From assembly GCA_976226885.1 (NCBI GenBank), contig OZ320322.1:29016001-29080000 (forward strand): a DNA stretch of 64,000 bases. Reading direction: 5' to 3'. The translations under genes and the position numbers were made by a program. The notes below the pieces were generated by a model. That model saw only the letters and a list, made by a program, of their open reading frames with translations. It was not told the origin of the DNA and ran no database searches. The stretch is from Iphione sp. A-MEVVRFRX5 (Eukaryota). Below are positions 1 through 64,000 of the stretch, piece after piece; the stretch's first letter is position 1, and every line of letters begins with the position of its first letter.

Positions 1-278
1 ATGAAATTAGTTAAGCAACACACCAGTGTCATCGAATGGTGGATATTTTTCCTATTTGTTGCTTAAAATCTAGACTTATATCTATACAGTTTTAACGAAT
101 ACCTTTTCCGTAAAATAGTTTCAACTTTCAATCCCGTTAAGGGTTAAAGTGCTTCGTTCCGTCCTCAGTCATAACCGTTGTTGTAGTCAATGAAATGTTA
201 TACAAACAACAAAACAACGGCCATCCAGACTGCGGTGAACATTAACCATGTTTTCAGACGACTCGTCTCAACAAAACT

Positions 279-2245
279 ATGAATGAATGAATGTTTATTA
301 ACCAGTTCTTCGTGTACACACAAAGTTCTCCTTGGTTAACATGTGAAAAGAACGTGGAACATTAAACATTGAGTACATGGGAAATATACATGAGGCATAA
401 TCGAGGATAAGATGTGAAAAAGAACATAAAACATGGAACATTGAGCACACAGGATGTGACAAGAGACGTATGCGAGGCATAACACATAAACATTACATAG
501 CAGCAGCACAGATTACATGAAGTAGGTTTTGATGGTCAACACACACATATATATACAAGGATTCTAGGTCTATAGATGTCATAATGCCCACACACTGGGG
601 GCCGGCATGTCGTACTGTGTAGCTGACTTTAAGGGGATCTAAGATCTGTTATATAGCATGTACAGCTTACATATTGTAGGAGAATAAAGTATGAACAACT
701 GTAGTGCGGCACCTGCATTTTTAGTCATTTTTAATCACTACCTACCACCATTTTGATACAGCAGTAGAGCTTACAAGACACTTCGCGTACTCAAATCATG
801 CAACAGGGCCGTCAGGCTCACTGACGCTAGCTATACTTACATACAAGACATTGTTCAGCAATACTCCTCATACTCAGTTAGCGCAGATCACCATTCATAT
901 ATGGCTATGACATCTACACAACATAGCACATGTTCTTGGATAGACCGATTGGCAGTTATGCTCTTCATTCTTGTACAACATGCATGTCACATTGGCACGC
1001 TTCACAGTTCAGTGCAATACAGAATTTCTCATTGTAGACACATTAGACAATGTTACAAGCACTATATCTTAAGGCAAAGTATATGTCAGTATATGCTTGT
1101 CACTCGTCTTCCCAGTTCCCCCAGTGAGAAATTGTGCACATAGATATCGGTGCAGCCCACACTTTGGCCTTAATGGACCCCAACGCTCCTCTCCTCGGCA
1201 CCCCTGTTATATTGTCAGAACCGAAAGTCATTTAATTTCTTCTAAACACCTCTGGATCCTTTCATAAACATTAAGGCAATCCACCCCTACTGCACAAACC
1301 CGTTCTTGCAATGATATAACCCTGAGTGTCCCTGCTATCTAAGGTGAGCATCTGCTGCCCATCCCATTGTGTGAGATGGGTTTACTCGTTCATTCCCATA
1401 CGCGAAAAGTTTGCTCACACAGTGTCTGGCCTGTCTATGCTGAAGACTCACCCGTCTTGACCCCGTACGGAAGGAGGGTTATTTTTCTCCCAGAGCCATC
1501 CTTTTAGGCAAGGCTTAACCCCTTACCTTAGTACCCTAAGGAGGTTGTTCCAGGACATGATGGCGCTGTAATGCAGGCTGGACATAAATAGGTGAGTTTT
1601 TGGTCTTGGGACCTTGATCCACAGCATGCCACCATCTCTTGTATGTGACCTGGATGCCAGTGGCAGTAGACAGAGATGTACCAGGAGATGGATGGCAGCT
1701 GGCACCCGATGTTCCAGCACCTCGGCCACCCTGTCGATGTTATGCTTAAGCACAATTTGCTTAGTTGACAACAACCTGTTTTGCTGCAGACCAATTCTCA
1801 TACATCTGTTTAGATGTATTTGCAAATGGGCTTTCTTGGACATTTAGGAGCCTTACAAGAGGGCAGCTCCATAGTACAGGTGGGACAATACCAGTGCTTT
1901 GAAAAGCTTTGCTTTCACACCTGCAGTTAGTAGGTGCTTGACCCTGCCTAACTTTAGGGAAGCAGCCCACATTTTGGCCTTGATGTCCTTAATAAGGTCT
2001 CTGATGGGAATCCACTACATAGCCCAACAGATGTGTCTTGGCTACTAAATCAAGTGGAGTGTTGTAAATCTTTAGGTCCAGCAGGGTGTCTGCTGCACTA
2101 CCCAACACCATATAACAACACTTTCCTTCACTCAACGGCAGTCCTGTGTCCCTTAACCAGTTAATGAGTAATTTTCACCAACATCCTCTGTTTTCCTTAT
2201 TCAATTTGCCTTGTTGATATATGCGACATCCAGTATATCATATGT
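279..2245 (-). mobile_element. 5'-truncated, degenerate CR1/L2-type LINE: RT C-terminus plus long 3' UTR
   Basis: Minus-strand translation across stops and frameshifts gives INWLRDTGLPLSEGKCCYMVLG...LLGYVVDS...RVKHLL...LFKALVLSHLYYG...LHYSAIMSWNNL, the typical post-YADD LINE RT tail. The element ends in AATAAA (294-299) followed by an (ATTC)n tail (279-293). Confidence 0.8.
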
Positions 2246-3712
2246 AGAAAATAAACGACCAATTTGCATCGAAACACGTCGACTTATTTGCCTTCATGTC
2301 TTCCTCACACGCCGGCAGTGTAATAACAGGGAGCTGATCCTCTCTGAATAGGAAATGTCATTATAAGATAGAAATATGATCTACTTAAAGGGGAGGTAAA
2401 GGACGATGGTGGGTATTCGCTTAAGAGGTAGTTAACGAATCAGCTCTAGATAAAGAAAGAACCGTTCCCTCAATGCACTGGTTAAGATTAATACACATAA
2501 TAGCTGAATGCCTTTAATTACAATCTAAACCTCCTTCTACCGTTCCATGATTAGAGATTAATGGGGGCGGTCCGTTCTTCCTCTCGGCTCTTCAAACCAC
2601 TGAGCCATAAGAAAATATACTCTCCCTAAATCAGCTATCAGAAAAGGCGCGGCAAGGAAGTCCGGGTAGCTGGGGCTTCGCTTCGCAAACAAAAGACTTT
2701 CTTACCACACTTATCTAATTTGCCTGCCCGCCTGTATCCACCTCAAATTAGATAAGCAAGGCTTACAGACATACACTCGTTGCGCTGCCCTAGGATGGGA
2801 ATTAGATCAGCCGGTTCGATCCGATCAGCCGCCGGCCTGCAGGCATTGGCTGCCGCATTCTGGGCCGAGAGGCGCTGGGACAATTCGTGAACAAGCAAAG
2901 CAGACTTAGATTGGGTTGCCCTAGCTTTAACAGATTGCTCAATGTTCGCTTTCCTCCATACATCTTACATTATCGAGTGACGGCCAACTCCACTTTCAGA
3001 GTAGCCCAAGGACTATAGATTGGATGTGGTTTTACCGCTGGAGTGCTGTGTTTTTGTTTGACAGGTGCATACATCTTCAATGCATCTGGATTTATTTGTA
3101 AATGAACAGATAACAACCTTCTCCTTTTGAATGAGAACCGCGTACACAAGGGACTGATTTCTTGAGCGATTTGACATGAATACTTACACTGTGTAGCAAT
3201 GCATTTGATTGATGTGCTGAGCTTGATTTAGTATCTAGGTCTATGGTTATGATTCTGCTCAATTGATGTTTGAAGTAAATTAAAGTAAATTGATCTGCTG
3301 CGGTTATGCGGCATAAACAAATACTCCCAAACCCTTACTTCTTCTTATGCATTCTTTTTTTTAAACTGGTAGCAGTCGGGGCGCCTTTTGCAGGCTAAAA
3401 TATGGGAAACATACCTGACCCAACTCAAGGTGAAGTGACACATATGACCCTCTTGAAAGTGATCGATGTCCCCACCGGCCTTCTTTCGCCCACGGCTTAA
3501 AATGGGTCTGAGATTCTATTCACGGGGAGTGTTTTAAATGCGTGGGAGAACAGACAGTGAGCAACTCGTCATTTGTATGTTTCTCGCCAGCAGATAAAAT
3601 CTGCCCGACCTGAGATGACCTGTAGGATTTTTTCTAGTACGCCACTGGCCTCCTCCACCTCCTTCACCACCTTCCTCATATTCTCCCACTATAACCTGTG
3701 TACTCTTACCCG

Positions 3713-3715
<3 letters not shown>

Positions 3716-3757
<42 letters not shown>
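3716..3757. repeat. (CT)n microsatellite
   Basis: Pure dinucleotide run read directly from the sequence. Confidence 0.95.
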
Positions 3758-3759
<2 letters not shown>

Positions 3760-3989
3760 CTCCCCTTCTGTGCTACCTCGCCAATTACCATTGCATGAAA
3801 TTCTTAACATCTCCCCTAAGTCCTCCTCCTCTTTCCCTTCCTCCTCCCTCTTTCCAACCCGCACGTCCTGTTCCCAATTTATCGTCCTACTTTACCTCTG
3901 ACCCTACTGCTGCTGCTGCTCCTCCTCCTATCCCTAAATTTCTCTCCCGTAAACCCCATGCCGTCCAGTTCCCTCCCCTCCTCTTCTTA

Positions 3990-4790
3990 CGGACCCTCCT
4001 CCTCCTACTCCTCCTCCAGGGTTTGATAACGTCATGGGCGAGCCGTGCCGTCGCCGATTTCTCAAAAGGCGCCTCCCGAGGGACCGGCGCGAATCGTCCA
4101 TCGAGCAAGCGCAGCGGAAGCTAGGGGTCGGCAGCGAGACAACGGCCGCCACTTCTGATTGGAATAAATCGAGGCCGACACTGCCGTGACCGGACTGCTG
4201 CCGGCGAGCCCACATTGTTCACCACCGGTAATTATACCCGCCTCCTGTTGCTATTAACGGCCGAGCTCCTCCGTCGTCATGGTCACCCAACTCATTACCC
4301 TGCCCGGAGGATAAAGCCGTCACGTCACTCCGCGGTCCCCTCCCTCAGCCCCCCACCCCCACCCCGTCCTCTTACGGGTGAAATGGAATAATCCATACGT
4401 GACGTCGTCGCCGCGTGGCGATACGTCACTTTCGATGGGCGGCCGGATTTGATTGGCGGCGACTTTGGTCGCCGACGAATCGCGAGTTAAGTAGCATTCA
4501 ATTATCTGCGCTGCAGCCGGCGCCGCGCTAGGCGGAGGTGACGCGGCCGATCGTTATACTACGTCCCGGTGAGTAATAATACGTGACGCGGCCGACGGGC
4601 CCGACGACTTACAATGGACGGCGAGGCGACAACGACTCCGCGCCGCTGATCATTGCCACCGTGGCTTCCCTTAATGGTCCATCTGGTTACCATATCACCG
4701 GCGCTGGGCGAAAAACCAACTGTTGGGCTTGAATCTCCTCATGCACCGAGCTGACCCTTTAGGCCGACGAGCGGCCGAATGAATGGATCA
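3990..4790. promoter_or_regulatory. GC/CpG-rich island with clustered CRE-like half sites and CCAAT motifs
   Basis: Abrupt rise in GC and CpG relative to the flanks, repeated TGACG/ACGTCA motifs and GATTGG motifs. No convincing ORF. Confidence 0.3.
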
Positions 4791-5018
4791 TACTGCTGCT
4801 TTTTCCATCGGTCATAGCAGAATAAAGAGGCCAAAGCAAGCTCTTAATGCCAGGGTTTATTCAACAGGTACTGGTTGATTGATTGGTAGTCGTAGGGTAA
4901 ACTGGAGTCTCTTACCCTTTTTATAGCACCGTGACCCCCGAGGAGTCCACCAATTTGAAACAGAGGGTTCAATCACGTGGCCATTACAAGAGACCCGTTT
5001 TTATGCTAATAGCTAACA
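4721..5018 (-). mobile_element. Candidate LTR followed by a degenerate tRNA-Val-like primer binding site
   Basis: TGTT...AACA termini. On -, TATAAAA (about 4919-4925) lies upstream of AATAAA (4856-4861), then GT-TGGTTTTTCGCCCAG follows the end. No second LTR copy or pol sequence was found. Confidence 0.3.
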
Positions 5019-8000
5019 GTACCTAACTTGATGCCGGGGGAATTACTTGGGGGGAAGACTGAGGACAGTTCATCAAGATGTCTCGTTTTCCTCTCGTTAC
5101 CTATCATGAGTTTGCTTAATGCGTTTTCTCAATGCGGTCAGGAGGGATGCCATGGTTGACCTCTTTTTATTTAGAGTTTGGTATGTATTTTAATTCCCCG
5201 ACTTTGAACTTGAAGTACATGTATAGTTCCATTCGCGGCCGCAGTCAACACCCTGATGCTGCTGTATATGATGTCGTATTACCAAGGTGCTGCTAAAATA
5301 CCTTTAGATATTATCATGCTACAGTCATCCCTATATCTGTCAAATGATCTATTCCTTTTCATCTTCTCATATTTTATTGCCGCCTTTCCATTGTCGGAAC
5401 CATATTGACAAGCAGTCCTTGGAACAGGTTTGCGTTTTGTCTCTCTTAACTGCGGCTCGATGATGCTCTTCATCTTATGCAGCACTTCAATATCAATAAC
5501 ACGAAGAGTTTCAGGGAACAATTTTCTTTGCTTACAACACTTTCTATTTTCCAATTCGTCTCTCCATGTATTAATATCTCATTGACTGTCGCCTGTGTGA
5601 TAAAATAACCTAGAAGTAAACTTTCCTTTCGACTTTGGAAAATTCCCTGATCATTCACATATATTTTTTAGGGGGGGGGGGTAATGAGACATTGTATTGT
5701 TCGCGCTAGAACCCTATAGTATCATAATAATATAAATGCCCACCGTTATTATGCCCCGTGTTTAAATACTGTGTAGAATCCGGTTGTACACACCGTGCGG
5801 AGTTGTATCCGAACAAACATGCGAAAGATTTTCACAAGGAAAATGGAATGAGGGACACACCCTGTTTTGCTGGTACAGGAACTCTTTTGTCGCCGACATT
5901 CCAGGGAGGGTAGGAGCTGGATGGAATTGGACAGATTTCTTGGCAAACACTGCAAAGGTCCTACGGCTCAGAACTGAGTATAATTAGTGACATTTATGGC
6001 ATATTTATGGGTTGTTTCTCATCAAGCCAATAGCATTGCTCGTTGTCGCCTCGTGCCTCGATCCTTAGCAGCGTGGAATTTCTCGAAAAAAAAATATTTG
6101 AAAGTGACCACCAATTAGGGACACAATCTGTGCACAAATAATCAGTGCCTGCTAAATATCAATGCTTTCCTCAAAAGTCCCTTTCAAATTGTCTAGAAGT
6201 CTAATTTGAGACCTAAATTGCTATCATCTAGTCGTCGATTTTCACTGAATGAAAGAAAGTACATTCTCATCAAGTCTATCTACTTAGGGTCTTCTGTCTC
6301 TAAATACTGATTTCAAGAACACGAATGCTTATTTCCTTCCTTAACTTATCATAGTTGCTCAATGACTCAAAGAGAGATGGTATCCTTTCTCCAGGTCATT
6401 GGAAATTTAGTTAAATAAGTATCGGTTCACCAAATAAGACATTTGGCTTTTAATTTTAGATAATTGTGGTTGGTTCTCGTTTTTTGCGATCGCCACAGCA
6501 TTGCCATGCTTGTACAATAGTTGTTATTGCACCTGTGACCTTTTTTGCTAGCTGCCAATTGTGCAGTTCAAGGCTTTGCTACAGGTAAAGTACTTGTAAT
6601 ATCTCCTTCGGCCACAACATTGCTCAATAGACCTATTCTCAGTAAGCAAATTACATAAGATTTTAACGACTCGGAGTCAGAAGATGAGTCAGAATACAAG
6701 TTGGAAACTACATATCTGCATCACAACAAGATACCTTACGAGTTGGAATTGTGCTCCGGCCAGAGACTTGACTCTATCGCAGTAAAATCGTACCCAAACC
6801 AAGTTCATTCTACACAGTGCATGTAAGTTTCCTTGAACACTTCTGTGGGTATTATATTACCTAAATCGTTCATGCAGTTTTAATTGATTTTGACTAATGA
6901 GGTGGACTAAGAAGGTCCCCTTTGATGCTACTTATCACCCTGAAAGGATATACCCCCATGATGGATAAAGAGTTGTTATTCCCAGCTCCCAACGACAAAA
7001 TGTTTGCAATATGCAGTAGAATTCCACAATATGTCCATTCCTTGGTTCACATTTTAAATGATACTATGAAAATTTACATTTTGTACTATTGAAAATGATA
7101 CTTGATGTGGTCATGTCCGTATCATTGTCTGTCCGCAATGTGACATTTGATCGTATATTTTCCCAAACATCAAACAGCTGGCTAATATTCGTATTTTATT
7201 GCGCCATAATGGAGCACTTTGCGACAGCCTCTGGTAGGGGAGGGGGGGGGGGTAGAAAGCTCATGCAAGATGCTTTAGAAATGTGGATACATAGTCTCTA
7301 TTTGTCTCCTGAGTGTGAATTTGTCATACACCTACAACCAGAAGAACTTAGATCTGCCTAGGAAAAGTCTGAATTGAGATTGTGTCCTCTGAAAACGATG
7401 GTACATGTCAGTGTTGTCCGGCAAATTCAACATGGGTGCATGTAGGGATGACATTTCCTAGTAGACCTGTACCAGAGCTACCTTTGAATGTTTCTTCATT
7501 CTTTTCACTAGCCTACAATGGGGGAAGGAGTTCAGAGAGAATACAAGTCTAAAGGAATGAGTATAACCAAGCAACTTTGTGCAGATAGATTTACTTTTCA
7601 GCAGTGTTTCCTTTGTTACATGATAATCATAAGATCAATCAAGCTGTTGTTGGATCAGAGAAAAGATAGTTCCTGTAGGTTTTAGGTTTATATTGCAAAT
7701 AAACATCTTGGCTGGGTGTAAGCTTTACAAGTACAATATAAGTAAAAGAATGTGTAGAATTTAGTCGAACGAGTCCATACTATTACTAGCCCTCTCTAAG
7801 TCTCAGACAACTCTCAACTCACCTTTGGTAGAGAATTGTAATGTATACTCCGTTCAAGGACTGGTATGGGATCAGATATGTGAATGCATGCCTTTGGGAA
7901 ATGCCTACAGGTAGTGCAAGCAGTAAATATCTGGGGTTCCTAACTTGGTTTTATGGCCTCAACCTGCTCTGAGGACAGATTGATTTGTATCAGCAGGTTT

Positions 8001-11000
8001 ACAACATTTCAGTGGTCCTGCCTGAATTAGGCCTAATATATACAATAGAGCTAGTACATATCAATTATCATGTCTTGAGCACATGTGGGTATAGCTGTAT
8101 GTGAATAGATGTCCATGCATCTTGTGAAATAAACACAGAGTACTGATTTTATGACTGAGCATTATTAACTTTATTCCGATAGGTTCGAATCGAAATAGGC
8201 TGTACAATCTTGCATGGTTGCTGTGATTTTATCCCCAGGCAGAGCTAGATTAGATCGGTTAGAAATGATTAATGCTGTGCTTTCATATGCAATATGCGTA
8301 TCTCATACGCCTGGGCCTAAGGAATAGGCAGCTGATACTTGTGACTTCATTCTGCGGACACTGCCTTGTAGCCAGCAAACAAGACGCTTGACGCTATAGT
8401 TGGCTAGATGGACGTAAAAATGTTATACAATCTGTAATTGACGTTTCTAGATGTGGACAATATTTGTATGTAATGTACATAGCTTTTTGTTGCTTTGAAG
8501 TTAAGCATACTAATACCATTACCTGCAGGACAAATGGAGAATTACAGAAGAAGCCAATGAGTAGTGACAGTACACATGATTTGTAGCATTGCCAGAGGCA
8601 ATGCATCGTCACTGCAAGGAAAGAACCAAGCGCAGCGAAAAAAAGCTGACTCGAAGAGAGAGAAGGGTTCCATTCTTTCACATGGCAAAGGGACTTCTGT
8701 CCCCCCGAAAAAAAAAACATTGTTCCAAAGTCATTGGTTTTATTTTGCACGGCGAGTGAAGTGCTTAGCTGGTGGATGGTGTGTTAGAAGTGGTAGGTTC
8801 AGACTAGCTTGGCATCTAGCTTTGTCGGATTCATTTTCAGCTCCCTTTTCTCCATGTGAGCAGATGTCTAGCCGGTTGGAGCAATTGGAGAGGGACCACA
8901 GCAGCTCCACCCAGTTTTCAAGCTGGTCTATGCCGGCTAGGTCGAATAATTATGGCCAGTCAGTTGGGCACTCCCCCTATTCTTGCCTTTGGTATACAAT
9001 GTAAATACCATCTCAAATTACAAGATTCCTTGGAACAGGGAAGGAAATTATCTCGTAACAGTCTAAGACAGGTACCAACATGGCAGAATCAATCTAATAT
9101 TTCGACAATAAGAAGTTAGACTTCGTTGAAATGTTAATTGACGTTGGCCTGAGTACCATCTTATAACTTGATGTGAAGTTTCTGACGAGTCTGCCAATGT
9201 CATGAACAAGTGGATAGGAATTCTGAGATGGGTTGTCAGACTCTGTCTCATAGACCAGGTTCAATATGGCAGGATCAATATCAACGACTTAATGGTGTGC
9301 AATAAGCAACCTGCGCATGTAGATCGTCGTCCTTGCACACCTGTTAACATCGTTAACTCTGGTAATCTTTCATCCCCCAAAAATAAATACGGAACGACGT
9401 TAGCGTTGCTAGGAAACAGACAACGCTGCGGCATCTCCTGTATAGACAGGTGTCGTAATATGAGAAGCTCTCGCTGAAAATAGTTTAATTTACGCCTCTT
9501 GCCAGGGAATGGTTACAATTATGATAGTCATCAGTTAACAACATGTGACCTAACACACCAACCTCTATTATTTTTCCGTTTTTCGAGAGTGTCGCTCCAG
9601 CTCGGCATCTTCCCATGACTCATGCGGAACCCAGCCGAAAACACGTGACCAGTGCAACACGTTGGAGCTACTTCGGATGGTGCAAGTTATCCCCTAGGAA
9701 CTAAACCGATAGATGCCATCTTTGTACTATTAATGACAAGTCTATTGCTGGACCTCTCTTGAATTAAAGTCGTCCAACATTTTGTGTGATAATTCTCAAT
9801 CAAGCGAATTATAACCTAAATCTTTTACTCTGTCATGGTGTTGCACACGTGCTTGAGCGTCATCTATTTCATTATTATTACATGTATTTCTAAACAGTTT
9901 CCCTTTTGTCCACTACCTGCAGAGTTCCTATTATAGGAGATGAATTTTTATTTACATGAAATACAAAACAGATAGGCTATACCACTGTCAAATATAATAC
10001 AAGTATTGGAAGGTATCTCAGTTAAGCTTTACAACTGAAGAGGTTCAAAAAGCTTCCGAAGGCAAATAAAGACATGTTGATGAACGCAGGATGAATAAGG
10101 CTTCCTCTATTAAAATTACATCGACAGAATCTGGTCGTAATTCAACTAAGCCATATGTATGCATTGAATTCCTATTGCATTACAAAATTTGAACATCTAA
10201 ATTCAATGCTTCAACATAAAATTGGTTCAGCTCTGTTGCGACCTGTACATGGACAATGCTTTTAAGCGTTTAACTGATACAAAATATAAATTATCTGAAA
10301 TTCCATTTCTTGACCAACTATCCAGTTTGGTGGCTGTCACCATTGGGATTGGATTAGGCTGCATTATGTGGTGAATCATTCAGCTGAGGTCCAGAATTGG
10401 CTGAGTCATTTTCTCTGCCCTTGGCAAATGATACGCTAATTTGCTACCTGGCAAGTATCCGGTCCATTTTCGTTTCCCCGTCGATTGGCGATGCTTTAAT
10501 ATGAGTTATCGGATAATGTTTGTATATATACTGCTATTATTACAAACGATTGGTATGTACAATAGTCGGCAAGCAGGTAATTTTAGTGATTAATAGATGT
10601 CGCCTCGTTCGGGCAATTTTCTTTGGGGGAAAAAAATCGCGTAACATTGGAAATGACAGTGTACATGACCATTTTACGGATAAGTAGATGTGAATTATGA
10701 CCGAAATAAACGAGGATTAAAATGGAGAAAAAACAAAGATAGTTTTTCAAGTTTCACCTCCATTGCAAATCGTCGACGTTACAACACGACCGTGCTGTTC
10801 TGTACATTACCACTTGTTTCTTACATCACATGAAATTCTTTTTACACTTTCGTTTTTATCACGAGTAATGTTAGTTCATTACCAAGTGGATTCGATCATG
10901 GAACACTTGTTATTCTTTAAGAAATTTACTCCGAGACTAAGCATACTAAACACATATATTATTATGGGCCATAGGGAAATCTTAGAAAGTCATGTTTTAT

Positions 11001-11925
11001 ATATAATTATCAAATCTATGTCCTGGTTGTGTTCTTGCTTATTTTTTTTGGCAAGCTGACCCGCTAATCTAAGTAGGGAGATTACATCACATCAGAAATG
11101 ATTCGAAACGTTTTCTTAAGTTAGAGAAAGGAAGACCTATCACGCTTGTTTGGAGGATCGTCATAATTGACTACAGTGGGAACGATTCCTATGATGACAA
11201 ACTCCCTGAACGACAATCCTTTAAAGAAGTGGGTTCAACACTTGATTGTAATGAACACGAACTAAACTGATCGCGTATATGACAGTAGATTTTTCTTAAT
11301 AAGGTCAGTATGTCCTAAGCACAAGACGTTCTTAATTTAATATTATGTATAGCGATTTCTAGGTACATGGGAGCCTTTGGGCTGGTTTCGATATCTGCAT
11401 TGCTGTGCGTTTCAATGCACTGCGTTGTGTATGCATCAGCTGTGTTATTTTTTACCAGCCCACATTTACATTGCACTGTAATTCCTCTCATACAATGGAA
11501 CCATATGTTTAGAAGGAGGCTAGCCGATGGTTAAGCATAGATTAGTTTATGTAAATGTTTATCTAATTTACATATTTCCACACATTTTATCCTCAAATTC
11601 ACTGCCATTTATGGCAAATTGGATATTTCCTCCTCAAATACAGCCAGAAAGGACAACAAATGGTGGCAAATGTGATGCAATTAAAAGACATCACCCTCCA
11701 TGTATGCATCATTATGATGTGTGAACATGCAGTGCACGCACAATGCACATGCATGTACATGCAAATATGGAAACTCCTCTTCATGTAAAGTTTCCCATAA
11801 CACAGAAACCATGTTGTAACAGAATAGACATAGACAGGATGGATATCTGGGTACGTGGAAGTCTAGGGTAGAGGATTTATTTTTGGTGCCTCCCACTCAT
11901 TCTATTAGAAATGGTGGCATTGTTA

Positions 11926-12188
11926 GGCAGGTTTCACATGTGCACATTGACGTTTTCACACAAAAAGGTGCATTCCGTGTAAACCCCCCATCAAGTGCAT
12001 AATATAATTAGTGCCTCAGTGCTTTTCCTATGGGATAATGCATCTGTTTGTGTTATAACCAGGTGGGTTGGGGAAACACAAACAAATGCATTAGTTATGC
12101 TAACGTGTATATAAAGAGAGTAACTGAGGTTACACAATCACAACCACATATCCATTAGCATGAATAACGGATATATGTGAAACCTACC
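11926..12188. mobile_element. PIF/Harbinger-like MITE
   Basis: TIRs GGCAGGTTTCACAT / ATGTGAAACCTACC, with TTA on both flanks (11923-11925, 12189-12191). Confidence 0.7.
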
Positions 12189-12681
12189 TTAGACTACACA
12201 TGCACATGAATGCAGCTACGTGAATGCACTTCCACTGTGAAGGAACCTTGAGCACCTTTTTACCCTACACATGTCACTTTCAGATTCTCACCAGGGTGGG
12301 GGCCCCCTATGATCAGTCATATATGAGGTGTGTGGATGATCAGGGCCTTGCTGGTATATGGTACAGATTTTCTCAAAACTAGTTTATTTACCCTGGAAAT
12401 ATAAAGATGGTAATTTTCTTCCAGCTTTTTGGTCATAATCATAACATCGTATTGTTTCTACTGATATGGATTAACATCCATTCAAAGCTGCTGATACATA
12501 TTCTCACTTATATACATGTCTATATTTTGCATAAACATTCTATAAGTTAATGTGTCAATACATATGACACAATTCGCTAAAGAGATTGATGGTTCTTCCA
12601 TGACAAAGACCGTGTAAGATACCGTGTAACAACAATTGACTAATCAATCAGTCAGTGAGATCACATCCCATCTTCTGATGA

Positions 12682-12862
12682 GGAGCAGTGGTTGCGCTGA
12701 CACCTTTGGTCTTGCCTTAGACGAAGAATAACCTTTCAAACATTATGTTTAGGAAGCAGTGTCGCACTGGCACATCCGGTCTCACCTTAGGCAAAAATGA
12801 CCTTTAAAACATTATGTTTACGAAGCAATGGTCACGCTGACACCTATGGTCAAACCTCAGGA
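12682..12862. repeat. Degenerate tandem repeat, about 70-bp unit, about 2.6 copies
   Basis: Recurring GAAGCAGTG...CTGACACC...GGTC...CCTTAG...ACCTTT..AACATTATGTTTA. Confidence 0.6.
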
Positions 12863-13289
12863 TGGTCAGACATGGACATTATAATACAATAGAACCAACC
12901 CTGGCAAGTGTGGTCACGGGGTAGTTTCAATCAGAAATCGAATTGGTTGGAAATAAACAACTTTGTATATTGGTTAAGTATAGATATTATTTCCATTCCA
13001 ACTTAACTTGCTCAGAATATCAAATTTGGTCAGAAATTGGTATGGTCAGAAGTAGGCATTTGACTGTATACTCAAGAGTAATGTTGTAGCATAAGTTAAT
13101 ATAGTATACCATGGAACCATGGTCTAGAACTGCCATAGATAGTGATCATAAGGTAAGTGTTAATTATTTTAATTCACTAAAAGTGTTAACATGTGGTAAT
13201 ACATGTTTACTATTCGTCCTACCTGCAATAGTCTAATGCCTTAGAACCCCATTCCAGGCTAGACAACCAAATACGCACATTTACATTAT

Positions 13290-13547
13290 ATAACTGACCC
13301 TCTAGGAAGACCAACTCAAGGAAGAGACTAATCAAATACTTATTTTCATTCAAAGACATGTAATACTCTACCGAAGGATGTGACACATCAAACGAGAAAT
13401 ATTATCAAACAGTATTTCAAGATCACTGAAATAGAGATCAGCCTGAAGAATAATAATACATGCATCAGGCTGAGTGGCATGTTAGAAAACATATATTGTA
13501 TTGTGATACGCGTTGCTCAATAAAAATCTTTTCAATTCAATTCAAAA
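13290..13547 (+). mobile_element. Short 3'-end remnant of a CR1/L2-type LINE
   Basis: Translation CNTLPKDV...YFK resembles the terminal WNxLP motif. It is followed by AATAAA and a TTCAATTCAATTC tail. Confidence 0.45.
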
Positions 13548-14819
13548 TTTCACCACACACTATATATGATGCAGATGTTATATTTTCAACCATAATGGTC
13601 TCATGAAGCACAATGTCTGTCCCCTTCCATAACAGTTGGTATGCATGTAATGCTTGTTGCATATTAGGCAGTGTAAGGGACCAGGAGGGGATGCGGGTGT
13701 TAGGTGTACCATCATCTCTGATTGGAGATACTTAGGTCGTGTTATCTCCCGTTTTCCATGTACAACTTTATGCAAATTGGGAGACATATATCCCCTCCTG
13801 TGGAATACCACAGGGTAAGTCTGTGGTGGGTCCTAAATGTCGGAGGTGTGTTTAGTGCATATTGCTTGCCATCCTTCCGAAACACTGCCACAGAATCCTC
13901 CGCTACAATATTTGGGGAGGGGCGTGTGGAAAGATAATCATATTGTGTGACAGTCAAATGTAGTCCCAGAAGACTTTTGGTGTATAATAACTGTATCCAC
14001 ATAAAGTCTACCTTGCATTTTGTTCTTGTAAAGCTTTGGTTTATCGCAGAATGTTGTACATTCAGCTTGTAGTCTTCAGGCAACAGATTGGTGAATCCAC
14101 CCAACAGTCAGTACACCTCAGTTTATATACACACTGATAATTAAAGAACAGTCCTACCTATTTGACCATAAAGGTTCTTTGTTTAATGTGGCACTTGCTG
14201 CAGCCATACGAGACCTTTTATTCAGACAATTGTCAGTAATGTTTATCACGTTATTATTATTGTTGTCATTGTGATACTAAGCAATAACACCTATATTAGA
14301 AATTATTCCATATGACACTGTTACTCAAAGCATGTGCAATATATGGTATTCACTGCTAACATGTACATGACCAACCTTAGTGTAGGAGAGAACAAACATT
14401 TTCCCAATTGATCTCCCATAGTATCCATTATGAACTTCATTCTTTATGAAGTTATAACTATACGCTTTACAAAGTTACAGTTTTATTTGTTATGTAACAC
14501 AAGCGCATAACCTGATGGTCCAGAAATATGCATCCATCTGGACATGGCATCTTTCCTTGTGTGCCTTAGATAACCTTGGCTTTGTCTCTTAAGGTAATAA
14601 AATAAACTAAATTTGAGCTCTTGTAAGTGTGAAGAAGAAAATTCAATGAATCCAGAACACTTTTTCTTCCAAAGTTCGATGAGAACTGTGACAAGGATCT
14701 CAACTTGTCAGATGGTTTCATATTACATTAAAGATATAGTGCACGTTCGGTTATATGAACTTTTCTTTCTCTCCAAGTCAATTATCTCAGATTTCTCACT
14801 CAATTTGCTATGAGCTGTG

Positions 14820-15500
14820 TCTAATCCTTGCCGCAGACAAGCAGCCAAGATCCCGTACATAATAGCCTCGAAAGAAGAGTCTGGTGGGGGGGCCATCCTT
14901 GCCGACCGACCCGCCCTGTATCAAATCTCAGCCACCTCCACTTGGCAGCCTGTTCCTCTCTCCCTGCCTTTCGTGACAACGACATGCGATGGAATAATTC
15001 GCTGCGACGCCGCTGCCGATTGTGTTCGACGCGCCCCTGGCGGGCTCCGCCCCCGGGAGGACCGATTATCCCCAGGCTGGGAGACTGAGTCAATGTAAGT
15101 AGCAGCAAAGGCCAATCAATTCGTTAGCCTGATCAGCCGGTCCTGATTGCGTGAAGGGAACCGAGAGGTGCTGTGCGCCGCCTGTCTCTATGCCTACCCC
15201 GATGTCCTACCGTCACAAGAAAAAGTACCTCCTTTTGAGTGCGTATCAATGTCTGCGCGTGCGTGCGTCCGTGTGGGCGTACGCGAGAGGCACGTGTATA
15301 CGGGTTGAGGCATATGGCTCTTTTGTGGGCGGCAAAGCTTTCTGTGGGGTGGATTGGAAGACCTCAGAGCGAACCTGACGCTTCCCCTGCCGTAATGGCG
15401 GTTCTCATGTGAGTCGCCGAGGAATAATCAAATCCGGGCGTCCAGGATTCAATACGACAGTAACGAGATCATCCGTTACAACAGCGTATCTTTGCTCTAA
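14820..15500. promoter_or_regulatory. Second GC/CpG-rich non-coding island
   Basis: Locally high CpG with GC-box-like and CCAAT motifs. The overlapping short ORFs have no recognisable motifs. Confidence 0.25.
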
Positions 15501-16299
15501 CTCAAAGGGACGTCTCCTGATGTATTTGCTCGATATTTCGCACATAGCTACTGGGGTCTTTTCTAAGTAAGAACATTGGGTTTATTTATTTCTATTTTAA
15601 AACTTTCCACAGTAGAAATTTTGAGGTACCTTGCACGTCCATTTTGGAAGATAAACCGTATGATAATGTTAAATTTAATACAATACACATACATTCCTAT
15701 CTTTCCCTTTATGAAAGCGCAAACTGATTTTATTGAACTTGCGGAATGTTTCCCGCTCAGAAGGACATGCAGCCAAACCCGAAAGATGGCGTGGTTACGT
15801 TCTCTGTATGCCGCATGTGGCGTCCTCTATTGGCGATATTTCGGATATAAATCGCAGAAAAATCGTGTTGTCCACTGAAACATGTTCGACTGCTTACTAG
15901 CCTATAGCTAGTGCTAAGCCGACGTTTTCTGTTCAGCGTGCGGAATTCCCAATGGCAATTATTTTCCTTTAATCGTTAACGGCTCCCTCTCCTTTACTTG
16001 TGTGTGCAGAATCAAACATGCCAAGGATCGGAATATGTATGGAGATGTACATGTATATATTGAGTTTGCTTTCGGGCTCAAATTGGTACTTTTAGTCCAG
16101 GGGGTAGGTAGACGAATTTGGGTGTGCTACAAGAACAAGTGAAGATGGAAGACTAAGAAGTGCGATCCCTACATGCCATTAGTGTAGGAATTACTTGTAA
16201 ACCTTCCGAAGTTTCTGGGAGTAAACACGTTCTTTGCTTGGGATTTGCCTTTCGTGTGCTATACATGTGTCGTCCTCACCTATCCTCTCCTGCCCCATT

Positions 16300-18815
16300 T
16301 CTACAGGAAAATTGTAGGTGCATATATACATATACCCCGAAACCCGGTTAAACATGAGATTACTGGAGAGACCAAACTGGGAGAGAAACCAAGATCTCTA
16401 ATACCTAATCATTCATTTGCTGTACATAAGATATGTCTATTTTATGAGAGAACTAAACTGGTGAGCCTTCAGCGATCACTTTGGCACGAGTGTGGTTTAC
16501 AAGAGTGCTAAAACAATGATACACAACAAACAACACGAATGCCAGAAACAAATATGTGAAAAACATTCCTATGTTGACTTACTTGACTCATTAAATAGCA
16601 ATAACAGTCATGTAGAAATCTCCACTGATGTAAATCAGTCATGGGAAGCATTGTTACCAGCAGCATGTATATTATTGGAACAGGTATGCCCATTGAAAAG
16701 CTGCACCAGAGGAAGCGTCGGGGCCGTTCGCACTCCGTATTCCTAAAGGAATTGCTGGCAGACAGGAAATACTTCCTAAATAAAAGGTTAGAAAATGGGG
16801 GATACAGATGATAGATGTATCTTCTCATTCTTGGATAGGAAATGTAAAAAAACAACTTCTAATTGAAAGTAACGACTATTACCAGCAAGAGTAATCAGCG
16901 AAAACGAATAGCAAGGAGTAATGGGGCATATTGATATCAACATAGTGCTAGGTAAAAGAGAACCGACAAATACAGTGACATTGACAAATGGTTAAAGCTC
17001 AATACCGTATACGGAAACTGCTGATTATATGAACGGCTATTTCATTGACAGCATTGAGAAAGTAGCAGGTAACATAGAAACCTCACGAGGTGCAACAGGA
17101 GAGGTTATTGACAATGACAATTTTTTTCAGGATTTCAAAGATGATGAAGTATGACAGGTCATTAAGGGGGTTAAGACAAATAAGTCATGAATGTAATGAA
17201 CCTGACAACAAAATCTTTAAGAGATTACTTACAAATAAGGGTGCCATTCTTCAGCAAGCTGTGCAATCAAATTGTACAGAACGCAACATTTGTTATTTCA
17301 TGGAAAATCGGGAGGGTAGTACAAATACCAAATAAGGGGAATAAAGAATTAGTCATTAATTACAGGCCAATCACCATCCTTCCCATGCCTGGGAAAATGA
17401 TGGAAAAGTTGATGTGTGAAAGAATGAGAAAGTACCTAGCGTCTATACATTTCTGGTCAAACACCCATCACGGTTTCGTGGAGGAACAATCAACAAAGAC
17501 AGCAACTGTTTGCATAAGGCCTAAAAAAAGTTCTGTGTTTCCGATAACAAGCTTAAAAAATATAGGGTCGGTAGGTCGGTGGGTTTTTTTTTCATTTTTT
17601 CAATGTTAATTACTACTTAAAATTACATATGTATAAGGTAAAATAAGTTCTACTGTTTATAACTTAATGAAACCTGTATTAAATGAAAGCTGGTGATCTA
17701 AGCAGCAAAATGGTGTACTGCATAAGTCTCTACCATTATTCATGCCAAAGATATTAACAAAAACATGATAAAATAAAATGCTCCAGTAGAACAAAAAGAA
17801 GGGTCGGTCGGGTTACCGGAAACACAGGTATTTTTTGTTTAGGCCTAATTAGGGATGTTCTATCTGGTATATGTAATATAGAACTTTTGCATGATACAGG
17901 CCTCAACATAGCACTAGTAGCTACATTAAATAACTATTTGAGGGTATCATAAGGCTCTCTAATTGGCTTAATGGGTTTTACCATAGTTGTCATTGACATA
18001 GAGAAGGTATTGGGAAGGCATGCAAAACTAATTATGTATGCGGATGACTAACTGCAGTAGTGGTGAGTGCTAGAGGTATTAGGTTATATTATTGACAACA
18101 ATTTGTCATGGAAAGCAATGGTGAATAAAACGGTTCAGAAAATGGCACATGCATCAGTATACAGTATAGGGAAGCTTAGAAACAAGCTGCCAATATTTGC
18201 AAGGGAAAGACTTTTCCAAAGTCGTGTACTACCACATCTGGAGTGCATAGGATTAGTTATAGGTGAGACTAGAAGAAATTAGAACATAAACTACAAACAG
18301 CATATGTTAAAGCTGACAGGCGTATAACTGGAATGCCAAAAGCAAAATCAAATGCAATGATTGGGATGCCACAAAAAAATTTCAATTCAAGTATGAAATT
18401 GATACATAACATGTTTCTCACAGGCCTTCTACCAAAAGAAATGCAGGCAAAACATGACAGGGGCAGACAACATAATTGTTGCTACTGAAAAGTAAGAAAT
18501 GAATGATGAGAAAATCATTTAGTTATTCGAATATAAACGAATGGAGCAATCTCCCAGTGATGTACAGAGAATGTGCGACTATGAAGGGCTTCAAAAAACT
18601 AATGCAACATTTTAAGCATTGTACAATATTTGGTCTCGACTAGGCATTCCAGGAGTGAATTGTACTGTGTATTCATGTATTATCTGATTATGTACATATA
18701 TTGTCGAAGGTGTACATTGTTAGGTATTGAGACATGGACTATGTAACTGAATGTCCTATTCTGGAAATCTTGCTTAATTGTAAGACGGTTATGACAATAA
18801 AACATTTTAATTTCA
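16300..18815 (+). mobile_element. Degenerate CR1/L2-type LINE (end of APE endonuclease, RT, 3' UTR), interrupted by a MITE
   Basis: FSDH endonuclease motif near 16470. RT motifs WKIGRVVQIPNKG...NYRPITILPMPGKMMEK...HGF, a degenerate GSLIG, YADD (about 18037-18048) and LGYIIDNNLSW. AATAAA near 18797. Many stops and frameshifts. The start coordinate is approximate. Confidence 0.85.
17518..17845. mobile_element. PIF/Harbinger-like MITE inserted in the LINE RT
   Basis: TIRs GGCCTAAAAAAAGTTCTGTGTTTCCG / CGGAAACACAGGTATTTTTTGTTTAGGCC, with a TAA duplication at 17515-17517 and 17846-17848. Confidence 0.85.
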
Positions 18816-20983
18816 AGTTCGGTCACATACGCAGGTCCCGACTGTCAACAGGAGCATGAGTGTGGGATCCAATAATTTCACTATACAGTTACCTGACAAT
18901 GCTAAGATGTGATGGGTTCATCGACATATCCATGTATCAAGCCATGATCTGTCTACTAGGTTCCTTCAACCTGACTAGGCTGCTCTCTAGGAACTGGATA
19001 GTGCCATGTACAAATTTGGACCCCTGGAGGGCTCATTTAAAATGGATGATGATACACCTTAAATGGTTTATTAGTGGCCTATGCAATAGAGAGTAGAGAG
19101 CTATGGAGAGCATAACATACCGCTACATAGTAATAGGCATGTGTAGTTAGAAAGGATATTATTCACTGTACTGCAGAGTGGGGTAGAGTTCACTGAGTAC
19201 ACTTCTGTGGCACCACTGCATAGTGGGCGGTGTTCATTGAGTACATTACTTACTGCTTGGGAATTGTATAAAGGTACATGTGCACCCTGTTTGGGTTATT
19301 TGGTACAGTTCTGTGGCACCACACTAGACAACATTGTATCAGTTCTAAGGGTCACTGAGTATAGGTCTATGGCACCAGTGGGACCATCTGCATTACCAAG
19401 ATTACTTTATGAGGAGGTACAGTACCTTATTAGATTTTTAAGAATTCATGGGCGCCATATAAATCACCTAATGCATAAGAGATATTATGTATGATGCTGG
19501 CTCATCCTGTTTGGTCAATATTCCCTGATTGTTTTTGATTGGTTACACCTGCCTTGAGTCACATGATCACTATTCCCTATACATACATGTCCTAAATGGC
19601 AATTAAATGGGCGTGAAACTGGGACTGGTTGGGGCCATTTTTATTTGCACACCACAAAACTGCAGTACGTTATTAAGAATGTGTTAGCCTGAGATAGCTA
19701 ATTATTGATAGAGACATGTTCAGCAATATGGGTGTTTCCTGCGATCATGGCTTTTGCATATATTATTAGCTTTAGCCTGATAGAGAGTATGTCAATGGTA
19801 CATCTTGCTATGTAGATAGAGAACCTGGTTCACTCCAAGTACACAATGTAAAAGTGTATGGGCATCTTATTCAACCTAATTGATCCCGCTTATATATATA
19901 GTCAATGCTATTATGGCTTTCACATTTCACAATCCAACATCGCAAGAGGTTGATCGGGAGAACTGTGAAAGGTTGATCTGGGGAACTCTATCTGGAAGCT
20001 GGATGTTGGAGTGCCAGAGCACATCCTGGAACACTGGATTGCAGAATACCAGACTGACCTTGCAGAAGCATCTCATGCCAAACGGGGCACTACACTCCGT
20101 TTATTACAGAATGTACATATTTCCAGACCCAGTAACAGTAGGAGAGTTTGAATGACCCATGGAGGAAAATATTTACAAATACAGTACCATCTGTCCATCT
20201 CATGGCAAAAAGTGATCATTTACATATATGTTGGTCTCTTTAGTGAACTGAAATTAGAATTAGAATGATGACGATGCTGCAACAATATCAGACTAAGATA
20301 ATAACATCAATCAAGAATGCCAAAACCTAATACGTTCTGCGGGGAAATGTTATCTTTAAACTCTGATAACTTCTGAGTTTAGATATTAATTTACTCCAGG
20401 TGTACATGGACATACATGGACCATGCCCGGAACCACACTCTTCAAGCATCATTCAAATAAAACATGCACTCATACCAGTTCATGTTCAGTATTATGACAG
20501 TTCATCCAACCCCTCACACACTGGTTGACAGTCATATACATGTATGTACAACCTTACAGTGAAATTGGGGTTTTGTGTTAAATGATCATATAGATTGTCC
20601 GAGATAATACTAATAAATACACATAGCTATATAATTGCATAAATAGATCAGAACTCTTTTTGATGGCATGGCTTGATACTGAGTCTGCTTTCGCTTGGAC
20701 TAAGAAGGAGCCAAACACTCATTGAAGGCTCTGGTTCTTGGCCTGCAACTCCATCAAACTATTGCTAGACGTGTCCAAGCATGGCTTTATTAATCCAGGA
20801 AAGGATGTGAGTGTCACGGCCAGACATGTTAAAAATACTGATCTATCTTCGATCAGATCTTATTGTTTTGTCTGCTTTTTCCTCTACATAGCATCGGCTC
20901 TGAAAGTGTGCATACAAGATTTATATGAGTACTTTCTGGTCACGAGAACTGCATTTGACCTTATCAGTATAGACATAGAATAA

Positions 20984-21619
20984 GGCCTGGTTTCCATACC
21001 TGCGGCACAGTGTGGACATGTGCAGGAGACATCAGTGTGAATTGGCATTCCTTTTCATGTCTACCCTAATCTCCTGCAGTCTCCTACAGTCTCCCGCAGA
21101 GGGGTGTCCTTGTTGAGGCTGCAGGAGCGTGTGGAAAATAAGCAAAAATTGATGTAAGAGGACAAATATGCTGCTAAAAGTCGCAAAAGATGGCAAAAAT
21201 GATGGGAAAAGGGCTGAAAAAGGACAGAAATGATGCTAAAAGCCACGATAAACAGCAAAAATGACAGGAGAAATTATGAAAAAGGACAAAAATGATGCTA
21301 AAAACCGCAAAAAATGGCATAAATGCCCCACAAGAAATCGGAAAAAAGATGGCATGGTGCATAACAGTGCATAAAGGTGTGTAAATTACCCTCAAAAGTG
21401 AAGAAATGTGAAGAAATATGAAGAAATACGTTTGCATTGCCATGCGTTTGAGGCAAATTTATGGACCTGGACCAAGAACGGGCAACGCATGGCAACGCAC
21501 ATGCATATCACCACAGGTATGGAAACCATCTCACTGATATCCTATACACCACTAATTACATAATTCACCACAGAGAATCGCACATGCATAGTGCCACATA
21601 CATGTATGGAAACTGGGTC
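20984..21619. mobile_element. PIF/Harbinger-like MITE (GGCCTGGTTTCCATAC family) with internal A-rich tandem repeats
   Basis: Left TIR GGCCTGGTTTCCATAC, right end GTATGGAAACTGGGTC, TAA on both flanks (20981-20983, 21620-21622). Confidence 0.7.
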
Positions 21620-23214
21620 TAAAAGGTTCTCCAAATACAATTTGTTGTCTTTTGGAATGGCATATCTCCCTGTAATACTGTGGGCCTATTTATAAAAAAT
21701 ACAGAATATAGAAGAAATCAACTCCAAAATGTGAGAATGTCTAATCATAGAGTGAGATCCGTGCACTTTGTGCTTTCGAAATCAGGAGAAAAGCGTTTTG
21801 GGTTTAACCCACTCATCAGCTTTTGGAGGCAAGGAATGCCCTTCATTTCGCAGAGTCATCTTCATACTTTGTACAGTCAGCGCTCCTCCAATACGACGCA
21901 GTTGGTTGGAAAATTGCTATGCGGTGAAAAAAAAATCAAATCAAACATTAACTTGTGACAAGCATGAAGTATGGTGCATGAGTTGAAAAAGGGCCGGAGT
22001 GTTGCTAAGACTACCTCTACATCTTCATTAGACACGGCCAGATCTATGATCCCATACCCCAGCTCTTAGTAAGGTCTCGAAGATATTAACCATCTTTGCA
22101 TGTCGACGTCATCTGATTCACAGCCACTCGTAAACTCGCTAAGAATACCGCTAAAGGAGCAAACAACGATTCTGTGGTATTCCGCTTGCATGTGTTTACT
22201 TTCCACGGTGGTCAGTACATGCGCCCTCTTTTTCTGTCGCTCTTTGCCGAGCGTGCAGGGAGAGGCATGACATTTGATCAGGGGGGGGGGGGCGACGGTC
22301 TTCAGTGAGCGTTGAGGGACAAGAGTTTGGTCGTCAGGAAAGCAAGTAAACAGAGGAGGGGAAGCAGTGTGTACCAGAGAAACCATAGGTAGTTGGATTG
22401 TACAATATTATTTTTCGCTGCAAGAGCAAAATTTTAAGCTCGCTTTTCCTATGACATGAATGTTGCTGTTGACTGCAGCTCTCGCCTCTTGAATATTTGT
22501 TCAGAAAAAGATTTAAGCCTATCATATCGATGTACGTTTGAACAGAAAACAATGATTTGCGTTTTTCTCTAAGTTCAAGGCCAGCAAGGAGTTATTGGAT
22601 CTAATCAAATATGTTCTCACGTTACATGTGTATGTAGATTTATATCGCATAGTATAGGAGTACATTTGCATTCCCAGATCACATTTTAGTGTCAGTGTAA
22701 TAAGTGTTTCTTAATTCAACCGTTGCTTAGCTAACAAGCTAAAGGGAACTTCTTTAGTTCATGACAAAGTCAGGAGGTTTCTTTCAAAACAGCATATACA
22801 ATCCTACCTGGGAAACGGAATTTTTTCCTCGTTCCCACCACTGATTTGTGAATACATATACAATATATATATGTACCCAGATGCATGTAATAAATGCAGA
22901 AATTACATAATATATACATAGTCAAAACTCGCCAACTGGAGACTCCTTATCCGTAAAACTGCGTTAACCGGACTGAACTTGAGAAAAAGATGTATTATAT
23001 CCAATGTTTCATTAACCAGAATATTCAATATCCGGACTAATTTTGGGGTAACGAAGTTACATATGTATATTCAAACATCATATACATAACTATGGATTAA
23101 CATAGCTATAAATTACTCATAAACGGCTTGGTCCTGGAGGGTTCCCAATCACGTGCAACACCATCCCATTCCACCGGACTAACCCCCACGACCCTGACGA
23201 GTCCCTGACTGGAG

Positions 23215-23312
23215 TACTATAAATACGTGGCGAAAGCCGGGGGACCAGGAGAGGACGCTTACCCCAACTCTGCTGCTGTAGTATTTATCTTCTCGCTGCA
23301 TCCAGGTGAGTA
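23215..23312 (+). promoter_or_regulatory. TATA box followed by a short exon-like segment and a GTGAGT splice donor
   Basis: TATAAATA at about 23217-23224 and CCAG|GTGAGT at about 23306. There is no transcript evidence. Confidence 0.3.
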
Positions 23313-23899
23313 GGATATGGGCGTAAAATATCAGGGTTAGTTCACCCTACTTAATAAGTAAACAATTTAGTTTTCCATCTTATCACACTCGATTGAGATA
23401 ACAATATTGTATATGTAATTTAGAGATTACCCAGAACGGATTTGTGGACTTTGACTGTAGTTAAGTTTAAAATGTGTTTGATTTTTCGTGATGCTTGTTT
23501 TTCGAACTACTGCGTCATACATGAGCAAAAACATGAGTAAGGTCTCTGAGACGGCCAAAACCCATAAACCTCTAAAATTGTCGAGATGTACACGTTGTCC
23601 TGTCTTTTAAAATACATGAACTTTGTTCATATACTCTAGAACCCATCTTAGTCTCCTACAGCACCATGGGTTGTCGAATTGGTTTGCTCTTCATGAGGGA
23701 CGATACATTTTGGGACAGAAAAAGTTTTTTTGAATGATTTATGTTGGAATCTTCGAATTTATTTGCAGTTTCGACGAGAGTAACTTGTGAAAGAAGTATG
23801 TCTATAAATGCCAGTTTGCCTACCGCCGAAGGTACGATGGAAACTTTCAACTTTCAACATATTATAGGTTAACAAATCTAGCATCAATGTGCTTCTTTC

Positions 23900-24710
23900 T
23901 TGGTACCTGGAGGATGCATTGCTGCTAGCAGTGGGTGTGCATGGTAAATTAATTTTAAAAGAATCTGTCCAAGCATCTACTTTCAAATATTGATGGAAAG
24001 CAGCTAGAATCACACCACTACATAAAAAGGGCAGTGAGATAGATAAGAAAAAATTCAGGCCAATAGGGATGCATACCGGTAGTAGGCAAAGTGCTGAAGA
24101 GATTGGTCTATAATCAGATGAGTGAGTTTTTAGACACCACAAACGTCTTTGCTAACCGACAATATGGTTCAGAAAGATGAGAAGCGCTACTACAACGACA
24201 GCTTGCTTCCTGGAGGATATTTACGAAGCTATTGATAACAAGAAACATGTGGAGGCAGTATTTGTCGACATGACCAAGGCATTCGACGTAGCTGATCACT
24301 CGATTTTTCTAAGCAAATTATCTGATGCCAACATAGGGGAAAACAGTACCATGGGTCAAATCATACCTTGAGAACAGGGAATAGTATGTCAAATGCAAAT
24401 GGTCATCTATCAACAAGTGAAGTTGTCAACATTGACGTACCCCACCGGAGCATGATGGGTCCCTTCTTGTTCAGTATTTTGATAAATAATGTCCCTCAAT
24501 CTCAGATAGTGACCAGTAGTGTAATATATGCAGATGGTATCACGCTATACTCAGTTGCGTCCAATGCCTTGGCATTGAGACTAAAGCTTCGGAGAGGTAA
24601 AAGAGATCTTAGGATGTGGGCAGACTATGCTGGACTTGTGGTTAGTATCGAAAAGGTAGGAATCTGTTGGGGAAAATACTTCAGACCATACGTTCCGAGA
24701 TGAGGCAGTA
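23900..24710 (+). mobile_element. Degenerate CR1/L2-type LINE reverse transcriptase fragment
   Basis: WKAARITPLHKKG...FRPI...GKVLKRLVYNQ...QYG...VFVDMTKAFDVADHSIFLSKL, then DVPHRSMMGPFLFSILIN and YADG (degenerate GVPQGS and YADD). Confidence 0.85.
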
Positions 24711-24959
24711 GTGTGCTGACTCCATTCCGAGAAGTCCACATGGGTGGGTACCCTCCGGCTCATAATTAACATACATATACTCTGTGATTTACACTGCCGC
24801 CTTCTTGAAGGTGACCTGTAGAACAGTGGACTTGCTGTCGCGGTTCACTGTTAACACTTCTCGAACGGTTATGGTTACTGGTTTACATAGTGATGACGTC
24901 GGGGCCTCGCCGATTAGGCAGCCCAATGCTTGAACGCACCAGCATGTGCAGTGTACCGA

Positions 24960-25890
24960 GGTGCACGTGCACTCACCCCCTCTCGCCAGGGTTACAGTGG
25001 GCTGGGATTCCCACCGGTGTGCTGCGCGTAGTCTTGCCGACCGAAGTCGGACTTGAAGTAGTAGGTAGTCACTCAGAGAGTCGAGGATTGCTGGATTCTG
25101 ATCACTTTCGGAAGCCTGCACACAACAAAACGGTTGTCCTCAGGGTCCCCCCGGGCTATATTTAATGTCGGGCTGGGGGAAGAACGATGGCGGGCGAGCC
25201 CAGACGTGGCCGGAAGAGACATAACGATGATTGACAGGTGTCAGCGCAGTGTGAGTGGACGTGCAACCAGGCATGACGAGTGCACGAGCACCCATCACTC
25301 GCCCACCAGTCCAGTGCAACAGTGGTTGGGCCGACCACCGGCGTCTGGCTGCACGAAAGTTTGCTTCAACCGATGGGGGGACACCACCGGGAAGTCTTCT
25401 GAATTGTACGTGACCAAAGTAACATGTCTGCCAACTCACATTAATGTCACTCACCCCCCAGAACCAGGGTTACAGCAGGTGGGCATGCCTGCCGGTGTAG
25501 GTCAGTACGGTTGTATAGTCAGCAGTGACACGTCTGCCAACTCACATTCATGTCACTCACCCCCCAGTACCAGGGTTACAGCAGGTGGGCAGGCCTGCCG
25601 GTGTGCTGAACTATACGTGCTACAAACGTAAATGTTTATAAGTCAGGGCTACCACCCCCTTCCTTAGAACTGGCACCACGCAGTTTGGGTTACAGGCTGG
25701 TGAGACCATCGGCCCTGCCTATACGTTGTGCACAAGTAGGGATAGGGTTCCACTCACACTAACACTAGACACCTACCTCTCAAAGCACGTCTGCTCCCTT
25801 CCAAGCCTGGGACCGTCCTGAACACTTCTCGAAACCTGCCGACCCTTTTTATAGGACCAGATTGGGCTCAGAACGAGTTCCACGTTACGT
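24960..25890. repeat. Member of a dispersed repeat family, with internal triplicated motif
   Basis: The motif CACTCACCCCC...CCAGGGTTACAG occurs at about 24970, 25446 and 25552 (106-bp period for the last two). TGATTGACAG (25228) and GGGTTACAGGCTGGTGAGACCATCGGCCC (about 25687) are shared with copies at 34570-34900 and 59990-60370. Confidence 0.6.
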
Positions 25891-27024
25891 TGCTACAGTT
25901 GCGAGTTCCATTTTCACTGTGTATTGGCGTATCTGTTAGATATTATTTCCTTATCACTTATTACATCATCATGTTTGCAACATATAAACTGCCTAGATAG
26001 TCCCCGTATGTGTTTTAATCTGTATGTATTCTAATCTGTATGCTTAACATGTTAGCTTTATGTTAAATTGTCTTTTTCATTGACATTTTTCCTTTATGTG
26101 CTTATCTAAATGTATCCCCCCCAGGATCCATAACCTATTACTATTACAGTGTATATTCACTATCTTGTTTGCACAATGTCAAACTAATTTGTTCTTAAGT
26201 CTCACTAAATGCTTACTATCTATATACCCTTATCAAAATCATATTCTAATATATGATAACTGATCATCTGCAATACACATGTTGTTAAACTCTATGAACA
26301 GTGGATTGAACTCATCAATAAGCTCTAATTTACTGGTATTACATTGAATCGGCAATTGTCAAGGCAACACACCTCAATTGACCTCATCATACGTACTATT
26401 TTAAGACCACTGCTGTCTATAAGATATGCTGCTTAACATTGAGAACTGAACTAATTTGATCCCATTCTCAAGATGCTGATTAAAACTGTCTACTAACCAT
26501 GAAGAGTGACCAGCTGCAAGATATCCAACTTAACATAAGAAGTATTACAAATAGTATCCTTGAAATTCAGTATATTATAGCCAATCACAAGCCAGATATG
26601 GTCATCCTTACTGAGACTTGGTTAGACAAGTTCCAGAGTGCGTGTTCCCTATAGATGGTGACCTTTTATATAGATGAATAGATAGATACCAAACCAAAGA
26701 AAATAAGCTGAACGCCAGAGCAGGTCTAGCACTTTGTTATAAGGACAATTTAACTTCCGATTTCTCCAACCTGACTCTAAATTGGATATCCCTGACATTG
26801 AAAGTGTGTGGTTAAAAGTTTCTAAAGGGGATAAAAGGTTTTTTTCTATTAGGACGGATATATAAAACCCGCAAGGAAAATGAATAATTTCCTAGAATAT
26901 CTTGATGACACTGCACATAAGGTAAGAGAAATCACAAACTATTTAATTGTACTAGAAGATTTAAACGTAGATATATCAAGCAATGAAAGTCGATGCACCA
27001 ATGAATTAAAGCACTTATTACTAA

Positions 27025-27344
27025 AGCCTACAAAAATGTCTGTGTTTCCGCTGACCTGACGAACCCTCATTTTGGTACCAAAGTAAGTTTTTATATTTTT
27101 CTTGTTTTGTCAATATCTTTGGGATGGATAATGATAGAGACATTATACATCAATGTGTTCCTTAGGCCATATGATATGCATTTTATTAAAATCCAAATAG
27201 TAGAAGTGACAGTACCAGGCTTCACAAGAACTGAGACTGACATTTTCATAAGAAAATATGTGATGAAAAAAAAAAAAAGGGGCTGACCAACCAACCCTTG
27301 TTTTTTTTCAGTATGTTACCAGAAACACAACTATTTTTCAGGCC
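27025..27344. mobile_element. PIF/Harbinger-like MITE (same family as 17518-17845)
   Basis: Ends AGCCTACAAAAATGTCTGTGTTTCC / AGAAACACAACTATTTTTCAGGCC. Flanks are TAA and TCA. Confidence 0.7.
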
Positions 27345-27445
27345 TCAATAACAATCTGATACAAATCATTAAAGAACCTACCAGGATAACCAGTAGTACA
27401 TCCACATACTCTGCATACTAGATAAAGGTATTAAAGCCAATGTAA

Positions 27446-27786
27446 GGCAAAAAAATAGGTGTGTTTCTGGTTACCCACCCCATCTAGTAAAACTTCACCC
27501 TACCTAAACATTTTTGTCCCCAAAGAGTTTCCAAGAATGAATTTCCTTAGATACATGTACATGTTTTCATAGCATGTTTTTGATAAATTCGATAGAAAAA
27601 CACCCAAATCAATGGAAATTCAGCAAAAAACTGTAAAACTCATGCAAATTGGTCAAAATTCTTCATATTGTCTTTATTATTATTGAAAACCAGAGGAAGA
27701 AAGTGGGGAAATTTTTTTTTAAAAAGATACCCCCCCTACCTAGGTTTTTGGCTGATAGTAACCAGAAACACACACCTTTTTTGGCC
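27446..27786. mobile_element. PIF/Harbinger-like MITE (same family as 17518-17845)
   Basis: Ends GGCAAAAAAATAGGTGTGTTTCTGGTTAC / GTAACCAGAAACACACACCTTTTTTGGCC, with TAA on both flanks. Confidence 0.8.
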
Positions 27787-28134
27787 TAAGAGTAATTAAG
27801 ACTTGTTTTAGCGATCATCGTGCCATACAAGTAGAGTTCTTAAAGAAACAGAAAGGCAAACCTACAACAAGTACCCAATATAGAAAATAGACATGCTGGA
27901 AGAGCATGACCTTATTTTTTATGACTGGTCTCATTTCTTTGAAAACAAAGACTCAATTTATGGACACAAGTGTGCTTTGCATGATTTTCGAACATTTGCG
28001 AACGGTTTTCGAACATTTTCGAATGATTTTCTAACAATTTGCTAGAACTCCCATGAGGCAACAAACCTGCAATCATGCAACCAACCTCCCAGAATGCACC
28101 GTAAAGGGCCAGATTTTCCAGAACGATGCCTTTT

Positions 28135-28142
28135 TATATAAG
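28135..28142 (+). promoter_or_regulatory. Candidate TATA box of the SLC17-like gene
   Basis: TATATAAG about 90 nt upstream of the inferred ATG at 28231. Confidence 0.35.
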
Positions 28143-28230
28143 TAGTGTAATAACTGATTAAAAGAATTTTTCTAGCATTATGCAAATTTCCCCCTATTAT
28201 ATACTGAAGACCACAAGAAAGGGAATTTAG

Positions 28231-29217
28231 ATGGGTATGTCCTGAGGCTCATACACCTTTACAGAACGTAACCACTGCTTCAAGAAACCAAATCAGTATA
28301 GAGATACTATCAGTTTTAAATGTTCGAAGCAGTTCTACCATAAAGTTCAATTAAGCCTAAATACAGACAAAGGAAATTTTTATATTAGGAGTATTGGAGA
28401 CCCTAAGAATGACCCCCAAAATACTGGAGTTAGTAGTAAATGCAAAGGGTCATAGTGTTATACTGTCAGTTGATGTACCATGATAATATAGCTTATTTAA
28501 AAGGCTTTCATCTTGACCTTTATCTAGAGTCTACCAGTGAGAGGCACCGCTTGATAAAGGAGACGGGAAGCGTGCCATGGGTGCGGACTTGTCGTTTCCA
28601 GTTGGCTATGCTTTCCTTTCTGGCGACCCTCAACTTGTACCTTGTGCGTGCCAGCATGAGCGTGGCAATAGTCTGTATGACCTATGATTCGAATGTAAAT
28701 ATCACACAACTAATGATTCAAATGGAGCAGCGTTTAAACGACTCCGACCCCTCCTTCGTAAGTCCAGAGGACACGAGTAGCAACCAAACGCATACAAATG
28801 GGAGAGGAAGCCAGGATTTCACGAGAGCAACTGAGTGTCCTCCAGTGATAGATGGAAAGATGCTCCTGACAGACATGCAGAATGTAAGCAATTCAGCCTA
28901 AAATATCAGATATTTTGTATGATACAGGTGCGTAACTGGGCTATCCGTAGGGGCACTTTCCTTCTACCATAGGTAGAAGTATAATTGGTCCCAACCTGTA
29001 ACTTTCTAGCGTGTGTAAACATTGTTCTGGTCATAACTTTACTTTTAGCTTTTTTCAAAAACAAGATCGTCCATTATGGACGAGGCCCAAGACTAGGGGA
29101 TCCAAAACCTAAAATGCTGGCGAAAAAGCAAAGAGAAGGTGAGTGAGAGAAAGCGGAAAAGAAAGGGATAGGAAAGGGCTCACAAAATACATGTATTGTC
29201 TAAAAGTTATGTCGCTT

Positions 29218-29286
<69 letters not shown>

Positions 29287-32200
29287 GCTCTCTCTCTTGT
29301 TTCTCTCTTTCCGCCTGTCTCGCTCTGTCATTTCTCTCAAATATTCTGAGCCTGTTGTTTCCACCCAGGTGGAATGACAGTCCTCTGTGAATGGCAGACC
29401 TGTGTCGGGTTGCGGGCCTGTCTCATTGACCTCCTCTGACCTACAAAAGTAGGACCTCTCGCTCGCAGAAATGTATGTATGCTATTTGGTGACCATTGAA
29501 ACACGACTTATGCAGGTACATGTATAATCCTTAAGGACTTAGATGTCTTGTACTCAGTGCAAACGTCATTGTTTTTATATCCCAACATTTTCTTTGTGGT
29601 GATACCCTTTCAAGTTTATAGTGCTTTCATTATGCATACTTTCAAGATGGAACTGTTCCCATGGCCACGATGGGTGCGAGGGTGGATCTTAGCTTCTTAT
29701 TATATCGGCTACCTCATCACACAGTTTCCAGCTGGCTGGATGGCAACTAAAGTGGGAACAAAATGGCCCCTGTTCTTCAGTAAGTACCTGCTCCTCAAAC
29801 GAATTCTGAACATCAAGTTGACTTCCGCTGACCTTCAAAAGTAAGTACTTCCGCTCGTAGTCATGTATATTTGTATACATGTACATGTATACATATCATT
29901 TTGGGACCGCAACCTCTAGAAAGGTTTTCACCTCGATGCGTTGATCTCAGAGTTGAGACCACAGCAGGACGACTGATGGGAAAAGTTGTCATATTTCAGA
30001 CATGCCTTTTTTCATTTCCTATTCGTATTAATGTCCGTTTATAAATGCGCGATGAACGTTTTGAAAACGAACAGCGCTTAGTGAAAGAGATAAACAATAA
30101 TAGATCCGGTTCAGCTTCGTGATGCAGACCGTTACTTTGTTTTACTTAGGTATGGCGTTGACAGCAATGTTAATGATGGTAACCCCAACTATTGCTAGAG
30201 TACATGTTTACCTCCTAATGGTTACACAGGCCTTAAAGGGCATGGTTTCGGCAAGTACTCGTCTCCTTTTCATACTTACTTTCTTAGTTCTATCTAATTA
30301 ATATGCGTGCATGTTAATGTGTTTACGGTGTGGTATCCTTTTGTTTTAAAATTGAAGTCTTAGTATTGATTCGGCATGCTAGCCCCAAAATAAGTACAAC
30401 GTGCTTAAGATGATAAATCTTCAATTCAATGAAGAAAAACACTATTACCTTAGATTCAAAAGACATGGAAGATTAACTTAACCTTTCAAGTGTATATTAT
30501 ACACGTCATAACTGAAATACTTCTGAATTCTTCAGCATAATAATGAATTTGTTTGGTTTTTTTCAGGGCTTGCATTATCCAATGTTCTATCATATGATTG
30601 GTGTCTGGACGCCTCCGTTCGAACGAAGCGTTATGGTCGCACTGTTGTTTTCAGGTAAACCGGTGTATATTTCCTTCCAACTATATACCAAAAACCTGAC
30701 GTATGAGCAATTAAGTATTGTGAGGAATGATATAGACACAGCGTTTTCACGAAAGCCATAAATGTTTCCTTTTCTCCTCCAGGAGCTCCAGTAGGTACCG
30801 TGCTTAGTTCAATAGCCAGTGGTTACCTGTGCCGACATGGCTTTGCAGGCGGGTGGCCGAGCATCTTCTATACTTTTGGTGAGAGCCGGTATCACTCACC
30901 TCCCTTCATATCGGTAGCACGTAGCGCCTATTTAGATAACAAAACAGTGGGGTTGCTTTTCCATATGCTTTTTTAACCGGTGTCAGTCTGAACTAAATCG
31001 GCTGAAGAATCACATACGAGGATTACATTGGAAAAAAAATATCTTACTACGGTTGGTGTCTCTGTCCATCTTTACAGTTTAAGGATTACGTGCCATACCA
31101 AGCAAAAAAATATTGGACCCTAAGATGAAGCATTTATTAAACGGACAAGCTTTAACCCTTTCCCTGATCTCTTACTGTGACAGTCAGAATTGTTCCCTAA
31201 AAAGAGAGCTCACTGTCTTGCTTTTGATGATATTTTGCACATGGTCAGGGATTCTCACTTCGCTGGTGTGCGTAGCGTGGGGCTTCCTTGCCTATGACAC
31301 ACCTGATGACCATCCGAGTATAACCGAGGAAGAACGAGAGTTGCTGGCCCGAAGTCTTGCAACATCTACTCTAGCCCGCAGGGTGGGTGCCTTCTTTCTA
31401 TCCTATGCATGGTCAGTGTTGCATGTAACATATTACGTGTGTCTGTGTATCATATTTTCGGAAGATGTCCAATTCTGCCATGTCCATATCGATGCATTTG
31501 TTCGGAATGGGAAGTATGCTTATGTTCTGAGGTAAAAATTAGAACATGCTGCATGGATACACACATGCATGGCAAGACGGGCAGACTATTCACAAGTGCT
31601 CCACTGCTATACATGCTACATGGGTACATGGATACTGGGGCTTAGGAACTATATAACTGTATAATTAGGATAATCCACCATTTCCCTGATTATGCACGCG
31701 ATGCTTCATTATTAGGTTGTGTTTCCATGAATACAAACTTAGTGCATGCCTGTTGGAAAAAAAATACTTTTTTTCCTGCGCCCATTCCATATGGCGCGTT
31801 TCCATGAGTACATATCACACCAGTAGGATGTTGCAGTTAGGTTCAGTGTCAGTCTCAGGTTTCTCCTGTCTGGTCTGGTCTTTTTGTGAAAATCTGTGTA
31901 AATTGTGTGTTTTATTCATACAAATTTCTTTAAATCGATGCCTGTCTAAATTGTGTAGTTCTTATGCAAATCAAATGCAAATTTAACTGATTTTACACTG
32001 TTCGTACATTCACCTTCTCCCAAGCCTGGACGTAAGCCTAGGTCTGTTATGCGCCATTCTTGGAGTGGGAATGACGTCACAGTGGATGATAATTACTGGT
32101 ACCCTGACCCACATACAGGGCAGGGTGCCAGGTGTGGAGGTGAAAGGTGGTGCACTTCTCTCTTTGAGCTATTGTAGTGTTCAGTCCCATAATAAGTATT

Positions 32201-35200
32201 TGGCAATGTTTTCAATGCCAGTTCTGACATTATCATGAACACACATGTAGATCTAACTTTAGATGAAGTGCTTATGTCAAAATTATTTTTAGTTTGTTTT
32301 CACCAGGCCTTAGTGTTCACATTAGAATATGCAGAAACTCCCTGATTATCACCCACTTTTCACCTCTGTAGTATTTTTGCTAAAATAAAACCTTTACATA
32401 AGGATTTATATTTATTCACTAATGTGACCATTTAGATTAAGGTTAAACCTATGTATTTTCAACAATAGAACCATATGAAGCCATTTAAATCTTAAGAAAT
32501 CAGCTCTGACAGTTGTTTGTTTACATGGTGCTCGCCACAAGTGCCCGGATTGCCGACTTGAAGAATTGAAGTGAAATGTGTGAAATTTGTGGTCAGTGCT
32601 CCTTTTGGACATCACATCACACATGCACCAGATAAATAAATGCAAATACTGCACCCATGGAAACACGATTATATACATGTATTTTATTCACTTTTACTGC
32701 ATGGACAACCACACATGCACTCTACATTCATGAAACCACAGCCTTACACCATCTAAAGGCTTGTATGTGTATCCTTACAAAACTAACTGATTGGTTTATA
32801 AGGATCCTGTACCTTTCCTAACAGTACATGTCAATATCTCCGATTTATAAGGTTTCATTTGAGCTGTTTCCCGATTTAAAATATCATATAGAAAATGGTG
32901 CTATGGATGGGGCTGGCTTCGATATACAAGGGGTATTTATCTGAAATACGAAACTTTTCTATCATTTTGAGCCAATATGTATTCAAGAATATCGAATGTT
33001 TTTGGTAACTTATTCTTCCATCGTGGGATTAGTCCAAAAAGGTACCGTGGAGGGCGATGCTATCGAGCTGCCCACTGTATGCAATCTTCACGGCCAATGT
33101 CTGCTACAGTTGGTGCTGGTTCGTCGTGCTCAGCTCTCTGCCACAGTACATGAAGGACGTGCTGAGGTTCAACATAAGACAGGTTGGGCATCTATCTTTC
33201 TACCTGTCTATCAATACATGTATATATAACTGAGGAGACAGAGCGTCTTTTTTTCTTCTGCATTTCCCCGACTGGCTTGGTTCTTCTTGCTGCGCTCAGC
33301 GAAATTGTCACTTCCTATAAACTTGCCTAATATTACTTCTTTACTCATATGTATTTAGTACTTGATGTCTTTGTGTGTGTCATTTTTTGAAAACATTTCA
33401 CTAACAACTTATTAATCTTTCAGAATGGTATATTCAATGCTGTACCTTACATCACAAACTGGATATTATCACTTACTGGTTCTGTTGCGGCTGATTTGGT
33501 TATTAAACATAATCTTATTGGTAAAACATTTCTGCGAAAAATATTTGAATCTATGGGTAAGGAATAAATATTTTAGATATAAATCTGAGTACTGTCTTAT
33601 ATACTGAAATTCACTAATCACAAATAGCATGCATGCAAACCCATCCAAGAGACGTAATACATTCTACATAAGTTATCAGAAGCCTTTGTGATTATAGGTC
33701 ACAATAGAGAACCATTTTCGCCTAAAAAAAAAGAAAGTGTTGCAGAGTCATTTTTCTTGCAGAACATATCATACAACATCGCCGTTCCAACAACATTTAT
33801 ATTCTAAGTCCATGTGGGCAGATGTTTTCAAATCAAAAACACTAGTATGCACGAATGCGCCAAAACGAATCTAACATGAGAATAAATAGTATCAATCGTA
33901 AGATATCAGCAATCCTTGCCATTCCCAATCAGTATGGCTAGACGCACATGCATGTTACTTGCAGATTTTCCACGGATTCATTCTGGTTGAGTTTCAGTGG
34001 ATAGTTGCAACAAGTAACCCAGCCGATATATGCATCGGAAGACATGCTACTTATTCAATGTGTATTCTCCTGCCTAAAAAATGAACTGATGAACACATTG
34101 TACTACAGGTTTACTACCAGCTGCTGCTCTGGCTGTGGGGACAGCCTTTCTCAGCGACTGTCATGAGAGGTCTGTGGCGGTTGTCCTCCTATCACTGTGG
34201 GTTGGATGTCTTGGCTTCACACGGAGTGGCGCGGATGTCTGCCAAATGGAGTTGGCACCTGCGTAAGGAAATTTCGTTACGCCAGCTTGGACCCATTTCC
34301 AGCGGAGATATAAGATCTGGGATAAAAATCTCCGAGTACAGAAAGAGCGGGCACGGCTGTTTCTCTCAGTCTATGTTAGACTTTGGAAGAGGTGTAGGGA
34401 TAGGAGTGCTTTGGGTTAATTTTCAGGTTGAGTAGAAATTGCACATAGCTTTCATCACATGTATTTCAGAGCTCCCAACAGGGGTAGCGTGAGGACATGG
34501 TACTGAGAAGCAGGCAGTGAGCGGTGAAGCATGACTCTTTCACACTCCCTGAATATACCTTTACACTAGCCCCACTTTACACTAGCTGCACATGTTGGCT
34601 GGGCCTATAGTATGACCATCCTGTAACCCTATAGTGGGCTTTCAGCATCTGCTACCCAGGGTTTTCACGTCTCAACATTACATGGGAGGTGGAGTACTGG
34701 GTTCTCAGTGGAATAATCTCCCCTCGCTTACTTCTGCCATGCTCATTGTACCTACAAGCTTGATACTACTTGTACATCAGTGTCTCAAGCAATGTATTCC
34801 TAGGATTAGAGGATAGCCACCTGATAACACAAACTTTAGGGATATGAAGGCACGCCCTCATCCCACCGTCTTGCTTGCCTGTCAATCATTGTCATTCCTG
34901 AGTGCTTTCTTGATTGGGAGCTGTCACTCTTGAGCAGCGGATCACCCACCTCCCAACACGCAATGAGGTGGGAAGCCCTGATGAGGATTGTTCTGTTTAC
35001 ACCTCTGAAAGTGCACCAAGTATGAATACATGTACTTGTACTCATATGGGTCTTCAACAATAACCAACAGTACCCAGTGACAAGTGAAGCCATGACCTTC
35101 AAACAGCCCTCATACACAGAAGTACATCCTAGGATTGAAGCCTTGAAACCTGACATTTTGCTACCATATTGTGAAGCACCTTGCTCCCCCTTCAAAGGAG

Positions 35201-37707
35201 CTAAACACGAGCAACAAATGAATGAACGCATGTATTTGCATTACTATCTGCTTGGAAGTACACCATAGGAGCACAGAAAATTCAATTTCAATTTTTCGTA
35301 GCATTTGGCTTCTTCCCATACCGGTACAAATTGATTACTGTGTGGAGGAGGTAATGCTTCCTCTCCCCCCCCCCAAACTCCCTGCAGTTAATGGCCTGGA
35401 TATTGCTTGCAATGGTCGATCATGAATTTAGTGACCAGTCATGGGGGATTTGTTGAGAATATTTTGATGCAGTCAGACAATAGTCTATTACGTGTATGTA
35501 TTTTTAACATTCTTCGTTCATAAGGAGATACTCGCTAAAACAATAAGGATACAGAAAACAAGTACAATTCATGATTCCTGATATTCTTCTTACAAGATTA
35601 TGGGAGAGTATTTCAGTCCACTGTATAAATCCACGGTTTTCACAATTCTCTAGTGGAGGGATCAATACCTACAGATACTTATTTATCACTAAAGTAATGG
35701 CCAGTTTGGATTGTTACTTTGTTTCTCTCCATAGATGTATACCTAGTTGTGTTTAGGAGATGATACGTTGTTTTGTCCATTAGGTCCCTCCAAATAGACC
35801 CTACTCCATTTCCGCCCCATCAGTTAAACATAGCTGAATGTTGATCTAATGACAGTCTCCAAAGTAGTACATGAAAGATTACCAATACTATCTTAACAAA
35901 AATACCAACTTCCTGGGGATCTCTCTCATGACAAAATCCAAATACATTTTATATTAACGGTATATCAATTTCACAGTCTAGCAACAAGTCTACTGGTCAA
36001 TGAAAATACATTTACATTTGAAATTCATGTTCCCACTATGAAAAACTTTGGAGCTACTCGTCCCATTTTCTGCCTGAAAGACATAACTTCGTCTTGCCTC
36101 ACCAGTGCCGTAAATGCTTCCTTATTTTTCTTGTAGGTTTGCTGGAGTTATAATGGGTATAGACCAAACGCTGACCACGATTACAGCGATCAGTGCGCCA
36201 CCTATTGTCGCTGCACTTACTAAAGAAGTTAGTAGAATACCATTCATTTAAATACATGCATTGTGTTTACTACATATATAAAGCGTTACCTGAAAGTCGT
36301 TCCAGCTATAAAGTTCCGTCTCATAGTGGTGAGATTTTAGTAATATATATCACTTATTTGATTCATACATATATTTGTGAATGAGATCAAAGGCCGGGTT
36401 ACATACTTGCATTTGTGCATTGCATTGGCATTGCATTGCATTAGGACAGAACATACTGGAACATGGGGGATCTTTTACCGTACATGTGGATACATGTGGA
36501 TACAGGAGTGGTGCGAAGGGCTTGTTTTAATATGTTAAAATAAAGTCATGTGTTTTTATGAAAAAATACACACAACAGAGCAAATAACTCATGGGAAACT
36601 GCACAACAGCGTAGATTACTGTCGAAAACCCACACAAAAGAGCAAATATCTCATTTAAAAAAACAACAGCATACATATGTCATGACGTATGTAGAAATAT
36701 GCACAAGTGTGTGCAATGCCTCACATACAGCCTGCTTCTATTTTATATTCTGTATTCAATTTATGCCTTTATATGCATTTGTGGTACATTTACAGACAGT
36801 GCCTGAGAATCACCAATGCAGTCATGCATACTAATGCAAATGCAGAGCAATGCACTAACCCAATGCATTAATCGGAACACTCTACCAGTTAAAAGTGTGT
36901 TCGAAAAAAAGCAAAACAAATGCGTCAACACAAGTATGGAAACTGGCCCTCAGAAAAAGGATGACTGATCCATCTTTTGGGAGTGAAACTAGACTATCAT
37001 TGAAAACATTTGACATACCTGGGCCTTTTTTAAAAAAGTGGATTGGGAATATTTCTCTGTAATTTAAGACACTTTATCTGTGCTCAACGAAGCAGAGCTT
37101 CCCGTCACAACCAGTATTAGCACTGAACGTACTTGTACAAAAGAAATCGGCAACTATAATAGGCCCATGAGTAGGGGCACACTAGGGGCTCATTCGAAAT
37201 CGACAAAATCTAGGAGTTACGCCTTGATATGAAATACCAGTACATATATAATTATGTATGCTAAATGACAATATTTTAGGTTAATTATTACAAATGTTGT
37301 AATAGAATGGCAAATAGGGTAAATGGTAAGTATTTCAGATCATGCCAAACTCTTTGGAACTGCAGTTTGTAGATGGTAATGATCGTGTTTAGGCTATAAA
37401 TCGGCCTAAAGTGAAAACGATATTGTTTTAATCTGAACAGGGCACCTATGACCAGTGGAAACTGGTCTTCCTCGTTACAGCCGGTGTGGCAACGATCGGC
37501 TGGTTGGTGTTCATACTCTTCAGTTCGTCCGAGGAACAGGACTGGGCCAAGGGCGAGACGCCCCCGAGTGCCCCCTACCGGCTGCGCGCCCTGCCCCTGG
37601 TCCTTACCGACGGCAATGGTGCCAGCCAGAATGGCGGCCGTGGTGGCATTCTGCGTTTCCTTAGAAATTTCCTGAACTTTTTCCTTTGGGATATGGTGTA
37701 CAGGTAG
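28231..37707 (+). CDS. SLC17-family (sialin/VGLUT-like) MFS anion transporter, ~568 aa; join(28231-28234,28528-28883,29647-29779,30150-30250,30567-30654,30783-30878,31249-31382,33033-33182,33424-33556,34109-34262,36137-36227,37441-37707)
   Basis: All exons are phase-compatible with AG acceptors and GT donors (one GC). Family motifs are YLVRASMSVA, WILASYYIGYLITQFPAG, WTPPFERS, GWPSIFYTFG, DTPDDHPSITEEE, VPWRAMLSS, LPQYMKDVLRF, APAFAG and WKLVF. The 4-nt first coding exon (ATG G|gtatgt) is the least certain part. Confidence 0.9.
29220..29297. repeat. (CT)n microsatellite in an SLC17 intron
   Basis: Dinucleotide run with two interruptions. Confidence 0.95.
29427..29442 (-). promoter_or_regulatory. 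Perfect DR4 nuclear-receptor element (AGGTCA-n4-AGGTCA)
   Basis: The + strand reads TGACCT CCTC TGACCT. Confidence 0.35.
34570..34900 (-). repeat. Second copy of the dispersed TGATTGACAG repeat family (inverted)
   Basis: On -: ATGATTGACAGGCAAGC...ATTATTCCACTGA...AAAACCCTGGGTAGCAGA...AGGGTTACAGGATGGTCATACTATAGGCCCAGCC, colinear with 59990-60370. Boundaries are approximate. Confidence 0.65.
36392..36948. mobile_element. MITE related to the GGCCTGGTTTCCATAC family
   Basis: Ends GGCCGGGTTACATACTTG / CAAGTATGGAAACTGGCC. The TSD is not preserved. Confidence 0.55.
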
Positions 37708-38337
37708 CTGTCGTCAAGAAAAAAACCTACCTGTACATGGTGTCCTACAACAGTATCCCGGATTTAGGGTATGAAGCAACAATTTTTTTTAAAACATAAA
37801 TGATGGGTTCGTCAGGCAGCTCGTATGTTCAAGACAAACGTTTACCTGCGATATTCATTTACGCACTAGGCAGATAATCAGACCATCATCTCTTTATGAC
37901 TTCAGAAGTTGCCTAGTGTCTAAGCTCCCGTTGATCATGTACTTGTCATTACGAAGCATGTGTAACGAATGCAGGTGAGCAGAAATATTAGTTATTTCTC
38001 TACAAAAGGTAATCATTAAGCTATAGGCGACAGAAATAAAAGCTCGGTAAGGAGGACAGCAAAACCTGTCCAAAAAAGGATTATAACGCAGTGTTCAAAT
38101 GAGGCACTTATTGTGCTAATAAAACGAATAAAAGCAGATCTTTTGTCTGTTTTATTTCCAGCTTCCTTCAAACCAATCGTGGACCACTGTCTTGTAGAAA
38201 TACACGCATGGTTTTGGCTGAAGATGTAAAAAAAAGTCATCGTATTCATATCATTAAGCAAATTTTCAATTCAATAAGATAATCGTTTCGTTGAAAAAAA
38301 AATCCTTATCATCTCATCGAACGTTTGGGTTCCCTTG

Positions 38338-41300
38338 TCACTTTTTCACAATGGTCCTCGCGATTAGCTCTTTCATTATTTCATTTGTACCACCATATAT
38401 GGTTTGGACGCGAGCGTTCACATACGCCCTGGAGATGCCGTACTCCCACATGTAACCCCAGCCTCCGTGGAGCTGCACACAGTCATAGGCCACCTTGTTC
38501 TGTAGATCTGAACACCTGAAGATCAAACGAAACGTGAGGTTTCTTTTTAAAATCATCACAATGGTAGAGATAAGATTTTTTAAATTGTAGAACTTTGGCA
38601 GAGCCTGTAAGCCACTACATGGTGTTCATGTATCCTTCTGGAATGTTCATCACTAATTTCCGAATCGTGGAATGAGGAGACATAAAGGTGATAAAGCCTA
38701 TATACACCGCTCTTTATGGACAGTTTAGGGTCAGTCCTTTTGCTATCCGTAGTAGAGACGTTCCGCTGTACATGTATTAGGCACAACTCTATAGTAGGCC
38801 TATATATGTGTATATTTTAAGTTGAGGAGCACTTTTAAGACGCATTGTTGTCTATATTTTGCAATGATGGTAAACCTAGACCAAACTAAGTACATGATGT
38901 ACATGCACATATAAATATAACATTCAAATCTAGCGTGATCACGAAGGACCTGGTATTTTCTTTATGGGTCTTTCTAAAATTGGTTTGGTTGTCATTGGCT
39001 TACCAGTACTTGGCCATTGAGGCCAGGTCAGCCGAGAGCCTATGGTCCCTCTGAGCGATGATGCAGTCGTCGACAAATGATCGAGCCACACAAAGAGATG
39101 TCTTCATCTCAGCCAGTTTATGTTGGACGGTCTGGAACAGGCGATTTGAAAACATTTCGATATGCAAATTACGAGTGGCTAACTTCAACTATGTTTAACG
39201 TACCTGTGACGTATCACAGAGGAGGCCTACTTAAGGCAGCAGCTTTATTACGTCAAAATGCGAACGGATTCACTTGGAAATATTTTCTTCTTCATGTTTG
39301 TATTAACTCACTAGAGAGAACCATCCTCAGTGTGGACAGCTGAGACCGACCTCGGCTCTCTGTCTGAGAATGTTGGTAAACGCATGAGCTACCTGTAGAT
39401 CGGCGATGGTCCTCTTGAAAGCCTTTCTCTGTCTGACATATTCACGTGTCTCTTCAAACATCCACTCGGCAGAAGCCAAACCCAGATCGGCGATCTCAAG
39501 CCTCTCCAGGGGAAGCTCTTGCATCAGGTAGTAGAAGCCCCTGTTCATACCTTTCTCACCGCCAAGGATCGAGGAGGTAGGCAGCCTCACGTCGTCAAAG
39601 AACAGCTCTGCTGTGTCCTGTAATATAGATAAATAAGAGACATTCTCCTCTAGATAATTTAAATGCTGAACGAGCCACAGTGTTGTCCAGTGTCGATATG
39701 CTCTATACATGTATTATGCAAATTCGTCGTGATGACTATGTTAGGTGAATGGGCTGTGATGTGAATGGACTATAAGTGATCAAACTTAGGTTAAGGCAGT
39801 GCATTTAATATAAAATGTGTGTTATTCATGGATTTTATTCAGAATGAAATATAATATTTGTTTATGTGTGATGGTATGAAAGAATTCTTCATGTAAACTA
39901 TATGGTTACTTCATTACACAGTAGTTTCCCAGCTAAATAACGTTAACAAAATAAGTCCGCTGCAAGCATCCATTATCCATATATGGCATGAGCGCTTACA
40001 CCAAGCAGAAATAGAGGTTATCTGCCTACCAAAAACGAGAGGTTCTCACAAAAAAAGTCACAAAATCTACTAAAACGATCTTGTAGCAAGAGGTTAGTAT
40101 AGTTTATATTATCTAAAAAATGAAAGTCCCACACTAAGTAAAACTAGACCTACAGCCCCTAATCAGGCCACCCTCGGTTCTTTCTCAAGCTGTTCTGAGT
40201 TCAGGCGGGTCCCTATTAAAGAGTTATTTAAATATACATGAAAAATACAGGAAGGGTAAGTAACTCGGTAAACCCATCAACATTCTAGTCATGTCATAAA
40301 TTTGAAGATCATTTTTGGTCGAACCAGGCCTAAAGTCATCATTCGGAACGAAGTCCAAAGACATGATTTGAACTTCAAGAATGGTAGTTAAAGTCTGGTC
40401 TTTAACGGATTAATCTATACACTCTATGTAATCAAAACAGATACTTAGGTTCCAGTCGAGTTACAATACTTTATTGCAAAGCTGGACAAACCTGTGCTTT
40501 CATTCCCATTTTCTTAAGTTTGCTGCCCTTCTTGAAGCCTGGCATGCCTTCCTCCACAAGGAAGAGGGAGATTCCATGAGCAGCCGACTTTGCCTCAGGG
40601 TTGGTTAGAGCCACAACAATAACAACATCAGCAAGCCATCCATTTGTAATGAAGACCTTGCTACCATTTAGAATCCAGTCATCTCCATCACGTTTGGCAT
40701 ATGTCTTGATACCCTGAAGATCACTAAAACAATGATTTGATTTTATTGAAAAGTTTGGTTCAAAAGGAGTGAAGTAGAATGTGCTGTCTGGTCAAACGGA
40801 TAATATATAGTCTGCCTCCACCACATGCCGTGTGATCCTCATAGAAATCCCATCTTGAATAAGAGAGCTAAAACTGAAGTCATCTGTTATGTTTCACATG
40901 AAATTTATTACTTTAAAAGAATTTTCTGTATCCGACCAGGTCCGATAAACGGTATCGAACTGCATGACCAGACTTAGGTAGCTCGGGAATGTCAGAAACA
41001 CATGTAGATGCAATTGGACACGTACCTCCCTGCCGCTGGTTCAGTCATAGCTATAGCTCCGATAAGCTTTCCCTCGGTCATCTTGGGGATGAACTTCTCC
41101 ACTTGCTCTGGTGTGCCATAATTAGATATGTACGGCATGACGATCTCGGAGTGCAGAGGAAAGCCACACCCGGCGTCATTGATGTAGCCCCTAAAGGGAC
41201 ATTTGGACGCGTGGAAAATCATATCGTGTGCAATGATGTAATATTACAAGCGATTATAACATTTGAACTGGTTTTAGTTTTATAAAAATTATCAAATTTC

Positions 41301-43717
41301 TTCTTATGGACATGAATTTATTTTTTATGGACAAATATGTGTTACTACTGCCAAGTTAAATCTGAAGTGGGGATACTACTTTTGCCCTTTGCTAGTTCTA
41401 CCCTTTGTGGAAATATGTATATGATGCTCTAAGACTTCTTTTACACTAACGCACAGATTCTCGGTGGAAGAATTATTGGAGAAGGGATACAATAAGCATA
41501 CAAATGCCTGAGCAATATTAAAAAATGATACAGATATCCAGTATGGAATGGCTTATATTGTTCACAATCAAGCGCGGTGCGATGTATCTGACTAAATGTG
41601 TTGTTTACTTGGTACAGCTGGGACAGGCAAAGCTTATATTTAGAAATACTCGAGTCGCTCAGCCAGAACGTACTGCTCTTCCCAGGCGATCGCTGAGTGC
41701 AGGATATCACCACCGATTCCCCCATGGTCGGCTCTGATGGAGGCACCCAGGATTCCCTTGGCACCTGCCTTTTCCCAAAGCTGCAACAAATGAATGCATT
41801 CAGGTTACTGCGACAGGCCTTCAGGGGGGAAATGTACAGTGATAAAAGCGTCCAATGCAAGCATTAAAGGGATTTCCCCCTTTTCAATTCTTGCGGAAAC
41901 GTTATTGGGGGGCGGGGGGAAGCTAACGCCCCTTATTGTATAACTTTGGCGTTAACTGTTCGTACAGACTTCAACAGATAACGTGTACGGCACGTTGGTT
42001 AAAAAATCTGTATACGTTACACCTGTCTGTAAAGGTACACTCTTACAATGCGGTAAGGAAGTCATTTGAACACGTATATCACATTACAGACAGTACAAAA
42101 CTGTTGAACAATGAAGCTTTATACTGTTCTAAATCGACAAGTTGTCTATAAAATCTTAATAACTATCTCCATTCATTACCTCTCGATCAACTTGACCATT
42201 AGTTTCATATCTGGAAGTGGAAAAACAACTTTTATTTGCATATGTCTACTGGCAAATTGGTGGAGCACTGAAGCATAGTAAATGGGTACATGTATGTACT
42301 TACATATCTTATTCTCCGAATGTATTGCAAAATATCTATAAAGCCACTCAAATATTGAAGATAGTATAACTGTCCGATGCAAGATTGTTTCGGGACTCCT
42401 TTATAGATTTGCTACGGGCTAAATGGATTGTTTTCGATCACTTATGACTAAAATTCGATGTAATTTTTTTTAAAGTCCCCATTTAAAATCCTGTATGAAA
42501 AAGCACACTAGGGTTCAATTAACTTTCTTACTAGCGAACAGAACAAATATTTTGCCTCTTACCTGTCTAAATTTGGTTTGACCTCTTCCTGGAAGAACCT
42601 TCGCACGCTTGTCCTGAAGATGTCGTAGTCCTCGTTGAAAATTTTCCTGATACCGATATCCATGAGGTTGTTGGCGTCAGCGGGTTCTGGGCGGCGCGTG
42701 GGGCCCTCCCTGTGGGTGATGTCCGGGTTGGAGGCATTGCTGAGCGCTCTGGAGGTGCAGCAAAGTTGAGTTACTTACCAAAACCCTGATGGAGTCACTT
42801 GAAGGTACAGTATGCCTGTGGTTTGGACAAATCAGCCATTTTATACCAGTACACCAGAGTGACATGTAGATCCTGACAGTTGTCAGTTTTTCCTGTACAC
42901 GTATTCTTATTTTGAAATGGCCAGTTGCAGGAATGTCTCATTCCTGAGTGAACGTTTCTCACGAGGACAATCCATTCCTCATTCTTGCAAAGATATTCAT
43001 GATATAAGATACAGTATATGAATAGCTGTTTCAGAAATGTCAAATGAAGTCTGACATTTGCCAAGAAAGGTATTGCATATCAAGCATCTTTTTTGTTAAT
43101 GCTAATATTCCACACAGGTCAATTGCATTTGAAAAAAAATGTCAGGTGCTTCATATGCAGGAGTTAAGTGAGTGGCTTCCTTTCTTACCAAGGCTGATTA
43201 ACATCAAATCCTACAGAGTTCTGGATATAGCAAACAAGTACATATAACTAAATATTTCATACTGGGTCTGATTACGTTTCAAGCCTCTTTCTGAAAGATG
43301 GTATCAACCACATGTGTATATGCTAATGACACAGTTCAGATTACCATACTATAATTTATTTACCTGATGTGAAGTTTATTCGAATTACGCATTTCACCGA
43401 GAAAGGAAAACACGTGTACGGCTCACTTTTATCGTGATTTGTGTAGAGTAAATTTGTGGTCGTTTTAAAGCCTATTTTTGATAACAAAAATGCGGCTAAA
43501 ATGATTAATTGGCTTGACCCCGTCTAACCCCTACCAATGTGCATCAACATATAAACATGTATTTGCATGCATCTCGTGTTGTGTATCAAATGTTTTGATA
43601 TATAAAAAAAAATAAACTTTATACTTCAACTTACCTGATGTGAAGTCTACAGATGACATTAACGTGTCGCCGCGCTTGTCGGAAGGCGACATTGCAGAAC
43701 GCTGGCGCAGGGCTCAT
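38338..43717 (-). CDS. ACADL: Long-chain acyl-CoA dehydrogenase, copy A, 444 aa; complement(join(38338-38515,39004-39131,39393-39617,40492-40723,41026-41190,41674-41780,42180-42210,42563-42748,43635-43717))
   Basis: Nine GT-AG exons total 1335 nt in frame. The N-terminus is Arg-rich with no acidic residues, like a mitochondrial presequence. Motifs DIGIRKIF, GAIAMTEP, WILNGSKVFITNG, QDTAELFFDDVRLP, LPLERL (catalytic Glu position of LCAD), VQLHGGWGYMWEY and IYGGTNEIMKELIAR are diagnostic of ACADL. Confidence 0.95.
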
Positions 43718-45020
43718 TGTCCAGACGTTCGTATATCGCACCTAACCTGAGCGCACCAAAAATAACTGCACTGAATATCTATCGAAACATCTGTCCACGT
43801 CTCTGTTTTGTTTCGTGATACACGTAGGTGATGTTCATGCAGATCGTGGCTTTATTCAGCTAGGCATCATTGGTTGCCATAGTGATTTAGCATATATACG
43901 TCTACCTCTTATTTAGGACAATGGTACACGTAAAGGTAAATGGTTCCACTGACCTTATAGTGTTCTGTCCGGTCGGGACTCCTCGACTCTCCAGAATGAG
44001 GTCAGGGGTGGACCTGCACCTCCACTTGGGTATGAAATAGTAAGGGTGAAATTTATTTCTGTTCTCCTAGATCAACATCACTATCTGGGCTGTGACGAAT
44101 ACCCCGATCGAGGGCAAGCCGCTTACACTACAAAGAGAGGCACTGCTGGTATCCAATCACATTCCACAAGCTCGTGTCAGAAGGCGAGACCTTACATAAC
44201 CGATAGTAAGGTCGGATCCATGGTTCAAAGTACACCCTGCAATAATTATCTCGGGATAGGCCTGGCGTGAGTCAGGGTTAATATTGGGACCGCGAGTATC
44301 AGACATGGTATGTTATGTAAGGTAAAAAATGACTCGGACTTTCTGATCTTCGTCTGATTTGAGCGTGAGTAAAATAGATATATAATTGATTTCGTGTGGA
44401 TAGTTTCGGCTACTGCCTTACTTTGTCCACTGTCCCACTGACGGAGACCCCTTGATGTTTTCCCCGCATGTAGGCCTATGTTTATAGGATTGTGCATTAC
44501 ATATGCATTGCACTTGCACTGCAGTTTCTTTTACTAACACATTAACTGCATGTATACGACCATTTCCATACATGTGTTACCTTGGTGTATTGTCTTTATT
44601 CTTTTTGCATTGTGCTTCCATTGCATTTTGGTTGTTCATTTTTAGACACTTCCCATTAAATCCATGCAAATGCTTATAAACAGTAGCGTATGGCAGATGC
44701 CATTAGGACAAGTACATGTAAATGTATAAACTCTGCTTGAAACTACATGGAGCAATATCAAGAAATACACAAAAACACACAATTTAAACACACCTTCATG
44801 TGAGTAAAAACACCGCCACCTATCCCTCTCTTTTTCAATCCCATGTGCAATCATGGTCAATGAAGATTCAGCATGCAAATGCAACACACAAATGGAAGCC
44901 GACTCTTAGACACCGGCATTTTGTATTAATCCAGACCATGGCAGGCTTTCAATGCATGCATATGTTTTAACTTACATTATTTGGTCTCGCACATTAAATC
45001 CTCATACTGTGTTCGACTAA

Positions 45021-45665
45021 GGCCCGGTTTCCATACATGCGGTGCCGTCCGTTGGTATGCGTGTGCGTTTCAGTGCGGGAAACGGATCGGCGGGGTACTA
45101 GGCCTGGTTTCCGCACGGCAACGCACAGGGGGTGTCCTCAACACTCTGCGGGACAGTGCGGGAAATGATGGGAGAATACACAGGAAAATATACAAAAAAC
45201 GGCAAAAACCCGCCGAAAAACGGCAAATTCCATGGAAAACTGGCCAAAAAATGACCCGATTCATGCAAATTCGGCCGAAAAACGGCAAATTCCATGGAAA
45301 ACCGGCCGAAAAACGACTAATTTCATGCAAATTCGGCCGAGAAACGGCAAAAATGTGCGGAAAAATTCGGGAAAAAAGCGTCATTGTGCGGAAATGTGCG
45401 GTATCAACATCTAAAAGTGAGTAAAAAGTAAGTAAAAGTGAGTAAAAATGACTAAATAGCAGTGCGTTGCTGTGTGTGTGCGGAAAATTTACGGGAAGGG
45501 ACCAAAAACGGGCACCAGAGAGCACCGGACGGCAACGCACACGCACAGCACCGCAGGTAAGGAACACCCTCCACTGATAGCATATATCCCGAAAATGACG
45601 CAATTCACCGGAGAGCACCGGACAGCAACGCACACGCACAGCACCGCAGGTAAGGAAACCGGGGC
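45021..45665. mobile_element. PIF/Harbinger-like MITE with internal tandem repeats
   Basis: Ends GGCCCGGTTTCCATAC / GTAAGGAAACCGGGGC with flanks TAA / TGA. Internal repeats of AAAACGGCAAATTCCATGGAAAAC and a duplicated CACCGGAC.GCAACGCACACGCACAGCACCGCAGGTAAGGAA block. Confidence 0.75.
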
Positions 45666-46657
45666 TGAGGTGCATGAGCATCTCCTCATGTACATGTACA
45701 CATTGTAATGTATCAGCATCAGAAGAGCTCAAGCAGTTAGTAGATTTGAACAAAATAACAAAGAATAAAGAATCTGGTTCATTCCAGTAAATGATATAGT
45801 TGCGCATGGGTGATCCCTTTCAAAGGTGCAAGAGAAAACGTCTATTCATTCACAAAAATGTCAGCTTATATACTCCATGGTTACATAACAGCAGCTAAAA
45901 ATAGACACAGGTGTCTAGACAGTTGTCTGGATTGATTTAGATTATGTAATCATTTGATAACCTGTACTAAAAATAACCTTCTACATCATGGACACATATG
46001 ACACAGTTGCCAACAGTGCAATATTTTCTAAGGAATGCGATCCGTGTTGAGTCCAAATGGATTGCTCAACACAGATCGCCCCATGTGGATTATTACCAAA
46101 ACATGTTACCAAACAAATTCATGCACATACTACAACATATTCAATATAATGGACAAAGTGACCCTTGGGGATCACCTTGATGGTTGAAATTGGGGTATCA
46201 GTATTTCATTCATGCATCTGTATGTGAGAATTCTGGTGGTTGACCTATCGGTTTCAGGGATACATATCCGTATACAATGCACTTTATTTCAGACACACAG
46301 GTAGTCCAGTATATCCCTCCTTCGTGCATGTTGCAGGAAAGTGTACGAAGGGGATAAACCTAATGTGCACACGGAAGGACTGCCGCAATTTGAAGCCATA
46401 TATGAAGCCATGCGGTCTCTCCTCTAAGTCACAAATAACTGTACCTTGAGTAGGTAGGTTGGTCTTACAAAAGACATGTACCGGAGTATCTGCACGGCCA
46501 AAAGTTTTACGCTATTAATGTTTTCTCAAACTATGATTATCTTATACGATCGAGTAGCTCAGATTGCATCAATTTATCTTAAAATAGGGTAGTCTGAGTG
46601 GTGTGGAATACATGTATAAGGACGGGGGCAAATTTTTCATATGTAAACGTTGATATA

Positions 46658-47278
46658 CAGTACCCTCCCTGCCTGCGGACGCGTCTCCAATGCGGACGCG
46701 TCTCAAATGCGGATGATTTGACGCAGAACGAACTGTTTTCCTATAGTTAACCATTATGAGCTGACGTCTCCAATGCGGACGGCAAAAATTGGGGGACGTC
46801 TCCCTCTGGACACCCTCAAAGGGTCCTCTGTACATGTTTTTGTGCGAATTCACACCTTGAAATGCGAATTCACACCTTGAAATCAGTCTAAACCAATCTA
46901 TTCTTGGTCTAAACCCCCCAATTCGCGGTCTATACCCGCCGGGGGCGTCAACGGCGACCTCTCTGATGTCTCTCACACCTTGGAGGGACTCTGTCTCACA
47001 CCTCTGTTATTCATCAAATTCAGCACTTTTTGGACTTTAGTCATCAAATTCAGCACTTTTTGGACTCTTAGTCATCAAATTCAGCACTTTTTGGACTTAG
47101 TCGTCAAATCCAGCACTTTTTGGACGTTTGTACATATCAGTTGTGGAGAGAGAGAGAGGGAGAAAGGGATTTCATTTTCTAGTTTGACCCCCCTGTAGCG
47201 ATCTCCAATGCGGACGCGTCTCAAATGCGGACGGTTTGAAGCAGAACGAAGGGTGTCCGGAATTGAGAGAGTGGACTG
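46658..47278. mobile_element. Tc1/pogo(Tigger)-like MITE
   Basis: TA|CAGT...ACTG|TA termini, subterminal TCTCCAATGCGGACGCGTCTCAAATGCGGA repeats, and four internal ~30-bp units TCATCAAATTCAGCACTTTTTGGAC (47011-47126). Confidence 0.75.
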
Positions 47279-48180
47279 TACATGTATTAACTATTCAATG
47301 GCTACTTAATGTAACCACAAATGTCTTATAACATATCTCAAGATATGCTGTGGACATTATTACGTTGTCTTATTTGACATCTCTCAGCAGGAATATTATT
47401 AACACTCCACTGCAGCAAGTTCAACAGTTTTGCATTGTTGCATTGGGCTTCCGACTCTAAAAAGAATAACCACTGCTATTTTTTTAAAATTGCATCATGC
47501 ATTGCTAGGGAAAACAGCACATTAAGCAGGCGCTCCAATGTATACCTAGACTTGGGAAATCCATCAATCGAGGGAGTAACAAATGTTATATAGTTTCTTC
47601 AGTTTACTTTTGTTTTAAACCAGATTATCATATTAGGGTTCAGGTGTTCCACTTACCGAGAATAAACATCAACCTTAGCACATGTATGTGTAAAAGCCCT
47701 AGGGGCATCGTCCCAGTTGTATGTGTACTGATATGTGCATGCAGAAAAATATGATCGTGTAGTTTCAATAAGGAGTGAGTCCATGTATGCATGTGGTGAC
47801 ACGATAATGCATGCAGATTTTTTTTTCCATCCCCATCCGGCTTTTGTTCGAAACAAGCTTTTTCTGTAGTTTTGCTATGTGAGATTCTGTGCTCCCCATG
47901 TTTTAATAATATCTAGTACAGATGCACACATGTGTCCATGCGCAACTGCAGGTATATGGACCATGTTCCTTAGTTTCCTTTACATTGATAAAAGACTCAA
48001 CCGTTTCTGAATTGGCACCAGCCGTTACTTCTTGACCGCACGTATCTTCCTGTCACATATGGCATAATTTTACATGTTGTGTAGTCGGTATATAAGGGCA
48101 TCTCTATGCAAATACAAATTAACACGCTTTAACAAATATGGTGTACAGTAACTAACCTTTATTCATATTCACCACTATTA

Positions 48181-49043
48181 CAGGGTTCCCAGCATTTCAA
48201 GAAAACAAAATTCCCTGATTTTTCCATGATTTTTCCCTGATGAAGTCTCAAAATTCCATGATAATTACTTCAACTCATTTCCAGTTTCACAGTTTCTATG
48301 TTGTTGCAGTGAACTATTTGCAGTATAAATCATTGTAATGTAAAACAAACTTTTACTATTACACAGGCATATAATGGCCTCCCTTCTCCCCTTACAGCCA
48401 TCCTTTCCTCACCTTATGCAGGCAGAGGTTGATTCAAGGTAATTCAAGTACATGTACACATCATTCAATCACAGCACACTATGTTAAAGATGCCAATTTC
48501 AATACTGGTTTGCACTGGAATGTGCAAAGGCGTCAAGATCTACATGTCATAGAGGGTTTAACCAGCACAACTGTATTTACAATGATACCAAAAGTTACTG
48601 AATTCTCTTGGCATTTAGAACAATTTTTAATACATAAAATTGTGAATGAGTTCATAGGTGGTATGTCTATGGCCTGGGCCACAATCTCCAGTTTTTCATG
48701 ATGCTGTTAAGAAGAAGCAGCTCTGGAGACAAGGGACATGACTCCCTTTTGGCTTTTCAGTGTACACAATCATGTTTAAAGTTAGAGGCCTTATTTAGGT
48801 GAGGCTACTTGTACTACAGTCAAAGAGGCTATACTAAAAAACCACTATAGCCAGTCATCCAATAGATGTTTTCATGTATAACAAAATATAAGAGTTTGAC
48901 TAACCACTTTTGACTTTTGGGCCAATCAAAATTCCCTGATTTTTCCCTGATTTGAGGCATTTTTATCAAATTCCCTGATTTTTCCCTGACTGGAAAAGAG
49001 TAAAATAATTTTCCCTGATTTCCCTGATGGGCTGGGAACCCTG
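48181..49043. mobile_element. Non-autonomous DNA transposon with CAGGG termini
   Basis: Perfect 13-bp TIRs CAGGGTTCCCAGC / GCTGGGAACCCTG, repeated subterminal AAATTCCCTGATTTT motifs, and TATTA on both flanks. Confidence 0.8.
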
Positions 49044-49697
49044 TATTATACAGCGGTACGTTTTATTCAGTCGATAGAGCGAACGATGCATTCCCGGTGC
49101 GAAGTCATAATCTAGACTGAATGACTAATTGGGAGTACAATGAATGTTTCGTTGGTAGCTAGCACATGTACTGTAATGGCAAAATACAATATTCTCCTTA
49201 CTCAAAATATTTATAAGAGTTGGCCACTTAGGATAGTAAACAATTGCACTTCGAAAGGAAGCCACTCGGTCAGTTTCCCAAGATGTATCACCATGCATAG
49301 TGTATTACACAGTGAGTGGTAGACATCTCTACTTCTTCACGAAGAACCATCGGTGTGCAAGAAGAATCTATGTACATGCATACGGGATCACATATTTCAG
49401 CTTATATCTAACATCAGAAGTCATAGCAAGAAATAAGCATTATGAGGAGAGGCTTCAAGAAGCCAGTCAAATATGTGAGATAGCAGCCAGGTACTAGTCA
49501 GCTAGTCAGTGAGGCACCGACAGGCTGATACCAACATGGCATGCAATCCCTGTTATCTCAGTCACGTCAAGTATTAGACCCAAGTTCTTTCACTGTACAA
49601 GTTGATAGAAGAAAGGGAAATCCAGTATACAAGGCCTCCGAAGCTGCCCCACACAAACCCACCTTAACCTCTCTTAACCCCTACATCATCCCCATAT

Positions 49698-49864
49698 NNN
49701 NNNNNNNNNNNNNNNNNNNNNNNNNNNNNNNNNNNNNNNNNNNNNNNNNNNNNNNNNNNNNNNNNNNNNNNNNNNNNNNNNNNNNNNNNNNNNNNNNNNN
49801 NNNNNNNNNNNNNNNNNNNNNNNNNNNNNNNNNNNNNNNNNNNNNNNNNNNNNNNNNNNNNNNN
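49698..49864. other. Assembly gap (167 N)
   Basis: Run of N between the two ACADL copies. Confidence 1.
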
Positions 49865-50091
49865 TTGTCTTTCTTGACTGTCTCTCCCTGTCATTTCATG
49901 TCTTATTTCTGTCTCTCCTTCCTTGTCTGTCTGTCTCATTTGCACTGTCTCACATTCGCTCTCTCACGCAGTAACAAGATGGACTGCAAGGCTTTGGTCA
50001 TAAATACATACTGGTATATATAATAATATAAGCATATCTGGACGCCTAAGAATCTATACTATGTGCTTCTTGGTCAGTGCGTCTCATCTTA

Positions 50092-53000
50092 TCACTTTTT
50101 CCCAACAATGCTACGGGCGATAAGCTCTTTCATAATCTCATTGGTGCCTCCATAGATAGTCTGGACTTTAGCATTGACGTAAGCCCTGGAGATGGGGTAT
50201 TCCCACATGTAGCCCCAGCCTCCATGGAGTTGGACGCAGTCGTATGCAACTTTGTTCTGGAGGTCCGTAGCCCTGCAAGCAAAATTAGATAACTCTTTGC
50301 ATTTTTGTGAGATAATGCGATGCCACTGTTGTTAGTTTTGCCTCAGTACCCAAGTATGTTGTTGTACTCTGTGAGATATACTGGATTACTAAAAAAAATA
50401 ACTTCCACAAAAACTGCTAAACATTGAAGAAAAAAGGGTCAGGCGAAAAAAAAAAAAATTTCTTAACAATACGAGTCTTATCGAGACTATTCTCCATTCC
50501 TTCAAGCTTTCCCTGCTTGAACTTCTCGATTTTGGCTGCAATGGCCTATGGTTGAGGAAGGAGCTTGTGGTTCAAACGTACATCCCTTAGATCTAGCTAA
50601 ACATAAACGATTAAATATTCGTGGGTGGTAACACCGCCCTTAACGTAATCAAAGCGGTTCTATCATGGATGATAACCTCAAGGTTAACTTGGGGACGAAG
50701 GACCAAATCGCTAAGCGCATTATATAAATTTCTCACCTAGATAAATTATCCTACTACCCTACAAAAATAAGTCATCCAAAACTGATCTGTTCCATGGTTG
50801 AAATTTGTTTTTTCAGCGGGGAGGATTAGATGTAAGGTTAATATTTCACTTTTTTTGTTGGTTGTGTTAAAATAAAACTCGTCTAGGTCTGTCATATTCA
50901 TTGTTTTTTGAAAGGATATCTGTGTGTATTGACACGGGATTCAATGTAACAACATGCGTACATTTACGTGTATATATTTTTTTCAAATGTATGAAGACGT
51001 GGAAAACAAATATATATAATGAAAAACGAAATGAATATTTTTCAAGAATTGGGGTATGTCACTTCCACTGCATATGTGGCATCATGGATAAGAATATTAA
51101 GTTGCGAATTTGGAGGTTTGGACGATATTTATACCTTTTTATGCTAAACACATCCTTCTATTCACCAATTAATATTTTCATATAGAAATAAGCACTGCCA
51201 ATGTTCATTACCTTATATATCATCATAACGGTATTTCGGCATGAGGAACATGAACTAGGTTTATGTACATGTAAATGTAAACCCCACTGCTCCAAAGGAT
51301 TGCATATACAATCATTTCTCTGCGGCTGCATAGTTCCTGGCCAGTAAACTTACCAGTATTTAGCCATCGATGCTAAATCAGCCGAGAGCCTCTCTTCCTT
51401 TTCGGCTACGATGCAGTCATCGACAAACGAGCGCGCCACACAGATCCCCGTCTTCATCTCTGCTAGTTTGTGCTGAATGGTCTGGGGGGGGGGGCAGAGA
51501 GAACAAAAAAGTGGATGAATAGACTTCAAATAACCTTGGAAAAATACTAATTCTGTCCAGGAAATGTGATAAAAAATAGTAGCCGTACTAGTTCAAACAA
51601 AAAGCCCATTCAGAATAAGTACAGCATAAACAGAATAGGTGTGCAGCCTAGTTAAATAGCCAGTAGAACCTATTTAAAGTCCAGGTAGTGTGGGACACTT
51701 GTAATCACCTGTAAGTCTGCAAGAGTTTTCCTGAATGCCTTCCGCTGCCGAACATACTCGCGCGTCTCCTCAAACATCCACTCGGTGGTAGCCAGACCCA
51801 AAACAGCGATCTGCAGTCGTTCGAGGGGGAGCTTTTCCATGAGGTAGTAGAAGCCACGGTTCAGACCCGCCTCCCCCCCGAGCAGAGAGGACATGGGCAG
51901 CCTCACGTCGTCAAAGAACAACTCGGCCGTATCCTGTAAAATCGAGGTGAGCATGGATACTCGTTAGCGAAACCTCATACTTCAGACCTTACTTGTACAA
52001 ATCTTCTTCTAGGACGTATATTAACCCCGGTACCCTCGCTTGCTTTTGGTTGTATCAGATCCGTTTAGTCTGACGCATTCTCTGAAACACTAAGCTACAA
52101 GTACATGTGGTTGTATGCTGAATCCAACACAGATTCTGCTCATCAGATGTTCGTTGAATGGTCATTTATAGAGAACGTCGCAGAGAGGAGAATCCTAGAC
52201 TTGAATATCAAAATCAACTGAAGTAAAGATAACTTATCGTTTGGCAGAATAGAGGAAATGTCTTTGAAATACTTCTTATCGTGTGATACTTCAATCTGAA
52301 TGAAAAAGCCATTGGCTCATTCCAGGTAGCGCCCATGTTGAACTTCACCTGTGATTTAGTGCCCATCTTCTTCAGTTTGCCTCCCTTCTTGAAGCCAGGC
52401 ATGCCATCCTCCACGAGGAAAAGAGAAATTCCATGGGCAGGGGATTTGGCATCAGGGTTGGTGATAGCAACAACAAGAACAACATCAGCCATCCAGCCAT
52501 TTGTGATGAAGACTTTGCTGCCATTCAGAATCCAGTCATCACCATCACGTTTGGCATTTGTCCGGATACCCTGCAGGTCGCTAAAGTTGATACAGTATGT
52601 TAGAGTATCAATATCTATCCACATGTATCAATATATTCAAGTTCTAAGGATATTCTTGACTTACACAAAGGAAGTCAATAGCACAGATTCCATGTGCAGG
52701 TACAGTGGAACCCCTCATTATGGACATCCCTCTATTCAGGACACCCTACATTATGGGCAAGCTGTAAACAGAACAATATCTTTAGATTCATGTTCAAATA
52801 CTCCTGGTATAGAGGTCCTCGACTTTATGGAGAGTTTATGGTTAGTCTCCTTGCTCACCACAGTAGAGAGTTTCCACTGTATCTATTACTAATAAACTTT
52901 GAAATATTTTTTCTCTTTTACGTCATAAGGTGACATACCCTCCATTTTGTAGAAGTTGTCATTGAGTTAGTTATAGGTACAACTCTCTGAACAAAATAGA

Positions 53001-56000
53001 TGTGCCCTACATATTCTCCTCATGGTATGAAACTTTGTCAAAGGCAAATGCAGTTGACGCTCACTTAGAGACCACATCACAGGTAAGACCAGACCACAAC
53101 AAAGACTAGACTTAATACATTTATTTCTATATAGGGATTTCTTTCTTTTACTACCTCTATATAGCAAAACGATACGAGAAGAGACTAGACCAAAGTTTAT
53201 TGTAGTGGTATATGTTAATTATATATACACGTGTACAACTGATACGAGGCCCATTTTTTGAGTATCTTAGAGATGGGTTTGTTCATCACAAAGAAATAAT
53301 TTCATTAGGAAGGAGCTTTTTTCTAGTGGTTTCGCTAAAAGAGGTACAACTGTACAAATATTGTTGTATTGGACAATACCTTCCAGCTTGAGGCTCAGTC
53401 ATTGCAATGGCACCAATACATTTTCCTGCTGTCATTCTAGGTAGAAACTTCTCTATCTGTTCTTGCGTGCCATATGAAGAAATATAAGGCATGACAATTT
53501 CTGAATGAAGTTGGAATCCAAATCCATAGTCGTTCACGTAGCCCCTGAAAAAGGTGTTTGCAACATGGGATTACAAAGTGCACTCGGTATATACAGCTGA
53601 TAAATATTCCTCCTGAAGTGGTTCTTTGCTATAAAATTCACAGTACTTAGTTCAATGTATGTTGAAAAGTACATGTACAACCAGGTACAGTGTATAACTT
53701 CTTGAGTCATTTAGTGGAATCAAATGCGTCTAGACGTTCGTTTGTTGTATGGGCTCTGCTCCCCCAAAGGGGAAGCGAGGTGCTTCACCACAAAGCACAG
53801 TAACTGGCTTCAAGGCCTGTGTCTCTATTATAGTTCTTGAGAATTGCTTCGAAGTCCCAGGCTTGGGAACACATACAGGCTCACCCATCATAGGCTACTG
53901 TTGAGAAAACGTACAGTCGATTCTCCCCCTTTGTACATGTCTGCAACGTGGACGCAACTCAAATGCAGATGATTCAGCTCAGAACGGAATAAATTGGCAT
54001 ACATAATGTACATGTATGTAGATGTGTAAACCATCGAAGTATTGATGAATAAATAAGGTCCACCAGTAGATCCAGTCTTGATCATTATTCCATGAAGGTT
54101 AACAAGCAACTGACAACAATCACAGTAGCTTGGCTGTATTTATAGATCTTGGCCCCCATTTTCTATGGGGCCAACACTGTGATAATACCAGTGGATGCTG
54201 TCCCCCCACAATGTAGCAATACCGTGTCAATACAACAATACAGTGGCAATACAACAATACTGTGGCAATACCAGGGAACACTGTCCCCAACATAACTCTG
54301 TATTTACACCAGGCCCTCCTTCTAAGCATCCGTGACAAACAACTTATTTGAGATATCACAATATAACAAGACATTTCTAACCGGTACACCAATTTTCACA
54401 GAGCATCCCCCCCTCTCTCAAGGTGTTGTCACTGAATTTGGGTTAACAGTGAGGCTTTAGAGGTACTTTTCACAAGTTGACATGAAAACCCCCTGTAGAC
54501 GTGTTGTCACACTGATTTGGAGCTGCAGGGAAGCCTTAGAGCACTTTTACGAATACTGATGAATAAAGATACTAGAAACCCCAAATTGAACAGTTCTTGG
54601 CTTTATTTATGAGGTTGACATGTAACAATCACAAGCTATCGTGGTGTCACCACCACTTCATCAGGTGAACATGTGAAGCAACGGTTCTGGCTAACTGGCT
54701 TTTATACTAAACAGTTGCTAGTGTTTATTTGCTTGGTAACAAATCACAAGGGGCCTTGCCCACAACAGTTCTGCAGTCAAGTCTAGGATAGATGCTGATT
54801 GGTTGAAGTAATTATTAATGTCAATAGATCATGAATCTGAATCAATAATGAGTAACAAGTCCAAAAAAGTCCAGAATAACTATCAATAAGCTCTGGAAAA
54901 AGTCCAATAACATCTGGAATAGGAAATATCAACAATAATCACAGTTTAAATATCACAGTAACAATAAAAAAAAAAACGGTCATGTCCGGAGGCGGTCCGA
55001 GATCAAGGCAGTGGATAATGGCAGTGTGATACTACATGACCAAAGGACTAATTGTGGCGCTGGTTAATCCAAGATGGTAAGTAACGATGCTTCAAGTGCA
55101 TAAAGATCACAAGGTCCTCAGCCAGTGCAGGAGACAGTTCTTCTGCTCGAATGAGGAAGTCCCAAATCTGCCGGTGAGTAAGTCCATACGGTGGGGAAGT
55201 GACACTCGGTGGAGTGTCTGTAAAGCCCCCATGTGGAGTATGAAGAGGCGGAACAATGGTGTCGTCCCGTGTAGATGTGATCACAGTAATAGCGGTGCTG
55301 GCTGAGGACACCAACTCGGTTGAGTCAGTGCTCGAGATGGTCATCGGAGTGGATGTGTCTCTGGAGTTGTCAGTGGCTGTGTCTGTCTTGGTAGAGTCGC
55401 TCCCCGAAATCACAATCGGGGAGTTGGAGCTGCCTGACTTGGTTGGTACATGCTTGGCCGCCCCCGGTGTACCGTCGTCATCATCGTCGTCGCTGATGTA
55501 TAAATCATCATGCAGTTGGGTTCTGTCGGTCACAGTTGATGGGGTGGTGGGGGCTTGGTTCTCTTTGTCGCCCGGACGAGAGTGATTGGTAGAGTTGTCA
55601 GAATCTTCGGTTAGATCGATGTACTGACAGCCCTCCATAGGAGTCGCAGGTGACTGTAGTGCAGGGAACCGGCGTTGTTCGGGAGTCAAGTTAGTGCCCA
55701 CCGATAAAATGGAGCTCGCATCGTATAGGCACCTTGTCATACGGATGTGGTGTTCATCTATGAGAGGGGTGCCAGCCTCACTTGGGGTGTTTGGTAGCTG
55801 TGGCTCACTAGTCGGTGGCTTGAACCTAGGGAACCCGTCGCGGTTGATGATACCCCGACCTGTCCCAGGCTCGACTGGGTGGTTAATCAGGGTGCGGCGT
55901 ACTCTGCTCTCTGCAGGTGGGACCCAAGGACCAGGCTGAAAGGCATTATTGCTGGCATCACTGTTCAGATTACTGGCATCCCCCCCTGCTCCCATATGCT

Positions 56001-59000
56001 TGTCCTTGTGATGGCGCTGCAAGGCTGATTTGTGTGTATAAGTTTTTGGGCAAAGGTCACATTTAAATTCCCTTGCATAATCTTCATGTTGCTTGGCTAG
56101 GTGTGTCCTAAGCGATTTAGTCCCAACCAACGGCACCTTGCAGACCGGGCAGTCAAACACAACCGACGCCATTGTATCGTCGAACAGATCAAACGGTTCA
56201 AAAACGTCTTACCGGAGCGGTTGTCAACGGTGGGAAGTTCACAACGGTTTACGCAACTGTTCGACTGTTCATTCACGGATATTAAGTTCCTGTGGTCTGT
56301 AAGTTTGAAGCAGTATAATCAACGACTCTTCGAGCCGCAACCGTTCGTTAAGGTGGCACGCGCTGTTGTCTACACACATAATCGTGACGTCATCGATAGT
56401 GCAGTTCGCGTTGAAGTGGAGAGCCACCGGCTTTATTTCTCGACAGTTTCTTATGTCGTTTAAGTGTTGCAACAACCGTGTGTGAACGGTATTACTTGTT
56501 TGGCCGATATATTTTTTATGGCAACGGTTGCACATAATACAATATACGACATTGGTCGAACGGCAGTTGTTGTTGCCGACTGTTCGAAACCGTTGGCTGC
56601 CGTCGTGGTTGGCAACCGACGTTCCTTCAATAACACGGGCGCAGGTTGAACAACGGGGTCTGCCGCATCTACTCATCCCTCTCTGCCTCACAGGTTTTGG
56701 ATAGGTAGAATTTGTCAATATTTCCTTCAGGTTTCTGTTTTTTTTTGTAGGCCATGATAATGCAATATTGTAGGAGATTTGCATTCCCAGGTGAGTGTGC
56801 TAAGATGTTGTATGCCTGTTGTACAGTCTGTTTGTGAGAAGGTTGTGTGGGACCGTGATAGGTAGTGACATAGGCAATTTTCTTCTCGGCAGCTATTGTT
56901 TCCTCTTGAAAGATGGATAACCTATCCATGGTACGTACCCTCCTGTAGCTCTCAATCAATAGTTTCCTGGGGTAGCCTCGTGCTCTGAAATGGCCCATCA
57001 TAGTGTTGGCGAACATGTCGAAAAATTTGATTTCTGTGCATATCATCCCTACCCTCAGTAGTTGGCTGAATGGGATTGAAGATTTTTGTGTATGGGGGTG
57101 GTAGCTCTGGTAGTGTAGGTACAGATTCGCATCCGTCGGTTTCTTGTGGAGTTTGGTGAAGAGACGATAGTTCCTTTTGTAGACCACTGTGTCCAAGAAG
57201 ACTATTTCCTCCTTGCTTGATTCATGGGTGAATTTGATCGTATCATGGGCTTGGTTCAGGTAAGTGATGAATTCTTGTAGGTCATCATCAGTGCCTCTGA
57301 ATATCATGAAGATATCGTCGATGAAGCGCAGCCAGATACGGGGTTGTCGTGGTGCATCCCTCAGTAGTTTCCTTTCAAGGTGTCCCATGAAGAGATTAGT
57401 GTAGCTCGGTGCCATTTGTGTGCCCATTGCTGTTCCATGTTTTTGATGGAATATCTTGTTGTCAAACGCAAAGCTGTTGAATTTTAGGATGTACAGCATC
57501 AGTCTTAGGATGACCCATGTGGCTGGTTCTTGTGTAGGTCCCTGCATGAGATAGTCCCTAGTGGCTGCGAGGCCTTCAGAGTGGGGAATGTTAGTGTACA
57601 GGGCTGATACATCCACGGTAACCAGATGGTCATCGTTGTTGATTCTGATGTCAGAGATCTTCTCAATAAAGTCTTTGGTGTCGCGTATGTGACTGGGTAG
57701 GTTCGTAACATAGGGACGCAAAAAGCAGTCGACGTAGGACGAGATCTTCTCGGTCGGGCAACCGCAGGCGGAAACTATTGGGTGCCCCGGTACCCCCATT
57801 TTGTGCACTTTGGGTAGGAAATAAATGGAAGGCGTACGTGGGTTCTTGATGACCAGGGCGTGTGCAGCATCTGTGGGTAGAGCACCAGTGATACAGCATT
57901 GGTTAACAAAGTTCTTAATTTCAGATAGATATTCGTTGGTTGGGTCATGGTCTAATTGTTCATAGTGGAGCTGGTTCGTCAATTGGCGATATGCTTCGTC
58001 GACGTAGTCTGTAGTGTTTTGGACTACTACTGCACCCCCTTTGTCCGCTTGTTTGATAATGATAGATGAGTCTAGGCTGAGGGAACGGATGGCCTTCACT
58101 TCGTCTGGTGTCAGGTTGTTGCGGGCTGACGGTACATTTCTCACTGGTAGCTGGCCTTCTATGGTGGTTAAGTAGCAATCGAGGAACTTGTCCTTGCCTT
58201 GTTGTGGAGTCCATCCAGAGGATTCCTTGAGATGGCTTAGCGGTGTGATCACTTCTTCACGGTCCTGGTCCTGAAATAAATGTTGTAGTCTCATACGGCG
58301 TGCAAATAGGTAGAAATCTCTGTATGTGTGGGCAGGGTGCGGGTTTGGGCTTGTTGGTATGAAAGTTAGTCCCCGCGTCAGCAGGGTGGTCTCGGCATTG
58401 TTTAGGACTCGGTTAGAAAAATTTATTACCGCGGTGGTCTCGGTTGAGGACGGAAGGATGTTTGGGATGCGGATGAACCTCCTGTTTTTCGGCTTCTGTG
58501 TTCCCGGAGTTCTGTCTTGAGGCTGGTCTCGTAGTTGTCCAGCAGGTTGATGACCGTCGTGTGTTCTTCCGTGCTGATCTCCGTTTTGGCCCTTTCTAGT
58601 AGGGTGGCCAATTCTGCGTTCAGTCGGTCGCATCTGGATTTCCAATAACGATGTAAGATTTCTGTCAGAGATTGTGCTAGACCGGTGACAGCTGTTTCCC
58701 ACTCTAGCAGGAATTCAGTTGATATGTCGGGGATCTGTGCTGTGACGTTTGGAATTAGGCCTCTTGGTGCTGTGTGCATGGATATGTGGTGTTTTAGTAG
58801 CGTTTGATGGTGTCGGGAAGTGATGCACCCTTTCTTCACTTTCTTCAGAGTGCAATACCATACGTTGCTCTGTTGTGATAATGGGCCGGGCGACGTGGGT
58901 GCTGTCAGAGTGTTCGTAGAAGAAGATGGCGACGGTGTGCGTGGTCTTGTAGGTCCTGTTGTGCTCGTGGATGGCACTTCTAGTAGGTTCGTTTGTTGAC

Positions 59001-61626
59001 CTTGTGCTGAGGTTGTTCGTGGGCGCTTGTTAGTAGGTTTAGAGCCTCCCTCGGTTGCCATAGTGTTGCTCCTGTGTTGGCTGACGCCTCTCTTGGCAGC
59101 GGATCCATTGGATACTGTTGGCGGACGGTTGCACCTTCAGCTGGTTGAAATAATTGTATTCCGCGAACTGTACGCTGTCGTTGTAGGAGCTTGTTCTTCA
59201 ATGGGGGATCCAAATGGATACAACTAGTAAACTGTGTGTGAAAACTGATGAATAAAGATACTAGAAACCCCAAATTGAACAGTTCTTGGCTTTATTTATG
59301 AGGTTGACATGTAACAATCACAAGCTTTCGTGGTGTCACCACCACTTCATCAGGTTAACATGTGAAGCAACGGTTCTGGCTAACTGGCTTTTATACTAAA
59401 TGGTTGCTAGTGTTTATTTGCTTGGTAACCAATCACAAGGGGCCTAGCCCACAACAGTTCTGCAGTAAAGTCTAGGATAGATGCTGATTGGTTGAAGTAA
59501 TTATTAATGTCAATAGATCATGAATCTGAATCAATAATGAGTAACAAGTCCAAAAAAGTCCAGAATAACTATCAATAAGCTCTGGAAAAAGTCCAATAAC
59601 ATCTGGAATAGGAAATATCAACAATAATCACAGTTTAAATATCACAGTAACAATCCAAAAAAAAGGTACATCACTTTTACGAATATTACTCTTCTGCACT
59701 TTTACGAATATTACTCTTCAAATTCAGCACTTTTTGGGCTCTTGCTTATCAAATACAGCACTTTTGGGATGTGGTTTAACCCCAATTCCATATCCTTCTA
59801 ACAGATCTATAATACAGACACATCTGAAATCAGGGCAGCCTGGGGAAGAACTGAGGATGTCCGGACTTGGGAGAGTTGACTATTTGCACTGGATGTACTT
59901 TCAGATGTGGACTCATAAACAAAACAAACTTCATCAGGGCCAACCTAGCTTATTGAGCCTGGGGAGGTGTGCAACACACTGCTCATAATTAACAGCTCCC
60001 AATTAACACAGCACCTGAGTGTGGTGATGATTGACAGGCAAGCGAGACAGTAGCATGATGGTGTGCTCTCAATACTCGATGTGTTTATGTGCAGCCATCC
60101 CCCAGTGCTGGGATTACAGTGCTAAGGACACTCCCAGAGTATGAGTAGCACCAGACTTGCTGGTGTAAGGGGAAACATGACACCCATAGAGGGGGGGACT
60201 ATTCCACTGACGAGGTGGTGCCCCACAAGTGTATGCATTGCTGGATGTAAAAACCCTAGATAGCAGACTACTCCATAACCTTCAACAGGGCATGCTCCCT
60301 ACAGGGTTAGAGGCTGGTGAAACCATTGGCCCAGCCTACACATCAAGTTGGCATAACATGGGTCTAGTGTAATATGTATGTTCATTTGATGTGAAACTGC
60401 TCGAACTCTAGAGGTGCTTGGTGCCCATGCGATTATCCACTTATCCTGTTCGAAATGCCTGTCATTTGCCTGTAATACCTTTTCTATACTTACTGTTCTT
60501 CCCATGAAATGGCCGCATACATTAAGTCTGCGCCCAGCCCGTAATGTTCCTCAGGTGTGGTTACTCCGAGCAAACCTTGGGCACCGGCAAGTTCCCATAA
60601 CTAGAACAAATACACATGATCGGGGTAAATCATTTGGTCTAAGGCTGACAAGGGATTACAGTAAATGGAACAGCGAATCCTTTTGTCAATTAAGTGAGAA
60701 CAGCAATGAAGGGGTTGCGTTTATCGGTTCTTTCTTGTATTTAGTGTCGCGAAGTTCGTGTATACAGGTAACAGGTATACCTCTGTTAACAAAATGGATG
60801 AATGGCTAAAAATCACCTCATTGTGAGAAATTTCATTAACAGAGTTATGCATGTCCATCAGAGCACCTTAGAATCTTTATGTTACACTTGTTATGAAGAG
60901 ACTTTGTAATAAAGGAACTTCATTCCTAGAGGATTCGCTAACACAGATACACCTGTACATGTGTATCGGAGAATGTGAGGATACACAAGAAATACATCAC
61001 TCTTGCCAGTTTACTATAGTTACTGTGACATTGATAAATCGGCACATTACCACAGTTTGTTTCTAATTTAATTGGAAGCTGCATTGCAAATGCATATACG
61101 GATCTGATAAATACTATAGCTCTTACTCACCTCACGGTCGACTTGGCCCTGTTCTTCATATCTGATGAATAACATATATATGTCATTTACAGTACAAAAC
61201 ATTCACCGACATTGCCTGTTATTATAGCATTCGTTTAAGTTTCCAAAATGTCTATTTACAATGAAAGAAATATAAAAATACCTCTTTCTATTGATGATAA
61301 ACGGTACAAACTACAGGCTTGAGACAAACATGTACATGTACTTAAAATTACATTCCAAGCATCACAGCATATCATGGGGTTTAATCTCCATAGACGCATT
61401 TCAACTCAAATAAGCGCACCTGTCATTATTGGGCACCAATTCCTCCCGGAAGAATTTCCTGGCGCTTGCCCTGAAAATGTCATGCTCCTCAGTGAAAATC
61501 TTCCTGATGCCAATGTCCATGAGGTTAGCGGCGTCGGCTGGCTCAAGCCTATGTTTCATGTTGCCCTCATTATTGGTGATATCGGGGGCTGCTTTGTTCG
61601 ACTGTCTGCATACCTGGATTCCTGCA
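50092..61626 (-). CDS. ACADL: Long-chain acyl-CoA dehydrogenase, copy B, 5'-partial; complement(join(50092-50272,51354-51481,51709-51933,52349-52580,53380-53544,60494-60600,61131-61161,61420-61626))
   Basis: Eight in-frame exons with the same phases as copy A and the same sizes for the six internal exons (31, 107, 165, 232, 225, 128). There are no stops and the same ACADL motifs are present. Exon 1 was not found before the LTR element at 61862. The exon 2 acceptor (61626) is the best of several nearby AGs. Confidence 0.92.
52703..52879. mobile_element. Small Tc1/pogo-like MITE
   Basis: TA|CAGTGGAACCCCTC ... GAGAGTTTCCACTG|TA. Confidence 0.75.
54555..54965 (-). repeat. 3' pseudo-LTR of the Penelope-like element
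   Basis: Seven substitutions relative to 59244-59654 and no indels seen (about 98% identity). Confidence 0.95.
54618..54674 (-). ncRNA. Minimal type I hammerhead ribozyme, core variant (GAAA to GAUA)
   Basis: On -: acaugu-ucac CUGAUGA A GUGGUG guga CACCAC GAUA GC UU guga-uuguu-acaugu. Stems I and II are intact and core A14 is mutated. Confidence 0.7.
55048..56172 (-). CDS. Penelope-borne accessory ORF, 374 aa: two N-terminal C2H2 zinc fingers, Ser/Thr/Pro/Asp-rich middle, helical C-terminus
   Basis: Intact intronless ORF with a strong start context (ACAATGG). It has CPVC-x12-H-x4-H and CDLC-x12-H-x4-H, and lies between the GIY-YIG stop and the 3' pseudo-LTR on the same strand. Confidence 0.8.
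   Translation of the reverse strand: MASVVFDCPVCKVPLVGTKSLRTHLAKQHEDYAREFKCDLCPKTYTHKSALQRHHKDKHMGAGGDASNLNSDASNNAFQPGPWVPPAESRVRRTLINHPVEPGTGRGIINRDGFPRFKPPTSEPQLPNTPSEAGTPLIDEHHIRMTRCLYDASSILSVGTNLTPEQRRFPALQSPATPMEGCQYIDLTEDSDNSTNHSRPGDKENQAPTTPSTVTDRTQLHDDLYISDDDDDDGTPGAAKHVPTKSGSSNSPIVISGSDSTKTDTATDNSRDTSTPMTISSTDSTELVSSASTAITVITSTRDDTIVPPLHTPHGGFTDTPPSVTSPPYGLTHRQIWDFLIRAEELSPALAEDLVIFMHLKHRYLPSWINQRHN
56269..59061 (-). CDS. Penelope polyprotein (N-terminal domain, RT, Cys linker, GIY-YIG), ~930 aa after correcting two homopolymer frameshifts
   Basis: RT motifs KQADKGGAVVV, YFLPKVHK, HPIVS, DVSALYTNIP, GTAMGTQMAPSY and WLRFIDDIF. Linker CGRPRCSTC. Endonuclease VVYCIMCNRCHKKYIGQT...R...H...E...LN. 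The three track ORFs overlap exactly at A-runs. Confidence 0.88.
59244..59654 (-). repeat. 5' pseudo-LTR of the Penelope-like element (CCAAT, TATA, ribozyme, polyA signal)
   Basis: On -: CCAATCAG, then TATAAAAG (59388-59395), the hammerhead, and AATAAA (59291-59296). Confidence 0.95.
59307..59363 (-). ncRNA. Minimal type I hammerhead ribozyme with intact core
   Basis: On -: acaugu-uaac CUGAUGA A GUGGUG guga CACCAC GAAA GC UU guga-uuguu-acaugu. It has a 6-bp stem II and a palindromic AAGCUU stem III, with predicted cleavage between 59322 and 59321. Confidence 0.8.
59990..60370 (+). repeat. Third copy of the dispersed TGATTGACAG repeat family
   Basis: GATGATTGACAGGCAAGC (60026) ... ACTATTCCACTGA ... 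AAAACCCTAGATAGCAGA ... AGGGTTAGAGGCTGGTGAAACCATTGGCCCAGCC. Confidence 0.65.
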
Positions 61627-61861
61627 CTACAGACCGAGGAAGAGACTTTATTATCTAAGTGTGTATCATGTAAATCAGACCATGTATGAGTTTATGAGAC
61701 CAAACCGTGGGACAAACCAGTGACACTCAGACCCTAGCTTGGCGTCCCCTGTAGGCTGCAACTGTATTTTAATTATAGTATATATTATAATGTGACGAAA
61801 GAATAATAATGAAACGTATTCTTATCTTTCTGCAAAGGTAAAGATTATTTACAATTAATAT

Positions 61862-62297
61862 TGTAACGTGACTAACGTAGAGAGAAATGACAAGTCAACG
61901 GACCGAGCAAAAATAATCTTGAGAAAAAGTAGAATATAAGTTTCACTCCAATATACACTAATTCGTCGTGCATGGAATGGTCTCTCTCGTATGTGCAAAG
62001 AGAAAGGGGTCTGTTTATTCCAGAAAACATGGGTTTATATATGACAGTGTTACATAAGAGTTGCTAAAAATAGGATGTCTAGACACCTGCATATGCGCAG
62101 CAAATAAACAGTCCGCGAAGTACCCCAACTACGCAGCACCACAATCCGTGAGATACCTCTACTACGCAATACCTCTATTGGTCCGGAAGTCGTCACGGAT
62201 CGCACTCTATCCCGGATCGCGGATTCCGTTGCGGACTATTCTCACGGACCGACCTTCTCTCTAGCACTATACACTCTTATGACATGCCTACGTTACA
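61862..62297 (-). repeat. 3' LTR, 436 bp
   Basis: 8-bp inverted termini TGTAACGT...ACGTTACA, with internal TATATAAA (about 62034-62041) followed by AATAAA (62014-62019) on -. Confidence 0.8.
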
Positions 62298-63040
62298 TTC
62301 TCCCCTTCTTTAAGAGGGAAACTTATTCGCTTTTTACTGAAATATCTTAAATTATGAGTATTACTTTTTATCTTGTTCTCTATATAAATGATTTTTCGGG
62401 TACGAGATGTACTTCTCGTCTAAAAAGTTTTTCTTTGGACTATTCGAAGTCCTTACGGATTATCTATAATTTTATCTTTCTTTCTATTTCGATTACTGAA
62501 AAGGTGAAACAAAATTCTATAGATAAAATTCGATATACTTTATTCTTTCTCCTTAAGGGAGTTAAAATATATTTTTCTTTTCTTTTGAACACATGGCATC
62601 TCAACATACATCAATACAATCTTCACGGATCATGTCAAGAAAATAAAAGATATGGAAACGGATCGACCTTTCACGAACTCGTTACTTAGCGGTCTAGTAA
62701 AACTGAAATTCGAAATAATGTCTTTTTGTATCATCACAGTTCGTCTTTTACCTTGAAAAAGGCATTCATAAATAGTAATATCAAAAATATGCGAGCAATA
62801 TTCATAGTAAAATCATCATGCGCTTCCGGTTTAGTTCCTTTTCGCGCGGAAAGTCATTTCCGGTTCAGTTCTTGCGCTACTGTCACGTTGTTGGACTATA
62901 CTTTTTGGGACGATAAATTATGGATTAAGATCTCTGAAAAGGAATTACAAACAGCATTTGGCATTCACAAATAATCAAGGACGGCATTAGGCATGAATGG
63001 ACTAGAAATTATCACTACTTTAGTCTTTCTCAACTGGATT

Positions 63041-63985
63041 TCACTCGCGGGGCGCCCAAGTGCCCCACGTATGCGTGTCGAGGACGGGGTGCGTCTCCTC
63101 CCGGATCCTCGCCTGCAACGTGTTGTCTTGCCGTCGTCTGGTGTCCCGAGCAAGGACCAGCTGACCCTCTATGTTCGTGGGCGACATCCCTTGAAACGCA
63201 GCTTGGACTTGAAGAGTGGAGATCTGGTCGACAGTAATGTTGTGCCTCTGGAACTCAGAATTGTCGTGCCAGAATTCAGGGTTGGAGGGTTTTCTTGCAC
63301 CGGGCAGTATCAGGTAGGGCCGGTCCCGCAACGGACCGAACGGATCGCCAGGTGCCAGCACTCCATCCTTTATGGCCTCCATCGTTGCTGCCGACAGAGA
63401 CACCAGATACTTTTGCTCAGGTGTGAGCACGTCCCAGTTGACTGGCGGCCATGTGATGTCGACCCTCAGAGGTACCGGATTCTGAGGAGCCGTCCTGGCC
63501 GTTCCACTAAATGGGTACACCGTCCCATCAGCTACTTCAGTCAGCCACCGGTTGAAAGCCGAACCGGATTCGTTGTCTGGTCGAGGTCGCTCTGGTGGTG
63601 GAATCGCCTTCTGTCCCGTCTTTTCTTTCTTCTTGCCCTTGCTTGCTATCATCTTGCCGCCTACGGATTTCCTCGCAGTGTTCCTCGGTGGTTGCGGCTG
63701 CTGAGGAGGCTGGAACTGCACGTCCTCCTCAATCTGTTTGTCCCGTCTGCGTAGCATCCGTTTCTCGCTGGCTTGATCTTGCTGCTCCAGTCTCTGCTCG
63801 TCAGAACTGGTAGTCTGCTCAATATGCTCATCCTCTGTCGCCGTTCCCGTCTCGTCTCGATCCTGCTTCTTCCCAGCCTCGATCCCCTCTTCCAAGATAC
63901 CAGAAGAGATCTCGACTAGAGTTTTAGGAGCGTCCGCAATCAGCTTCTCCACTTCCTCGTCCATGGATGGGGTAGTGCTTATCAT
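63041..63985 (-). CDS. LTR-element ORF of unknown function, at least 314 aa, with a histone H3-like TARKSVGGK motif
   Basis: Stop-free, on the same strand as the PPT and LTR. The frame stays open to the window edge, so it may be the tail of a longer ORF. It has an acidic N-part, a Gln/Pro-rich linker, a basic patch and a probable folded C-part. Confidence 0.7.
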   Translation of the reverse strand: MISTTPSMDEEVEKLIADAPKTLVEISSGILEEGIEAGKKQDRDETGTATEDEHIEQTTSSDEQRLEQQDQASEKRMLRRRDKQIEEDVQFQPPQQPQPPRNTARKSVGGKMIASKGKKKEKTGQKAIPPPERPRPDNESGSAFNRWLTEVADGTVYPFSGTARTAPQNPVPLRVDITWPPVNWDVLTPEQKYLVSLSAATMEAIKDGVLAPGDPFGPLRDRPYLILPGARKPSNPEFWHDNSEFQRHNITVDQISTLQVQAAFQGMSPTNIEGQLVLARDTRRRQDNTLQARIREETHPVLDTHTWGTWAPRE

Positions 63986-64000
63986 GCTGATATCACTAAT

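Follow-up and report, generated by a model that had tools for sequence, protein, structure and literature searches.

Locus and element architecture

The window, that is, the whole 64,000-base stretch of DNA analysed here (G000:C22:29016001-29080000), ends within an LTR retrotransposon (Table 1). Reconstructed from the window and the neighbouring DNA, the element measures 9.4 kb and carries 5' and 3' LTRs that are 100% identical. It belongs to the Ty3/gypsy group, as judged by its TG...CA LTRs, a target-site duplication (3 of 4 bases match in the focal copy), a primer site, presumably for tRNA-Leu, and a polypurine tract. Among its reading frames, gag (490 aa) comes first, followed by pol (1,100 aa) with its stop, then by an antisense ORF of 271 aa, and finally by ORF3 (517 aa). 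Gag features a CCHC knuckle (zf-CCHC, a weak Pfam match, E 0.011), and pol features the domain order PR-RT-RH-IN: RVP at 29-115, RVT_1 at 251-410, RT_RNaseH at 474-602, and, for the integrase part, Integrase_H2C2 at 728-786 and rve at 801-898. The earlier note had assigned the frame beside the 3' LTR, here ORF3, to an LTR retrotransposon, and this assignment holds.

Table 1. Features of the locus, in window positions
Feature	Position	Strand	Remark
Penelope-like element	54551-59539	-	300-base terminal direct repeats (97%)
Probable acyl-CoA dehydrogenase exon	61401-61691	-	on the strand of the 3' LTR and immediately downstream of it
3' LTR (TG...CA)	61862-62297	-	100% identity with the 5' LTR, which lies outside the window
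3' untranslated stretch	62298-63040	-	ends in the polypurine tract beside the LTR
Antisense frame over the motif, 253 aa	62993-63754	+	judged spurious
ORF3, 3' part, with its own ATG	63041-64000	-	start 594 bases past the window edge, G000:C22:29080594
ORF3 C-terminal helical domain (WPPxxW ... LxLPG)	63041-63568	-	common to all relatives
Basic patch KGKKKEK, candidate nuclear localisation signal	63620-63640	-	putative role; translation
Extended H3 K4-A15 register	63650-63685	-	RNTARKSVGGKM in the focal copy; sequence comparison
H3 T6-K14 look-alike TARKSVGGK, ORF3 aa 306-314	63653-63679	-	translation and host H3
Linker island ISGISDISMISTTPS, ORF3 aa 191-210	63940-64000	-	part of the island

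ORF3 starts approximately 1.4 kb after the pol stop; it is a separate frame, and the fusion to integrase that the earlier note had asked about is not found. The protein combines two C2H2-like fingers (Pfam matches below the cut-off) with a C-terminal helical domain that matches no Pfam family; between them runs a linker of approximately 230 residues, disordered in the structure model. Foldseek retrieved C2H2 fingers alone, at E 0.3 or worse, from models that are poor (mean pLDDT 46), and VIA-align of the poorly modelled C-terminal domain reached a best Z of 5.4 with generic helical hairpins and no clear fold match. Pfam gives no chromodomain match. ORF3 likewise carries no env-type Pfam match and no hydrophobic stretch, as judged by Pfam and by eye.

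The 271-aa antisense ORF lies between pol and ORF3 on G000:C22 just past the window (L017:1177-1992, plus strand). It is 92-98% identical across seven older copies, three of which contain a stop, and 34% identical to a sister family; it has no Pfam match. A conserved acceptor is located upstream in 13 of 15 elements, and 12 of these 13 feature a GT[GA]AGT donor 114-127 bases before it. The ORF is probably a spliced gene that stands back to back with ORF3. All three young copies read contain a further frame of 323 aa (L017:5769-6740, minus strand) that overlaps gag from a start 7 bases upstream; long overlapping frames of a similar kind also occur in sister families. The antisense frame of 253 aa that covers the motif was rejected as a gene: it is open in the youngest clusters and interrupted by one to three stops in older ones.

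Two neighbours of the element also lie in the window. The probable exon beside the 3' LTR, which we take to be ACADL-like, matches Acyl-CoA_dh_N below the cut-off (E 0.022). The Penelope-like element has an RT frame, matched by RVT_1 at E 2.4e-10, as well as a 386-aa C2H2 zinc-finger ORF.

An H3-like segment in a constrained accessory gene

ORF3, whose frame stays open up to the edge of the window, encodes TARKSVGGK, directly followed by MIASKGKKKEK. The H3 genes of the same genome read TARKSTGGK, so that 8 of 9 residues are identical, and the likeness to H3 residues 6-14 described in the earlier note is borne out against the host's own genes. The peptide is present, but its earlier numbering as aa 103-111 had been counted from the first Met in the window; its true position is aa 306-314 of 517. 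A low-confidence model shows the segment as disordered, with a pLDDT of 30-40 and without secondary structure. An ARKS in gag was considered as a second mimic and rejected: it stands in the context DEARKSEL with no further H3 match and occurs in three of five older copies checked.

In a six-frame scan of the window, at least six matches are reached at this position and nowhere else. Based on composition, the chance per ORF is 1.3e-6 for this particular 9-mer; it rises to 7e-5 if any 9-mer from H3 1-36 is allowed. Shuffling of the local 31, 51, and 121 residues reaches an 8/9 match in 4, 1, and 12 of 200,000 cases, respectively; in the looser BLOSUM-score test, 1 of 200 shuffles reaches the score of the focal copy. 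Many older copies read KNTARKSVGGKA, which is identical to host H3 K4-A15 at 10 of 12 positions and is matched by none of 200,000 local shuffles. A single copy in the genome, the old copy L234 (G000:C1:10530597), reads KNTARKSTGGKA with 11 of 12 identities; its exact H3 core arose by two base changes within one codon. The genome pattern TARKS[not G-start]GGK yields 47 matches—20 H3 genes, 25 family copies, and 2 unrelated ones—with 1 in the control. For a single protein, the match goes beyond chance; for a scan as large as the present one, it does not safely do so.

Approximately 1,190 copies in the genome bear the motif. Two motif patterns gave 1,198 and 1,199 matches with 6 and 7 in the controls, and among the 100 matches listed per pattern, 98 and 97 are of the family type. 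For the C-terminal domain, all 150 scored matches are 99-100% identical. Outside the genome, one search for ORF3 homologues returned none, a search among 1.84 billion representatives returned one match (P0001, E 1.7e-7), and a further search returned ten outside matches. A profile of 16 ORF3 sequences found no matches, and no related loci were found in metagenome and viral contigs. The top Atlas matches (0.90-0.92), unnamed and with low recognition, and the value of 0.75 obtained with P0002's C-terminal domain were set aside.

The selection sample consists of 137 in-frame copies out of 139 distinct ones; it had been drawn partly by the motif itself and is motif-enriched. For variants shared by three or five copies, omega amounts to 0.05-0.09 in the fingers, 0.15-0.17 in the main linker, and 0.13-0.16 in the C-terminal domain. 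These values are far below the 0.56-0.86 of rare ORF3 variants, which indicates purifying selection on the ORF3 of active elements: ORF3 is a separate accessory gene under purifying selection.

Of the 137 in-frame copies, 122 have the motif intact, 14 differ by single scattered changes, and one carries the exact H3 core. In the motif-bearing lineages, which diverge by up to 19.5% at the DNA level, codons 305-314 show five synonymous and no non-synonymous lineage-level changes, and the windows on either side show four amino-acid changes each. Compared with the rest of the linker in these lineages alone, this is no significant excess of constraint (p=0.17), with 5 of 23 ten-codon linker windows equally invariant. 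With the motif-free sibling lineage (see below) included, the motif counts 7 synonymous to 4 non-synonymous changes, on a par with the 139:71 that the linker shows on average (p=1.0). At lineage level, the K4 (-5) position is occupied by K or R and nothing else, and the change of V11 to T is seen in one copy and never at lineage level. V-to-I was rejected as a lineage change, the 22 copies concerned being scattered over different backgrounds and the site being a CpG. The most constrained island of the linker is ISGISDISMISTTPS (25 synonymous and 4 non-synonymous changes), which recurs as LDVSDxS in sister families and presumably resembles a SUMO-interaction or phospho-motif. It may be more important than the H3-like motif.

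Motif-free relatives and mosaic history

A motif-blind pattern placed in the C-terminal domain gave 89 matches (control 0), of which 30 were read. Fourteen belong to a sibling lineage with approximately 85% identity and the sequence KK[T/M/I]A[E/G]KSVSGK, another 14 are motif-free and come from families mostly 56-71% identical over ORF3, and 2 are more distant. The sibling lineage of the E type comprises 101 copies (control 0) reading KK[T/M]AEKSVSGK[A/V], with E for R8 and S for G12; even without R8, its peptide has 7 of 12 identities to H3. Identity within LTR pairs ranges from 97.2-99.8% in this lineage (7 of 10 measurable) to a similar 97.0-99.3% in old motif-bearing copies (8 of 10 measurable). 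The ages match, so the sibling has transposed without the motif. Since R8 is essential for SUV39H1, SUV39H2, and G9a (PMC8303541, in part), the E-type lineage moreover transposed without a working K9 mimic. The expectation that the motif is kept across the family thus stands for the motif-bearing lineages, where no amino-acid change occurs at lineage level, and fails for the 101-copy sibling without R8 and G12.

It does not extend to farther relatives either, all of which are without the motif: ARK[ST] is absent in the ten outside homologues and in the sister families with 27-30% identity. The 56-71% relatives without the motif do keep a basic patch of the type K[GS]GKKKDK. Three sister families (L149, L151, and L136) feature at ORF3 aa 127-156 a basic stretch in register with H3 1-30 but without ARKS, for example AGAAPRKMPARQAKRK compared with GGKAPRKQLATKAARK of H3. 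Its score is reached by 1 (L149), 4 (L151), and 2 (L136) of 200 local shuffles, and in related families by 26-35 of 200. The likeness is marginal, and the stretch is probably a bipartite nuclear localisation signal.

Pieces of the motif are already found in the relatives: L296 has RKSV with the same 12 bases, L280 reads KKSVEKS-RGGK (6 of 12 to H3), and L283 and L290 read EK-VGGKA. This points to assembly of the motif in place, within an indel-prone basic linker, rather than to capture. Judging by these relatives, the Val at T11 is inherited from them and is not an altered H3 Thr.

The 5' and 3' parts of ORF3 give discordant trees, which points to a mosaic history. In a tree of aa 1-293 (24 rows), the E lineage is joined by the main lineage with the motif (98/98), and a single clade of motif-bearing copies is rejected (p-AU 0.001). 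In a tree of aa 357-517 (24 rows), the motif-bearing copies stand together (91/96), with the alternative not rejected (p-AU 0.069). A second analysis agrees with these trees. Among informative sites, 57 of 58 in codons 1-303 are of the sibling (E) type, 6 of 6 in 305-313 of the motif type, 6 of 6 in 315-337 of the E type, and 25 of 33 beyond 357 of the motif type; the alignment to outgroups is ambiguous for the order of R type and E type. The simplest reading is that the dominant lineage took up a motif-bearing 3' part by recombination, that is, by template switching. Motif-bearing copies outnumber the motif-free sibling by about 12 to 1, a contrast that rests on one or two recombination events in which C-terminal sequence moved too.

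Candidate function, rival readings, and known systems

According to published enzyme specificities, SUV39H1 prefers K or R at the -5 position and accepts A, G, S, or T at +2, SUV39H2 reads T11 accurately, and DIM-5 requires T11 (PMC8303541, PMC3248561, both in part). The Val at T11 (+2) lies outside A/G/S/T and speaks against the SUV39-type substrate envisaged earlier, the comparison being with human and fungal enzymes rather than with those of the host. ARKS fits the EHMT consensus [ASGNLKEC]RK[SVT...] (PMC10611923, in part), a short consensus present in 8,230 human proteins; in ORF3, the RK core stands in an H3-like context.

From these features, a mechanism can be proposed. ORF3 would be nuclear, as its basic patches suggest, and its two C2H2-like fingers would bind nucleic acid, plausibly that of the element itself. 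G9a presumably tolerates Val at +2, and the putatively exposed K309, the K9 equivalent, could be methylated by a G9a/GLP-type enzyme. The methylated peptide might then occupy HP1-type chromodomain readers near the element and draw K9 writers and readers from, or to, element chromatin, a local decoy being favoured. That the motif acts as a functional, though optional, H3K9 mimic is the reading we favour, although as a proposition it is evenly balanced. The full scenario—an H3K9 decoy that evolved convergently on a zinc-finger accessory protein and shields its own copies, and whose recombinant lineage took over the genome—is tentative and, as a whole, rather unlikely. The peptide is unnecessary for transposition; it may nevertheless confer an edge, because the motif lineage outnumbers its motif-free sibling.

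A serious competitor, which we rate somewhat below an even balance, is incidental likeness: an indel-prone basic linker rich in K, G, S, T, and A, serving nuclear or nucleolar localisation, would have drifted into the H3-like sequence, which would be no more conserved than the remaining linker. The motif pieces in L296, L280, L283, and L290, the 7 of 12 identities that persist in the sibling without R8, and the lack of excess constraint across the family (p=1.0) are as expected from such drift, and so is the H3-tail scoring of unrelated linker stretches in L149, L136, and L151 (1, 2, and 4 of 200). At 7e-5 to 2e-6 per ORF, moreover, such matches are expected among some 250,000 windows. Drift accounts less readily for 10 of 12 identities centred exactly on K9 and reached by none of 200,000 local shuffles, or for lineages that leave the motif unchanged between variable residues on both flanks; the stronger basic patch behind the motif would also make it dispensable as a nuclear localisation signal. 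Between these readings, the sequences identify the motif as a real, lineage-restricted, and dispensable H3K9 look-alike.

Two further readings are far less probable. Tethering of the integration complex to heterochromatin via HP1, raised in the earlier note, draws on the sequence likeness and on the chromatin tethering known for C-terminal parts of integrase in other LTR elements. It is improbable: ORF3 is a gene of its own, separated from the pol stop by 1.4 kb and the antisense gene, and 4-bp duplications of ATAT/ATAC occur in 8 of 11 clean motif-bearing and in 5 of 8 clean motif-free elements. With ORF3 lying apart from integrase, and with motif-bearing and motif-free elements similar in the 4-bp target sites they prefer, the tethering claim is left without support. 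The copies on contig C1, furthermore, spread from 3 to 174 Mb, and the focal copy lies approximately 200-300 bases from the acyl-CoA-dehydrogenase-like exon, itself a weak Pfam match (E 0.022). Capture of the segment from a host histone H3 transcript, for which the exact H3 core of L234 with its 11 of 12 identities could be cited, is largely refuted and very improbable. At third codon positions, the segment agrees with the host H3 gene in 2-4 of 12 cases, the likeness ends at A15, and the relatives contain both the pieces and the V11 common to them.

Histone mimicry is already known from viruses and from cellular proteins. H3-tail mimics have been described in influenza H3N2 NS1 (ARSK), adenovirus protein VII (AKKRS), and SARS-CoV-2 ORF8 (ARKS) (PMC10208167, in part); the status of ORF8 as an established precedent, which the earlier note had assumed, is disputed (PMC10833455, in part). 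Like these, ORF3 is an accessory protein of a selfish element, and its short H3-tail motif is restricted to some lineages. In contrast to them, the match is longer (8/9 to 10/12 as opposed to 4-5 residues), internal, and part of an endogenous retrotransposon, and is described here from its sequence. G9a, among cellular proteins, methylates itself. The H3K9 mimics WIZ and LIG1 are methylated by EHMT1/2 (PMC10611923, in part). They share with ORF3, which is probably a nuclear zinc-finger protein, the RK core in an ARKS context, whereas the ORF3 motif is transposon-encoded and its match extends to G12-G13-K14. The cellular mimics are not known to match H3 through these three residues.

Within transposons, the Ty3 integrase chromodomain features a helix, alpha0, that mimics a histone tail (bioRxiv 10.1101/2021.07.27.453949, in part); this mimic is structural, intramolecular, and inside integrase, whereas that of ORF3 is a linear match in a separate ORF. 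A literature search covering few subscription papers found no accessory ORF of a transposon with a linear mimic of the H3 tail, and neither did the available portion of PMC13524379. The VANC proteins of Arabidopsis VANDAL/MuDR transposons are proven anti-silencing proteins (PMC12859917, PMC13547354, both in part). VANC and ORF3 have in common that a transposon-encoded accessory factor is proposed to act against host silencing of its own family. ORF3 differs from these plant DNA-transposon factors: it lacks a VANC Pfam match, belongs to another protein family, and would be anti-silencing by inference. Factors of the VANC type reactivate their own family in trans by binding DNA sequence-specifically; for DNA binding, ORF3 offers weak C2H2 matches. 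Escape from H3K9me/HP1 silencing is poorly explained for animal retrotransposons, and the anti-silencing proteins found in the literature are from plants. If the decoy reading is true, ORF3 would be an animal histone-mimicry counterpart of VANC, with motif-plus and motif-minus siblings in one genome. These natural R-type and E-type siblings make the question of mimicry directly testable.

Extra ORFs between pol and the 3' LTR are known from Grande (gene23), Retand, and RIRE2 (PMC7264820, in part), and the C. elegans element Cer1 carries an additional ORF, CERV (PMC10309623, in part). As in these systems, sense and antisense ORFs are kept in most copies of the present element, a nuclear accessory role is likely, and an own promoter is possible; so is a CERV-like role of ORF3 in RNA export, by analogy. 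ORF3 differs from them in its order of zinc fingers, linker, and WPP domain and in having no Pfam family beyond the weak C2H2 matches. The word histone is absent from the accessible text of the plant accessory-ORF review (PMC7264820), and the gag-pol-antisense-ORF3 layout is not described in the portions available of PMC8556966 and PMC8220671. Even if the H3 likeness is incidental, ORF3 and the putatively spliced antisense gene form a pair of accessory genes, both conserved and unnamed, in an animal gypsy lineage that is active. The same layout of gag, pol, antisense ORF, and ORF3 recurs in at least four further families, which are 67% identical to the focal family in pol and 27-30% in ORF3. 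Their LTRs are 98.9-100% identical, indicating that the whole lineage is active.
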